DNA of 64,000 nt, from positions 3,882,436-3,946,435 of the forward strand of contig SMSO01000031.1 of NCBI GenBank assembly GCA_004764695.1, given 5' to 3'. Below, piece after piece: positions 1 through 64,000 of the stretch (its first letter is position 1; every line of letters begins with the position of its first letter). Both the position numbers and the translations under genes were made by a program. This stretch comes from Schizochytrium sp. TIO01 (lineage: Eukaryota; Protista; Bigyra: Labyrinthulomycetes). Under the pieces are notes generated by a model. The model searched no databases, was not told the DNA's origin, and saw only the letters and a program-made list of their open reading frames with translations.

Positions 1-1969
1 CCTTTGTAGTAGAATTGTTGCTTGCTTCTGTAATGAGCAAGCTATTCTCTTCAACACTGGGAACAAGGGGTGGATAACCAGGTTTCTTCACAAAAGAAAA
101 TGATCCCAAAAGGCCATCCGAAGGGTTCCCTAGAGCAGCCAAAACTGCAGAAGGAGCCTGGACAGCGCTTGCTGGAGTGAAAACCCAACGCTGATTGACC
201 TTGGCTTCCGATCCGCTGTGTGCTGCAGTCATCTCCGAGGAATTCACAGGAAGGCTTTCGCCTCCAAAGCTCATCTTCTGCACAGAGGGTTTCGAGAGTG
301 ACCCAAACGAAGTCTTAACTTGAGCAGAATCCCCGCTAGAGACAACCCTACTACGATTTTCAACTTGCTGAGGAGAACGAAAGTCAAGCTTAGCACCTTC
401 AAATGCACGATCCTGGAGAGTACCCGGAGTAGACGGTGTGGGTTTTGCCCATGGTGTCTCGACACGACTGGCAATATCACGACCCGCATCACCATCCCGC
501 GCTGAGCTGTACCGTGAAGCAGGTGTCTGAAATGAGACACGCGAAGTGGAGAGAGGACGTGCCTGTTCGGTCGCGCTGCGAGATACCTTGGGGGCTAGCT
601 CCAGGCTGCGTGTTGGAATATCAGCCTCAAAGCTCGGTGTTGCCTGACTCATTCGGAATATTCTGGAGTCGCGAGATGAAGTTGCGATGGATGGCGTAGC
701 CCATGTTGGGGGACGCCTCGAGCGCATATCCTCGAGGGGAGTAGACATCTTTCCGAGTGTCTGCATGATACGCTGTGCCACTGCTGCTTGCTGTCTCTGT
801 CGTTTGGCTGAGCTCTCGTCCAATTCTTCACTCCCCCCCCGTGCACGTTTCGTTGCGCTCAGAAGTTGGGATGGACGACGTACTGCCGAACGGGAGGCTG
901 AGCTTGCAGACCATGCAACCGACAGAGATGAGGTTCCGTGTCGAGCGCGAGAGGACGCTGCTCGTGAAGAATAAGGAGTAAACTGAGCAGACCGATCTAC
1001 CACTCGTGGGCTAGCAAATGATTGCAAGTTTGCACGCTTGTTCGGGGAGCCATTATCACTGTCTCCTGATGCATCCATAGGTCGCTTACGCCCATAATTA
1101 GCCTCTGGGGTGAATCTACGAACTTCAGGAGAAGCCCCAAATGTACTGGAGCTCGCACGCACCCCCTTGGGCGAAGAAGTGCGCCCTGTTCGATGAGAGC
1201 TGTTGCTCTTTGATTGACGCATCGTTTTTCGTGCTTTCGGAGATGGAGTTCTGTCGTTATTCTCGTCATCGTCAGAATCTTCCTCACCAGATGAGGATTC
1301 CTCAGAATCCTCTTCAGAGTCTGAGGATGAGACATCATCATCAGAGTTAGAGTCTGAATCAGACTCAGACTCCTCCTCGCTAGAGCTATCATCAGATTCA
1401 AGCTGTAGACGCTTTTTCACAATCGCTTTTCCCACATCCGGGTTTTCTTGGACCATCCGAAGAAGCTGTTGCATCTTGTCCTGCTTAGAACGATTGAGAG
1501 CAGGTTCCGAGGCCGGGGCAGATGAAGCTTCATCATCAGCTTCGATTCCGTCTTCGTCATCTCTATCCATGAGCCGAAGTTGCTCATTCACCTTGTACAA
1601 CTTTCTGCGAAGAGCCTCAGTGGAGCCTTCAGCACCCAAACTGAGGAAACGAAGGTTTTCTTGAAGTTGGGTTTTTGACATTTTGGCAATCTCCTGGCCA
1701 CGAAAATAACCAGCTCCTTGATTCGAAGAGAAAAGACTAGACCCTGCTTGGTTTTGAGCTAGCGAGTCTCGAACTCCGTTGAAATGGTTTGTAGGGGCCA
1801 TAGTCAAGTCTTCAACCGGGATAGCTTCCTGAGAAGATTTAGCCTTCGAAGTCGAAGGATCATTGTTCGTGTATGGTTCTGGATTATCGTGACTGGAGTC
1901 TGCTGCTCTGTGATCCTCGGCCCCTCCGCCTTCGTTGTTTCCTAGAACAACACGTTTAAGCCAGTCCAT
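1..1969 (-). CDS. Nup153/Nup1-like nuclear basket nucleoporin with N-terminal SAP-like motif (3' part outside window)
   Basis: Manual translation from ATG 1969 gives about 656 uninterrupted codons to the window edge (MDWLKRVVLGNNEGG...). It is absent from the ORF track because no stop lies in the window. Contains SAP-like IAKMSKTQLQENLRFLSLGAEGSTEALRRKL, an acidic S/D/E tract, NLS-like KR clusters, AVAQRIMQTLGKMSTPLEDMR (resembles Nup153 ARRILQSLEKMSSPL) and SFG/FSF motifs near the edge. Confidence 0.7.
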   Translation of the reverse strand, partial: MDWLKRVVLGNNEGGGAEDHRAADSSHDNPEPYTNNDPSTSKAKSSQEAIPVEDLTMAPTNHFNGVRDSLAQNQAGSSLFSSNQGAGYFRGQEIAKMSKTQLQENLRFLSLGAEGSTEALRRKLYKVNEQLRLMDRDDEDGIEADDEASSAPASEPALNRSKQDKMQQLLRMVQENPDVGKAIVKKRLQLESDDSSSEEESESDSDSNSDDDVSSSDSEEDSEESSSGEEDSDDDENNDRTPSPKARKTMRQSKSNSSHRTGRTSSPKGVRASSSTFGASPEVRRFTPEANYGRKRPMDASGDSDNGSPNKRANLQSFASPRVVDRSAQFTPYSSRAASSRARHGTSSLSVAWSASSASRSAVRRPSQLLSATKRARGGSEELDESSAKRQRQQAAVAQRIMQTLGKMSTPLEDMRSRRPPTWATPSIATSSRDSRIFRMSQATPSFEADIPTRSLELAPKVSRSATEQARPLSTSRVSFQTPASRYSSARDGDAGRDIASRVETPWAKPTPSTPGTLQDRAFEGAKLDFRSPQQVENRSRVVSSGDSAQVKTSFGSLSKPSVQKMSFGGESLPVNSSEMTAAHSGSEAKVNQRWVFTPASAVQAPSAVLAALGNPSDGLLGSFSFVKKPGYPPLVPSVEENSLLITEASNNSTTK

Positions 1970-1991
1970 CTTGTTGCCGCTCAAAATAGAA

Positions 1992-2333
1992 CTGCAACAA
2001 GAGCGAGAGGAAGAGTGAGTGACAGAAATAGAAAGGGGGATAAACAATTGTTGATCAGTAACGAGGTGCAGCAGCCACGCTCGACGTAGAGTGAGTCGAG
2101 CCTAGACACGTAGGGCCAACCAAGCGTTAAACCTAGCTAAGAGTAGCCAAACCCAACCACGTCCAGCCACGTCTAAGGGGTCAGTAGATATAAGGTGAGA
2201 TAAGCCGTCTAAGCAAGCCAGCCAGCTAACCAGCCAGCCAGCCAGCCAGCCAGCTCGCTAAGGAGAAGGCTTCTTGCTTTCGATGCGATCAACCAACGTC
2301 GTTTCTACGTTGATTGATTGTTTGCTTACTTAC
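1992..2333 (-). other. Putative 5'-UTR spliceosomal intron of the nucleoporin-like gene
   Basis: Minus strand has a GTAAGT donor at 2333, internal (GGCT)n repeats, branch-like TACTGAT near 2055, a polypyrimidine tract and a TTGCAG acceptor at 1992, just upstream of the ATG at 1969. Confidence 0.55.
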
Positions 2334-4392
2334 TTTTTCATTTATAAATTTTTGATAGAGACGCTATGAGCACCTCATAAAAGTATTAGTACCATTTAGC
2401 AGAAGTACATAGTAGTACCCTTTAAGTCTAGAAATTAAAAAAAATATAATAAATAATATGAAAATAGATACTTCAACGCTGCGCTTCTTCATTCAAGAAA
2501 CTGACTTCGCGGAGTTTACCAAAGGTCAAGAATCTCATTAGCGCACATAGGCAGCAAGTGAGACCACAATAGCTAAACCAACTCGCCAAGTGAGAACATC
2601 AGAAATAGAATAGCGAAAGATATCGAGAAAAACAAAGCAGGACCTTCTGCTTGAGCTACTATGGGCAGTATCGACTGCCTTAAGTGTTCACATATAGCTA
2701 AAATTATTAGTTCGAGCGAATAATAAGAGCCATATAAAGGTAGTAGTAAACAGGTAGATAGGTACTACGTACCATGGTCTTTATTTTCATTTTCTTTTTC
2801 CACAACTTGAAAGATTATTTGATAGGTAGGATAGGTAGATATAGTAAGGATTAGTGACAAGGTTGAGTTAGTGGTCGTTAGGCCTCCTCCTCTCATTGGT
2901 GGAGAAGCAGGAGTGCAACCGATGGAGGGTAGGTAGATAGTTACCTAACTCCTAGGCTTGAGCTTTGACTTGAGGATTACTCAATTTCTTTGAAAAAGGT
3001 TATCTTGGCTTTTATTAGCTCGCAATCCAAATAGCCTAAATAAACCATTCAATGATAGAGCGTTATCCCCTGAGAAAATGAATACCATCCTAGTATACCC
3101 AGGAAATAAAAAAACTGCCGAAAAGAAGATACTATAGAAGTACTTACTAATAGGTCTATGCGAGCTTGAGAGTGTATAGAATCACTAGCACTGATTACGT
3201 GTGGAAGGGTTAATAGTACTTGTCTCTCATATGTGACAGGATCTCAAACTAAAATAGCCAATAAGAGATTGTTTTGGCTTTAACTGATATAATCTTCTAC
3301 TAGCTTAGGCAAAAAAACGCAAAGCCGAAACATTGCCGCAATGCTATCACGAGAGGTAATCATTTAAAATCTTCTAATTTGGGTAAAAACTCAAGCCAAA
3401 GCGCAATGTAGTGTTTCTAGCTGGCTAGTGAGAGTGTAAAGCATCAGCAAAGCATTTTTAGCTACTAGGAAAACTATCTCAAAACAATTGTTTAGGATTA
3501 ACAAGGTTGGGTTATCAGTCAAGCCTCACATTATTAAATTCTGTATCATGGATAGCCTCTGACAAGCCAGTGGTAGTGGCTATCTTCTACCTTGTATCTT
3601 GTGCAGCATGGCATCTACGAGTGCAAGGGCACCACTTGCGTGTACGCGCTGCAGAGACTCTTCCCAGCAGTGACATCATGCCACAGTAGATATAATATGA
3701 GATGCGTATTTCTGTTCAGACTAGTTTATACCCACTTATAAAATATGAGATACGATTCAAATAAAGTTTTAACCCTTCTCAAAATACTTAGATATGATTG
3801 AAATTGCTCCGCTCTCAAAATATTATAAGTATTACTTTGAAAGCAGCAACTGTCTCAATAGGAACACTGTAGCTTTGCTTAAGTTTGCAAAACTTTGCAA
3901 TGGTATCTGTTACTGGATCGTTGGATTTTAAGGCAGCATAACTTGTATATGAGATCTCAAACACAAAATTCTTTAGCAAGCTAATTTTTGTTACGCAATT
4001 GCTGAATAGAGCTTTGGTTTAAATGAATACTAGTCTTGTTTGTCTCTTAATAGTTGAAGTAAAGCAAATAAGTTATATGTGATGCGTATCATATCCTAAT
4101 CACGTAACGCACCGCTCTGTAAAGTCTATTTCTATTTCCCACCAACCTCGTGTCATGATTGTGGAATCATGTGGGGTTAGTGTAGAAGCCAGGTGAAAGG
4201 ACTCAGCAACCTCATTGATCAAAACCATGCGTCCACTGAAGAATAATACTGATTCTTTCTGACTTTTCCATAGATTTTTAATTCCATGCGAAAGCTAGAT
4301 TCCATAATTCAGACATTTGCCAAGTCCTAATCTCTGGGTGCTGTCGGTATGAGTAATTTGGTTTTACCCCAAATTAAAGAATTAATTGATAG

Positions 4393-4465
4393 GAGTGATT
4401 GTTTTAGCTTGAGCTTTTAGCCAACCTGATAGGCTCTAAGGAGGAACCTCTGACTAGTGAGAGTG
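4393..4465 (-). repeat. Copy of a roughly 75-bp dispersed intergenic repeat
   Basis: Reverse complement reads CACTCTCACTAGTCAGAGG...TAAAAGCTCAAGCTAAAACAATCACTC; aligns by eye with copies at 3347, 15390, 19418 and 38339. Confidence 0.75.
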
Positions 4466-4738
4466 GAAAGTGACTGCCTGTATGAATAGGAATACCCCAT
4501 TTAGTACTACCAAGCTACCTAGTGCAACCACGGTTATTTCAATAAGAAAGATGAAGGAGTACTAGGGTAGAGTAGGTAGCGCTAGAAACAGCAGTCAACA
4601 GGTTGCTAGTACCTAAGTACGAATATACCCACCTAACTAGCACTAGATCTATTCCAGTAGCTCTCAAGCTCAGGATTCGACTGAGCAGTCTAGGCACAAG
4701 GCGCACGGTAAATCAGCGAAGGCACATTCTCAGAAAAA

Positions 4739-6259
4739 ATGGTCCGGCCTGAAACAGAAGCAGCGCTAGCCAAAGAGGAAAACTTATGGGAGAGCCTCCT
4801 TCGCCGCGTCGGTAAGGGAGCTAATACTTTGCAAAATGGGACGGTGGTGATCATGGGTGACACAAGCTCTGGCAAACGAACGTTGGCGAACAAACTTCTG
4901 CAGGCCGAAGCGCGTGCGCGTGTCAGTCGGGCAGACTCTGTTTCGCAACACGGGCTTCAGGATCCTGCTGATATTTTACGATCGCGTGGAGTATCCATGG
5001 CATCAATCGGTTACACCTACTTGGATCCGCCAGTCGATCCAGAGCCGCCACTCAAGCTTGATGTTTGGATCTTGCAGAATACTGAGCAACGTGAAAAGAG
5101 CTTGGAAATCGCAATACCTAATGTTGAAGCTCTTTACAAAACTGCGCTGATTCTCGTTGTTGACCTAAGTCGGCCATGGGATATTATGAAATCTCTCCAA
5201 ACTTGGTACGGAACCCTGAAGTTGCATTTGGAAAGCATTCCTGGTTCAGATTCGGCAGTCGAGGAGATCCGCGTGCGCATGGCACACTACCTTGCAGCTG
5301 TAAGACAAGCAGGTGGTGATCAATCAAAATTTGATGCTCAATACACTGTGGAAGAGGCCAATGAGATCAACCCGTTAGAGACCAAGCCTGAAACTGACAA
5401 CACCAGTTCTCCTGAACAGCTTCCCAAAGGAAGCCTGGGCATTCCAATCATGGTGGTCGGCTGCAAATCCGATGTAGTCCGTGAAGCGTCAGACGATGTT
5501 GAAACAGAGATGAGACTTGAGTTTATCCAACGTAGCTTACGAAAATTCTGTTACGAAGTTGGAGCGAGCTTGACTTATGTATCGTCACGTTCTGAGGCAA
5601 GCTTTCTCTCTCTTCTGCAATATGTTGTGCATGTACTCTATCCACAAGCCCCAGCACTGATTAAAAATGCCGAGCTTGATGATACGGCTGCTTTTGGTCC
5701 GTTGTCCCTTGTGTCTCGTCGTGACGTGGTTCACATCCCAGCAGGTGCTGATCACAGGGAGCTTATCAATGCGCTGGCAAGCACAAAGCACGGGTCTATT
5801 GTCCAGTGGTCTGCTGAAGATCCTTATGAACAGGTAATTCTTACTCCTGCATCGTTGACTTCAGGGGACGTGGCTAACCCTTCTAGCGAGCTGATGCCCA
5901 CAGACGAGGATGATCAAGGCGTACTTGCGCACCCAAGTTTCTTAGCAAAACTTTTGGCAAAACAAAAACTTCTTCCAGAATCTGTGCGGGTTTCACACAC
6001 TGATGCGGCGTCATCTGCTCTGGAAGCCTTCAACGAAACGGCGGCATCCTTTAAAACGGGCATGGTGTCGTCGAACACTCCCTCAAAGAGAACCTCGGCT
6101 GTAGGAGTCGTGGACACCTCCACCAATTCGCAAGGCAATGATTTCGAGCCATCTTCAGCTCGCCGTGTTACAGCGCAAGATGCTAAGGAAAACCCTGCCC
6201 TGATTGCCAACTTTTTCCAGAACCTACTTAACAGAGACAAAGATAAAGATTCAAGCTAA
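4739..6259 (+). CDS. DYNC1LI: Cytoplasmic dynein 1 light intermediate chain
   Basis: Degenerate P-loop GDTSSGKRTL, IGYTYLD, VDLSRPW, GIPIMVVGCKSD, LEFIQRSLRKFC, HIPAGAD, and C-terminal adaptor-binding helix LIANFFQNLL. Confidence 0.93.
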   Translation: MVRPETEAALAKEENLWESLLRRVGKGANTLQNGTVVIMGDTSSGKRTLANKLLQAEARARVSRADSVSQHGLQDPADILRSRGVSMASIGYTYLDPPVDPEPPLKLDVWILQNTEQREKSLEIAIPNVEALYKTALILVVDLSRPWDIMKSLQTWYGTLKLHLESIPGSDSAVEEIRVRMAHYLAAVRQAGGDQSKFDAQYTVEEANEINPLETKPETDNTSSPEQLPKGSLGIPIMVVGCKSDVVREASDDVETEMRLEFIQRSLRKFCYEVGASLTYVSSRSEASFLSLLQYVVHVLYPQAPALIKNAELDDTAAFGPLSLVSRRDVVHIPAGADHRELINALASTKHGSIVQWSAEDPYEQVILTPASLTSGDVANPSSELMPTDEDDQGVLAHPSFLAKLLAKQKLLPESVRVSHTDAASSALEAFNETAASFKTGMVSSNTPSKRTSAVGVVDTSTNSQGNDFEPSSARRVTAQDAKENPALIANFFQNLLNRDKDKDSS

Positions 6260-6278
6260 AATATTCTTTTCATTATTA

Positions 6279-7601
6279 TTATTGGCGACGAGAAAAGCGA
6301 GTTCTACGAGGCTTTGTGCTAAAGACTTCGTTCGAGGCTACGCCAGTGCCAGCGTCGGTAGGGGTCGCTGCAGCACGAGCTGCGATTTCAGGACGCAAAC
6401 TAATACCCAGTGCAGGCTTAATTCCGGGTATCCTGAAGAGCAAAGATTGGCTGAGTGAGAACAGGTTTGTTGCTGACCAGTAGACTGCGATGGCTGAGGG
6501 CTGAGTCATAGTGATAGGAACCATTGCAACAGCCATAACACGCATAATCATCTTCATTCGGGCAGCCTGCTCCTGGTTTCCGCTTTCAGGTTGCGGGTTC
6601 AACTCAGTCATAGCAATGAAGGTAGTAGCGCAGAGGATAGGGAGCCCATATGTGGGATCAGTTTCAGCTAAGTTCGTGAACCAAAGAGTTCCACCATCTT
6701 GAAAGCTTGGGTAATCAGAAGCCATGTCACGGAGAGTCCAGAACATGGTCAGAAAGACGGGAATTTGTGCAAGAGCAGGAAGAATAGAGGTCCAAACCTT
6801 GACACCATGCTTTTGCTGGATGGAAACCATCTCTTTACGGTAAGCGAGTTGTTGTTCTTGAGTGTCAGCAGGGCGTTCCTCCATCCGCTTTTGCAGGGCC
6901 TGAATATCGGGACTCATTTGGGCCATACGAATCTGGTTGCGCATCTGGGTCACAGTCAAGGGAAACATGGACATACGAAGGATGCATGTCACAGTGACGA
7001 TGGACATCCACCAGGGCATACCTGAGGTCATGTGGAAATAGTCAATGGCCCACTGGGCCATGTCCATGGGGCCCCATCCCAGTGCAGAGGGGTCAGGGTC
7101 CTGCAAGCTCAAAACACTTGCTGCATTTGCGGCACTTTCCAAATCCGAGGGATCTTGGGTCCACCATCCAGATCCAGACGCCTCAGATGAGGAAGCTGAT
7201 GAAGACATGGACGAAGGTTCAGAATCTGACAATAACGTAGGCGTAGCAGCAGCAGCAGCAGATGATGAAGAAGACGATGATTCCACGAACTCAGGCGAGA
7301 GGTCAGCAAAAGTTTTCTCCTCTTGGGCAGACATAGACGCAGACACAGATTCGGCAAGGCTCTCTTCACTAGACCCAGCTACTGCGGACATAAATCGAAC
7401 TGAGGAGTGTCCATGCCAAGGGTGTTGACGCTGCACCTGAAGACCTTGCGGGGCACGAGCTACCCAACCAAAGGAATTCGCGCCACCAGCAGCAGCACGC
7501 TTAGCAGCTGCGGCTGACGAAGAAGAGGACGAAGAAGTAGCGCCGGAACGCAGGCCATCAAAGGCAGAGGCACCGGTGCGCCGAAGCACATGGCGAAGCA
7601 T
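6279..7601 (-). CDS. OXA1: Mitochondrial inner membrane insertase OXA1 (YidC/Oxa1 family)
   Basis: Arg/Ser/Ala-rich presequence; GMPWWMSI, ILR..FPL, QIPVF, GGTLWFTNL..DPTYGLP, AVYWSATNLFSL. Confidence 0.93.
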   Translation of the reverse strand: MLRHVLRRTGASAFDGLRSGATSSSSSSSAAAAKRAAAGGANSFGWVARAPQGLQVQRQHPWHGHSSVRFMSAVAGSSEESLAESVSASMSAQEEKTFADLSPEFVESSSSSSSAAAAATPTLLSDSEPSSMSSSASSSEASGSGWWTQDPSDLESAANAASVLSLQDPDPSALGWGPMDMAQWAIDYFHMTSGMPWWMSIVTVTCILRMSMFPLTVTQMRNQIRMAQMSPDIQALQKRMEERPADTQEQQLAYRKEMVSIQQKHGVKVWTSILPALAQIPVFLTMFWTLRDMASDYPSFQDGGTLWFTNLAETDPTYGLPILCATTFIAMTELNPQPESGNQEQAARMKMIMRVMAVAMVPITMTQPSAIAVYWSATNLFSLSQSLLFRIPGIKPALGISLRPEIAARAAATPTDAGTGVASNEVFSTKPRRTRFSRRQ

Positions 7602-8713
7602 CTTGCCCGGTGGCCAAGAGGTAGAGCACTCGAGGAAAGGTGCTGTACCAAGCGCTTATCGCTTTGTCTCTCTGCTTTTAAAATAGTACTTATGTCTGTG
7701 CAGTTTCTCTTAGCATTCCATTGAAATATAAGTAAAGGTGGAGAGGCACCTACCACTGTCAATACTCAGGTTGTATTAGTACTAGACCTATTCCTATTGC
7801 TACTTGAGCAATAAGGTAGACCCAAAGAGAAACCTTATGTATACTAAGACTACCACGTAGGTATGAAAATTAGTAGCTAGTACTAGTAGGTTGAGTAGCT
7901 CGTAATAATATATGGACCTTAATATAAGTACCTACTGTAATCTCCCATAGGCCTTGTAGTGCCCAATTACTTCAAAGGGTTTTTATCATCGGCAATAACA
8001 CAAGGATAGTAGGCAGGTAGGTAGGTAGGTAGGTTATGCAGATACCTATATAGAACCCTACCTAACAGGTAGGTACTCTCATTACGTATTCACCTACTAC
8101 TAGTTACCTAGATACTCAGCATCCTGGCCCATTTTCGAGATAGTCAGAGCCAACAGTTTAGGAGAAATACCTATAAGCCTCGACGATCTCAAGTTTAATT
8201 TGTTCAAGCTCTTTTCTACGCGATGGTTCCATATTTTGTCCATACTCTGGCAATGAGCTCGTGTGTGATTCACTGAGTGTTTTTGCTTAATTCAAGGAAG
8301 GTGAAGAGTATCTACCTACTTGGGGAACACGGGGAATTGTACTACGAAAGTCCGTTAAGTTGCATTTGGCAAGCAAACTGATGGGCTCAATTTTGCTCCC
8401 AGTGCCGCAATTGCAAAGAGCAGTGCATAGTTATATCAAACGACATAGCTCTACAGCTCTACAGCAGCAACGAAAGAAAGCAAGCACATAGAGACTGTCA
8501 CAAAGAGGTTATAAGTCGTTCAAGCGTTCTAAAAACCCAATCAATCCTTGCAGGAAACCAAAGGACAAAGGCAACTCAGACAAGCTCAATAGACGTTACG
8601 GAACGAGTCGCGAGCCCTACTTTCATAAGAAACCCAACGAAGAAATTGTATAGATACTAGAGCAGCAACTGCAAAAGCATTCCAGAATCTCATACTCCAA
8701 AAGGCTGTCTCAG

Positions 8714-11266
8714 ATGAACAACCTGTTTAATATGAATCAAAGGACTGGTGTCAGCGACGATGATCTCGAGGAATTTGAGCGCAAGGCACAGGAAACGGCT
8801 GACCTCATCAAAGCACTTAAAGAAGGTAAAATAGCACCGAGCGAAGTTCGGATACCAGGAGAAAAGACAGAAGAGGAGCTTCGTGAAGAAGAGGATGCAC
8901 GCTCTCGTCGGGAAGAGGAGCGTCGTCGCGAGGCTCTGCAACGCAAGCAAGCGGAGCGCGTCGATTGGTGGAACCGCGCTCAAGCTCTCCGACAAAAGTC
9001 AAGAGAAGACTTCCTGAAGGCGAGGCACATTGAACTGACGGCTATTGTGAAAGGTAACAAAACCTTAATAGATAAGAAAAGGGGTGCAAGCAAGTCACTT
9101 CTATCAAAAAATCCTGAAAACGAGGTTACGATCACGGATGACGATGGCACTGTGTTATTTCCACGTCCCAAACAACAGGGTGATAGTCTTGACTACTCCA
9201 AATGGGACCGCTGGATTCCAGATGATCCTGTTAGCTTGGAGGAGATGCAACGAGCGAAGGACCAGATTGAAGAGGAGCGCAATCGCCAATTTGAAGCCGC
9301 AAACCCCGAATTTTGTAATCAATTCAAGCGAGACCAGGCAAAGCGTATCGCATCACGCGATGAAAAAAGTAGGAGCGCAGAGAAGTATCGTCAACAAGGC
9401 AATATGCACTTTCTTAAGAAAAATTTTGACGCTGCTCTTAGGTCGTATGGCTGTGCACTCCAGTCGGTGCCGTGGTCTCTTTCTGTCCTGTGCAACATTG
9501 CACAAGTTTATTTGGTGCAAGGCGCTTTAGATGATGCTTTGGAATATTGCGAACGAGCACTTTTCATTGATGATACCAATGTTAAAGCACTTTGGCGACA
9601 CTCACGCGTTTGTATTTTGAATTGTAAACTCGAGCAAGCTGTTCAAGATCTAACAATGGCCGAATTGCTTCAACCAAACGACAGAGAAATAGCACGTGCT
9701 CTTATTGATTGCCGTGAACAGCTCATGGAATCCTATACTGAAGATAGGGTTAGCAGATTCGAAGCAGAAGCCGAGGCTTTGTCTCAGAAGCTGGCACCTG
9801 GGGATTTTCTATCAGACTTAGAAGAAATCCTTTCACAAAAAGAGCCCGACATGCGCATTGTTAAGGAAATGTGCAAAGCGATACACACAATCGATCCAAA
9901 ACTGATGAACCTCAGAGATCACCAAAAACTGGCATTAAATGGTATGCTTGAGTGCACACTAGACTCTGCATCGAGAACTCTTCAGGCAGAGAGTCATGTT
10001 TTACTGCGCACGACAGGTACACTAAATCATCTGTTTGAAGTCGCAACATCAAGTATTGTCGCCGATCCTCGTCCGTACCATCTTCTTGCACGCACTGTGC
10101 TTAGGAACAAAACAAATCGCGACACCATGCACGGGCAACATATCATTGAGATACTCTATGAAAAAATTGCGTGCGAGTCAGAAAAGGAAAAAGAGCCATA
10201 CTCTATTTATCTTTTGCATGCACTCTCTGAAGATGAGGAGCTGGCCGCTTCAGTTCTGCCGATACCGGGATTATATAAGGTTTTGGAAAGATGTTTGCAG
10301 AACGTAAATTCACGGATCTTTTCCTCTGCAGCATTGCTAGTAGCAAATATTGCTGCCTTACCGCCTTTGCGACAAGAGCTGGTGCAAAGTCCATTTGCAG
10401 AAAAGCTCGCTGATACTCTATACAAGTCTCTTTTCGTAGACCGTGCGGCTGCTCAAGATGCCAGCGTAGCCCTTGCTAATTTAGCACAAGACCAAACCTT
10501 TCGAAAGATGTTAGATTCTGATGGAATTGCTCGGTTGACTTTCCAAGGAGGAACAATGCATTTTCCAGAAGATATTACTGGTTCTTTGCTCGCCTTACTT
10601 TTGAACCTTACTGCTAACACAGGTATTGCCTCGCAGGTCTTAACCGATGACAAAGTCTGTCAAACTCTCACGAAATGGTTTTTGGATTCTGAAAAGCAGA
10701 GTATCATCCGTCTTCGAAGTATGGCTTTGCTTTCTCGAGTGTTATCTCATGACACAGTTTCCACACCTCGGGCAAGGGTTCTGCTTCAGAATAATTCAAA
10801 GCTTTTGATTCAGATTGGGAAACTGGCTGAATCCCCAGCTTTTAGTGATCATTCGATTCGGCTTCTAGCAGTTCTGTTGAAACCAGATCTTTTGTTAGGA
10901 ATGCATGAGTGTTCAAAATACGAGGAGCAAATGGAAGTAGTAAGCATACTCACCTCAATTTTGCAACAGGAGGTTCACAAAATAAGCCAGGGACAGCCGG
11001 GCCAAATCCGACGAACAATAAACCTTGCACAATGCTTCGTACAGCTCTCGAATCAGACTTCCTTTTGCCAAGAAGCTCTTGTTCGAGAAACGACCATCCC
11101 AAATCTCATACTTCTTCTGCAGTTTTGTGATGATCGGCTAGTACGTAAAAATGTGGCAATCAGCTTGGCAAAGCTAGCAAAGGCGTCTCAAGATAATCTG
11201 GACAAAATCCGCTCGCTCAATGGAATGCGTATGCTCGTAGAGCTTGGCGGAGATCTCACAGCATAG
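8714..11266 (+). CDS. TTC12: TPR + armadillo repeat protein, TTC12-like (dynein arm assembly factor)
   Basis: DYSKWD motif, three TPRs (AEKYRQQGNMHF...CNIAQVYL...NVKALWR), ARM-like repeats ending VRKNVAISLAKLA. Confidence 0.75.
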   Translation: MNNLFNMNQRTGVSDDDLEEFERKAQETADLIKALKEGKIAPSEVRIPGEKTEEELREEEDARSRREEERRREALQRKQAERVDWWNRAQALRQKSREDFLKARHIELTAIVKGNKTLIDKKRGASKSLLSKNPENEVTITDDDGTVLFPRPKQQGDSLDYSKWDRWIPDDPVSLEEMQRAKDQIEEERNRQFEAANPEFCNQFKRDQAKRIASRDEKSRSAEKYRQQGNMHFLKKNFDAALRSYGCALQSVPWSLSVLCNIAQVYLVQGALDDALEYCERALFIDDTNVKALWRHSRVCILNCKLEQAVQDLTMAELLQPNDREIARALIDCREQLMESYTEDRVSRFEAEAEALSQKLAPGDFLSDLEEILSQKEPDMRIVKEMCKAIHTIDPKLMNLRDHQKLALNGMLECTLDSASRTLQAESHVLLRTTGTLNHLFEVATSSIVADPRPYHLLARTVLRNKTNRDTMHGQHIIEILYEKIACESEKEKEPYSIYLLHALSEDEELAASVLPIPGLYKVLERCLQNVNSRIFSSAALLVANIAALPPLRQELVQSPFAEKLADTLYKSLFVDRAAAQDASVALANLAQDQTFRKMLDSDGIARLTFQGGTMHFPEDITGSLLALLLNLTANTGIASQVLTDDKVCQTLTKWFLDSEKQSIIRLRSMALLSRVLSHDTVSTPRARVLLQNNSKLLIQIGKLAESPAFSDHSIRLLAVLLKPDLLLGMHECSKYEEQMEVVSILTSILQQEVHKISQGQPGQIRRTINLAQCFVQLSNQTSFCQEALVRETTIPNLILLLQFCDDRLVRKNVAISLAKLAKASQDNLDKIRSLNGMRMLVELGGDLTA

Positions 11267-11558
11267 AGTGACATCATGCAATATATTATATTAATGTTGG
11301 GTAGATTAACATGTCTCTACAGTTCAGTTCTGCGTTAAATACCATATCGCAAGGGCTTATTCTTCTTCTGTTGCTTCTATTGTTTCTATTCATTCATACT
11401 CTCTAAGTAAGAACTTTTTCTGTGTGTGTGGGGGGGGGGGGGGGTAATATATTTACAAAGGTACCTCACATATTATATATATAATATAATATATAATACA
11501 TGACCGCCCGCAGAGTGGAGATTTGATAAATGGCAGCACGTAGCACAGCCAGAGTGCA

Positions 11559-12335
11559 TCATGTCACAGTCGACTTAACAACATTGTAGCTATGAGTTTG
11601 CGTTTGTATACGTTGAATAAGCCCTATAAGAGTTTGAATTTTAGTATTTTGGCGGCGTTGCTCCTCTTGTAACTCTCGCACAAGGGCTTCCGTAGCGTGC
11701 ATTCTACGCGTTAGATCATAATTATGAGCTCGAACATCAGCATAAGCACCACTTTTGAACGTGACTTCAGATTCTAAAGATTCAAGACGATCTTGAAACC
11801 CCAAAGATATCGATGTAGCTTGTGTACATTGCTCCTTGATATCCATAACTTGCCCCCGGAAAGAGTCTTGCAAGGATTTGAGTACTTCATTGACTTTCTC
11901 ACGAAATGCAGTTAAGGAAGCACTTGTGTCAGCACGAAGAGCGGATAGTGCTGCCTCAGTCATTTCACAACGTTGGTCTACAGACCCTGAAACCCGTGCT
12001 TCTAATTCACTCAAAGAGGCTTCGAGAGTGTCAAGCCTGCGAACAACATTTTGTGCGCGTAATTTGTTTTCTAAAGCGTCCACTTGTTCAGTTTCCTCCA
12101 GCTGGTGCTGTAAATGCTTGATTCGAGCTTCGATCTTCTCCAGGCGAGCAGCATCTTCCGCTGCTTTAATGGCCCCGCTTTGTTGATCTTCTGAGTAATA
12201 TCTTGATCTTGCAGTCTTGCTAGAGGATGGCCTTTGTTGCGAAGTAGGGTGCGGCTGACGAATCTTGCGACTTGGTGTTGCACGCTGTGTAGAACGGTAT
12301 CTCTCTTGCATCACTTCTGTTCGAGACAAACACAT
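11559..12335 (-). CDS. Coiled-coil protein of unknown function
   Basis: About 258-aa ORF from the first ATG, with long heptad-rich helices. Start uncertain. Confidence 0.6.
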   Translation of the reverse strand: MCLSRTEVMQERYRSTQRATPSRKIRQPHPTSQQRPSSSKTARSRYYSEDQQSGAIKAAEDAARLEKIEARIKHLQHQLEETEQVDALENKLRAQNVVRRLDTLEASLSELEARVSGSVDQRCEMTEAALSALRADTSASLTAFREKVNEVLKSLQDSFRGQVMDIKEQCTQATSISLGFQDRLESLESEVTFKSGAYADVRAHNYDLTRRMHATEALVRELQEEQRRQNTKIQTLIGLIQRIQTQTHSYNVVKSTVT

Positions 12336-13072
12336 GTGCAATGTTGAAGAATTAACCTTTTTCGAGAAGCGCTCGACTCGACCGGGCTTCCTCTACCCAG
12401 AAGCTGAAAAACTCGACATTAATCGATTTGTGGCTTCGTTTTGATAACTTTGTGGATCTTCCTCAGTCTCCACTCTCAGAGAAGGGGATTAACTTTATTC
12501 TTCTAGCTGTTCTTTATTTCTGTCATTGAACGTTCAACTTTATGAAAGCCTACTCAGTCATTCTCGAGTGGGTAAGCATAATGAAAATAAACTACCCGTA
12601 GGTAGCACTATATACTTTGTATGTGAATAGGTAGGTAGGTATAAGTAGGATGGCTTTCAATTCCCTTAAAAACTGCACTCTCACTAGTCAAAACGATTGC
12701 TCAGTAAGATGAAGGTAGTGTAAGCACCTGATCATAGTTGTATATATATTTACTACCACGATATATGTACTATATTATCTGAATAATGTGAAGAATAGTG
12801 GTGTCTGGTATTATGTGTGAAGAGGAGACAGTAACGAGGATTAGTGATTGTCAGCTAGTACCTATTGTGACATAGTAGCAGGTGTCTCTATGATCTATGA
12901 AAGGATTGGTAAATAGGAGCTTTGAGCTTTGATGTAGGCCTAATATGCCCTAATACGGGTATTGGTGGGAGAAGCAATCCTACTGTTTATGTTATATGGG
13001 TGTATTGTCTAGTCCAAGGCAGGGAGAAGAGGGTTTAAAGAAAGGATAAAGAGAAAAGAAAAGAAAGCAAGG

Positions 13073-13130
13073 GCAGAGCAGCAGAGCAGAGCAGAGCAGG
13101 GCAGAGCAGGGCAGAGCAGGGCAGAGCAAG
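13073..13130 (+). repeat. (GCAGA/GCAGG)n pentamer microsatellite
   Basis: Direct inspection; upstream of MRPL21. Confidence 0.9.
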
Positions 13131-13407
13131 GGAAAACAAGGAACCCTAGCCAACCCAGCATATAGACAGCCAGGGCAGGGGCACAAGCAGATACATAGGC
13201 AGGCACATAGGCAGACAGGCAGGCACGTCAGCTGCCAGCCTCTCCCAAAGGCAAGCGCACAAGCTTCTCTTTGCTTTCGCAAGCGAAGACATACTAGTTG
13301 AAGTGAGAAAAGAAGACCAAACAAAAGTAATATTTAAAATTAAAGTTAAGAGAGCATAAGCCAAAGCAAAGACAGAAAGCAAAGCATTCTACGCTAGTCA
13401 CAAGACC

Positions 13408-14115
13408 ATGCGGGCGGCTCTTCTTTGTGCGCGGGCAACCGCAAGGACACAGCGCGGTGCCCCTGTGACCTCTCAACTCCGTGGAAATGTGCTCGCCTCC
13501 TCCTCGCCCTCTCTCTCTTCTCCCCTCGCGCCTCTGTCCATGAGCAACAGCACTCAGTGGCTCTCCCTCTCCTCGGACCTCCAGAGCCGTCTCAGCTCGA
13601 GTGTGAGCAGCTCCTCTTCAGGCGAGAGCTCTGAGCTCCCTCCTGTACGTGCGTGGAGGGCACGTCTGAACAAGCAGGCTATGGAGAAGGCCGCTTTGCG
13701 CAAGGCCGAGTCCGCAGCCCAAACTACACAGACAACTGTAGTGGAGCACCCTTCAAAGCTGCCCTTCAGGGACCCCAATGCGCCCAGCAAGTTTGCTGTC
13801 GTCGCTCTCTCTGGCACACAGTACAAGGTTGTCGAGGATGACCTCATCGTCTGTAGCCTCCTCGACAATGCGGAGGTTGGTGAGAAATATGTAATTGATG
13901 ACGTCCTGCTCGTTGGAGGCCTCGACAAGACCGTCATCGGTAGACCACGCATTGCTGGAGCCACCGTCACAGCTATGGTGGAGGAGATCACCAAAGATCA
14001 GAAGGTGATTATTATGAAACGCCGCACCAAGAACCACAAGAGCCGTCGCACCAAGGGCTTTCGTCGCGACGTCACTTTTCTGCGTATCGCAAGTATAGAC
14101 TATGAGTTAAAGTAA
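13408..14115 (+). CDS. MRPL21: Mitochondrial ribosomal protein bL21m
   Basis: Presequence plus FAVVALSGTQYKV, VLLVG..TVIGRP, KVIIMKRR...RRTKGFR. C-ending codon bias. Confidence 0.93.
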   Translation: MRAALLCARATARTQRGAPVTSQLRGNVLASSSPSLSSPLAPLSMSNSTQWLSLSSDLQSRLSSSVSSSSSGESSELPPVRAWRARLNKQAMEKAALRKAESAAQTTQTTVVEHPSKLPFRDPNAPSKFAVVALSGTQYKVVEDDLIVCSLLDNAEVGEKYVIDDVLLVGGLDKTVIGRPRIAGATVTAMVEEITKDQKVIIMKRRTKNHKSRRTKGFRRDVTFLRIASIDYELK

Positions 14116-15182
14116 TTTTGATTGGTGAGCAATCTTGTAAACTTGTGGCTTGCCGCGTGCCCTGGAGCGCGAGCTGTAAGCTTGCCATTTAGGGGTCCAT
14201 ATCTGGCAATGAAGACATACATGTCTCCTAAACAATCCAAAACTTTATGACGTACCCATTCGTTCTCTAAGCGAAGCCCTTCATTATTCAGAGTGGTGAT
14301 GTCTCCATCGCCTTTGAAAACAACAGAGTTAGCCAACGAACCTCCCTTAGCTAGGCCCATTGCTTGCATAGGAGCGACATCTTGCTCAAAACAAAACGTG
14401 CGTGCTGGGGCAATCATATTTCGGAATTCATTTGAGACACCTTTCTGCGCAGCATCGTAGTAATGTGTGTACGAGACAACCTTTGGCCCAGGGAGTCTAC
14501 CTTGAAAATCATCCACTTCAACCTCTAATTCAAGACGAGGTCTGAATCTATCTTTGCATTGACTTGAATGACTTCTATTTAGTGCTTCTTGAGCGGCTCC
14601 CCTTGCAGAGGAAGAGGATGAGTGCGGTTTGAGTTCGTACTTTCGGTTTTCTGAGGACAACAGATCAAGAACTAAAACTGAATTCACAGAGTTAATTTTC
14701 AAGGGTGGAGAGTTAGTACGCCCATCTTCATTTGAAGAAAATAATGCAATCTGGTCCTGTAGACCATCTAGAAATTGCAGTGCAGATCCATCCAAAATTG
14801 GAATTTCAGGACCTTGTACCGTCACTGTTGCATCAGTTATACCACAACCCAGAAAAGTTGCCAACAAATGCTCTACCGTCCGAATTTTTCCATCACCTCC
14901 ACAGTCTAGCTCTGTGCAAAGCGCGCTCTCTCGTACTAAAGTCGGCGCAAGTATGTGTCTTGTGCACGACTTGCTGTCTTTCACTATGAAGCCAACGCCT
15001 GATCCTGGGGGTGCTGGTTCTACGCTAAGTGAGCAGTATACACCTGAATGAAGCGCTGTTCCTCCGAACGTGACAGCTTGTTTCACTGTCGCGCGAGCAA
15101 TTGAAGCAAGCATAATAGGCAATAAACCTGCCCAAAGGTTTCTGCTTCTTCGAAAGTGGCGTAGGGGAATATATCTACCCAT
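14100..15182 (-). CDS. lpxC: UDP-3-O-acyl-N-acetylglucosamine deacetylase LpxC, probably organelle-targeted
   Basis: GTALHSG, TVEHLLA, EIPILDGSA, IAPARTF, GLAKGGSLAN, RHKVLDCLGD, GHAASH: zinc ligands and catalytic residues present. Basic N-terminal extension. Confidence 0.92.
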   Translation of the reverse strand: MGRYIPLRHFRRSRNLWAGLLPIMLASIARATVKQAVTFGGTALHSGVYCSLSVEPAPPGSGVGFIVKDSKSCTRHILAPTLVRESALCTELDCGGDGKIRTVEHLLATFLGCGITDATVTVQGPEIPILDGSALQFLDGLQDQIALFSSNEDGRTNSPPLKINSVNSVLVLDLLSSENRKYELKPHSSSSSARGAAQEALNRSHSSQCKDRFRPRLELEVEVDDFQGRLPGPKVVSYTHYYDAAQKGVSNEFRNMIAPARTFCFEQDVAPMQAMGLAKGGSLANSVVFKGDGDITTLNNEGLRLENEWVRHKVLDCLGDMYVFIARYGPLNGKLTARAPGHAASHKFTRLLTNQNYFNS

Positions 15183-15389
15183 TTTCAATTTTTTTATTTT
15201 TTATTTTTCCAAATTATTTTTTCGCTAAACTTTTTTATAGTTAAAAATAAGTATTAGAATATGTAATAGATACCATATGGGGAAAATAGTTATAGATATT
15301 GTGTACAAGTAGGCTTCAGAGAATCCAAAACAAATGATTAAGGGGAATACCCTGACCTCAGGTGACTGGTGAGATTGGTGTCGCTTTTT

Positions 15390-15460
15390 CACGCTCTCAC
15401 TGGTCAGAGTTTACTCAGATTAGTCCTTTGATTTGGGTGGAAATTAAAGTCAAGAACAAC
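15390..15460 (+). repeat. Copy of a roughly 75-bp dispersed intergenic repeat
   Basis: CTCTCACTGGTCAGAG...GTCCTTTGATTTGGGTGGAAATTAAAGTCAAGAACAA, preceded by an inverted head TGACTGGTGAGA at 15363. Confidence 0.65.
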
Positions 15461-15684
15461 TTCATGACGTTTGTGAACTGAAAGGATAGCTTGTAGCATT
15501 AACCATCCACAAAAAGTTTTGGTAGGATAGTGGCAACAGTCCTGCACGGAAAGTTACAAAATGTGCAACTACGCTGATGAGGCGCGCATAACGTTTACAA
15601 CCTCTATCACACAGAGACAAGGAACGCGGGATATGCTTCAAATATAGCTTACGCCCGAAAACAACTTTATAAAACTCGTGAAAT

Positions 15685-18657
15685 TTAGCTTTTATGACGG
15701 CTGGGAATTGCCAATTTCTTCAGTATTTGTTGGCAGCGTTGTAAAGAGCTTGGCGAATGATTTTTCAACGCCAAGCTTTCAGCAGTCTCCACTAGATTGT
15801 AAATAAAGCGATCAGCAGCCTCTTGCTGTGTTGATTCATAGCAGTAGTATGTGAGAAGAATTTCCGCAAAATGAAGACACACAGCCGAACATGTCTGCTG
15901 AGCATAAAATCTGAATTCACCTTCATCTGAATCCTCGTCTGTCTGCCTTGAATTTGTCTTCAAAATTGCTACATCTTCATCCCATAGACTTTTCACAATC
16001 TCCATTGCAAACTCAGTGATGCTTGTTTCAGAAGCTTGATAAAATGAAAAGAGTGGCGCATCTAAACGCGGCATAGGGCATCCTTCAACTAAGCGAGCCC
16101 AAGGAGTACTTCCAAGACACTGCAAAAGCGCTAAGCGTCCATATGCACGTAGTCCGAGACTTGGATCCCATTTATCCACGTTTTGTAAACGGCTATAAAC
16201 TTCACGCAAGTAATGAAGAGAGTTTACTGGAGGTCCTAGAACAGTAGTGACACAACCAAGGAAGTACTTCACATACTCGAGACGATCAGCTTCTACACTA
16301 ATATTATCAAAGGCATTAAGAGCTTCTTTCAAGTGTCTATCCATTTGCGGAAGCAACCCATTTGAGAAAGCTACTTGCGCACAATAGCACGAGAGTGTAA
16401 ACCGACGTTTTACCCCTTGAATTGATGGCGTACTTATATGGCAGAATGCAAGGCAAGATCTCGCAAAGTTCTTACTTTGCTTATTGTGAGTGCAACCAGG
16501 CATTGACTCGAGTTTCTGCATCGCTAACGAAGCAGAACTCACTATAATATGTTGTTGGACTGTTTCAAGACTTGGGAACGAGGCACGACAGTCTCCCAAG
16601 AATTGGAATTTTTGTTCAAGATTGCCTTCGAGATCTGCAGCTGCAATAAACTGACATATCAAAGCGCCAATCTCACAACATTCTTCCTCTGGCGTTTTAG
16701 CATCAATAGTATCATGTAGATCACGCGCCAATGCTAGGTTGAGTTGAGGGGTTGTCACACCCAGGAAGCCTGAACAATTCTTTAAGAGCAGTTTTCCAAG
16801 TGTACGTTTCCTTGGATTGTTTGAAATGTATTCGTAAACTTGCAAAGCAAAATTGAATGCTGAGGTACCATCTTTTGTCCAAGATCCAAAGTTAGGTGTA
16901 TTAAACCGGGAGGTTGCTGCAACTTGGCAAATTCGTTGCAAATCAAGCTCTAAGTAACCCAATACTTCAGGATTTCCCCGCATAGATGTCAGCTGCTCAA
17001 GAAGTACTTGTTGAATAGTATTTAAAAGCTCAGAGCTGGCTTGAGTTAAGGTGAGAAGGTGAATCAAAGCAGCAGTGCAGTGCACAAAGTCTGTTTTGCA
17101 AGACAGTGTTTTAATCGATGACCAGAGCGCAGATACATATTGCACATATGAGTTTTTTTTTGAACGGGGAAATTCTGCAATCAATGCTTCAGTGATTCGA
17201 TAAAGTGCTACCATCTGTGTTTCTTCGTCCCAAAGCTCTTTGTTTAGAAGATTGAGCAGTCTGCTGGCATTTTTGGCAACTAAATGAGAAGGGAACCCCG
17301 ACAGAAGCGCCTTAAAGCCCTCATCTAAGTTCATGCAGTGGGTAAGTGCGTCCTCAAAACACTCTTCGTACACACAGTCTCCAAGTGCTTGAACTATCCA
17401 CTCTACTGCAGACATATTAACTTTCCGTTGGGTACTCCAGCCTTGGTTTTGCGCGGTCCGTACCTCGATAGCACAGCGATTGCGTTTGTCATTGATGCAC
17501 ATAGCATAATCATGCAAACTACTTAGCGAAATACGGCACCATCTAATCTTTAGTTCACGGTTGGCCCCATGTTTATTGAAGTATGAGTATAATACAGATC
17601 TTCCGGTATGCGCAAACCAAGCACGGCAGTAAAGGTTTACCAAAGGGTTCCCAAGTCCTCGAATTGCTGTGCAGATGTGATTCAACAACGTCATATCATT
17701 TTTCGCCTCGCTCATGGTTCTCATAGAAACAAAGGACGAACATTGGCAAAGAGCTAATTGTATGTACAACCGCGGCAAGAGCTCACGAATACTCGCAACC
17801 CTTGCAACCCATTCATTGTAAGTTGCAGAGGAATCCTTTTCAGAGTTCATTTGCAAACTTTTCACCAGAGACAGTATGAAATCACTAAGCACCTCCATTA
17901 CATGAGCCCAAAGAAATGGGTATTGCAGTGGCGAAGATGTATCGATGAGGAGCTTCACCGCATGAATCACAATATGAAGTGCCTGCGTAAACTCGTTCTG
18001 CTTCCATGCTTTCCGCAACAGCGTACGTAACCTTCGAATAGAATCAATACACTCTTTCTGCGTCAAATGCACAATTCCATCCTCAACTCGGTGCAACATT
18101 CTTGATCTTGTATGGAGGTGATCAAGGCGCAATCGCGCTCTTGATAATGCGACTGGTTTAAAGAACAAATTTTTGCTTGTATCAACATCATTGGATACTA
18201 AATTAGAAGACACAAGTAGATCACTCTGCACTCGAACCTGGTTAGAGAAGATCTTTTCTTTGCAACGATATAAAAATGAAAGCCATGAGGAATCGTATTG
18301 TAGTGACTGTAAAGAACGATTTGACTTCACTTTCTGTTCATCATGAAGTTCACAAAGCGAGAAGTCTCTTTCAAGAGACTCGCTAACTATGTCGTGCAAT
18401 CCTGAAGGAGCTATGATAGTATTTAAAGGCAATGGCAAGGAGAGAGGATCCTCGCTAGTCCGTGTGAGCTGCCCAGTCGCTTGTTGATTGGGCTGCTGCT
18501 GGTCACTGTCCACGACAATTCCAGTTTTGCCATAGGTCGCATCTTCCTCGCCTGAAGTAAGCGTATAAAGTAAAGGGTCCGCATGAGCAAACGCCCGAGC
18601 AAGCTCGATAGTTGGCTTTATCTGCCTCTTCTTTGGTGTCCAGGTGACCTCCATCAT
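15685..18657 (-). CDS. VPS35L: VPS35 endosomal sorting factor-like (Retriever subunit, C16orf62 family)
   Basis: LTQKECI, AWKQNE...ALHIVI..VKLL, YPFLW, W..RVASIRELLPRLY, IRGLGNPL..YCR, CRASF, CLAFCHISTPSI. Confidence 0.88.
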   Translation of the reverse strand: MMEVTWTPKKRQIKPTIELARAFAHADPLLYTLTSGEEDATYGKTGIVVDSDQQQPNQQATGQLTRTSEDPLSLPLPLNTIIAPSGLHDIVSESLERDFSLCELHDEQKVKSNRSLQSLQYDSSWLSFLYRCKEKIFSNQVRVQSDLLVSSNLVSNDVDTSKNLFFKPVALSRARLRLDHLHTRSRMLHRVEDGIVHLTQKECIDSIRRLRTLLRKAWKQNEFTQALHIVIHAVKLLIDTSSPLQYPFLWAHVMEVLSDFILSLVKSLQMNSEKDSSATYNEWVARVASIRELLPRLYIQLALCQCSSFVSMRTMSEAKNDMTLLNHICTAIRGLGNPLVNLYCRAWFAHTGRSVLYSYFNKHGANRELKIRWCRISLSSLHDYAMCINDKRNRCAIEVRTAQNQGWSTQRKVNMSAVEWIVQALGDCVYEECFEDALTHCMNLDEGFKALLSGFPSHLVAKNASRLLNLLNKELWDEETQMVALYRITEALIAEFPRSKKNSYVQYVSALWSSIKTLSCKTDFVHCTAALIHLLTLTQASSELLNTIQQVLLEQLTSMRGNPEVLGYLELDLQRICQVAATSRFNTPNFGSWTKDGTSAFNFALQVYEYISNNPRKRTLGKLLLKNCSGFLGVTTPQLNLALARDLHDTIDAKTPEEECCEIGALICQFIAAADLEGNLEQKFQFLGDCRASFPSLETVQQHIIVSSASLAMQKLESMPGCTHNKQSKNFARSCLAFCHISTPSIQGVKRRFTLSCYCAQVAFSNGLLPQMDRHLKEALNAFDNISVEADRLEYVKYFLGCVTTVLGPPVNSLHYLREVYSRLQNVDKWDPSLGLRAYGRLALLQCLGSTPWARLVEGCPMPRLDAPLFSFYQASETSITEFAMEIVKSLWDEDVAILKTNSRQTDEDSDEGEFRFYAQQTCSAVCLHFAEILLTYYCYESTQQEAADRFIYNLVETAESLALKNHSPSSLQRCQQILKKLAIPSRHKS

Positions 18658-19312
18658 GATAAATGAAGCCGTATCTGTGGATCATTTAGTGTTACAACCG
18701 CGATAACTATCGAGGCCCTCTCACTAGTAAAAATCAAGCCAAGACAATCTCTCTAAAGAAAATCAGTATTAGGTTAGTACCTACTGGATTTCAGAATAAA
18801 TGTGTTAGGTATTATGAATAGGCACGGTGCTATAATAGGAGCTCTTATCATCAACTCTTGAAGTACTCTAGAGATTATAGTTCTACCATATTTAAATCAT
18901 GCTTTGCCATCTATGTTTTTCTAAATCTTGGGCATGGTCGCTCAAAATGACAACAAGAAGCAAATACAAGCTCTACATCAATAAGTCAGAATATGTTCCA
19001 TTGCCTTTGTTTTATCAAATGACTTTTTATGATGATACGGCCTCATCGGATACGCTGCCTTGAACTCGGGTCTGGAAAAGGAAAAACTTACCTCAAACTA
19101 AGATGCTAATTCTTTTCAGGTTCTTTGCCACCTGGAATGGTTGCTTTTCTATTATTATTATTATTATTATTTTATTTATATATTTCTTTGAATAATAATA
19201 ATAATAGTAATAATAATATACTATAACAGGGAAAGTAATAACTATTATCTCCACCTAGCTAGCTTCCTTGAGGATGCTGTGTATACTATACCAAGTCCTT
19301 GGAGATTAATTC

Positions 19313-19597
19313 GAGTTGAGTTTTTACACAGTTTGAAGTCGAAGGATTTTGGTCGGAGTAGCCTTGACTTGCAGGAGTGCCTACGCCGTACCACCTGCAT
19401 ACCTGATAGTGCCAAATGAGTGATTGTTTTGACTTGAGTTTTTACGCAAGCTAAAAGATTTATAAACTCATTACCTCTGACTTATTAGAGTGTATTAGCG
19501 CCAAAACTATTGCCATATGAATAAAAAAACACTCTCGGAGGCAGCTCATTAAAAAGTAACCTTGGGTTAAACTCACTGCAAGCCACAACAATCACTC
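19313..19597. repeat. Cluster of three copies of the dispersed repeat (-, -, +)
   Basis: Copies at 19313-19379 (-), 19418-19492 (-) and 19530-19597 (+). Confidence 0.65.
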
Positions 19598-20226
19598 AGA
19601 TCGAACTAAATCATTGGCCTTTCCAGAGTCTAAAGTGGAGAGTGGTATAAATGTTTGTTCTAGTACGAGCACATGCCACTCTCACTCATCCATATAAACC
19701 TTCTGGTAGTAGTAAATGTTTTAGGTACAAAGTAGAACTAAACGCGAGAACTAGATAAAAAGCTGAGAAGTAGTACTACTGCCTATGTCTAACTACCTAC
19801 TGCTAGTTATTTTGAATTTTTAAAAAATTAAAAAAGGATTTTCGGATTAGCCTCTAACTAGGTACCTACTGAGTAGAATACCAAGGTGAGCTGAAGCGGA
19901 GCCTTCAACCGAAGCGAAGCACAATCAATACCTTTACTGGAGGTCGAAGATATCAGAGCAGATACAGAAAGCCCAGGCGAGTCTACGAACTTTGCAAAGT
20001 CCGCAGACCTCTTTTACATAAATATATATGAAATAGAAAGGTATTCTGCCAGAGACAAGCTTGCTTGGAAAGTGGTTTCCAAGAGGAAAAGATCTGACCC
20101 CATCGGCTTAACATAAATAGCAACCACTCGTGATCTCAGTCCAAGACTGCCCTAAGCTCTGAAGGTATCTCAGTAACGACTGGCAAGGACTATCGAACAT
20201 TTCTTTACCAAGTGATTGAAAGTAAA

Positions 20227-21831
20227 ATGTCTTCAACGGGCGTAGCATGGAAAGATGTCGAGCCTTTTCTGGGCCTCATCCTTGCGTCTGCGTTTTGCTT
20301 CGTATGCCAAGGATTAGGTAGCTCAAACAATGAAAACACTGTCAGAAAGGGGTGGACAAAAGCTGCAATGCAACGAAAGCGCATGGTTTTGCTTGCCTCA
20401 ACAAGCGGTCTAGTTCTTGGCTTTGCCTTGTTTTGTGGTATACTTGTGTTTACCCAATTTCCAGCAATGCTACAAACGACCCATCCTGCAATTGCCCAGT
20501 TGAAGACAGATGCCCGTGAACAATGTCATAAGCACATGGAAAATATGAACATCCTTGAAGCCGAAAAGTTAATTCGAGATAATACGAAAAGTAGAGAATT
20601 GGCGACAGAGTTTGCTAGCCAACAGCGTAAAACGCTGGATCGTGCCCTCCGTCCTTATCTCAACCAATTATTTTTCCGGATGGGCGCAATGTGCTCTGTT
20701 TTGCCTTTCTTTATCATTCTTGGGATTCAGATAATCTGCACTTTAGCCAAGTGGACACTTCCAAAGCAGCTCCCAACGCCGGCTGATATTACATTTGTTC
20801 TTCTGCCAATCGTTCAAATGGCCACTGCTTACACATGGGCTGTTACAATTTGTTTCCATTTCTGGCTTCGAGAAAGACAAGTTACAAACTGCATGCTTCT
20901 TTCTGGGCACTGGTACACAGCTCTTCACACAATTTGTGTATCTATCGCCACTGCAGGTTGGATGAGGATGGAATGCACGGGTGCAGACCAGAGTGAGACA
21001 CCAGGAAAACGGGTTTGGACAAGCTCATCATCATTGCTTCCACTTTATTACTTGGCATGGGTTATAGCGTATATTGCTCTGACCTCAAGAGTTCTTTCTA
21101 CTTCACAGCATTTCCATCATGATTGGCAGGAATCAGTAGAGGGTATCAAGTGTATGGTCATGACATTACCTTTCGCTGCTCTTGCTGGAGCCTTTGTTCT
21201 GTATATCTCAACCGAGCGAGCACAACTCGAGATTGCAGACACAGAATCATCAGGCTTTCAAAAGGGCCAAACAGCAGATGTACTTGAAAATTTCCAAGCG
21301 GAAAGTAATGTGGAGCTTGATGTCAAACTAGGGGATCTTGTCCTTGTTATCGATGCGTCTAATACTGGGTGGGTTTATGTTCAGCGCCAAGATGGTACAA
21401 AGGGTTATGTGCCTGATAGTTTTCTTGTTGTTTCTCAGCAACAGTTTGGCTTACTATCTAGACAATCACCAAACCTGGAAGATATTAAGGGTGATCCTTT
21501 GAATGCATCATCTCCTTCCTATGTAGACAATATCGCCTCGAAGAATGATGTATCTAGTTCGGAAAGAACACCTTCTGCCTCAAATGAAACAGTTAACTCA
21601 GCGGCTCCAAAGCCGGAGGCTCCAACACGAGCTGTACCATTTCTGAATGACATCCGAAATGGAAATGTTAACCTTAAAAAGGTTTCTCCTTCATCTTCTT
21701 CTGATAGCAATGGTGGTAGTAGTAAATCTCAAGGAAGCATGATGGGGGCGTTACAACAAGCACTTCACCAACGCAGAGCTACATTGAACCCACCTGAGGA
21801 TTCAAACGAGGAAAGCAGTGAATGGAACTAA
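20227..21831 (+). CDS. Multipass membrane protein: FIT/PAP2-like domain + SH3 + C-terminal WH2-C-A (WCA) module
   Basis: About 7 hydrophobic segments with LLSGH and HFHHDWQES..G motifs. SH3 (ELDVKLGD...GWVY...GYVPDSF). WH2 FLNDIRNGNVNLKKV, amphipathic MMGALQQALHQRR, acidic end EDSNEESSEWN*. Confidence 0.8.
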   Translation: MSSTGVAWKDVEPFLGLILASAFCFVCQGLGSSNNENTVRKGWTKAAMQRKRMVLLASTSGLVLGFALFCGILVFTQFPAMLQTTHPAIAQLKTDAREQCHKHMENMNILEAEKLIRDNTKSRELATEFASQQRKTLDRALRPYLNQLFFRMGAMCSVLPFFIILGIQIICTLAKWTLPKQLPTPADITFVLLPIVQMATAYTWAVTICFHFWLRERQVTNCMLLSGHWYTALHTICVSIATAGWMRMECTGADQSETPGKRVWTSSSSLLPLYYLAWVIAYIALTSRVLSTSQHFHHDWQESVEGIKCMVMTLPFAALAGAFVLYISTERAQLEIADTESSGFQKGQTADVLENFQAESNVELDVKLGDLVLVIDASNTGWVYVQRQDGTKGYVPDSFLVVSQQQFGLLSRQSPNLEDIKGDPLNASSPSYVDNIASKNDVSSSERTPSASNETVNSAAPKPEAPTRAVPFLNDIRNGNVNLKKVSPSSSSDSNGGSSKSQGSMMGALQQALHQRRATLNPPEDSNEESSEWN

Positions 21832-22132
21832 CAGTCAAAGCCTCCTTTTTCTCTTAGTTTCATTTTTAAAATAAATAATAAGTAATTTCTTTTTCTTTTT
21901 CTATTCTTAATTTTAAAACAAAACAAAAAAACTTTATTTTAAAATATAAAGTAAAAATATTGACAATTTTTTTACTAGTCATCATGCTATCTATGTACGT
22001 GGGAAACAGAATAGGTGTATCGCTCTTGAGATCATCATTGCAGATACCCGCAAGAATAGAAACGATACCAATAAGGGAAAATGCCAATGTAGATACCAGT
22101 CATGAGACTTAGGATTCTAAGCGAGTCGACTA

Positions 22133-25100
22133 TCAATTTAGTAAATGCGGCGGTGGTGGGGCCAAAATTGTGTTCAGGCTGGAACACGAAAGAAGATCAA
22201 TCATTTCTAAATTTTGTATTCGCAAATCAGACAACCGAGCTCGATCATCTACCTGAATCGGTGCGACGATGTGAGCAACATCAGAGTCGATTGAGTTGCT
22301 GGCCAGAAAATGCTTTTTGAACGCAGGTACTACGGGCTCCTCGAGAAAAGTACAAGCTAAAGTCTCCTGCTGTAGTATCGTTTGACTGTCAGATGAGAGT
22401 GCAATTACATGCCCTCTTCCAAAGACTACAATACTTCGAGTCTCCTCAAGAGTCCGTATTTTGACCTCAAATGAGTAGTTTGACGGAACCATGCCGGGAT
22501 GTACGCCAATTCGAATTTGCTTCACTGTGCCAGGTTTGAGCTCCGTTGTGTCATCAACCAAAACCTTAATTCTAGCTTGGCTTAAACACGTTTTAATAAT
22601 GTCGAAAGATAAAAAAACAGTGACGGATCCACTGTTGATTAGACGTATCTCCTGAAAGCAATAACTTCCGCATGGAGTTGCTCCAAAGTTGACTTCGCCA
22701 GAAAGTGGGGATATATCGACTCTGTATGTACCTCCAATTCCTAAAACATTTAAAATTTTATAACGTCCACGTGATTCCACAATGAAGTCTCCAGGAAAAC
22801 GACCAACATCACTAGCTTTGAAGAAAACATTTACATCTTGACTTTGCCGAGGCTCGAGGTTTCCTGAGTCAGGAGTCACTTCAAAGCCAGGTGCAACGGC
22901 GGGAATAGACCAGTCTAAGTCAATTTTCCCAGTGTTACAAATTTTGAAGGACCGCTGGTATTTTGTGCCTGGAGAGCAAACTCCAAAATTAATGGTGTCT
23001 CCCAAAACACGAAATTGTGGATAGACCCCAAGCCCACTCACTTGTATATCGAAAGTCCCAACATTCGATCGAAGCTTAATACTTCCCCGGAGTTCGTAAC
23101 TCCCCATAGGTTTCCAGCTTATAGCAAATGTACCTTCCCCGTAGCCTGGGATCGTTATTGTTTTAGGTGTAAGCTTCAAAGGAAAGCTAGGGGCCAGGTT
23201 AAGCTCGGCTGGGTATCCTCCATAATTCCTTATCGTTACACATTTGGTAATTAGATCACCCACGGCGCATGGACCCATACGAACCTGGGCGAATTCTGAA
23301 GGGCGAAGAGTGGAAGCATCACACTTCCCCTCCATCTGAATGATAGAAGTACTTCCAACGAGATCGGTTTCCACAAACAAGTCTTCACAAAACTCTCCTA
23401 GAAAGTTCTCCAAAAGTTGCTCTTGGACTTCGCTCTGAACCGGTCCAGAAAAAGTTGCAATAATCTCAATAGATTCCTTAGGTGGAAGTCGAGCTTCCCA
23501 TCTCGATAATTTAAAAGGAAAGGCCTTTTGGGGATCTACACGTCGAAGACGAAACGAGAAGGTCATGGTCCCAGTGTTTTCAAAGGTCACAGTAGCTTTG
23601 GCTGGCTTTGTGGCCTGAAAATGTCCAAAGTTGAACGATGGTGGGTAAACGTTTAAATAGGCTGTTCCTGCAATCAATCTTAGTGGAAGATCAAAATTGG
23701 AGTATATTGAAGACAATGCAATTCGGACATTGTCGGTTGTTTCTTCCATTGCCTTACTTGGAACATAAGTCACAGTGATGACTCTTTTCTCGAATGGGGA
23801 AATGGATAGACTTTGTGGTTCAACTTTTAAATCATTCAAAACGGTCCACTTGTGGGCTTTGGGCTCATTTCCTTCAGAGCAAATAAGCGAAACTTCTAGC
23901 GGGTACGTTAGATCCCCAGCATTCGAAACTTCGAATGAAGTTTTGTAGGCATTCCCAACTATACAATCAACGAAATCCACGCGTTGGACAGACAAACTAA
24001 GAACTGCCTCGCGACCACTGCCGGTGAGATCTAGCGTGTATGATCCTGTTGATGTATGAATTGTAAAAGTGTCCACAAAGTGACTTTCGGAGTGAGGATG
24101 GAATACGAGGGGAACATAAAAATTATCAGAAGGGGCAATTCTCAGCGGCTCCCCGGAGTCTAACGAATGCGGCCATGACTCCCCCTTGCGAAAAACAGAG
24201 TGGCTGTGTCTACTGTTCTTAAACGTAAGAGCCTTAATAGTAAGCACAGCATTTCCTGAGTTTCCAACTCGTAGACGCTTTGGTATGGTCTTGCCAACCA
24301 TGCAGCGGCCAAAGTCAAATATTTCATAGTGATCTAAATCCAGCTGAGGGTATCCACCGCCTGCATATACATCAAAAACGATAGGCGCAGTGCAATTGGT
24401 CTCAAATAAAATTGGATGTACACATAATCCCTCGCTCGATGGTGAGTAGACAAACTCAATCAGAACTAGATCACCTGGATTTAAAACGCCCTCGTTGGGC
24501 TCCACAACTAAATCATCATTGCCGTTTCGAATCCTAAATTCTGCTGCCATGGTACCTCGGTTCTCAAAGGTTCGAGCTATTACTTTTGTTTCACCTAAAG
24601 CCTGGCGTCCAAAATTAATCGTAGTCAAGTCATCAACTATGATTCTCACCTCTTGAGCCTCCGCCCGGACCGGGATTTCATATGGTTCTACACCTGGGAG
24701 CATAGATCCTACTACTAAGATAGCGTCCAGATAACCTTCAATAGAGGTGTTCAAGGAGACATTGACTTCCATGCTCATGCGCTCAGAAAGAGTACCCTGT
24801 TTTGGGCAAACCTGTAAGTGTGCAAGAGAGAATTTACTCTCTTCTAGCTCACGTTCCAGAAGCTGTTGAGGATCTTCAAATTCTGCATTATTCGATTGCT
24901 TTGTATCACCCGGAGTGGACGAGTTAATAAACTCTTGGAGGACTTTTGCATCCCTATCAGCATCATCCAACTTTGAACGGAACGCCTCAGAAAGATCTTG
25001 TGCTTCGTTCTTTTGCTTAGAAAGCTGCACCTCCTGATACTTATGAAATCGCTCCAATATGTGCTCCATTCGTGATCCCACTGCATCTCCTCGACTACAA

Positions 25101-28100
25101 AGATCCTGAAGAGCATCGCTTAGACCTGTTGAAGCAGAATTCGTTAGCCGAAGTTTCCGTTTTGCAAAGGATCCTGCCGAAACTAGCGATGATCTAGTTC
25201 TACCAATATCTGGGAGATCTGGAAACATCTCATGATGCTGATCCAGGTCCCAGATTACGTTTCTCTGTGCGCTTGTTAAAGGACGAAAATTGTTCATTTT
25301 GCGAGCGTCTCGGACTAATAATAGAACATTTTCAATAGCCCAATGCCACAATCTAAGTTGACCGAGCCTAGTTGTTGTACCTTTGAGCAAAATTGTAGCA
25401 GTCAAAACCCCCAGCCTCGCAAGTTCATAGGCATCTCTCGAGCCGGCTTTCATTTTCCAATAGAGCTGGACGCTGGTTGGAATCGATCCAGAGTTTGTAA
25501 GGGCAATCGATTTCGTGTAAGTGTGATCACAAGCAATGTTTCCGAAATTAAGATCTCCTACGTGGCCCAGCTTAACGCCCCCTCCTCTTGCTCGAAGTGG
25601 AACTGTCAACGAGTCAAATTCACTTCGAATTTTGAGAAGCCCCGAATAGGATATCTCACGTTCTGCGCATAGACGTACACGTAAGACCACAAAGTGTCCA
25701 GGATACAGAGCACACTCCACGACCGTGTCTCCATTCTTTTCGTTGCCGGCCGAAGAATACATGTCAATTGCAATTTTGCTTTGTTGCCGTGTTAATCCTG
25801 CATTTGAATTCTGCTTTGGAGGTCGGCGGATTACACTTGCACGAAAAGGCGCTAGCTGCTTTTGCTCTAGATTAGCTGATTTTTTATGACTTTGGTTTGA
25901 GGGATTACGCTGCTTTCGTGCTACCACCATAGGTGCTGACCCCTGGTCCTCGACTCGTTCTGCCTCTCCGCTTGACAGAGCAAACTTAGCGCTATATCCT
26001 GGGGTTGCACTTTGTATGTCATTTATACGAATGTGACCAATCGTATAATAGGGTGACGTGGATTCGCAAACAAGCTTTAATGGTACCTGGCCTGAGTTAT
26101 GGAACAATACTCTTTTCTCCATAAGAACATGCGTACTTACTAGCTGAAAGTCTAAGCCTTGCATATTTCTATCTCTTTGTGAGAGAAACTCAGGCTCCAG
26201 AACTCCCTGCCCCCCTAAACCAGCGACGTTAATCGTAAGTCTTTTCACACTGTTATAAACAACGGTGAAAACACCCTCAATATGATCACTGTGAGAAGGT
26301 TCGAATGCTATCTGTAGAGGGAGATACTCCCCAGGCTCGACTTTCCCATCTCGTGGGACAATACAGTACTCGCGAGGAACCTTTGATTGAACGTAAAATA
26401 ACGCTGGGATTTTCCCTGCATTATATAAAAGGATAGTGCGGCGATGTGATTGCCGCACTGCACGTACACCAAAATCAACAGCACTTTCAAGGTATGGTGT
26501 TTGGTCATTGTCGTATAACTCAAGGCTTGCAAAACCTTCCTTGGCACGCAAGGTGAGCTGTTCATAACCGGTGGCATGTCTTAAAAAGACTTTAGCTGAT
26601 AGTACCCTTTGATTTCCTACACCTGCTTCAGGAGAATTCTCAGGTGACTTAAATTTGAAACTAATCGGAGTCCTTCCATAAGCCTCGCAGGTACCTCGAG
26701 TTTCAATAGAGAATCCAAGACGACCTAAAGCTCGTGTAAAGTGCTCTGGAAGCATGGAAGTAGTCGATGATGAGCTCCTTCGACGGTTTATCCGAGATTT
26801 ACCAGCTCCAGATGTGATGCTTCCTCGCCTCCGATTTTCATTTTCTGTATTGTGCGCATACTGAAGCATAATTGACCTGACCGTGAGATCAGAGGGGTCA
26901 GGTTCCACACTAAAATCATAAGGAACATTTCCTGGGTTCATTGCGTGAATTACCTGCACATATTCTTGGTTGGCTTCGCACAAACCAAAATCAATTGTTC
27001 GAAGTGGAGTGTCAAGCTCAAGCAATGGATCTCCTCCAACGCCTCGAATTTCCGCTGGAATAGATTCAAAGCGATTTTGGATTACAAACAGAGCTCTAGT
27101 TTCGCGTTCACGTTCGAGTGGCTCGAATGATACAGTGAAGTGAATCATAACCCCCGTTGCAAAATTTCCATCCATAGGTTCGACCGTAAGATACTCAGGT
27201 GTGAACTCCTCAAAGTCTTTTGGAAATGAGAAAACATCAAGCCATGTTTGTTTTGCTTGGTTGAACGATTTCCGAGCTCCGGGTTTAGCGGATGATCGAT
27301 GTTGTCCCATTGCGTATGAGTCTCGTACTTGCTTTGCCTCTTCTCTGCTAGTAGCTTCCTTCGTCGGCCTCATAAATACGCAATGAAACTCAAGACTTAC
27401 GTCGCCAATGTTCGTAACTGTAAAGCTCCGATTATGTGTTTGCTTTACTAATGCAACATCAAAATCCAAATCATTCAAGGCCTGCTCAGGGGTAACACTA
27501 AGTTCGGGAATGCCAACATAGCCACATACATCAACTTCATAGCGTACACTTGGGTCCTGGGCCATCTTTACAACAATTGTGTCATCGAGACGATCAAGGG
27601 AGCTAGGACGGAAAATAATAGGTACCCAAATATTACCGCGTGATGGGACACGAATTCCATCGGGCCCATGCTCAACAGTCAGGCTCGAACATGGCATATC
27701 AAAGGTCACAAAACACTCTGCAGCGCCATAGTTGAAGATTTGTAGTAGGCTTGTGTTGGACACATTCAAGATGGCTTGGTCAAAGTCAACGCATGACTGT
27801 CGAACGTGTAATTGTGGCACACCAGCACTACCTCTGCATGCAACAGGTATGGTATGCAATACGGTATCTATGTTATCCCTCATGCTATCATTTAGAGTAC
27901 TCCATAGAATCTTCAATTCGCTATAAGATGCACCTTGTTCAGCAGCAACGTATGCAATGCTTATGTTCTGAGTTTTATTAGGTAGAATTGACCCCATCAG
28001 CGGGACAAAATTGAAGCTTGACGAAAACTGGGATCCTCTGCTTTCTTCCTGGCTCGAATTGCGATCTATGACAAATTCTGCCGCTAAATTGCCTTTATTA

Positions 28101-31100
28101 TGGAGTTGAAGCTCCACTAATTTGCGGTTCCCGATTGGAATACATCCAAAATCGAGCAGAAAGGAACCATCATCTTTCTCTGTTACACTTTCCATGTTGC
28201 CTGCATTTCCACAAGAAATAGAGATAAAGGCAGCGCCCGTTGCTCCGTATAATGTGACCTGTTGACTATGCCACTCGAACTTTGACTCTCGCGCTCCATC
28301 GATACAGCTTTCAAAGCCTACGCTCGCAGTAAGCGCTCGCTCCAGAACAGTCTCGTTGGGCTGAAAAATAACTTTGATACGCTGACTGCGTCCTGGTTCA
28401 ATCGTACATTCTGAGGGTGTTAGTGAAAAGAACTTGTTGTCGACTATATCACCGTACTCGGTTGTTTGTTCCAATTTTTGCGAAAATCCATTTGAAATTC
28501 GGGATTCTTCCGCATTATTTTCAACTTGTGGTGGAGCCGTTTGTTCTATCAATTTTGTTTCAAAACTACGGGCTCGAGTGAAACTCACATGGGAGCGCCA
28601 TTGAACATTAGCAACACCAATATTATGTATCGTTATGTACTTTGCCGAAGTGGATCCAGACGCAACTACCCCAAATTGGATGTCGGAAATGTCAATTGAC
28701 AGTGCAGGCTGAAACTTTGCAGCTACTCGGAAAGTATGAATCGTTGGTGCAGCAGCCCCTGGCTCTTCACTATGAATTTCGAGATTCTCTTCTAGATGAC
28801 CTGAGCTTCCTTGCTCATAGTCAATACTTAATATTATGCGAACTTCTTTTCCTGGTTCAAGATAGAACGGCAGTTTATCTGGCTGCAGCAAATCTGATGT
28901 GTACTTTCTGATTTTTGCGTAAAGCTCTTCCTTACTCGCAGGCTCTGCACGTTCATGTATGGAAGTAGGGGTTTCTGCATCTCTCATCTTGGTCTTGTTT
29001 TCTGCTGAGCTATTTGAGCGCAACCCCTCTAGTAATTTGAATGCTTCGGATCGTTTTTCTCGCCGAATTGTGTGCTCTACAGTACTTATCTGGTAGTCAA
29101 TCTCATCCCAATCAATAACATTTCGACTCTGACAGGTGAGTGAAAGTTGTAAGTCAGAAAATCGAGATGGTCTGTATGTTCCCTCTGAAATTTCGTGGTC
29201 CTTGTCCGTCAAAGCTTGGATCACTGCATCCTCAACCATTTGGTCAAGCTGCAGGGGGCAAAGACCAGGGGCTGACGGGTACTGCAACGCGTGAGCAGGT
29301 TTGGTTTGAATACTGATTTTCAACCATGGGGCTTTAGTGGTGAAGTCTATCAGTTCAACTGACCGCGAACCAGAATTTACCAGAACAAATTCTAATTGAG
29401 CAGTTTTTTTTTCTGCTGTGCTGATCGTACCAAAGTCAACACATGTTCCAGACTCAGCACTCCGTTCGGGTTGTGTTTTAGACTCGGAGTACAAATACAC
29501 TTGGGTAGGATCTCCAAAATTGCTTGATAAATTGCAATAACCTGCACGGGCACGAATCACAAGATACTCTGGCACCGCATTACCGGTTGCAGGCATAATT
29601 TGGCAGAAGCGTACACAACGACATGGTGCTTGTGGGTTTACACGGAAATCAAGAGGTATACGCTGCTCTGAGTTGGCAGTTGTACTGGGTTGATTAGTTA
29701 ACGGTGCAGGCAAGAGCACTGTAGTCTTGAAGTTACCTTGAACAATTTCAAATGGCCCCATATCCTCTAATGATAGTGACAACTGAACCCCATAGCGAAA
29801 TGAGTTCTTTAAAAGTATGCTCTGTTCGAGAATAGAACCGACAGAAATATCACCAAAATCCAGTACCTTAGGACTGATATGCACTGATGAAAAACTATAA
29901 ACACTTGCATCTAGCATCCCAGTAAAGACTTTGAGTGGTGTAACATCTGCATTTGCTGTATCGTCTTCATGCGAGGTAAATGGGTATTCGATTGTACACC
30001 GGACAGGGGCGGCAAATACTCCTTCAATGTGGCTTTGGAATTGTATGCAAAGGTCGAGCTGAGCCCATGGATGGACATGCAAGCTTAATTCATCCGTTGG
30101 TATTCGCTCCGGGTCAATTATAAGGAATGGTGAGGTTTCTGCATTTTGTATAATTCTTGTACTTAAATTTATCAGATGCGGTGTTTGGTTGCTGATTCGC
30201 AAAAGTCGTGAGTCAGCTTCTCCTCGATATAAACTTTGGAAAACAAGACCATCTTCAGGACACCGTACGGAAACTGGCGCAGTTGCTGCCCCTTGTAATA
30301 AGCACGAGCAATATTGATGAATGACCCCATGTTGTTCGTAAACAACCGAAAGAAACCCCCAAGTTGGAACGCTAGCTGTATCTTCTAGCTGAGGATCTAT
30401 TTCTATTATGAGTTCTAATGAGTCATGCGGGTCCACATAACCTTCAAGCAGACGCACTTGACGTAATACAAATGGACTCGAGACAAGAACTTTGTATGGC
30501 TGTGATATACTGGATGTATTACGCAGAGTAACACTTCCGTAACTTCGCTCATGAGACGAAGAATTTCCAAAAATATAGGAAACACTCTTGCTGAGCTGAA
30601 GGCAGTAAGCTTCAGCTCCATCAGTTCCGGTATTCGCAGACCCTGTTTGTCCATGTCCAAATCCAGTTTCCTCATTTTCATCCTCTGAGTCCTCAGAGTT
30701 TTCGTCGTATTCATGGCTCCCAGGCTGTTCGTGAGAAATTGATACTGCCAAAAGACTCCTAAGACGGTTGTATGTAAGTCTCTTGGAACCCAGCTGTCTG
30801 GTGTCACCACTAATATCTTTCCCAATACAAGGTATTGTAACAAACCAAGGTCCATAAGTGATTCGATGAGGGTGAACTAGCTCAATTCGGATTGGAAGTC
30901 GATACAGGCCTGGTTTCGACGATAAAAATTTAATTTCTACTGTGGCATCCTCCTGTGAATGCAAAACTATCGTTGCGCCTCCTCGAAGATCCGTTGCTTC
31001 TTGAGTAGGTGACTGATACCAAGCTGAGCAGGGTGAGTCTTCAAATCCAGTTATGAAGAGTTCTACAGAGCTTTCACTATAGTTCTTCAAAGGAAGTTCA

Positions 31101-33544
31101 AACTGGGATTCTAAACCGGTTGATTGTATTGGAAAGTTCACGCTCTGAGACAACGGAATGGACACAAGCTGTCCCACAAAAGCTGATAGTGATACATACT
31201 GTGCAGAGTATCCCGGGGCAGTAACATTCAACTTTGCATTAAATTCACCTGTAAAGTAAGGTCTGATGCTGATTTCAACTTCACGTCTTTCCCCTGGTTG
31301 TAAGATAACTGGTGAGCATGAAACCTCTTCAGGTCGATTTGATATGAAACGTACCTGAAGTGAGTTTTCTGGGTCTAAATTTTCAATATGTAAGGTTTTG
31401 GAGGCAGAAGCGAGCGCTGATCGTCCACAGATCCCTGGAATGAATGAAGCGTTTGCTTTAGAAGATTCAGCATGCAAAAGACCAAATGCAAGATCATCCT
31501 CGAATAGTCGTAACGGTGAGCCGCCATGGCCAGTAACCTTCACTTGGTGAACCTCACTTCCGGTCCCGGTTACGACAAGCACGTCTTGGTACCCCTTTGC
31601 TTCGCGAGGGCTGAAGAACACATCAACCCAAAACTCTGTTCCAGGAAGTATCAATACTTGCGTCTGTCGTATGGTAAAAACAGGATCCTCCTGCAAAAGA
31701 GAAATTGAGCAATTGCAGGGGACTGGTGAACAATTACGAATGATTACAGGGAGTGATAAAGCCTGGTTTGATCTACGTTGAACAGGCACATAGCCGAAAT
31801 TCAAGCGAGAGTCTTGAACCTGAAGATATGGTCCATGAATTGCAGATAAGCTTAGTCGCTCGCCAGGAAGACCTGCATTTGTGCGGACACGTAGAAATCC
31901 TGCAATACGAATGCTTGCCAGAGACGAATTAGAAAGATCTTGCACAAACCTCAGGAGTATCTTGCAGGAGGCTTTAGCTTCTACAACACCATAGGCAGGG
32001 GTGGCCAGAAAATGTTGACTGGGAAACGTTTGCAGAGAAAAAAACTCTTGTGTGGTACCTGGGTTTGTCAGATAGAGGACTACTTCCTCTTTAGAGCCCA
32101 AGAACGAGATTTCATTTTGTTGAATCTGGAACGTGAGGCCACTTGTAAACTCAGAAGGAAGAGTCATATCTACCTCCTCCTCATCATCATCTTGTAGATT
32201 TGCGTCTATCTGGGTGTCTTCTTGCAGACCAATAGCTGCAGACGTGGCGAAATTAGTTGCTGTGTACAAACTGAGTTTTGAATCTGAAGAGCTGGAGGAC
32301 TCAATTTCAAATTGCGCATGTAGTGTATAGTCGTTACTTCGGTTATTGTTGTCAGAAAAAGACGTTGACCTCTTACTATATCCATGCAAATAGTGATATC
32401 GGCGGGGAATATATCCGCCTTGAGAACTCGAAGTTACTTTACCCCTATTATCTGATCCTTTTGAGATATTTGACCACGTTCTATTGTTATAGACTGAATG
32501 AGGACGTTCAGATAGCGCACGAGTAGAAGTTATTTGATGTTCTAAGTTCGAATCCTGTGTAATTTGGTGTCTTCTATTTCTTGCATGTTCTAATAAACTC
32601 TTAACTTCTTCTTCGAGTTTAGATAGCGTGCCAGAATATTTCACAACATGAGCTTGACGTGCGAGGGTCCGAACAATAGAACAGTCAATGCTAGCAATGA
32701 AATTATCACTTGGGATGTGAAACCAGCGACAGATGAACCAGCTTGCTTCAGTGCATAAGAAATCTGGCATTTTGCGGTTGACCCATTTATTTTTCCTCTT
32801 CACCACAAAAATTTGGTAAACTAGCGAACGAAGAGGCTCTACTATATTTTGCCTAGTTTCGTATGTATCGTCTAGAGATTGTCTTAGAGTTTTCAGAAGT
32901 GCAGCCACAAGCAAAGGGTGGTGCATGGTCCATTTCGACTCTACTAGAATGTCATCGTTGAGACTAGCAACAGTGACAAGTACTTTGCGAGCCTCGTTGA
33001 AAAATGCTTGGATCAAAGGAGATCCGATACCATTTTGATGAGCCACTAAAGTAAGAAACGGCCCAGCAGCTGTTGTAGCGGCAATGGCATGGGGAACATT
33101 CTTCTTAGAGTAGGACGAAATAAATAGCTCTGTGACAGTTGCAATCGAATCAGCTACAATGTATTCACGAAAAGAACCTGGATTTAACTCTGGTACAGTG
33201 AGTCCTAGCACGAGCCCAGCAATGAATCTGTTTTCCTGTCGTTCATCAGCACTTAATATACTCCTCAGTAGCTCGAAAATCCTACTTTGTAGACTTGGGT
33301 CACGAAGTGGGACGCGAAGTTTCGTTGCAGAAAGAGATAAAGCTCTGAGAACAAGTTCACGGAATGTTGGCTCTGGGTGCTCAAGAAGTGAAATCAAGCG
33401 TGAAAGCATCGAAGAATTTATTGCATAACCAGAACCCTGGCACGCGCCTAGAGTGTTGGCTGTATCTCCTGTGAGTAAAACTCGTAACGCATGTTCTGCA
33501 TCGCCAAGGTTGTCTTTAGTAGAGTTCTCTGTCTGACTATTCAT
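22133..33544 (-). CDS. Giant (3803 aa) protein with many tandem ASH/Hydin-like Ig domains, likely ciliary/axonemal
   Basis: Recurrent (L/V)DFG...x20...N.G...P..G.L.PG signatures along most of the length, with a helical HEAT/ARM-like N-terminus. Single 11.4-kb ORF. Confidence 0.8.
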   Translation of the reverse strand: MNSQTENSTKDNLGDAEHALRVLLTGDTANTLGACQGSGYAINSSMLSRLISLLEHPEPTFRELVLRALSLSATKLRVPLRDPSLQSRIFELLRSILSADERQENRFIAGLVLGLTVPELNPGSFREYIVADSIATVTELFISSYSKKNVPHAIAATTAAGPFLTLVAHQNGIGSPLIQAFFNEARKVLVTVASLNDDILVESKWTMHHPLLVAALLKTLRQSLDDTYETRQNIVEPLRSLVYQIFVVKRKNKWVNRKMPDFLCTEASWFICRWFHIPSDNFIASIDCSIVRTLARQAHVVKYSGTLSKLEEEVKSLLEHARNRRHQITQDSNLEHQITSTRALSERPHSVYNNRTWSNISKGSDNRGKVTSSSQGGYIPRRYHYLHGYSKRSTSFSDNNNRSNDYTLHAQFEIESSSSSDSKLSLYTATNFATSAAIGLQEDTQIDANLQDDDEEEVDMTLPSEFTSGLTFQIQQNEISFLGSKEEVVLYLTNPGTTQEFFSLQTFPSQHFLATPAYGVVEAKASCKILLRFVQDLSNSSLASIRIAGFLRVRTNAGLPGERLSLSAIHGPYLQVQDSRLNFGYVPVQRRSNQALSLPVIIRNCSPVPCNCSISLLQEDPVFTIRQTQVLILPGTEFWVDVFFSPREAKGYQDVLVVTGTGSEVHQVKVTGHGGSPLRLFEDDLAFGLLHAESSKANASFIPGICGRSALASASKTLHIENLDPENSLQVRFISNRPEEVSCSPVILQPGERREVEISIRPYFTGEFNAKLNVTAPGYSAQYVSLSAFVGQLVSIPLSQSVNFPIQSTGLESQFELPLKNYSESSVELFITGFEDSPCSAWYQSPTQEATDLRGGATIVLHSQEDATVEIKFLSSKPGLYRLPIRIELVHPHRITYGPWFVTIPCIGKDISGDTRQLGSKRLTYNRLRSLLAVSISHEQPGSHEYDENSEDSEDENEETGFGHGQTGSANTGTDGAEAYCLQLSKSVSYIFGNSSSHERSYGSVTLRNTSSISQPYKVLVSSPFVLRQVRLLEGYVDPHDSLELIIEIDPQLEDTASVPTWGFLSVVYEQHGVIHQYCSCLLQGAATAPVSVRCPEDGLVFQSLYRGEADSRLLRISNQTPHLINLSTRIIQNAETSPFLIIDPERIPTDELSLHVHPWAQLDLCIQFQSHIEGVFAAPVRCTIEYPFTSHEDDTANADVTPLKVFTGMLDASVYSFSSVHISPKVLDFGDISVGSILEQSILLKNSFRYGVQLSLSLEDMGPFEIVQGNFKTTVLLPAPLTNQPSTTANSEQRIPLDFRVNPQAPCRCVRFCQIMPATGNAVPEYLVIRARAGYCNLSSNFGDPTQVYLYSESKTQPERSAESGTCVDFGTISTAEKKTAQLEFVLVNSGSRSVELIDFTTKAPWLKISIQTKPAHALQYPSAPGLCPLQLDQMVEDAVIQALTDKDHEISEGTYRPSRFSDLQLSLTCQSRNVIDWDEIDYQISTVEHTIRREKRSEAFKLLEGLRSNSSAENKTKMRDAETPTSIHERAEPASKEELYAKIRKYTSDLLQPDKLPFYLEPGKEVRIILSIDYEQGSSGHLEENLEIHSEEPGAAAPTIHTFRVAAKFQPALSIDISDIQFGVVASGSTSAKYITIHNIGVANVQWRSHVSFTRARSFETKLIEQTAPPQVENNAEESRISNGFSQKLEQTTEYGDIVDNKFFSLTPSECTIEPGRSQRIKVIFQPNETVLERALTASVGFESCIDGARESKFEWHSQQVTLYGATGAAFISISCGNAGNMESVTEKDDGSFLLDFGCIPIGNRKLVELQLHNKGNLAAEFVIDRNSSQEESRGSQFSSSFNFVPLMGSILPNKTQNISIAYVAAEQGASYSELKILWSTLNDSMRDNIDTVLHTIPVACRGSAGVPQLHVRQSCVDFDQAILNVSNTSLLQIFNYGAAECFVTFDMPCSSLTVEHGPDGIRVPSRGNIWVPIIFRPSSLDRLDDTIVVKMAQDPSVRYEVDVCGYVGIPELSVTPEQALNDLDFDVALVKQTHNRSFTVTNIGDVSLEFHCVFMRPTKEATSREEAKQVRDSYAMGQHRSSAKPGARKSFNQAKQTWLDVFSFPKDFEEFTPEYLTVEPMDGNFATGVMIHFTVSFEPLERERETRALFVIQNRFESIPAEIRGVGGDPLLELDTPLRTIDFGLCEANQEYVQVIHAMNPGNVPYDFSVEPDPSDLTVRSIMLQYAHNTENENRRRGSITSGAGKSRINRRRSSSSTTSMLPEHFTRALGRLGFSIETRGTCEAYGRTPISFKFKSPENSPEAGVGNQRVLSAKVFLRHATGYEQLTLRAKEGFASLELYDNDQTPYLESAVDFGVRAVRQSHRRTILLYNAGKIPALFYVQSKVPREYCIVPRDGKVEPGEYLPLQIAFEPSHSDHIEGVFTVVYNSVKRLTINVAGLGGQGVLEPEFLSQRDRNMQGLDFQLVSTHVLMEKRVLFHNSGQVPLKLVCESTSPYYTIGHIRINDIQSATPGYSAKFALSSGEAERVEDQGSAPMVVARKQRNPSNQSHKKSANLEQKQLAPFRASVIRRPPKQNSNAGLTRQQSKIAIDMYSSAGNEKNGDTVVECALYPGHFVVLRVRLCAEREISYSGLLKIRSEFDSLTVPLRARGGGVKLGHVGDLNFGNIACDHTYTKSIALTNSGSIPTSVQLYWKMKAGSRDAYELARLGVLTATILLKGTTTRLGQLRLWHWAIENVLLLVRDARKMNNFRPLTSAQRNVIWDLDQHHEMFPDLPDIGRTRSSLVSAGSFAKRKLRLTNSASTGLSDALQDLCSRGDAVGSRMEHILERFHKYQEVQLSKQKNEAQDLSEAFRSKLDDADRDAKVLQEFINSSTPGDTKQSNNAEFEDPQQLLERELEESKFSLAHLQVCPKQGTLSERMSMEVNVSLNTSIEGYLDAILVVGSMLPGVEPYEIPVRAEAQEVRIIVDDLTTINFGRQALGETKVIARTFENRGTMAAEFRIRNGNDDLVVEPNEGVLNPGDLVLIEFVYSPSSEGLCVHPILFETNCTAPIVFDVYAGGGYPQLDLDHYEIFDFGRCMVGKTIPKRLRVGNSGNAVLTIKALTFKNSRHSHSVFRKGESWPHSLDSGEPLRIAPSDNFYVPLVFHPHSESHFVDTFTIHTSTGSYTLDLTGSGREAVLSLSVQRVDFVDCIVGNAYKTSFEVSNAGDLTYPLEVSLICSEGNEPKAHKWTVLNDLKVEPQSLSISPFEKRVITVTYVPSKAMEETTDNVRIALSSIYSNFDLPLRLIAGTAYLNVYPPSFNFGHFQATKPAKATVTFENTGTMTFSFRLRRVDPQKAFPFKLSRWEARLPPKESIEIIATFSGPVQSEVQEQLLENFLGEFCEDLFVETDLVGSTSIIQMEGKCDASTLRPSEFAQVRMGPCAVGDLITKCVTIRNYGGYPAELNLAPSFPLKLTPKTITIPGYGEGTFAISWKPMGSYELRGSIKLRSNVGTFDIQVSGLGVYPQFRVLGDTINFGVCSPGTKYQRSFKICNTGKIDLDWSIPAVAPGFEVTPDSGNLEPRQSQDVNVFFKASDVGRFPGDFIVESRGRYKILNVLGIGGTYRVDISPLSGEVNFGATPCGSYCFQEIRLINSGSVTVFLSFDIIKTCLSQARIKVLVDDTTELKPGTVKQIRIGVHPGMVPSNYSFEVKIRTLEETRSIVVFGRGHVIALSSDSQTILQQETLACTFLEEPVVPAFKKHFLASNSIDSDVAHIVAPIQVDDRARLSDLRIQNLEMIDLLSCSSLNTILAPPPPHLLN

Positions 33545-34470
33545 TGTAGCTGTCGCAAATCCAATCCACCTGCAACATTCGAATTAGTTGCCCTTGTGTA
33601 GAGGACCTGCACATTCGGGTTTGAACAACTTTTGGTGGCAAGAAGGTTATGACAGAAGAATCGCGCGACCCGTTGAACCTATTGGTTAGTATAGAGGGTC
33701 TGTAGTATATTTGTACTTACTGGCATATACTACTTTACTACTACCTAGCTAGGCACGATAGTATTTGTTTCGAAATATGGTTGTCCCCTTAATGCTGAAC
33801 AATAGTCACATCATTAGCATTTGCTTAATATCCAGCTTTCAACTACTGTAGCATAACTACCGGCAGCCACTTTCATTTTGTCCTTCTTTCACTATAATTG
33901 TTATGGTAGGTAACTAGTGCTTTATCAATAGCCAGAGGGAATAAGTTTAAAATACCTTTTAGGTTAGGTAAAAATTTAGATTAATATATTCTTCTTTCAA
34001 TACCTACCTAGGTGTCCAAAAAGGAAAAGGTCTATATTTTTTTGAAATTCGATTTCTCAGGTTTAGAATAATAAGAATAATAGCATTCTTTTTTTATCCT
34101 TTCAAGTTAGAGCTTTCAAGCATCATATTCTCATAGACAAGCTTTATCTTTGTAAATATAGGTCCAACAAATAGTTGCTTCAAATATTTATTTCTATAAT
34201 TCCTCGGCTTTAGGCTGATTGACGCATATTCCGGAGATAGATGGCTATAGGTTAGTAGCAGGTATTTAGCAGCGTCTGAAGTGTAGTAAGTGCTTTGCTT
34301 AGAGTTTTTTTTTTTTTTTTTTTTTCGCTAAACAGGTAATAGCAGTACCTGGGGTGGTGTTTAGTGTGAGTGTTGAAGCGAAGTGGCCTTGGTTGGCCTT
34401 TTAGAACCATTTTGGTGCCTTCAAGCGAGGAAATCTCGGCCTAGACACTACGGCGGACACGTTGAATGAA

Positions 34471-35463
34471 ATGCGAGCAAGCGCTAAAGAGCGTGCGGCT
34501 CGCGCAGCTCGGTTTGCTGCGCCAGCACCCTGCTCTGCTAACGAGAGTCATGACGCGCCTAGAGCTTCGCCCAAGGCTGTTCAAGCAGCTCATAGTGCTA
34601 AGAAACGTTTAAGAGAGAGCAACGATGGGCGTACTGGATTCAGTGACCTGCTGGAGAAACCTTATTTACGGTTAACAGGGGCTGTTGATTGGAGCAAGGT
34701 TCGCCCACCTCGAGTTTTGCAAGAGTCTCTCCAGCTTGTGCAAGAAAAGTGGAAAATAGATAAAGATTACAATTATGCTAGCTCTCAGCTCAAAAGTATT
34801 CGCCAGGATCTCACTGTGCAACATTGCAGTGCTGGTCGCCGATGGTTACTTTTATGTATTCGCACATATGAAACTCATGCACGCATCGCCCTTGAATCTG
34901 CTGATCTAAGTGAGATGTATCAGTGCCTGAGTGCACTAGATGAACTTCACCGTTTAGGACAGGAACACCCCCAAAGGTCGTCTGAGTGTACAAAACATCG
35001 AGATGAGTTTGCGGCATATCGTCTTCTATATGCTATCCATACAGAAAATCTCTTTTTTTTCAATACTTCCTCAGAATATTTCAAACGTCGCACTGACTCT
35101 TTAGCTCTCGCTCATGCATTTGCAGTTCTTTCGGCAGTGCGAAGCAATGACTTTGTAAACTTTTTTCGTCTTCATGAGCGTGCACCGTTTATGAGTGCCT
35201 TTCTCATGGATCATTTACTTGATCGGGTTCGACGGCAAGGCTTTCAGCTTTTACTCAAATCAAGTTTTCCAGAACTTGAACTTCGAACTATTCAAGACCA
35301 ATTACGGTTTCATGACAGCAGGAAGCGTCGAAAGGGTGATATGATGCAATTCCTTGGTAGCTATAAGCTAACGCTAATTTATGATTCAACTGTGAATGGC
35401 AAAAAAACTCCACGTGCTATTGACATTAAGGCTCTAAAGAAGGGCTCATCTTCGCAACGTTGA
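34471..35463 (+). CDS. SAC3/GANP/THP3 (PCI) domain protein, LENG8/Thp3-like
   Basis: LEKPYLRLT, VRPPRVL, QLKSIRQDLTVQ, YETHARIALE, EFAAYRLLY. Confidence 0.88.
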   Translation: MRASAKERAARAARFAAPAPCSANESHDAPRASPKAVQAAHSAKKRLRESNDGRTGFSDLLEKPYLRLTGAVDWSKVRPPRVLQESLQLVQEKWKIDKDYNYASSQLKSIRQDLTVQHCSAGRRWLLLCIRTYETHARIALESADLSEMYQCLSALDELHRLGQEHPQRSSECTKHRDEFAAYRLLYAIHTENLFFFNTSSEYFKRRTDSLALAHAFAVLSAVRSNDFVNFFRLHERAPFMSAFLMDHLLDRVRRQGFQLLLKSSFPELELRTIQDQLRFHDSRKRRKGDMMQFLGSYKLTLIYDSTVNGKKTPRAIDIKALKKGSSSQR

Positions 35464-35876
35464 GCGTGTCGATTCATTTCTCGTGGTGTGGTCAATTCAC
35501 GTGTGGCAGTCATTCGTGATTTATCTCAAATCGAACGATTGTGGGTATTAGAGTTGGGTATTTAACAATAATAGAAAGTATCGAAATCTGAATTAAAGGT
35601 ATCATAGCATAATCTTTTCAAAATATCCAATTATGATCTCCGAAATTATTGAAACAACAAAAAAAAAAAGAGCAATTTTGGCGAGGCGCCTCAGCACTGT
35701 AATACAATTCTTTTCTTCTAAAGAAAAAATATTTATTACTGTATTTACCTATTCTCTCGGCGAGGGTTCTAGAGAAAAAAATTCGAAGCCTACATAACAT
35801 GCAAATTCATGCACCACAAACACTATTTTTTGAAAAGAGAAAACATGATAAACAAATGTATAAACTGCGTCATTTT

Positions 35877-37985
35877 TTAGAGTTTCGGGGCTGATTGGTT
35901 GGCACAAATGCGGTCGATCATGCGAAACTGGAACGGGAAGCGCGCATCCAGAAAGATGGGTCGAAGATCAAACCGGTTATCGTCGCATCCATAGCTCTCA
36001 CAATGGACTGAGGGTGTCAATGTGCACATCTTATGGCGGTTACGCGCATACGAAGTAAAGAAGTGCTTAACTTTTGAAGCGACCTCAGCTGGTTCTAGAT
36101 GATCCCATTGAACTAAAAGACGTTTAAACATGGATACTGGACCACATCGAGAGATCTTTCGAAGGCGCCCAAACGTGCTGAGTTCTTCGTATGTCATACC
36201 CATATCGGCTTCATCAGTTTGGGTATGAGTATCAGTAATGGGCTCAAGTTCAGCCGTGGGAGGAGCATCAGCGATAGCACGAAGAATAGAGTAGCCTAGG
36301 CCTCCTTGCTCGGAAGGAGTCGACGCCCACCAAAGAAACTGTTTCAAATCTACCTTTGAGATTCCACCGATGGGGTTCAAATCCGCTGATGAGCAATCGT
36401 ACTTTGTCAAGTAGCCACGGAGGCCCTCGTCAACGTTGCCGCTTCCAAGCACAAGCAGAAATCCATTGTTTCCGCGAACCCAAGGAAGCAGTTGCGCAAA
36501 CAAATAGCTAACCAGCATGCGCGCCCGGGCTTGAATATTTTGTAAAGCTTGATTTTCTGCAAAACTTCCACCATGAACCTTAAAACGAGGTTCGCGACCT
36601 CCGCAAACAGTACGAAAGATTGTGAGGATAGCTGAGATGAGACCATCAATTTTGAAGCTCAAATGGTAGTTACCAACAGAATTGGCCAGGCCTTTCGCAA
36701 AGTCTTCGGTGGCTTGTGAACTATTTGTAGTCCCAAGGTATGCAGTGTGCAGAATTCTGTTCGCGAACTCGCGAGAGTCCTGGGGAACATAATTCGCATC
36801 TCCTCCAACAGCCTTGCGCGCATCTTCAATGACACGCTGATCACCAGCTTGGGCAGCCTTGACGACCATTTGACACATGGCACCTACAATTGCAGCTGTG
36901 GAGGAGGAGTCCGCTCCGCCTGAAAGAGGCAAGAAAAATCCACTTGCGCCAGTGCGGCGTAGGTAATCCCAAAGCCAGACAGCAGGACCGTAGGCAATCT
37001 GCTCCTGTGCAGAATGGTACCGAACAGGGATCGGGCGAGATACCGCAAGAAAGCTGTTCGCATCAGAGAGTGCAAAATTGACGTGCACAACAGGAATGGG
37101 CCGGGCTTTAGCTGCCTGAACTCCACGGCTTGCTTTTGCAATGCGATATGCGCGAATTTCTTCGAGATCAATGACCGCAGTTACAACTTCAACATCACTA
37201 AGACTAAACTGAGAGCCTTGTGCAACAACTTTTCCATTCACAGCAATAAGTGCACAGCCATCGTATAAAAGCCTTCCACCATCACAACCCAATTGGTTAG
37301 AGTACAAATATACACCACCAGACTTCTCCGTAGCACTCCGAATGAGGTCAATACGAGTGTCAAGCTTTCGCAGTTCAAAGTGAGACCCGGATCCATTACC
37401 AAGAATTTCCACACCACCTAACCCTAAATTGATATGAGGGCTGTTCGGAGTGAAGAGCTCCTCGCAGGTCTCAGACGCTACACGAGTATCGAGAGTCTGA
37501 ATACAACAATCGCCGAAAGGAACAGATTGTTGACCAGTAGCAGTAGCGAGAGATGGGCTGAGGTAATGGTCGTCAGCCTCACCGAGACGCTCCCAGCGAG
37601 TGAACCAGCGTGGTTCACGATAATTGCCATCGTCCGCCAAGAACAGCTTAGGACGAACACATATGATCTTACCATTGAGACACATAGCTCTACAGTTGTA
37701 AGGTACAGAGTTATGCAGCATTGGAAGACCAATATCACAGAGGATGTTGTCGGTGACACCACTTCTGAGGAGATCTGCTAGAATTTGGGCAGAGTGTTGG
37801 AAAGTATCAATTTCATGGAAGTGGTCTTCACAGCCATAGCCTGAAAGCTCCAGCTCAGGTCCTACGCGATATGTTGCGCCTGCCGCCTTTGCCTCCTCGA
37901 TTGATCTTTTCGTCCTTTCATAGTTTCCGTCAAAGTCCAAGGCCCATTGGTCCAAGGAGCACGTTGCTACTGTAACGTTCTGCAT
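35877..37985 (-). CDS. NADSYN1: Glutamine-dependent NAD+ synthetase
   Basis: Nitrilase domain (GPELELSGYGCEDHF, RPKL, ETCEEL) plus synthetase domain (LSGGADSS, QNIQARAR, TKYDCSSAD, PTAELEP). Confidence 0.97.
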   Translation of the reverse strand: MQNVTVATCSLDQWALDFDGNYERTKRSIEEAKAAGATYRVGPELELSGYGCEDHFHEIDTFQHSAQILADLLRSGVTDNILCDIGLPMLHNSVPYNCRAMCLNGKIICVRPKLFLADDGNYREPRWFTRWERLGEADDHYLSPSLATATGQQSVPFGDCCIQTLDTRVASETCEELFTPNSPHINLGLGGVEILGNGSGSHFELRKLDTRIDLIRSATEKSGGVYLYSNQLGCDGGRLLYDGCALIAVNGKVVAQGSQFSLSDVEVVTAVIDLEEIRAYRIAKASRGVQAAKARPIPVVHVNFALSDANSFLAVSRPIPVRYHSAQEQIAYGPAVWLWDYLRRTGASGFFLPLSGGADSSSTAAIVGAMCQMVVKAAQAGDQRVIEDARKAVGGDANYVPQDSREFANRILHTAYLGTTNSSQATEDFAKGLANSVGNYHLSFKIDGLISAILTIFRTVCGGREPRFKVHGGSFAENQALQNIQARARMLVSYLFAQLLPWVRGNNGFLLVLGSGNVDEGLRGYLTKYDCSSADLNPIGGISKVDLKQFLWWASTPSEQGGLGYSILRAIADAPPTAELEPITDTHTQTDEADMGMTYEELSTFGRLRKISRCGPVSMFKRLLVQWDHLEPAEVASKVKHFFTSYARNRHKMCTLTPSVHCESYGCDDNRFDLRPIFLDARFPFQFRMIDRICANQSAPKL

Positions 37986-38338
37986 GTCTGGGTCTCCTTG
38001 CTTAACGCCCAGAGAAATCTGGGTTTCGTATCCCAGCTCTTCTTCTGCTCTCCCTTTCTCCGCGTCTTCCTCACTGCAAGAAAGATCGCAATTTGTTCTT
38101 GGTCTGCTGCAAGAACAGACGTCTTATGTTTCCTCACATGCAACGTCATAGATTTCCCATTACTAGTATTTGCTATGTAGTTCTGTATTAAAAAAGAAGG
38201 AAGCCTGCCTGGGTTTATATTCTAAATAGGAATGGCAGCCTTCGCCTATAATAACATGAAAGAAAAAAAGCCCTTAGAGGTACTACTTACATGCCTCACC
38301 TACTATATATCTACTACCTAGCAAGGCAAGTCATCATT

Positions 38339-38445
38339 GAGGCAACTCCTATCAGTCCCTTGATTTGGGTAGAATTCCATGCCTCATGTAAAACAATCAT
38401 TCATTGAGCAATAGTGCTATAGGATTTTAACTTGAGTTTTTACCG
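38339..38445. repeat. Inverted pair of dispersed-repeat copies
   Basis: GTCCCTTGATTTGGGTAGAA...AAAACAATCATTC (+), then TTTTAACTTGAGTTTTTACC (-). Confidence 0.6.
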
Positions 38446-38758
38446 GCTTAATAAGACGATACCAGTAACATGGCATTGGTAAGAATGGCCCAGTACTGGA
38501 TACCATTAGTTTTGACTAGAATGTATCCTCAAGTTAGACGATGGAGTGATCATCTACCTGCCACTGATTAGAATGCCATTCTCCTTTTGAGATTTTTCTA
38601 CTATAGTATTCCAATAACTGTTCTAGTATCGAAGTATTTACGACCTGCTACACTTTACTTGGATCATCACTCGAGTAAAACATATGTCTCTCTGTAACGA
38701 CATTATGACTGACGAAAGGCATGAGACTAGCTTTTGCAGCTCCCGAGACTGGCGGTGC

Positions 38759-38763
<5 letters not shown>

Positions 38764-38829
<66 letters not shown>
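38764..38829 (+). repeat. (ATT)n microsatellite
   Basis: About 22 ATT units by direct inspection. Confidence 0.95.
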
Positions 38830-38830
<1 letters not shown>

Positions 38831-39957
38831 AAATAATTGGTGCGCATTAACTCTTTTTGGTTTACATTCTCCTTTTTCAGATTTCGAGACACCATTTCCT
38901 TTTTACATAGAATAAAGATCTTATACCCGTTCATAAATGAGGTTCATGAATTAATTAAAAAACCTCTTATTTATCTATTTGAGGAATAGTCCTTTGAGAA
39001 TATGTACTTCAGGGTGTCATACTGCTCGTGATGCTCTAACTTTTACATTCAAGAGAAGTTTGAATGTCTCAGAATAGCTTTGCGAGCTAATTAGCGGAAA
39101 AAGTTAATTGACGCTACATTTTAAACTTAGATATCATAAGCTATCATCTATTTCTATGCTAGGTAGTTATTGCAGCCAAAAACCAAGGTTGTTCAACCCG
39201 TGCAGATAAGAGCAAGTATTGCATATCAGTAGAGCAACTTATCGTACTTGGTGGCGAGGGATGTCTGCAGCAATCATATTTTACCATAGGCCTAGGCCAA
39301 TTTAAATGGCATTCAGATATTCTAAATCTGGGTCTAAAAGCAATGAGTGAAGACAAGGGCCACCTAGATCAAAGCCGCGCAACCTCACATTTTCATTTTC
39401 ATTCCAGTGGAATTATAAGAAATCCTTAGGTCTATTCTGACCTCTTTATAATTAGAGTTTACCATTTCTTCGTTTCTTGGAATGGGTGCTTATTAAAAAA
39501 AGAAAAAAAGTCAATGTGTTGAGAACACCTACGACTCATGAAAAATTTACCCGTTCTTATTACAACGAAATCGTTAATTATTTGGTCTTCATGCTAGTTG
39601 GCGAATCGCCCACAAGTTGACTTCACTATTCTTTTTCTGGTTTGCTCATTTATATTTCGATCGAAGAACACATTTTTGAAAGAAAAGTAACCACTGTTTT
39701 GGAAATCCATAGGACTGGGAAACCATGGCAAAACATTTTACCATTATTCCTAGAATAGATCCTCAAGGTGACTTGGGAGGAGCTTGAGCAAAGTATATTA
39801 CCTACCTACCTATTTACTACTGTGCAGCTGCGTAATAGGTAGAGAAGGTACATTGCTCTCACCCTTATAAATCCTTTCACTAATTGTAAAAGTAGTCAAA
39901 CCTACTAGTAGCTAGCTATGGTATCATCATCCTATTGTGTCTACCATTTCCCTTTCT

Positions 39958-39959
<2 letters not shown>

Positions 39960-40007
<48 letters not shown>
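39960..40007 (+). repeat. (ATT)n microsatellite
   Basis: About 16 ATT units, followed by A-tracts. Confidence 0.95.
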
Positions 40008-41658
40008 GCTTTTAATTTAAAAAAAGAAAAAAAAAGAAAAAAAAAAGAATAAGAATAGTATTGAAAGAGTGTATTATCGTCCGGGGCCCTGGACCAGGTC
40101 AGGGACGCTCCGAATCGGCAGCGGAGCTTTATGAGCAAGTTGTAGTAGATGAAGTTGTTGAAGTGGATAATGAGCTCAAAGCACTGCAAGTGGTGGGCCT
40201 TGTGGATGAGTCTAGTGGGAGGTAGAGGAAGACTCGACTGCTTTTTTTCCTAATCCCACCAGCGTTCAACGTGGGTTCAACTTGAGTTTGAGTTTATCTT
40301 CAAGTTCAATCTTTATCATTTCAACTACGACCTAGCGTATTTACTAGCACGAATAGCTCATTAACAGTATGGTAGTATGGTGGGGCCTAGAAGTTTTGGT
40401 AGGTATAATAGCATTGTAACTGGCTCGCTGCCTATGTGCCCTGCTTATATACCTATCTGAGATATAACGTTATACCAGGGTAGTAAGCTACTTCAGAAAA
40501 TAAAACATTGCATCGCTAGAGCCAGAAACCTCGTCTACTCTAATAGCTAGAGGCGATTCATTATAGTACGTACATCAATTCTATTCGCTAAAAACCTACG
40601 ATGAAAGATTTTAACTTATTATCTCTGGCTACTAGTGGGTGTGAAAAGCCTACAGGTGCGTACCTACTCTCCTACTTCAAGCAACGCTTTGGGCTAAGTA
40701 GGTCTCCAAGTTTCTAATACTTTGCACTTCGAAACAAAAGTTTAGAAAGTTATTCACCACAGGTACTATGTAGAGGGTTGAGAACTAATAAATTAATTTA
40801 TGAATACCTACCAGCTCAGAAGCTTTCCATTACGCTTAAAAAGCTGGCTGCTTGGAGCCAAGAACCCAACTCCGAGTGAGAAGGGTGAGTGAGAGCTTAG
40901 AAGAAGCATACGAGCAACGCAATCTTGCTGCTGTCATGTTCTTCTTCAAAGTGTTGTTCTTGCTGTTTTTGTTCTTCTTGTTTTCTTCTTGATTTCTTTT
41001 TCCTATTATTCTCTTTCCTGCTTCTTCCGGGTTTGTTTCTTAGTACCTATTATTCAATTCTATTATTATTGTTATTTTAATGAGCACTTTTTGAAAATGA
41101 TTAATAAAAAAATAACAAAATAAAAATTAGAAATACCATAATACCTAGTTAGGTTCTTACCTACCTACCTGCACTACTTTGTAGGTAGTTGTAATCCTAA
41201 TAGGCCTATTAAGCAGTAAGTAATTGTCGCTCTCCAAGTACTGATACTGTTGCTAAGCGATCCTATTTATACTCATAGTGAAAAGGGTAAGCTTGGAAAA
41301 ATGAATCCCGCAATAACAAATCATTGTTAAACAAAATGTTAGCAGGTTTATAGTACAAAGGCTAGTAATATCAGAACAACATCTGTGTTAGGAACAGGTA
41401 AAAGCAGAAAACAGCAACAGCAACACCAGGGCAAGCGCCCCCTCGACAGAAACATACTCGGTAGAGGCAGGCCGAACAAATAAAACCAAACGGGCTACCC
41501 CTTTTCTGCGCAGACGAGAACCTCAGACGCAGTGGTAATCAGACTTGCATCGCTAGCCTTGCCTTGTGTGGGGGTTCTAAGCGTGTAAGTAGTCTGTTCA
41601 AGACCAGGAGCTAAATTTCGAGGGACGAAACTTCGGCCGGGTCAAGAAAGCTTTGGCT

Positions 41659-43362
41659 ATGTCGTCAGGTGACGTCCCAGGGCCTTACGAGCCTCTTGTG
41701 CAGCCTCTCCCGTTGCTTTCAAATAACAACGACGCGGATCCTTTCAAGGAGAAGCCGGGGTTCATTAGCCGGGAGAGTTCGTTCAACCTTAACAGCGCCA
41801 ACAACAATAACAACATCAACAATGGCGACCTCAGCAACCTCATCGACAATGAAAACATCCCAAACCTGTACCAACGTAATAGCAGCGAAAGCGTTGACAG
41901 CGGGAGTATGAGTGAAATTGACCCCAAAGAAGTAGATCTCAAAGTTCCGTTTCCTTCTGATGCAGAATTTGATGATTTTGCCGAAAACGCAGCGGAGCTT
42001 GTAAGCAGCTGGACGAACTCGCCATCCCCGTCGTCAGGCCAAGAGAAGAAACGTGTGACACGTCGTACATATTCTGAGTTTGAAAAGGAACTAATAGTTC
42101 GAGCCGATGCCGAGGGAGGAAGACCCGCGCGTTTACAAATTGCGCAGCTGATGGGTATGCCAGCGCGCACTGCAGATCGTGTGGTTGCTCTCTTCAAAGA
42201 ACACGGCAGGGAGGCATTCCGGGATCATCGCCACGATCGCTACCGGCACACGGGAAAGAACTCAAAGCATTCATCAGAGCTACTAAAGTTTCTAGCTGAA
42301 TGGGTGCATTTAGACGCAATGCTCACGCATGCACAATTGCGCGAGTTGATTAACCTTGAAGTTTTTCGAGGTGTTTGTCGCGACTTTGGTCTCAAACTAG
42401 AAAACGAGGAGGACAAAATGAACAGACCTATCAGTAAAACGACAATCGAAAAGTACTTTGCGCTTCCTCAAGTACGTGAGACATATGAATGGCGTCATAT
42501 CGAATCTGACGAGACTATTCGGCACTGGCTGGATGGTTTGGTACTGTCTAGAAAGTATGTCTTAGACAGTGTTGAGGCAGTGAATGACAAGGAAAACTGT
42601 GCCAACCGGCTTCAGTTTGCGAGAGACCTATTGCAGGCCCTTGAAGATCCCAATTCAATGCTTGTGTTCCTTGACGAGGTACCCTTTCAACTGAAGATGA
42701 AGAAACCTCCTGGTGGAAACGAACCTATTGAACAAGACGTTCAGGTTTCTGTAGCGTTTAACGCAACTTTGGGCGTACTGAGCTGGAGATTTCACAACCC
42801 TCATCAGAGTTCGGGACAGCATGACTGGAAACTTGGCGTTGTGCAAAATGAGACAGATTTTAAGAGCTTCGTTAACGAGGTTCTCAAGGTTCTCATTTCA
42901 AGAATAGATGAGATTCGGGGCAAAAATGTATATCTTATCGCAGACTGCCCCTTTGAATATATTCGCAATGTGCATGAGCACCGTAGCATTAAAGCCGTCC
43001 CGGCTTTTGAAGAGCTGAATGCACTCCTCGACGCGAGTAAGTCGAGCGTACAGCTTATTCAGATGGCACCAAATTCACCAACTTTGAACTTGTGCGAGTT
43101 TTTCAATCGTGTATTGAGGGATCGTGCGAACGCAAAGCTCGATGAAATTGCTGCTGATGAGGCAGCCTGCTCTCAGTACTTGGCAACGTCGAACTTACCG
43201 CTTCTTGAAAGCCTTTTGGTATTTTCCATTCGTGAGCTTCATGCTACTGTCTTGCCAAGAGCCCCAGCTTATCTTGTGCGAATGACTGATGTTATTAAAG
43301 ACATTATTGCACTCGGTGGCTGTCTTGATATGGCTAAGACCTATGATGCTTTAGTTGCTTAG
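41659..43362 (+). CDS. IS630/Tc1/mariner-type transposase-derived protein (HTH + DDE), possibly domesticated
   Basis: HTH (RLQIAQLMGMPARTADRVV), RLQFA, VFLDE, YLIAD, MAPNSPTLNLCEFF (cf. LPPYSPELNPIE). Confidence 0.8.
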   Translation: MSSGDVPGPYEPLVQPLPLLSNNNDADPFKEKPGFISRESSFNLNSANNNNNINNGDLSNLIDNENIPNLYQRNSSESVDSGSMSEIDPKEVDLKVPFPSDAEFDDFAENAAELVSSWTNSPSPSSGQEKKRVTRRTYSEFEKELIVRADAEGGRPARLQIAQLMGMPARTADRVVALFKEHGREAFRDHRHDRYRHTGKNSKHSSELLKFLAEWVHLDAMLTHAQLRELINLEVFRGVCRDFGLKLENEEDKMNRPISKTTIEKYFALPQVRETYEWRHIESDETIRHWLDGLVLSRKYVLDSVEAVNDKENCANRLQFARDLLQALEDPNSMLVFLDEVPFQLKMKKPPGGNEPIEQDVQVSVAFNATLGVLSWRFHNPHQSSGQHDWKLGVVQNETDFKSFVNEVLKVLISRIDEIRGKNVYLIADCPFEYIRNVHEHRSIKAVPAFEELNALLDASKSSVQLIQMAPNSPTLNLCEFFNRVLRDRANAKLDEIAADEAACSQYLATSNLPLLESLLVFSIRELHATVLPRAPAYLVRMTDVIKDIIALGGCLDMAKTYDALVA

Positions 43363-44405
43363 GCGATGAGTCCAATGTTTACCCTGCTCCTACAAGAATC
43401 AATTAGCACTCATCTCAGTCCTTTCTTACTTTTCTACTTTGACCTTCCCTGCTCCTGCAATCCCAGTTCACTCAATTTATGCCGTCTTTTCATTCTTCTT
43501 TTTTTTTTTTTAAAATAAATATATAGACTAGACAGAAGGTCAAAGAGGGGGTGCTCTGTGCTTGAGATCTTACCACATTTGTAAAACAAAAATAATGTTT
43601 ACCTCCATGGCTTTCGTTGGGCGCTCTGGCTAAGAGTAGAAGAAAACAAAAATGGTGTTAGATATTCAGCCTGAACGGTTTTATTGCTCACTCCGAGGCT
43701 TTTTAAAAACTGAACCCTACAAAAATCCCTAGCAGTTGGTGTTGGCTGTTTTGCGCCTCACCAAAACGATTCGCTGCAAACGTGGAAGTCAGCGTGAAGC
43801 TCATACATAACCCACGAGTTTCCTGGTTACTCAGCGCACCCTAGGTACCTCTGAGTTTTAAAAAATGGCCAGCTTCACGGCAAATTGAAGAAGGTGAAGG
43901 ACGCGAGAGTTTATTAAGCTAGTTCATTGGGAACAGCATGATTGTCAAGTTGTCTCAACGACAAAGCGCGACCTTCCTACCTACCCTAGAGCTGGAACAG
44001 CTTTTTTCCAAATTGGTTTCCTTCTTCTCCTTTTCCTCTAGTATCTCATCCTGGCTATTAATCAAATAAGTAGAACTCAAGTAGTAGGAATATTAGAAGA
44101 AGTAGGTAAGTAAAGTCATAGGTAGGTACTAATAGTCCTTTTGCAGAAAGACTCAAGCCTGTGCTTTGAGTAAATCGCAAACGCATAATTTCTCGATCTA
44201 GAACTTGCTTTGTGATCAAGGTAGATCAGAAAGACCGTAATGAGACAGCTTTGCTGCAACTTTACTCAAGGAGAATCAATTGAAACTCTTGCAAACTAAG
44301 GAACTGTTTCAAAGGAAACGTCTGGTGCGCAATCCCAGCTTTGCTTGCTGGTCCTTCAAAGAACAAGAATCAACCTTACCATATTTTCCATAGGCTCAGT
44401 CGGTC

Positions 44406-46280
44406 ATGCGACAGCGCAATATCGCAGCCCGGGGTCTTTCACCCTCAAATAAGAGAGATGGTCACTCCACGGAGGGTTTCCGAGGCTCCCAAGAGAAAGT
44501 ATATTCTAGATCACCTACTGACGAAACTGGTTATAGAAATAGCGTCTCTAATCCATTCGAATACAATGCACCTGTGACTGTGTACGAATTTGCCAAAATT
44601 GCAATTCATATATTCTCCGGCTTTCTTTTTATTCGCGCTATTCTATTTGCATTGCTTTTCCTGAGCGCATACGGATGTGCTTTTGTCGCGACGATTGGCC
44701 TTGACCGAGAAGCTGGAGTGTATGAAGCACCTTTACCTAGGTGGCGACGTCTAATATTAAAACCAATCTCGTCTATAGCGCGTGCGATGCTCTTTGTCAT
44801 TGGATTTTATCGTATTGAGGTTGCTGGGGAAATATCCAAGGAAGCATGCTTTTTTACGCCTAATCACGTTGGATTAACCGACTTGCTTTTGATGTATTGG
44901 CTGCTGCTCCCTAGCGCTCTATCCAAAGCGGAGGCCTTCAAAGTTCCGTTCGTTGGTACTCTCTTTCGTGGCTTGCAAGTCATTCCAGTGCAGCGAGACT
45001 CTGCTGCAGACAAGAAGCGTGCGATGGAAACTATCAAGCTATTTGCTGCCTCTCGAACCAACGAGGGCGATCCTAACAAACGTTTTCCACCAATCCTAGT
45101 TTTCCCTCAAGGGACCACTGCTAACCAGGAAACTTTGACGATGTTCCAGCGCGGGGCATTTACCCCCGGTTGTCCAGTACAACCTGTGAGCTTATATTAC
45201 CCCTGGAAGCATTTCAATCCTGCTTTCATTGTTAATCGGAAGACAGATTATTTTTGGGTACGGCATTTCTCACAGTTCGTAATGCATGCTCGTGTTCACT
45301 TCCTTCCTGTGCACAGCCCAAGCGAAGCAGAGAAGAAGAACGCTACACTATTTGCAAACAATGTTCGGAGGGAAATTGCTGAAGATATCGGGGCGAACAT
45401 CACAGAGCACTGTTATGAAGATGCAATGTTGTATCGTTCTGCACTTAACGTTGAAGAAACCCGCCACCAGCCTCGTCTTTTTAAGGGAGTCAATCCTCAT
45501 GAGAAAATCTCACTGGAGGGATTAGAGCTAAGGCGTATCAAAGATTTATTTGAGCATGCTCGACGAGACCGTGGGCTTACACTGAAAGATGCGAAGCTTA
45601 TTTTGAAACAATTTGCTGATGCAGATAAGGATGGGGATGGTTTGGTAGATTTGTCTGAATTCGCACGCGCAATAGGATTTGATAAAGATAGCAACCAAGT
45701 GAAACGCCTTTTCAATTTCTTTGACCGAGATTTGTCGGGAAAGATTGATTTTCGCGAGCTTCTTACAGGGATGGCAAATGTACACCCCTTTTCGAGCTCA
45801 AAAGACAAAATCAAATTTGCATTTGAACTTTTTGATCAAGATGGGGATGGTTATGTTTCAGAGACAGAGCTGTGGAATTTGTGGAATGTTGCAACAGAAA
45901 ATACCGATTCCCAACGTTTTGCAGAAGAATCCCGTATTGAGCTTCGAAATCTTATTGAAACAGTTCACAATCGTAGACTATTAGCTGATGGGAACACCAG
46001 ATCATCCTCATCAAATGAGATTCGCATAAGTTTGGAGGAGTTTCAAGATCTTGTTGAGAGGGATTCTGAGATTGTTGCTACAGCGCTTACTTCAATTGAG
46101 GCAGAGACACACTCTTCAGAAAGTAAGAAACGGTTTTTTCCCTTTCTGTTGCGAAGAACTTCTTCTTCAAAGTTTGCTCAATTAGACGGGGGTCCTCTTG
46201 ACAGTGAACCTGCTTGTGATGTGATGAATGGCACAACCACAGACTCAAGTTCTAACTCTACTGCGTCATGCAGCGAGTAA
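44406..46280 (+). CDS. Lysophospholipid acyltransferase with EF-hands (LPCAT1/2 / LPEAT2-like)
   Basis: NHVGLTD (HxxxxD), VFPQGT, FQRGAFTPGCPVQPV; EF-hands DKDGDGLVD, DRDLSGKID, DQDGDGYVS. Confidence 0.9.
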   Translation: MRQRNIAARGLSPSNKRDGHSTEGFRGSQEKVYSRSPTDETGYRNSVSNPFEYNAPVTVYEFAKIAIHIFSGFLFIRAILFALLFLSAYGCAFVATIGLDREAGVYEAPLPRWRRLILKPISSIARAMLFVIGFYRIEVAGEISKEACFFTPNHVGLTDLLLMYWLLLPSALSKAEAFKVPFVGTLFRGLQVIPVQRDSAADKKRAMETIKLFAASRTNEGDPNKRFPPILVFPQGTTANQETLTMFQRGAFTPGCPVQPVSLYYPWKHFNPAFIVNRKTDYFWVRHFSQFVMHARVHFLPVHSPSEAEKKNATLFANNVRREIAEDIGANITEHCYEDAMLYRSALNVEETRHQPRLFKGVNPHEKISLEGLELRRIKDLFEHARRDRGLTLKDAKLILKQFADADKDGDGLVDLSEFARAIGFDKDSNQVKRLFNFFDRDLSGKIDFRELLTGMANVHPFSSSKDKIKFAFELFDQDGDGYVSETELWNLWNVATENTDSQRFAEESRIELRNLIETVHNRRLLADGNTRSSSSNEIRISLEEFQDLVERDSEIVATALTSIEAETHSSESKKRFFPFLLRRTSSSKFAQLDGGPLDSEPACDVMNGTTTDSSSNSTASCSE

Positions 46281-47258
46281 GATTGGGCCTTAATGTCGCG
46301 CATTCTCTTCCTTTAAAATTAATCATATCTAATAGAATGTATTTAGAAGCTGGATGGCCTTGTTGCATATTTTTTTGTTCTCTCTCTTAATTGTGTTTTA
46401 AGAATTTCAAGTGCTTAAATGCAGCAGTGATAAAGAACTATATATTATACAAACGTTACGCTTTCAGAGCAAATCAATCTATCCAAAGTGCTTCATGTGT
46501 TCCCTTGGTTTTTGTTCTCGCTACTTGATTTGCAACCACACCGTCGTACTCTTTAGTAAACCTTATCGTAACAAATAGACAAAATTAGCTCCACTCTGAG
46601 ACCAACGTGATTTGAAACAGTGTCTTATTCCTATTTTTTTTTTTAAATAGACAAATCGTCGCAGTGAAAACACCATATAAATTAAATAACCCAACTTCAA
46701 GTTGAAATAAATAAAGTAGAATACAATAAAACATAGGTTAAATTTCAAGCTACACTTTTCCTCAAGGTTCAACTCTACAAGCGATTAAAGATCATTAGTT
46801 GCCCTTCACGAGGTTTCCAGATTCCACAGCACGATGACTTGTAAAGTAGATGTTGCAGTGTCAAAACGAAGGGGATGTCATTAATTCTATAGGTCGCCTT
46901 ATTCGATCAGAGACGAAACACACGCGGAGTGTGAATAATTTTAAATGATTTCGTACCGGTACCAAACCTAAATAAAATTATCTGATTTTGATTGATCAAT
47001 GAGAGTGAAGCTTTAAAAAAGAAAGACTTCGTGTTGCTTGGGCCGAATGATATAGACTTGTTTATCATTCCACTAGTCCTACCTGAAATGGTAGTACTTT
47101 GGGTATAGGCAGGTAGGTAAATTCTCGCACCAAGTAGCACTACTATTTGGAATGGGTCAACACGAAGCAAGAAAAGCACTCAGTTTCCTCTTCAGAAAGC
47201 AGTCGTGGTTGACACCTTTGAGAAGCACAGTAGCCAGCCGTTATTCCATGCAATAGAC

Positions 47259-48674
47259 ATGCGATCGCCGCCAGTAGCAGTAGCAGCAGCAACAACAATA
47301 GTAACAACCGAGGAGTCGTTGTCATCATCTACAACAGCAAACACAGCGATAGCAAAAACTGCTGCGATGTCCACTTCAAAACACACGGTGCTTATGGTAT
47401 GTGACTTTTTTTGGCCTAACCTTGGCGGCGTGGAGATGCACATGTGGAGTCTTGCTCAATGCTTAATTCGAGCAGGTCACAAAGTGGTGGTACTCACACA
47501 TGGATGGGGAGATCGAAAAGGTGTTCGGTATATGACAAACGGTCTCAAAGTGTACTATGTACCTTGGATTCCCATGTTCCAGAATTGTACACTACCTACT
47601 TTTTTCCCATTGTTGCCTCTATTCCGTGACGTTGTTGTTCGTGAGGGAATAGAAATTGTTCACGGACATCAAGATTCATCTGCATTGATGCACGAAGCGC
47701 TTTTCCATGCTCAAACCCTCGGACTTAAAACTTGTTTTACTTCCCACTCACTCTTTAACATCTTCGATACAGCCAGCCTCCACTTGAATAAGACCATTAC
47801 TTTTACCTTAAGCAGCATCGACCATTGTATTGGAGTGTCCCATACTTGTCGAGAGAATATGGTTGTACGAGCCAAGATTGACACTTCCCAGGTCTCCACA
47901 ATTCCGAACGCAGTTGATGCCTCAAGCTTTCAACCCGATCCGTCGCTGCGTGATCCATCACCCCGCATCAATATCATTGTGATAAATCGTCTTGCATATC
48001 GCAAGGGTACAGACCTAGTTGCCCAAGTTATACCTCTCGTATGCGCTCAATTCCCTCATGTTCATTTTATTATTGGAGGAGATGGAGAGAAGAGACTACT
48101 TCTGGATGAGATGAGAGAACGCTATCAACTACATGATCGTGTGGAACTTCTTGGCAGTATTCCACATGCAAAAGTTCGATCTGTCCTTTGCCGAGGTTCA
48201 ATATTTTTAAATTGTTCACTGACAGAATCATTTTGTATGGCAATTCTCGAGGCCGCATGTTGCGGCCTCTTTGTCATCAGCACACGTGTTGGAGGTATTC
48301 CGGAGGTTTTGCCTCCGGAGATGATAACCTTTGCTGAACATCCTTCAGCCAAAGCGCTCTCGGCCTCAATCGCAGATGCTATCATAACAGGTAAAATGAA
48401 CAAAATGGATCCCTTTTCGATGCATGAGCGAGTCAAGACAATGTATAGTTGGCCTGATGTTGCAGAAAGGGTTGCCATCGTCTATGATAAAATTAAGCAG
48501 AGACCGACTATTACTCTCGAGATGCGTCTTGCAAACTGTCGCAAGGTTGGTCCTTTTGCAGGACTTGTGGCCATGTTTCTTGTTCTAGTAGACTATGCAC
48601 TTTTATTACTTGTCAGGGCCATGAGGCCCAATGAAAGTATCGAAGAGGCGCCATATCTACGGCTTGCCAAGTAA
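47259..48674 (+). CDS. PIGA: Phosphatidylinositol N-acetylglucosaminyltransferase subunit A (GPI biosynthesis)
   Basis: MVCDFFWPNLGGVE, GVRYMTNGLKVYY, RLAYRKGTDL, SLTESFCMAILEAA, TRVGGIPEVLP. The start may instead be ATG 47367. Confidence 0.96.
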   Translation: MRSPPVAVAAATTIVTTEESLSSSTTANTAIAKTAAMSTSKHTVLMVCDFFWPNLGGVEMHMWSLAQCLIRAGHKVVVLTHGWGDRKGVRYMTNGLKVYYVPWIPMFQNCTLPTFFPLLPLFRDVVVREGIEIVHGHQDSSALMHEALFHAQTLGLKTCFTSHSLFNIFDTASLHLNKTITFTLSSIDHCIGVSHTCRENMVVRAKIDTSQVSTIPNAVDASSFQPDPSLRDPSPRINIIVINRLAYRKGTDLVAQVIPLVCAQFPHVHFIIGGDGEKRLLLDEMRERYQLHDRVELLGSIPHAKVRSVLCRGSIFLNCSLTESFCMAILEAACCGLFVISTRVGGIPEVLPPEMITFAEHPSAKALSASIADAIITGKMNKMDPFSMHERVKTMYSWPDVAERVAIVYDKIKQRPTITLEMRLANCRKVGPFAGLVAMFLVLVDYALLLLVRAMRPNESIEEAPYLRLAK

Positions 48675-49186
48675 AGGAGGCGAATGGTCTTGTAAGTGAG
48701 GCGAGTTGACTAATGAAACAACTAATACTACTTATTGCTGCGATCATGTATTATTTCTTCTTCAAGATATTGCACTATTTATTGCTTTTACAGTTCAGTA
48801 AATGACATACAACATCGGTTCATATATTCGGGTCAGTTTAGGAGTGATTGTTTTTATCAACTTATTCTTTGGGTGTTTTAACCCATGCTTTTCTCAATTA
48901 AGATGCAAGAAGGATTAAAAAAAAATAAAAATTAAATAGGTTTATTGGCGAGTGAAATGCGCTCTCATGCTGGTTATTTGTAATTGCTTTCAATACAAGC
49001 TTCCTTTTGGATCTCGAGCACGAAAGCAGATCACTTTTTGATAGGTAGGACACATGGTAAACATTAAACATAAAATTTTAATTTGGCTATGCATTTTTGA
49101 ATCACGAATATTTCGACTTTGATTACACTCAACAACGGTGTACATCCTGCTATAATTAAAAATGAAAACCTTAAGATGCAAGGGCA

Positions 49187-50032
49187 TTAGCGCCCCTGCT
49201 GCCAGCAGGTACGCCTGAGCACGGAACCATAAGAGAGGCTCGATGAGGTCTTGATATACCATAGGAGAGCCAGGAGATTTGTTGTAGAGCCAACAAAGTA
49301 TGTAATAGGTTCTACAATATCCCAAGACAGATAGAAGAATGTCATATAAAATAGAACCCCTTGAACAGTTGTAACACCTGCTAGCATCGCCCAACGGACC
49401 GCTACGTCTCTCCATGGACGCGCCGGGCGACGTTCAAGTTCATGGAAAGGGTCAGCTCGTGGCAGGGGGCCTGTAAATCTAGCACGAATAAAGTCTGGGT
49501 GAAGAACAACACGATCAGGGGAGACCTTGCTCGTATAAATGAGGCCATTAGCCTCGAGTCGGTTTACAGCTTCCATTCCTCCAACCCGCTCCTGAAAAGC
49601 AGCCCGCGGGAGCACCCACGCGGGGATTGACGCAGGACCTAATGCGAGTTGTTGAGCTTCTGCACAATTCTCACTTTCTTCAAGCCATACATCACGGCCT
49701 CCTACATTGATTACAAAACCTCTTCGTAGAGCATCTTCAACCCGCGTTTCTGGTGTACTCCCTTCGACAAGAAGAGCTTGGCACTGAGAGTTTATGGCTA
49801 TCTCCTCAATTAGATCTGATACTGTTGACCCTGCACGGACAGGAACAGCAAGCTTGCCACCCGACCCGAGATCTGCGCGCACCCATACGTTTGCGCTTAG
49901 GGTGCGTGTCCACTGCCCAAAGGGAAAAGGTGTCGGTAAAGGTCTGCACTGAGCACCAGTTTGTTGCAGTGACCGCAATTGGGCTGTTTTCCAAGCTCCG
50001 TCACGAACTCTAGCAAGTCCAGTTCTCAACAT
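49187..50032 (-). CDS. MCU: Mitochondrial calcium uniporter pore subunit
   Basis: Presequence MLRTGLARVR; TM1-YLSWDIVEPITYFVG-TM2 (WDxxEP selectivity filter). Confidence 0.85.
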   Translation of the reverse strand: MLRTGLARVRDGAWKTAQLRSLQQTGAQCRPLPTPFPFGQWTRTLSANVWVRADLGSGGKLAVPVRAGSTVSDLIEEIAINSQCQALLVEGSTPETRVEDALRRGFVINVGGRDVWLEESENCAEAQQLALGPASIPAWVLPRAAFQERVGGMEAVNRLEANGLIYTSKVSPDRVVLHPDFIRARFTGPLPRADPFHELERRPARPWRDVAVRWAMLAGVTTVQGVLFYMTFFYLSWDIVEPITYFVGSTTNLLALLWYIKTSSSLSYGSVLRRTCWQQGR

Positions 50033-50702
50033 ATTATCTTCTATATTTGTTTTGGACCCTCCCTGTGTGCGTTTTCGCGCACATGCCTTGCACGAAACAC
50101 ACAAAGAGGATCTTGCAAAAAGAGGGTCCCACGAAGCGAAGCTTTGTAGTAATAGTTTTGCTCTGTGTATGTTTGTTGTGCTTCTTCGGATCTTATGGAA
50201 GGCTACCCTAGTCTCTCCTTTTCTAGGTTATGTGCCTAGCTAGGTAACACTCTACTAGAAAGAAACCATATTCAGTATAACCATTTCTTTACGAATTCCA
50301 GAGGTCCTTTACTTTCGATTCAAAAATGCTGGCTCATGAATAATTGCAAGCATTCGCAATAGTGATATGAAGTCCTTTCGGAGTTGCACTGGAAAAAATA
50401 TGGCAATTCCAAAGTTTTTCGCTCAAAGACAAACTAGTTTCTGATAGTAAAAGTATGTCATGATCATACTGCGCTATATTAGCTTTGAAAAAATTAAAAA
50501 AATTAAATTTATAATTTAAAAAATTAAAGAAAAACAGATATACAATAATGCAAGAGTCTGTCGAAGCGACGATTCTTTATCCAACTCCGCCAAACAAATC
50601 CACTTACCCATCAAGAAGAATTCGTCAAAAGGTGAAGGGTGGACGCCTCCAAAGTCTTCCCGTGTTGCCTTCAGGCGAGGTGACAACTTGTCAAAAGATA
50701 AC

Positions 50703-51965
50703 ATGAGAAGAGGCTCTGTGCAAAGCAAGTCACTCAATGACTTGCAAGAGCTTGATGTTGAGGAAACCAGGTCTCTGCTCAGCAACACAGTAGCAGATAA
50801 GCTAACTCGCCGTTGGTCCTTCACAAATCTCCTTTCTGTTTCAGACAATGATGCAGAAAACCCCATGTCGTCAAGCGAAAGAAACATGCCAACACGGGTT
50901 CTAAAGCCTACGACAGCCAACGCACAGCATCAACCAGAGACGATGCTACAACAATTTCAGATGCGTCTAGCAAAACAAGTCTATCGGGCTCTCACCGAGA
51001 GCATCAATGACCCACGTGCTCTTGAGGAGCTTTTCTACAATATTAGTAGCACGGTGCCTTCAAAATTTGCTGAAAAGCTTAATCTTGATATGGAACGTAG
51101 ATGGTTTTACTATGAACTTCTGGCCACTTACTATTACATGCTCGAGCGAAAGTATGAGCCTGGCAAAGTGGAGAAAGAATTACTTCCACTCTGTGCTAAG
51201 CTATGGTCTCTGGAGCATTTTCCTTCTGTTTTTTCATTACTGCTTCATCGCTGGGTCGTTGAGACTGATGCAGGGTTGACAACCAAAGGTTGGGTGATGC
51301 GCTTCAATGTGCTTTTGAAGGGGACCTATCAGCTTTTCTGGTTCGATATTGAACATGACACGCGTAAGCTTTGGCCTTTATATGTTCGCCTGAGGGAGAA
51401 AATGTTCGAGCCCGCATCGCCTTTCTTCCTTGACACACTTCAGCCGGACGACCACAATGCAAAGAGCAAAGAACTGGCATCGTTTTACGTATCCGCCCAT
51501 GCTGCTAAAGATTCTATTCGCAAAGACTTTGCCTATGTTCTCGCTCGATTCTACTTTTACTATTCTTCGCGTCCTGAACGAGTTCAAGCTTTTTGCATTA
51601 ATCAGCTTCAACTCGACGAGGGTCTCGATTCATTCGTGCCGCAGCTGGTCCAGCAACTACGCACTGTGGGCCCCCGGAATGAAAAGGTTCTGTTGCACTA
51701 CTTGCGCTGCACAAGCCTTCTTCCTATTGCCGAGCTTAACTTGTCTTCTAGAAATAAGCTTTATGCAACCTTAAATGAGCTTCAAATGCTCGGCCCTCCA
51801 CTCCATGTTTCACGGACTGTGGCAGCGGAAGCAAAGCGGACGATGGACCAACTCTTTCCCCAAGGAAGATATGTTCGCGTCTTCATCAACCTTCTCTTTG
51901 CATTGCTTCGACCTTTTCATATTTTTGCATTCCTCTTTGCGTCAGAGAAGAATTCCACAGCATAA
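50703..51965 (+). CDS. Conserved uncharacterised protein (recalled resemblance to an unannotated plant/algal family)
   Basis: Motifs FYYELLA.YY, LWS..F..VFSLLLHRW, LFWFDI, LARFYFYY, E.VLLHYL, GPP....R.V...A...D.LFP.GR..R..I.L.F.LL.P. The family resemblance is from memory and was not searched. Confidence 0.75.
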   Translation: MRRGSVQSKSLNDLQELDVEETRSLLSNTVADKLTRRWSFTNLLSVSDNDAENPMSSSERNMPTRVLKPTTANAQHQPETMLQQFQMRLAKQVYRALTESINDPRALEELFYNISSTVPSKFAEKLNLDMERRWFYYELLATYYYMLERKYEPGKVEKELLPLCAKLWSLEHFPSVFSLLLHRWVVETDAGLTTKGWVMRFNVLLKGTYQLFWFDIEHDTRKLWPLYVRLREKMFEPASPFFLDTLQPDDHNAKSKELASFYVSAHAAKDSIRKDFAYVLARFYFYYSSRPERVQAFCINQLQLDEGLDSFVPQLVQQLRTVGPRNEKVLLHYLRCTSLLPIAELNLSSRNKLYATLNELQMLGPPLHVSRTVAAEAKRTMDQLFPQGRYVRVFINLLFALLRPFHIFAFLFASEKNSTA

Positions 51966-52099
51966 TTTTTCTTCCAAACAACTTGAGAAAATCTTCTGCT
52001 TCTACTAGAAGAGAAAGAGCGTTCCAAACCTCAGGTCAATATTGCCAACTCTGAGGGAGTTTATCGTCCTCTAAATTCACTGCCTATTACGAATTCTAC

Positions 52100-55000
52100 G
52101 CTAAATACTATGCAATGTATATACTGTTGTTTCGGATTACTTTATCTCGTGCTAGAATCATCTCTATCAGTTTTGGAGTTAGTTGGCAGAGCAAGCAGCT
52201 ATGGTTATGAACTATTGTATGCCTTAGAAGAATCAACAATCTTGTATGGGGAGAAGCACTTCCGACTGACGGTGCTTTGGGAGTACAGGAGAATGCTCCT
52301 AACATTTCTGGCAGTAAAGAACTTAAGATATAATTCCTAAGTAAATCTATACCAACATTTACAGTTGAGAGTCAATCGCGTATATGTACTCTTCTAATAT
52401 AATTCTCCTCTGACCGTTAACGGCTTGAAAACGTCGGTGAGAGGGATGACTTCGCAAAGCTTTCTTTTGCATAAAGTCACAGGAGGTTTTCTGGTAGAAC
52501 CGAGTGTTTGCGTTCGTTTAAAGTAAAGCTAGACATGGGATGAAATATAAGTGGGATGACTGGTGACCAAGTCACACGGACTGTGCATAGTAGGTTTATC
52601 GACATGAAGAATTGTAAAATATATCCGAGGTAGGGATTGACATGAGCTTTGCTGGGGAGATAGGTGCCGAGAACATCCATTGATAGAATATTGCTATTAA
52701 TAGCAGCCCCATAACTTGATTTGGCCATGCACAACCAGTTGATTGTTGCAGATCACAGGTATCCCAGAGTTATTTTAATCCTATGGCTTGGTCACTATTC
52801 TGTGTATGCTCTGATTCTCGTGCGGGGTCAAATTGAGGGCCATGATTCTTAGAAGAGGTTTTCATGAAGATGCCCCAAGATTTTGTGTTATTTGCCTTAT
52901 TTTATCATTGTCATTTAAAAAAAAAAATAGAAAAAAAAAAAAATCTCCATGTGAGCAAGGAGAAAATTTTATAAATTTATTCAAACAAAGCGTGATGCGG
53001 ATATTCAACTTCTTAAGTGGCGTTATGAGGAACAACTTGAGGACCTCGTTTTGAAGGGCCCAGTTTCCATAGCTAAACCTTCAGATATAGTAGATTCATA
53101 TGATTATGGATGATAAGAATTGTTTATTATGAGGGTCACTTAGTTCGTTTCAATGATAACTTTGCGAATATTGATGAACCACATTGGTCTGATGTCCCAA
53201 ACTATGTCCAGGAAGACCAGAATATAATTAACTGCCACCCAACCGTAACTGTTTAATTAGATTACTTGACCTCTTGGTTCTTTATCATTCTAATACTATT
53301 TGTTGGTCTTGAGATAGTCTGTCAGTCTCGGATCTCACAGATCCCCAACACTAAGCAAAATGCATTGATTCAATATATATTTTCCAGCCTTCGTACCCTA
53401 AACAAGTATTGTCTCCTGCATACTCTACAAAATATTCTTGAGCTGGCGTCAAGATTATTTAGATTTTTAAGGTAGGCGCTTTTTTAAATTCTTGGTGCTA
53501 TCAAATTAGTTTAGACCACGTTCTTCTTAGAGATTTCAAACCTTCAACCATAAGCTCTTTAATACTCTCTAAAGTTACGCAATCCACCTTTACTAATGAT
53601 GTTTTTTCCTCATGATCATTCACAGGTGGCAATACAGGAAACCTTTGAGTCAACTTGGTTATCACAGCTCTTGTAGGGTTGCTGGTGTTTTGATTGGCTT
53701 GCTTGACAGACACGTAATGTAGATTTCCTGAGACTGTGCGACTAACAACCAAGGTAATGCGCTATGAGAAATGTTGTGTTTGCTGCTCATATACGACGCT
53801 ATGAAGGGTCCTGTCAGAGGTGTCCAATTTGGACGTCTGAAAGATCAAAATATTCCTTTCAAGAATGATGTTTTCATTTTGCCGCCACTCAAGCAAGTTT
53901 CATTAATAACAACGACACTCTTTGGTTCTGGATTACTGAGACGTGGTTATGATTACTTAGAGGTAATTGAGGAAATATCTAAGATTGCAGTAGTTAGTTA
54001 GTACTGAGACTAGTTGCCGCTTGTCTTATTGAATGTGCTGGAGTTGGTTCAAGTGCTTTAGGTCGCTTGGGATATTTCGGGTCTGCTGTTAAATTTGCTT
54101 TGCAAATTCCTCTCGACCCTTGTTTTGTTCCCTTCGCTCCTTGGTATGGGTGCATCTCATGTGGTGTTCCATTCAATCTTCAGATTCAGAAAATATCCAA
54201 GCAAGTTCATGATCTAAGAGGAGATATTTGAAGCGATCAAACCACCAGTCAAGATTCATTGTGTTGAACCATCATAATTTCCGACCTTCAGTGTCACGAC
54301 AAAGTATCTCGTTGCGATAATGTCTGAATTTTTGCATATAGCTGCTGTGGATCGTGAACGGTACCATCCCACTAAGCATGGTGTATGGTTGAATCATCGT
54401 CTCCCTTAGGCAGGAGGCACGTTTCCTATGGAATGTAAGAAATCCTACCGTGAGATTGGAAACCCAAGGTGGCTGAGATGCAAAACAGTGTGCAAAGGCT
54501 CTCCTCAGCACATTTGTCCAAAGCGATATAGGCGACGTAACGTTCTGGATATGTCACAAGCACCAGAATGCCACCGCAGAAATGTTGAATCGTGAATCTG
54601 CATGTCTAGATGTTTTAATTTTTAACTTTCAAGCATCAACAGCATGCTTAAAATGATGTACATTCTTGCAATCTAGAGCAGCGATTTTCTTGTTGAGGTC
54701 TGCAATCATGGTAGTTTTCTACAGTGTGCGCTGCTTAAGGGATCTAGCTACAATTTTGATACTGCCTTATGCTAGGCCAGACTGAGCCATCTACTGAGAC
54801 TGAGTTCGTAACTTGGCCTTCAGCTCCTGCATCCCATGTCACCTTAACTTTTCATTGCTGGCCTTTCGAGTCTCGTACTTCATATCACGCCTTCAGCAAG
54901 ATCTCCAAAGCTGGACACAGACCAATTCTTGCCGGCCACGCATTTTCCTCCATGTCTACGACCTCTTCACAGATTTGTAAAGGGATATTCGACTCACAAA

Positions 55001-55750
55001 GCTGTATTTGCCCAATGACCTGCAAATCTAATTACCACCAGGTAACGAACAACTCAAGGATTTGAAAAGAAACGTCATCCTCCTTAAAGTAAATTTCATT
55101 ACCTAACAGCTGAACCGCGTCTTGCAGTCATGCCTGCTCCAAAACCTATATCAGCTTCGCACAAGACGAAGCCTCGCACATTTTGCAACTTGATAATTTA
55201 CTTAGGTTTTATATGAGATTGACATTTTATTCTTTACTATTATAAGTAAATGAACAAAACTGCAAACTAAATTCACGGGGTTGTACTTTATACATCGACA
55301 ATCCTGATGAATTTGGTCCAATTGCGTTGAAGAATTTTGTGGTGCACTTGGGTTTTCACAAACCTGCAAACCTCCCAACTTTGCTCACATTTTCTACTAT
55401 AAGCATCTTAAATTGCTGAAAGCTGGCTATACGATATCTCTCTGCAGGTTCTATTGGCTGCCGAACAGCCTTGCGAACAACTTACAGCGAGTTTTTCCTC
55501 TGAGGTCTTGGTAATCTGCCCCATGCCCACGGCCGAAACAAATGTTCTTTGCCCTCATCTCTCAATTCCCTCCAATGAATAATAAGCAAGGCCAATTCAA
55601 GGACAACTTCCATTTGGTTTCCGTATTTATTGTATCTACACCTCAGACTGCTTCGTACTTATATTCATCGTCATGATACCAAAGTGCCCACGAAAGTGCC
55701 CTCGAAACGTTGCGAGCAGCACGCCTCCACAAGATGTTGTGCAAAGAAAA
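52100..55750 (-). pseudogene. Decayed coding-like region, possibly a non-LTR retrotransposon relic
   Basis: Stop-interrupted protein-like frames on the minus strand. Traces of gag-type knuckles (53748-53845) and NIL*SMQET (53410-53436). Boundaries approximate. Confidence 0.35.
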
Positions 55751-57477
55751 CAGCACCCCAGTGTGCAACAAATTTATATATAGAAGTAATTACTAGTCGC
55801 TAGTTATCTCATCTATGCATGAAATACCTAGTATTTACATGAAAACCCAGGTAGCTAATATAATGCATACGTACATGTCAAACAATCAAAGAAAGAAGAA
55901 TTCGATCATGGTCATTTGCCTGCTCAAACTAATATTTAAAAAAAATTAAAAAAAAAACTGAAACGAAAAAGTCTTAGAATAACATAGTAATTTTAGTAGT
56001 GTTCAGGTCAGAAACGTCTCCGAAGAAGCCGGTGACACTCAATGATGATTTACCAATGCTCGTACAGAAAAAAGAGAGATGGAAAACCAATGTGAATATA
56101 TGATTGCAGACCCCAATATCGTATATAACATCATAGCGCGAATCTGAATTAGAACTACCCCCATAGTAAGAGGAAACGATGTATGATTAGCCTGTAAAAC
56201 AAAGGTAGAAAGTCTCCAACATTAAAATGTCCATTACACTATTAAATAAGGGCAGTTACGGCCGATGCTATTCAAATTCATACTGTCAATAATTCTGCCA
56301 TGGCTCTTTTATTTCTATGGAACTAAAATTTAGTTGATAAGAACGAGGGAGAGCCACGCAACGCGCAAAGTCGCACTCGCCTTGGGTAATGTAACCTTCG
56401 GACATCCTAGCGACATGATAGTAATACACATAATATATATGCTACTACTAGTACTGTTACATGAGGCGTTTTTCTTTTTAGCACTAACGCTATTCATTTT
56501 ATTAGATATTATATAGACATAACTAAAAAAGACTTACTTTCTCATTGGCCCTCTTGAACCTCCGGATGTACCGGGGTTAGCAAACGTTGAATGGCAGAGA
56601 CGCGAGAGTGTTTCTTGGTTAGGCGCGCGCGACAGGGGGTCCTATTGGTAGCGCGACCTCGCTTCTTGCACTTGTGTCTGGCTTACCTTGCTACCACACT
56701 GCTGCGGCGTGCCGCAGAAAGGAATATCGGCTACTTTCTGTAGCAAAGGAGCAGGCTAAGTAGTTTTCTTCTACAAGCTTAGTTCGGCCATTGACAGTTG
56801 TGGGAGAGCTGACTGGAGCACGACTTGGAGCACGTGCAAAGTTCTTCAGCGGCGGAGATATTTTTTCAAAGTCTAGTCGCCAATCTAGGTTCGCAAATCG
56901 GACCTTCTCCATTGGCTCGAATATCCTCTACATATAAATAAATTTACCTACAGGCTAGGTCCTGCTTCTGGCCGACAAGTGCTTTGCCCATACGTACATT
57001 GTCAAATTTGAAAGGGAGGATACCAACACACGTACATTGCTACTAAACTGATTAATCAAGGGTTATTTGACCGGAAACAGACTTCTCAAAGTTGTCGCAT
57101 AGAGACGCTTGATCTAGCAGCTTTTGTTCAAAAGTTCGCCCAAAGCGCATCTGGTTCCGATCAGAGCGATAGTTAAATAGAGGCCTTGCTCAGCTTGTCT
57201 ATCAAATAGACGTCTTAGTTCACACTTGACCAAGTCTCAGCGACTCAGTGCAAGAAAGGCTCACGCTTCTCTCTTCCAACTACCCAAGGGCATCCGGTGA
57301 TAGTCACTCGTACACGGCTAATATCAGCAGTGCTTCCACTGACCATTTCATCTCAATCTCCAGCCTTGAGAAGAAAATAAAAAGCAGGAAGAAGTCAAAT
57401 CTGAGGATATAAGAGGCTAGAATCTCCCAAAAGTCTTCCCCCATTTTCTTCCATTCCTTTGAGAACTTCCAAATTGC

Positions 57478-60400
57478 ATGTCACTGCAGTCTTTGTTACT
57501 GTACACTGATCCAATCCTACCAAACAAACAACCCATTAATGCCAAAATGCAAAATTTACACGGCACCGCATGCTGTAAAACCATCTTTGAGCCAGCTGCT
57601 TCATACAGACAACTACATTCCTATCTCACAGTGAGCCACCAGGAAAGTTATATGGAACTTAAAACGTCAGCTATCTCTGCAGAGATGAATCCCAAATATC
57701 TTACTTTCAGTGAGGCAAATAAAGCAGAGCCGCGGTGTACTGAACAATCTACTGATTCCTGCAACATCACAAGCGGTCTGTCTACCTTCCTGGAATTAGC
57801 AAACACCACCGATTTAGCTTTGAAAAGCATAGAAGACTGTATAACTTCATTCGATCCATTGACTACTGAGCTTTCAGTACAAACTTCGAAAGGTGTTCCT
57901 CCTATGGAATCCATACTGAGTCCGATACGAACCTCAAAGATGTCGATTCTCGAGGCACTCTGGAGGGAATGTGCTACCGCTCCCAAGCTTTTAAGTGCAA
58001 CTCCGAAACAAAAGCCAAAGGGAAAATCGAGCTTACCTTGGCGTGGAAAAGACCATAGATTGGAACCTTTCAAAGATATGGTCCACAAATCCGCAAACAA
58101 AAAAGAACTATTTGCATCACTACACAGTCTTAGGATTTGCACTGATCTCTGTTTGGATAGTGTAGGTAGTATGGATGGTCCAAACTCAAGCAATTCGATT
58201 TCTAGTTTAGAGTTATGGTCTGGAGTTCAACCTTTTAACTGTAGATTACCTTCGGCTGCAGATACAGCTCAGCTTTCTGGGGACCAAGTGACTGACAATG
58301 CTGGCACGGACCCAAGCGATGTCGAAACGTGGGTTTCGGACGATTTAGCGATAGCTCGATTCGAAAAAGATCGAAAATCGCGCTTGGAGAAACAGTCAGC
58401 TTTGCAACTGCTAGCTTTAAATGAGAATAAGTGTATGCGATCTGGCACCTTGGCTAAAAGAGAAGACAAGAATGATAAAGTAAAACTACCCTCAGTTTTA
58501 TGCTGTCCCAATGTAGCAGTGCGAAATTACGAGTCTAGTAAGATAAACAGTGCCTCTAGGGGCATGGCGAAAGAACCGCCTTCCTGCTCTTCGTCCTCAT
58601 TCAGTGTAGACTGTTTGAGGTCCGATCAAAGTGATCTGAATATTAATGACTCTTCTTTAGTTAGGCATTCTGAATATCTAAATTTCGATAATTTAGAGCA
58701 TTCGTCCAAAGATTCATGGGGCTTCCTAGACAGTGAGGCGGAAAACTTAAGTTTAGCCGGGAATAGCGATTATGACGACTCATCAGCAGGTAGTCCATTA
58801 GAAGAGGACATGGAGTGGGTGTTTGGGGCAGATGCTATCGAAATGTTTGACAATGATGCCCGATTCATGTTTCCGGGTAAGGATTGTTCCGATAACCTCA
58901 GCCCTGAGAGTGAGCACCTGTCTGAAATTCATGATAGCGGTTCCATATGTATGTCTGATCAGGAAAGTAGAGAGTCCAGGCTCTTTACTGAAAGGTCCCA
59001 TATCATGACTGGGGAAAGTCTCAAGCTTGAGCTGGGTAACTTTTTCGGAAACCAGGAGCTTGTGGAGAGCCCTCGCTTAGGTTGCAATCGGTGGTCAGCT
59101 GACTTAAAATATGTAAAAGCGGAGATTGAGGCAGCGACATTGCCTAAGACTACAGAAAATATGCTTGAAGCGTTACCAGAATATCTGACACCCCGCGGTA
59201 TAGTCAATGATAATCATGTTGGCAAGGGAGTCAAAAATTCACTGCATGTTGCTCTCAGTCATGATTTTATACCAACAAGCTCTACCTTTATGCTTTGCAA
59301 TGGACATGGTAACTTTTACCTATTCAACAAAGGTAATTCAACGCTACATCTATGCATCAATGTAGAGGGCTCCAACGTGAGTCTGCCAGAACTATTTTCA
59401 GATAGTGACGGTACTTATGGAAGCGATAGGCAACATTACATCGTAGCAGAGTGTTTCCAGCTTGTGCTACCTGAGACGATGGCTCTTTTACCTTCATTTG
59501 CATCTATTGTATTAGAACCTGGTTCCCGTATTCAAATTCAGGTTCGGGCAGGTCCACAATGGGGCCAAGAGCAAGAGCAAGCTAACGCTGCTCGCAACAG
59601 TATTCTTTCAGGGGTAATCACTATCCGAGAAGCCTGTATGAATGAAAGATCTGAGATGAGTCTCCTTGAATCTGTCCCTGTCTCTATTTTTCAAACACAA
59701 CGCACCGATATTCTGTTGAATGGGATTTCGCCTCCATTGCGAGATCTTTCCAAAGAATGTATTCTAAGTCCCGGGAATGGGTCACTGCCATTGTGTTTTG
59801 AGAATCATGGAAAACACAAGGCTGTTGTCTTTGTGAGTATTGATTCTGAGGCAAGCCCACGTCAGTTTGTTCTCCAACATGGAGAACGGCAGGCAGTGTC
59901 GCTAAACATTTCAAAACAGAAGCAGTTCGTCCAAATTATCTATATGGAGTTAGACTGCTGGAAGGTACAAATGGCAACTCTCAATTACTTTGCAGAACTT
60001 TTTAACACGTTGAAGTGCGATCAGAATGGTAGTCATAAAGAGCGGTTGGCACGTCTCTTTGTCAGTTGCCATCGGGCGATGACAAAGGTAAAAACCTATT
60101 ACTTTGCAGGTATTTTAAGTTCCGGGGAAGGTGGTCATCCAGGGACGTTGAAGTTTCTCAATGATAAGCTACTTACTCCAAATCTCTCTGGCGTTGAACA
60201 TGCCTATGAACCTGATAAACTCAACTATCTTCCGAAAACTCCTCAGTCACAAAATAGTAAGTACAGTGGTTTAGAGAGCAACCACACTTCAGATTTCATA
60301 CACTGGCTATTGAAAGTTTTGGTCAGTTGTTCGGGATTGCAAGAGGAGACCGAGAGGCTTTGTCAAAAGGTACACCTAAGCTCTACAGAAAGTGACACGT

Positions 60401-62259
60401 ATTTCATGTCGTCCTCAAAGTTTCATGTAAGGAGTCTTCAGCTCACAAATGAGATTGGGAACATTCTTGTGGAGAATTTTTTAAAGTTTGTTGCATCTGA
60501 TCGAAAAGAAATGGCCAAGCGTGCCCCTGCCATGGATTGGTTCTTCCAAACAAAGTTTCGTTGTTCGACTCCAGCAAAGCCATTACACATAACTACAGAT
60601 ACAGCACCCTCGAATGACATCTATAGTTCTGAGCATGAGGACCCCAATCCTTCGTCGAGATCAAGACGCTCGTTAGCGATAAGTCGACTCTCTTTAGACT
60701 CAAAAGCATTTAGTGAAGCTCAGAGTAGCAATGAGGTAGACGTGGACTTTCTTGTTTTAGATGATTCTTGGAAGGGTGTTGGCACTCGGGGAAGTGTCAA
60801 TAGACAACAGGATCCCATTATACAAGAGCCATGCTGGGTGCTAAACAATGCTTCAGCAGGAATAAAAGAGCAACGCAAAATTGTTTATGAACATCTTCAA
60901 GCAAATGCGTCTAATATTAAACGTCTTAATGCTCAAGAAAACATTGAGTCATCAAAGACACCTAGAAAAAGAATAGTTGACAAGCTTATCTTTGACAGGT
61001 ATGAGAATCGCGCCCGCCTAATCAGCAATGATAATGAAGACAACGAATCTGACTGTAACTTAACCTGGGCGCCGAGAACACCACAATCTATGGAGCACGA
61101 GCAAGGTGATCCCAGCTTCGAAGAAACGGTGGTCGATGAGCTTGTCTTTGACAGCTATGAGAATCACGCCCGTCTCATCAGCAATGATAATGAAGACAAC
61201 GAATCTGACTTTAATTCGACCTGGACACCAAGAACACCACAATCTATGGAGCACGAGCAAGGTAATCCCGGCTTCGAAGAAACGTTGGTCGATGAGCTTG
61301 TCTTTGACAGCTATGAGAATCACGCCCGTCTCACCAGCAATGATAATGAAGACAACGAATCTGACTTTAATTCGACCTGGACACCAAGAACACCACAATC
61401 TATGGAGCACGAGCAAGGTAATCCCGGCTTCGAAGAAACGTTGGTCGATGAGCTTGTCTTTGACAGCTATGAGAATCACGCCCGTCTCACCAGCAATGAT
61501 AATGAAGACAACGAATCTGACTTTAATTCACCCTGGGCGCCGAGAACACCACAATCTATGGAGCACGAGCAAGGTAATCCCAGCTTCGAAGAAACAGGGG
61601 ATGTTTTACCTTCAAGTGATACTACGCCTAAATTCTATGAAGAGGACCAAAACTATATAGAAGAACTTGCAAATACGTCAGCTCAGTATGGTGGAAAAGC
61701 AGTTAGCAACTTCGGTCTCCTAAAGAGTCCGCAAGTAAACATGTACAAACCTTATCATAGACGTGTCTGTCCTAAATCAAGCTTAGAGCAACACAGCGAA
61801 CAAGCAAGGCCTGCTGCTCCCGTTGTTCTGTCGAAGATTTCTTTGCAGACCTCAACCAAGTTATCAAAGGGTATGGTGCTTTTCCAGCGTTCGATTGACC
61901 ATATTGTTGTCTCTTCCACCCTTGCTGATGGTCTAGAGAAGTCCAACGAGCTTCAATCAAGGGCGAGTTTTGGTAGACCAAAGAAGGAAAGCTTTGCTTG
62001 TGCGAAAACGCCAGGACATGCAGAGAACGTGGACCCGGGGCAACGAACAGAGTTGTTTGGAAGTCATCTACAACGGCAGTCCTCAGGAGAATTCTCACAA
62101 AGTGTAGATAATGTGAAAATGGTGTCCTCCTATAGGGACCTTTACATTGCCATTAAAAATGCTGGAAAGTTTCTTTATGATGAGGGGCTATCTGTACATC
62201 ATTTGGCTCGAGCGAGGAACTATAGCATGAAGGCAAATAACATTGCCTCGAGCGCATAG
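57478..62259 (+). CDS. Large, mostly disordered protein with two putative ASH/Spd2-like Ig domains and 52-aa tandem repeats
   Basis: 1593-aa ORF, Ser/acidic-rich. FYLFNKGNSTLHL...FQL...IVLEPGSRIQIQV and FENHGKHKAVVFV...FVLQHGERQAVSL. Confidence 0.7.
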   Translation: MSLQSLLLYTDPILPNKQPINAKMQNLHGTACCKTIFEPAASYRQLHSYLTVSHQESYMELKTSAISAEMNPKYLTFSEANKAEPRCTEQSTDSCNITSGLSTFLELANTTDLALKSIEDCITSFDPLTTELSVQTSKGVPPMESILSPIRTSKMSILEALWRECATAPKLLSATPKQKPKGKSSLPWRGKDHRLEPFKDMVHKSANKKELFASLHSLRICTDLCLDSVGSMDGPNSSNSISSLELWSGVQPFNCRLPSAADTAQLSGDQVTDNAGTDPSDVETWVSDDLAIARFEKDRKSRLEKQSALQLLALNENKCMRSGTLAKREDKNDKVKLPSVLCCPNVAVRNYESSKINSASRGMAKEPPSCSSSSFSVDCLRSDQSDLNINDSSLVRHSEYLNFDNLEHSSKDSWGFLDSEAENLSLAGNSDYDDSSAGSPLEEDMEWVFGADAIEMFDNDARFMFPGKDCSDNLSPESEHLSEIHDSGSICMSDQESRESRLFTERSHIMTGESLKLELGNFFGNQELVESPRLGCNRWSADLKYVKAEIEAATLPKTTENMLEALPEYLTPRGIVNDNHVGKGVKNSLHVALSHDFIPTSSTFMLCNGHGNFYLFNKGNSTLHLCINVEGSNVSLPELFSDSDGTYGSDRQHYIVAECFQLVLPETMALLPSFASIVLEPGSRIQIQVRAGPQWGQEQEQANAARNSILSGVITIREACMNERSEMSLLESVPVSIFQTQRTDILLNGISPPLRDLSKECILSPGNGSLPLCFENHGKHKAVVFVSIDSEASPRQFVLQHGERQAVSLNISKQKQFVQIIYMELDCWKVQMATLNYFAELFNTLKCDQNGSHKERLARLFVSCHRAMTKVKTYYFAGILSSGEGGHPGTLKFLNDKLLTPNLSGVEHAYEPDKLNYLPKTPQSQNSKYSGLESNHTSDFIHWLLKVLVSCSGLQEETERLCQKVHLSSTESDTYFMSSSKFHVRSLQLTNEIGNILVENFLKFVASDRKEMAKRAPAMDWFFQTKFRCSTPAKPLHITTDTAPSNDIYSSEHEDPNPSSRSRRSLAISRLSLDSKAFSEAQSSNEVDVDFLVLDDSWKGVGTRGSVNRQQDPIIQEPCWVLNNASAGIKEQRKIVYEHLQANASNIKRLNAQENIESSKTPRKRIVDKLIFDRYENRARLISNDNEDNESDCNLTWAPRTPQSMEHEQGDPSFEETVVDELVFDSYENHARLISNDNEDNESDFNSTWTPRTPQSMEHEQGNPGFEETLVDELVFDSYENHARLTSNDNEDNESDFNSTWTPRTPQSMEHEQGNPGFEETLVDELVFDSYENHARLTSNDNEDNESDFNSPWAPRTPQSMEHEQGNPSFEETGDVLPSSDTTPKFYEEDQNYIEELANTSAQYGGKAVSNFGLLKSPQVNMYKPYHRRVCPKSSLEQHSEQARPAAPVVLSKISLQTSTKLSKGMVLFQRSIDHIVVSSTLADGLEKSNELQSRASFGRPKKESFACAKTPGHAENVDPGQRTELFGSHLQRQSSGEFSQSVDNVKMVSSYRDLYIAIKNAGKFLYDEGLSVHHLARARNYSMKANNIASSA
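60976..61596 (+). repeat. Coding tandem repeat, 4 x 156 bp (52 aa)
   Basis: Units start at 60976, 61132, 61288 and 61444 and are near-identical. Confidence 0.97.
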
Positions 62260-64000
62260 GAGGCTGTCCATGAAAAGATGATACATCGAAGGGTCAGTCT
62301 CAGACCTACAAATTACTTCTTCATTTTTTCACAATATCTTCTTATTAAATTACTACCTGCCTAGAAAGTATGCAAAATAAAATATAAGGTATAAAAAAAA
62401 CACACAAACAGGTATATCTTATTTCCTCATAAGCTTGAAAAACTTGCAAGTTTCATGATGTCCCATTTCACGCATGATTTAATTGTGATACTTGTAGCCT
62501 TGTAGTTTGATTGATCAAATTAGAGAGCATTTTCAAGTATCATATTGACATAAATACTTCTCTAAATTTGTTAGTATCCAAATTAGAATGAGGTTTTTCG
62601 CTGGTCTAGCAAAAAAGAAAGCTTCAAGAAGTAAACAATGACCAAGGCGTGTTTTAAAATTTTATTATTCAGTGCTTTTTACCTTATGCCAAATCATTAC
62701 GAGGGTCAAGAATGTATAAGTCTAACCAATGGTCTATGAGTCACACTGTATCCAGATAAACGGAAAATATTTGAGTCTTTGTGGCGTGAGTAATCTTAAT
62801 AGGTTTTAGTCAGAGCTGGCACCAAGACAAAGAAATGAGAGGCCTGAGAGGGGCATTTATTCACATTTTCTATTAAATAGCTTAGCTGTTTTCGATTGGA
62901 ACTACAATAATGGTATAGGTTTTGCTGTCAGAGACGTCAAAACTTTTGAAGGTAAATTCCTCGCCTTGTCCGCTTGTCAACATTTGTTGGTTGCATTTTG
63001 TCAACTAAATACAAAAACAAGAGTTTTAAGCATCCTATTCAAAATTACTCCTATTACTTGAGTATTTTAAATAGTTAGAGGCCCACTCTCAGTACAGGCT
63101 AATCTTCTTAATCTTAAACCTACATTCAGTTACATAGGTACCTGTTTTTAGTATCTAATATATACCAATTATAATAGGCCCATTGCGCAAACCATTAGAC
63201 CATTTGCCCATGTAGACGTCATCATTGTTCAGTAAGGAAAAATAAATATTAACATTAGCTTATACACTGTTTATACTGCTGTTAATATTACTAGTATATA
63301 TATATTTTTTCTTAATTTTTAAATCCCTCCCCCAAAGAATAAATAAACAAATTAATGTGACCTTATTTTTATAGACTTATTCATGTCAATGTTTCCGAAA
63401 CAGGGTAGATATGAACTACATCTATAGAAAAGTACCTGACCTGTTCCATCATGGTTTGCCTTCTTCTTCTCTACCATGGTCTATTCATGATGTCTTTTCA
63501 GAAATGGCATCAGAATGGCATTCTGTATTCATCATATTATGATGAACGAATATAGGAATAGACAATATAAATAATTCCTTTTTGACGCGAGCAACAAAAA
63601 AGGTCTGTATACACGAAAGACCAACATACTCTGCTTTCCATTAACCTATACAAAAATATTGGCCCTCTAGCTCAGTCAATGAAACAATCTAGCTGTCAGC
63701 TATATAGTTATAGCTGTTGGCAGACATGCATGCTCTAGAAACCACATTTTGAGCGCAGCTGAAAGATGTGACGCGTACTATAAGTATTTTTGTTCTCACT
63801 TTCTGCTGAGTCGAGATTTTTATTTATTTTTTTAAATCTTAAAATAAAACAAAATAAATATATAAATTAATTAAAACATTAAAACATGAGTTTTTTTCTC
63901 GCAAGATGTATGTAATTCAAAACAGAGTTTGTTTGTTGATTGACATCGCCGGAAGGAGCTAAGTAAGACAGGTTAAAGGTATACTTACGTTTTTATAATG

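What the first reader, a model, noticed from the sequence alone, without database searches (positions are those of the whole stretch)
20227..21831. Candidate integral-membrane Arp2/3 activator: FIT/PAP2-like lipid enzyme + SH3 + complete WCA module
Seen: the protein ends with WH2 (FLNDIRNGNVNLKKV, about 21640-21684), a Ser/Gly linker, an amphipathic helix (SMMGALQQALHQRR, 21736-21777) and an acidic tail with a penultimate Trp (EDSNEESSEWN*). Before these lie an SH3 domain (about 21274-21426) and about 7 hydrophobic segments. Known: W-C-A in this order at the C-terminus defines class I nucleation-promoting factors (WASP, WAVE, WASH, WHAMM, JMY). These are soluble proteins recruited to membranes, not multipass proteins. 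Inference: this protein hard-wires branched-actin nucleation to a membrane it spans. If the host is a labyrinthulomycete, candidate sites are the ER-linked bothrosome / actin-based ectoplasmic net or lipid droplets. I know of no described protein with this architecture.
Basis: partly seen in the sequence, partly recalled or inferred. Interest (0 to 1): 0.92.

Follow-up and report, generated by a model that had tools for sequence, protein, structure and literature searches.

The report
Membrane-spanning candidate Arp2/3 activator family
This gene encodes a seven-helix membrane protein whose cytosolic tail carries the complete actin- and Arp2/3-binding module of WASP-type actin nucleation factors; it belongs to a conserved protist family that no paper I found describes, and it suggests that some cells build a branched-actin trigger directly into a membrane protein.

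Summary
Window 20227-21831 (+) is one intronless 534-aa gene. Transcript-like contigs cover it end to end. It has seven transmembrane helices (AlphaFold pLDDT 92.5), a Pfam-significant SH3 domain, and a C-terminal WH2, C helix and acidic tail with Trp533.

The same layout recurs in about 20 homologues from Labyrinthulomycetes (Hondaea, Mucochytrium), Ichthyosporea (Sphaeroforma, Creolimax) and unnamed eukaryotes. Relatives outside the labyrinthulomycete clade carry poly-proline instead of SH3. L483, R517 and W533 are at least 90% conserved.

A family profile finds the N-WASP V-C region as the best PDB sequence match (E 2.8e-5). A complex model places the WH2 in actin's barbed-end cleft (0.64; best control 0.00). 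The genome encodes ARPC2, ARPC4 and actin. The positive-inside rule puts the tail in the cytosol.

The membrane domain has no Pfam match. It carries FIT/PAP2-type SGH and HxxxE motifs at the expected lumenal positions, and PAP2 enzymes are its best, though weak, structural matches (Z 5-6).

Best reading: a new integral-membrane subfamily of class I nucleation-promoting factors with a FIT/PAP2-like anchor. Arp2/3 activation, localisation and enzymatic activity are untested. The proposed link to the bothrosome is weakened, because the family also occurs in Ichthyosporea, outside the labyrinthulomycetes.

The parts
19938..21874 (+). Transcript-like unit: about 285 nt leader, whole ORF, about 40 nt trailer
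   Evidence: Contigs of two likely-RNA runs lie colinear on 19943-21874 (1932 nt) and 19938-21842 (1930 nt, ending in Illumina adapter), with no gap or joint. Depth is 368, against 20 for the neighbouring gene.
20227..21831 (+). Coding sequence, 534 aa plus stop, no intron
   Evidence: An identical 534-aa protein is on record from MMETSP, JGI and Logan.
20227..21240 (+). Seven-helix membrane domain (aa 1-338). TM cores lie at about aa 13-31, 54-75, 150-173, 188-210, 227-247, 271-290 and 306-328.
   Evidence: AlphaFold2 with 28 sequences: pLDDT 92.5, pTM 0.91. Hydropathy. No Pfam family.
20458..20631 (+). Helical subdomain in the long loop between TM2 and TM3 (aa 78-135), predicted lumenal or external. 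It holds invariant R97 and C100.
20890..20913 (+). Invariant C222 followed by S226-G227-H228-W229 at the start of TM5 (C2-like SGH motif)
   Evidence: C222 in 28/28, S226 in 27/28, G227, H228 and W229 each in 26/28. Its position matches C2 of LPT/FIT enzymes as described in PMC5798408.
21112..21144 (+). F296-x-H298-D299-x-x-E302-x-x-x-G306 in the TM6-TM7 turn (FIT-type C3-like HxxxE motif)
   Evidence: Q294, H298, D299 and E302 are present in every sequence that covers the region. This compares with the extended FITM C3 motif given in PMC5798408.
21274..21426 (+). SH3 domain (aa 350-400)
   Evidence: Pfam SH3_9, SH3_1 and SH3_2 above cut-off. PDB SH3 matches, e.g. p47phox at 1.3e-5. pLDDT 92-95 in the full-length model.
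21427..21636 (+). Disordered Ser/Pro-rich linker (aa 401-470). It ends in P463-E-A-P-T-R468, which fits a PxxPxR pattern and could be an SH3 ligand.
   Evidence: pLDDT below 50. The motif was read from the sequence. The ligand role is inference only.
21634..21684 (+). WH2 (V) motif, aa 470-486
   Evidence: Short helix at 472-477. The predicted actin interface uses residues 470-486. P471 and L483 are at least 90% conserved.
21736..21786 (+). C (connector) amphipathic helix, aa 504-520, with R516 and R517
   Evidence: Helix at 505-520. It aligns to the N-WASP C region. The Arg is present in 20 of 20 family tails.
21796..21828 (+). Acidic (A) tail, aa 524-534, with penultimate Trp533 (codon 21823-21825)
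   Evidence: Trp lies within the last 7 residues in 18 of 20 family tails, and Phe replaces it in the other 2. W533 is at least 90% conserved.

Best explanation
The gene encodes an integral-membrane class I-type nucleation-promoting factor. Seven helices cross the membrane with the N-terminus outside (lumen or exterior) and the C-terminus in the cytosol. The cytosolic part is an SH3 domain, a roughly 70-aa disordered linker and a W-C-A module. The WH2 loads an actin monomer through actin's barbed-end cleft. The C helix and the acidic Trp tail engage the Arp2/3 complex. Branched filaments are therefore nucleated directly at the membrane that holds the protein. No GTPase-binding or other known autoinhibitory domain is present, so activity is probably set by local density or clustering and by SH3 partners (poly-proline and profilin partners in relatives). 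The membrane domain most likely belongs to the lipid phosphatase/phosphotransferase (PAP2)-FIT superfamily. Its conserved His/His/Glu site and a Cys pair face the lumen or exterior, which could couple lipid or acyl-CoA chemistry, or lipid sensing, to actin assembly. Shown here: the gene and transcript, the domain architecture, its conservation, similarity to N-WASP V-C, and presence of Arp2/3 genes. Supported by models: actin docking, topology and fold. Inferred: Arp2/3 activation, enzymatic activity and which membrane is involved.
For: One ORF and one colinear transcript-like contig in two runs. SH3 above Pfam cut-offs. About 20 homologues keep the order membrane domain, then SH3 or poly-proline, then WH2, C and A. 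P471, L483, R517 and W533 are at least 90% conserved, as conserved as the membrane-domain motif residues. Family profile against PDB sequences: N-WASP V-C is the top hit at E 2.8e-5, spanning WH2 and C, and N-WASP CA chimeras follow. Pfam WH2 is hit in 7 of 28 members. Complex model of own-genome actin with tail aa 462-534: ipSAE 0.64 against a best control of 0.00. The mark was reached by 51 of 78 solved complexes and 2 of 108 mismatched pairs in the microbial calibration. Runs agree in at least 68% of contacts and partner pLDDT is at least 47. The interface is tail 470-486 on actin 24-29, 144-149, 168-169 and 342-356. The full-length model shows helices at exactly 472-477 and 505-520 in an otherwise disordered tail. 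ARPC2 (198.8 bits), ARPC4 (195.4 bits), actin and Arp-like genes are in the genome. Topology: K+R in loops 1, 3 and 5 exceeds K+R in the N-terminus and loops 4 and 6 in 19 of 23 sequences, and invariant C100 and C222 both fall on the predicted lumenal side. Membrane domain: SGH and HxxxE...G motifs at the LPT/FIT positions. PgpB (Z 5.8 with 183 aligned; Z 5.4 with 174 aligned), Aur1, SMSr and LpxE are among the top long structural alignments.
Against: No biochemical data exist, so Arp2/3 activation is inferred from motif homology. The window protein's own WH2 is below Pfam reporting. The complex pass may reflect the model's memory of solved WH2-actin structures, and the partner's pLDDT is under 50. 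Two relatives have Phe instead of Trp, and three have degenerate WH2 motifs. The FIT/PAP2 link has no profile support: no Pfam PAP2 or FIT hit, and hhalign against own-genome PAP2 proteins gives probability 0.3%. Foldseek finds nothing, and Z 5-6 is within the noise range stated for helical bundles. The canonical HxxxD and a conserved C1 motif are absent. Topology is predicted, not measured. The RNA nature of the runs is a guess by the tool.
Confidence: 0.68

Rival explanations
1. The tail binds G-actin and/or Arp2/3 but does not activate nucleation. It would act as a membrane tether, a sequestering factor or a competitive inhibitor, as acidic-Trp proteins such as Arpin do.
For: Only binding-type evidence is available. 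There is no poly-proline tract in the window protein. Two relatives have Phe in place of Trp.
Against: V, C and A are all present in the canonical order and spacing, and each is conserved. From my own knowledge, known inhibitors carry only the A motif. The C helix aligns with that of N-WASP, including the Arg.
Confidence: 0.15
2. The membrane domain is not a FIT/PAP2 relative. It would be a new fold or family that serves only as an anchor or sensor, and the SGH and HxxxE motifs would be convergent.
For: No Pfam, hhalign or Foldseek support. Z is only 5-6. There are seven rather than six helices. H298 and D299 are adjacent rather than spaced as HxxxD, and no C1 motif is conserved.
Against: The motifs sit at the positions that define LPT/FIT enzymes: the end of core loop 3/4 and loop 5/6, both on the lumenal side. 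The extended aromatic-aromatic-H-x-x-x-E-x-x-x-G pattern matches the published FITM C3 block. Six PAP2-superfamily entries (five proteins) appear among the top 32 of 48,161 chains, with near-full-length alignments.
Confidence: 0.35
3. The WCA resemblance is a chance product of a low-complexity disordered tail and has no actin function.
For: The tail is Ser-rich and disordered. The protein's own WH2 is below Pfam threshold.
Against: The motifs are conserved across lineages whose membrane domains are only 20-30% identical, while the linkers vary freely. The profile match to N-WASP is significant. The complex model passed its controls.
Confidence: 0.04
4. The C-terminus is lumenal or extracellular (for example if TM1 is a cleaved signal peptide), so the tail never meets actin.
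For: In some relatives the N-terminal hydrophobic segment looks like a signal peptide.
Against: TM1 packs confidently into the bundle, with pLDDT about 95. Its flanking W-K-x-x-E-P-F motif is conserved. Loop 1 is strongly basic. SH3 domains and WCA modules are cytosolic modules (established knowledge).
Confidence: 0.03

Closest known systems
WASP-family class I nucleation-promoting factors (WASP/N-WASP, WAVE/SCAR, WASH, WHAMM/JMY, WHIMP, and the proposed WAWH and WAML)
   Same: C-terminal WH2, connector helix and acidic Trp tail in the same order. Relatives have a poly-proline region upstream. The sequence is significantly similar to N-WASP V-C. The predicted WH2-actin contact is canonical.
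   Different: None of the N-terminal domains that define those subfamilies (WH1, SHD, WAHD, WMD, IMD) is present. Instead there is a seven-helix integral membrane domain. The known families are soluble or peripheral. The word 'transmembrane' does not occur in the 2012 catalogue, and the 2023 review never applies it to an NPF.
FIT/FITM proteins (FIT2, Scs3p/Yft2p) and the wider PAP2/LPT superfamily (PgpB, LpxE, SMS, Aur1)
   Same: A polytopic core with SGH at the lumenal start of one helix and HxxxE...G in the next lumenal turn. There are conserved lumenal cysteines. PAP2 enzymes are the best long structural matches.
   Different: No HMM or profile match. There is an extra N-terminal helix and a 70-aa helical lumenal insert. 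No conserved C1 motif is present. The Cys pair bridges two different loops. The cytosolic SH3 and WCA extension is not reported for FIT or PAP2 proteins in the papers I read.
Membrane-anchored actin assembly factors: Listeria ActA and plant class I formins
   Same: The nucleation-promoting or nucleating activity is fixed to a membrane by the protein's own membrane span (my own knowledge).
   Different: Those proteins have a single anchor helix and no enzyme-like polytopic domain. ActA is bacterial, and formins do not act through Arp2/3.
PDZ-WCA protein of the same genome (L019:1273-3819)
   Same: A lineage-specific NPF-like protein with WH2 repeats, a very similar C helix and an acidic Trp tail.
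   Different: It is soluble, has PDZ and CCDC53-C-like motifs, and has no membrane domain.

Membership tests
Class I NPF (WCA-bearing, WASP-family type) | WH2/V motif that binds G-actin | tested here: met
   The motif is at aa 472-486. The family profile aligns it to the N-WASP WH2. Pfam WH2 is hit in 7/28 members, best 9e-05, but not in the window protein itself. The actin complex model scores 0.64 against a best control of 0.00, with cleft contacts. Actual binding was not measured.
Class I NPF (WCA-bearing, WASP-family type) | Connector (C) amphipathic helix with a conserved Arg | tested here: met
   Helix at 505-520. It aligns with the N-WASP C region. The Arg is present in 20/20 tails, and R517 is at least 90% conserved.
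Class I NPF (WCA-bearing, WASP-family type) | Acidic C-terminal tail with a conserved Trp | tested here: met
   The window protein has 5 acidic and 0 basic residues in its last 15, with Trp533. Trp occurs in 18/20 relatives and Phe in 2/20.
Class I NPF (WCA-bearing, WASP-family type) | Proline-rich region upstream of WCA | tested here: not met
   The window protein has no run of 4 or more Pro and carries an SH3 in that place. Most relatives outside the labyrinthulomycete clade have poly-proline runs.
Class I NPF (WCA-bearing, WASP-family type) | Stimulates Arp2/3-dependent nucleation | not testable with these tools
   Only the presence of Arp2/3 genes could be shown: ARPC2, ARPC4 and Arp-like actins.
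Known WASP-family subfamilies (WASP, WAVE, WASH, WHAMM/JMY) | Subfamily-specific N-terminal domain (WH1, SHD, WAHD, WMD) | tested here: not met
   Pfam finds none of these in the protein. WAHD and WH1 domains occur in other genes of the genome.
PAP2/LPT superfamily | Match to the PAP2 profile (PF01569) | tested here: not met
   No hit at E<=10 for the window protein or E<=1 for 28 members. hhalign against 12 own-genome PAP2 frames gives probability 0.3%.
PAP2/LPT superfamily | C1 motif KxxxxxxRP in the lumenal loop before C2 | tested here: not met
   The literal match at aa 135-143 lies in a different loop, and its K and R are not conserved: K in 6/28 and R in 7/28.
PAP2/LPT superfamily and FIT | C2 motif SGH at the end of the lumenal loop, at the start of a TM helix | tested here: met
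   S226 in 27/28, G227 in 26/28 and H228 in 26/28, at the N-terminus of helix 227-252. The definition is from PMC5798408.
PAP2/LPT superfamily | C3 motif with HxxxD spacing | tested here: not met
   The sequence is H298-D299-x-x-E302, so the Asp is adjacent to the His rather than at +4.
FIT/FITM | C3 variant HxxxE with aromatic residues before the His and Gly at +8 | tested here: met
   F296, an aromatic or His at 297, H298, E302 and G306 are conserved. The published block is quoted. This is a motif-level comparison only.
FIT/FITM | Match to the FIT profile (PF10261) | tested here: not met
   No hit in the protein or its relatives. There is also no PF10261 match anywhere in the genome at E<=0.1.
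PAP2/LPT superfamily and FIT | Six-helix PAP2 fold | tested here: inconclusive
   VIA-align 2: PgpB Z 5.8 (183/201 aligned) and Z 5.4, Aur1 5.3, SMSr 5.2 and 5.0, LpxE 4.9. Foldseek gives no match at E<=0.001.

The most novel reading that the evidence does not exclude
This would be an ancient eukaryotic family, present in both stramenopiles and holozoans. In it, a lumen-facing FIT/PAP2-type lipid or acyl-CoA phosphatase is physically fused to a cytosolic WCA module, so that lipid metabolism or lipid sensing in the ER (or another endomembrane) directly triggers Arp2/3 branched-actin assembly on that membrane. It would be a sixth type of WASP-family nucleation-promoting factor and the first integral-membrane one.
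Probability: 0.3. Interest if true: 0.92.

Novelty: new variant of a known kind. Interest (0 to 1): 0.82.

Why it matters
Known Arp2/3 activators are soluble and must be recruited to membranes by GTPases, lipids or adaptors. A polytopic membrane protein that carries its own WCA module would be a different way of deciding where branched actin forms. The domain fused to it resembles FIT, an ER enzyme involved in lipid-droplet budding and ER homeostasis. That makes a direct link between lipid metabolism and actin testable. It is especially relevant in thraustochytrids, which are industrial producers of DHA-rich oil and can be transformed. The family also occurs in Ichthyosporea, close relatives of animals, so it bears on how the WASP family evolved.

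Tried and rejected
1. Pfam on the tail alone and on the N-terminal 338 aa found no family.
2. The metagenome contig scan with alignment A1 found no relative.
No genomic context or taxonomy could therefore be obtained for the unnamed homologues.
4. The representative search with the full A1 profile was largely swamped by a CCDC53-C-like motif. That motif is present only in two homologues and not in the window protein, so those hits were discarded.
5. The word-based search with a membrane-domain-only alignment added nothing new.
6. The ESM Atlas gave only a weak TMEM117 lead (0.76, below the usable range). Pfam TMEM117 was not hit by any member, so the lead was rejected for lack of support.
7. 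Foldseek against the PDB found nothing. The top TTYH rows have TM-scores of only 0.11-0.17.
8. hhalign against own-genome PAP2 proteins gave no signal.
9. The literal KxxxxxxRP match at aa 135-143 was rejected as a C1 motif because it is not conserved.
10. A gene-fusion or gene-model artefact was rejected on the transcript contigs and on the recurrence of the architecture.
11. There is no paralogue in the genome.
12. A direct profile comparison with FIT sequences was not done, because no tool supplied FIT sequences by reference.
Full report
THE GENE

Window 20227-21831 (+) is a single uninterrupted ORF of 534 codons. The first ATG agrees with the N-termini of the homologues.

Contigs from two public runs that the tool guesses to be RNA lie colinear on 19943-21874 and 19938-21842, with no gap or joint. 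One ends in Illumina adapter. Its depth is 368, against 20 for the convergent neighbouring gene and about 3 upstream. An identical 534-aa protein is on record from MMETSP, JGI and Logan.

The membrane part, the SH3 and the tail are therefore one intronless transcript. There is no paralogue in the 64-Mb genome. The closest named relative is a hypothetical protein of the thraustochytrid Hondaea fermentalgiana, so the host is a labyrinthulomycete.

ANATOMY

- Hydropathy gives six strong peaks and one weaker one.
- AlphaFold2 on aa 1-345 with 28 family sequences gives a confident bundle (pLDDT 92.5, pTM 0.91). It has seven long helices and a small helical subdomain (aa 78-135) in the loop between TM2 and TM3.
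- Pfam finds SH3_9, SH3_1 and SH3_2 above their cut-offs at aa 352-400, and PDB SH3 domains match.
- In the full-length model the SH3 folds with pLDDT above 90 and aa 411-470 are disordered. The tail contains just two helices, at 472-477 and 505-520, which coincide with the WH2 helix and the C region.

A word-based search found three homologues. A full HMMER scan of 1.84 billion representatives found about 27 clusters that match the membrane domain. The many other hits in that list match a CCDC53-C-like motif that two homologues carry and the window protein lacks, so I set them aside.

Named members come from:
- Labyrinthulomycetes: Hondaea and Mucochytrium quahogii.
- Ichthyosporea: Sphaeroforma arctica SARC_08706 and Creolimax fragrantissima.
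- One MMETSP sample labelled Chloroparvula, which is a fragment and could be contamination.

The rest are unnamed. A maximum-likelihood tree groups the SH3-bearing sequences with the labyrinthulomycetes. It separates an ichthyosporean clade and several unnamed clades.

Twenty members have complete tails.
- All 20 have the C-region pattern with its Arg.
- 18 end in an acidic stretch with Trp within the last seven residues, and the other two have Phe there.
- 17 match a simple WH2 pattern, some of them twice or three times.

Members outside the labyrinthulomycete clade have poly-proline runs where the window protein has its SH3. In a 20-sequence full-length alignment, P471, L483, R517 and W533 are at least 90% conserved. 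That is as high as the best residues of the membrane domain, although the linkers are unalignable.

IS THE TAIL A WCA MODULE?

Pfam WH2 does not report the window protein's own motif. It does hit 7 of 28 family members, the best at 9e-05.

A profile of the family searched against all PDB sequences returns the N-WASP V-C fragment (2vcp_D) as the top hit at E 2.8e-5. The alignment runs through both the WH2 and the C helix. N-WASP CA chimeras from an Arp2/3 structure follow.

A complex model of the genome's own actin (L015:1492-2619) with tail aa 462-534 scored 0.64, against a best control of 0.00.
- The mark was reached by 51 of 78 solved complexes and 2 of 108 mismatched pairs in the microbial calibration.
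- The runs agree in at least 68% of contacts.
- Partner pLDDT is at least 47.
- The confident interface is tail 470-486 on actin residues 24-29, 144-149, 168-169 and 342-356. From my own knowledge this is the cleft between subdomains 1 and 3 that WH2 domains use.
- The tool warns that such a pass may come from memory of solved WH2-actin complexes. It therefore shows likeness, not binding.

The genome encodes ARPC2 (198.8 bits), ARPC4 (195.4 bits), conventional actin and several Arp-like proteins. It also has a weak WAHD match and WH1 proteins, so this protein would be an additional activator rather than the only one.

TOPOLOGY

Across 23 near-complete membrane domains, loops 1, 3 and 5 carry more Lys and Arg than the N-terminus and loops 4 and 6 in 19 cases. 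The means are about 7.9 and 3.0, and loop 1 has a net charge of +2.8.

This predicts the N-terminus outside and the C-terminus in the cytosol. The SGH motif, the HxxxE motif, R97 and the two invariant cysteines (C100, C222) then all lie on the lumenal or external side. That is consistent with a disulphide and with where LPT/FIT active sites lie.

TM1 is confidently packed into the bundle, and its flank is conserved within the labyrinthulomycete clade. This argues against a cleaved signal peptide.

THE MEMBRANE DOMAIN

Evidence against a FIT/PAP2 relationship:
- No Pfam family matches it in any of 28 members.
- hhalign against PAP2 proteins of the same genome is negative.
- Foldseek finds nothing.
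- The classical HxxxD and a conserved C1 motif are absent. The literal KxxxxxxRP at aa 135-143 is not conserved.

Evidence for a relationship:
- The exhaustive structural search puts Bacillus PgpB first (Z 5.8, 183 of 201 residues aligned). It also lists E. coli PgpB (Z 5.4), Aur1 (5.3), SMSr (5.2 and 5.0) and LpxE (4.9) among the few long alignments. Each Z is within the range the tool calls unremarkable for helical bundles. The recurrence of one small superfamily among the top 32 of 48,161 chains is, by my inference, unlikely to be chance.
- The paper that linked FIT proteins to LPT enzymes defines C2 as SGH at the end of lumenal loop 3/4. It defines C3 as HxxxD (LPT) or HxxxE (FIT) in loop 5/6, with an extended FIT block of two aromatics, His, Glu at +4 and Gly at +8 (PMC5798408).
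- If TM2-TM7 are taken as the six-helix core, the family's S226-G227-H228 and F296-x-H298-x-x-x-E302-x-x-x-G306 sit in exactly those places, and they are nearly invariant.

I rate FIT/PAP2 membership as likelier than not (about 0.6) but unproven. No PF10261 (FIT) match was found anywhere in the genome. The tool cautions that this does not show absence.

MECHANISM

The best-supported reading is a membrane-embedded class I-type nucleation-promoting factor. The WH2 delivers an actin monomer. The C and A regions engage Arp2/3. The polytopic domain fixes the site of nucleation.

With no recognisable autoinhibitory domain, control probably comes from clustering and from SH3 or poly-proline partners. 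A PxxPxR-type motif (aa 463-468) directly before the WH2 could be an SH3 ligand, which is a speculative lead for autoinhibition.

The state of the lumenal site might influence the tail, but nothing here tests that. Because the family occurs in Ichthyosporea, a function tied to the labyrinthulomycete bothrosome or ectoplasmic net is less likely than a general endomembrane or cortical role.

COMPARISON WITH KNOWN SYSTEMS AND NOVELTY

[quoted passage not shown] A 2023 review of the family never applies that word, or 'integral membrane', to an NPF (PMC10330494). Full-text searches that combined WCA/VCA or WH2 terms with transmembrane, FITM, thraustochytrid or ichthyosporean terms found no description of such a protein. 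A 2025 proteome study of Aurantiochytrium ectoplasmic-net candidates does not mention WH2, SH3, Arp2 or WASP.

I therefore class this as a new variant of a known kind: a WCA-type activator with a new, integral-membrane, enzyme-like N-terminal domain.

LIMITS

- Arp2/3 activation, actin binding, topology, localisation and catalysis are all untested.
- The RNA nature of the runs is the tool's guess.

Noticed in passing
L019:1273-3819 (G000:C33, about 3557272-3559818): A second unusual WCA protein in the same genome (848 aa). It has a PDZ domain, a CCDC53-C-like motif, two to three WH2 motifs (41.5 bits), a C helix very like the one studied here, and an acidic tail with two Trp. It looks like another lineage-specific nucleation-promoting factor.
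   Followed up: partly
P0003 aa 406-482 and P0004 aa 444-474 (homologues, not in the window): Two labyrinthulomycete-clade homologues carry a motif that Pfam assigns to the C-terminus of WASH-complex subunit CCDC53, located between the SH3 and the WH2. Hundreds of unrelated proteins in the representative library have repeats of this motif. Its function here is unknown.
   Followed up: no
window 22133-33544 (-): The convergent neighbour is a 3803-aa protein made of HYDIN/CFAP65/Cep192-type ASH/Ig-like repeats, probably flagellar or centrosomal. Its stop lies about 300 nt from the stop of the gene studied, and one contig runs across both genes.
   Followed up: partly
P0065 and P0104 (homologues): A well-supported sister pair of family members has the membrane domain but no WCA. 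P0065 ends in a WW domain instead (Pfam WW, 5.7e-05), so the cytosolic module appears to be exchangeable.
   Followed up: no
whole genome G000: No match to the Pfam FIT family (PF10261) at E<=0.1 anywhere in the 64-Mb genome, while 13 PAP2 matches exist. It is an open question whether the family studied here stands in for canonical FIT.
   Followed up: partly
L002 (G000:C30:4252665-4252748): The best Pfam WH2 hit in the genome (37.5 bits) lies at the end of a 284-aa Gly/Pro-rich open frame, possibly a verprolin/WIP-like protein.
   Followed up: no
window 21613-21630: A P-E-A-P-T-R motif (PxxPxR type) lies directly upstream of the WH2, and a similar A-P-T-R-x-V-P occurs in homologue P0077. It could be a ligand for the protein's own SH3.
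   Followed up: no
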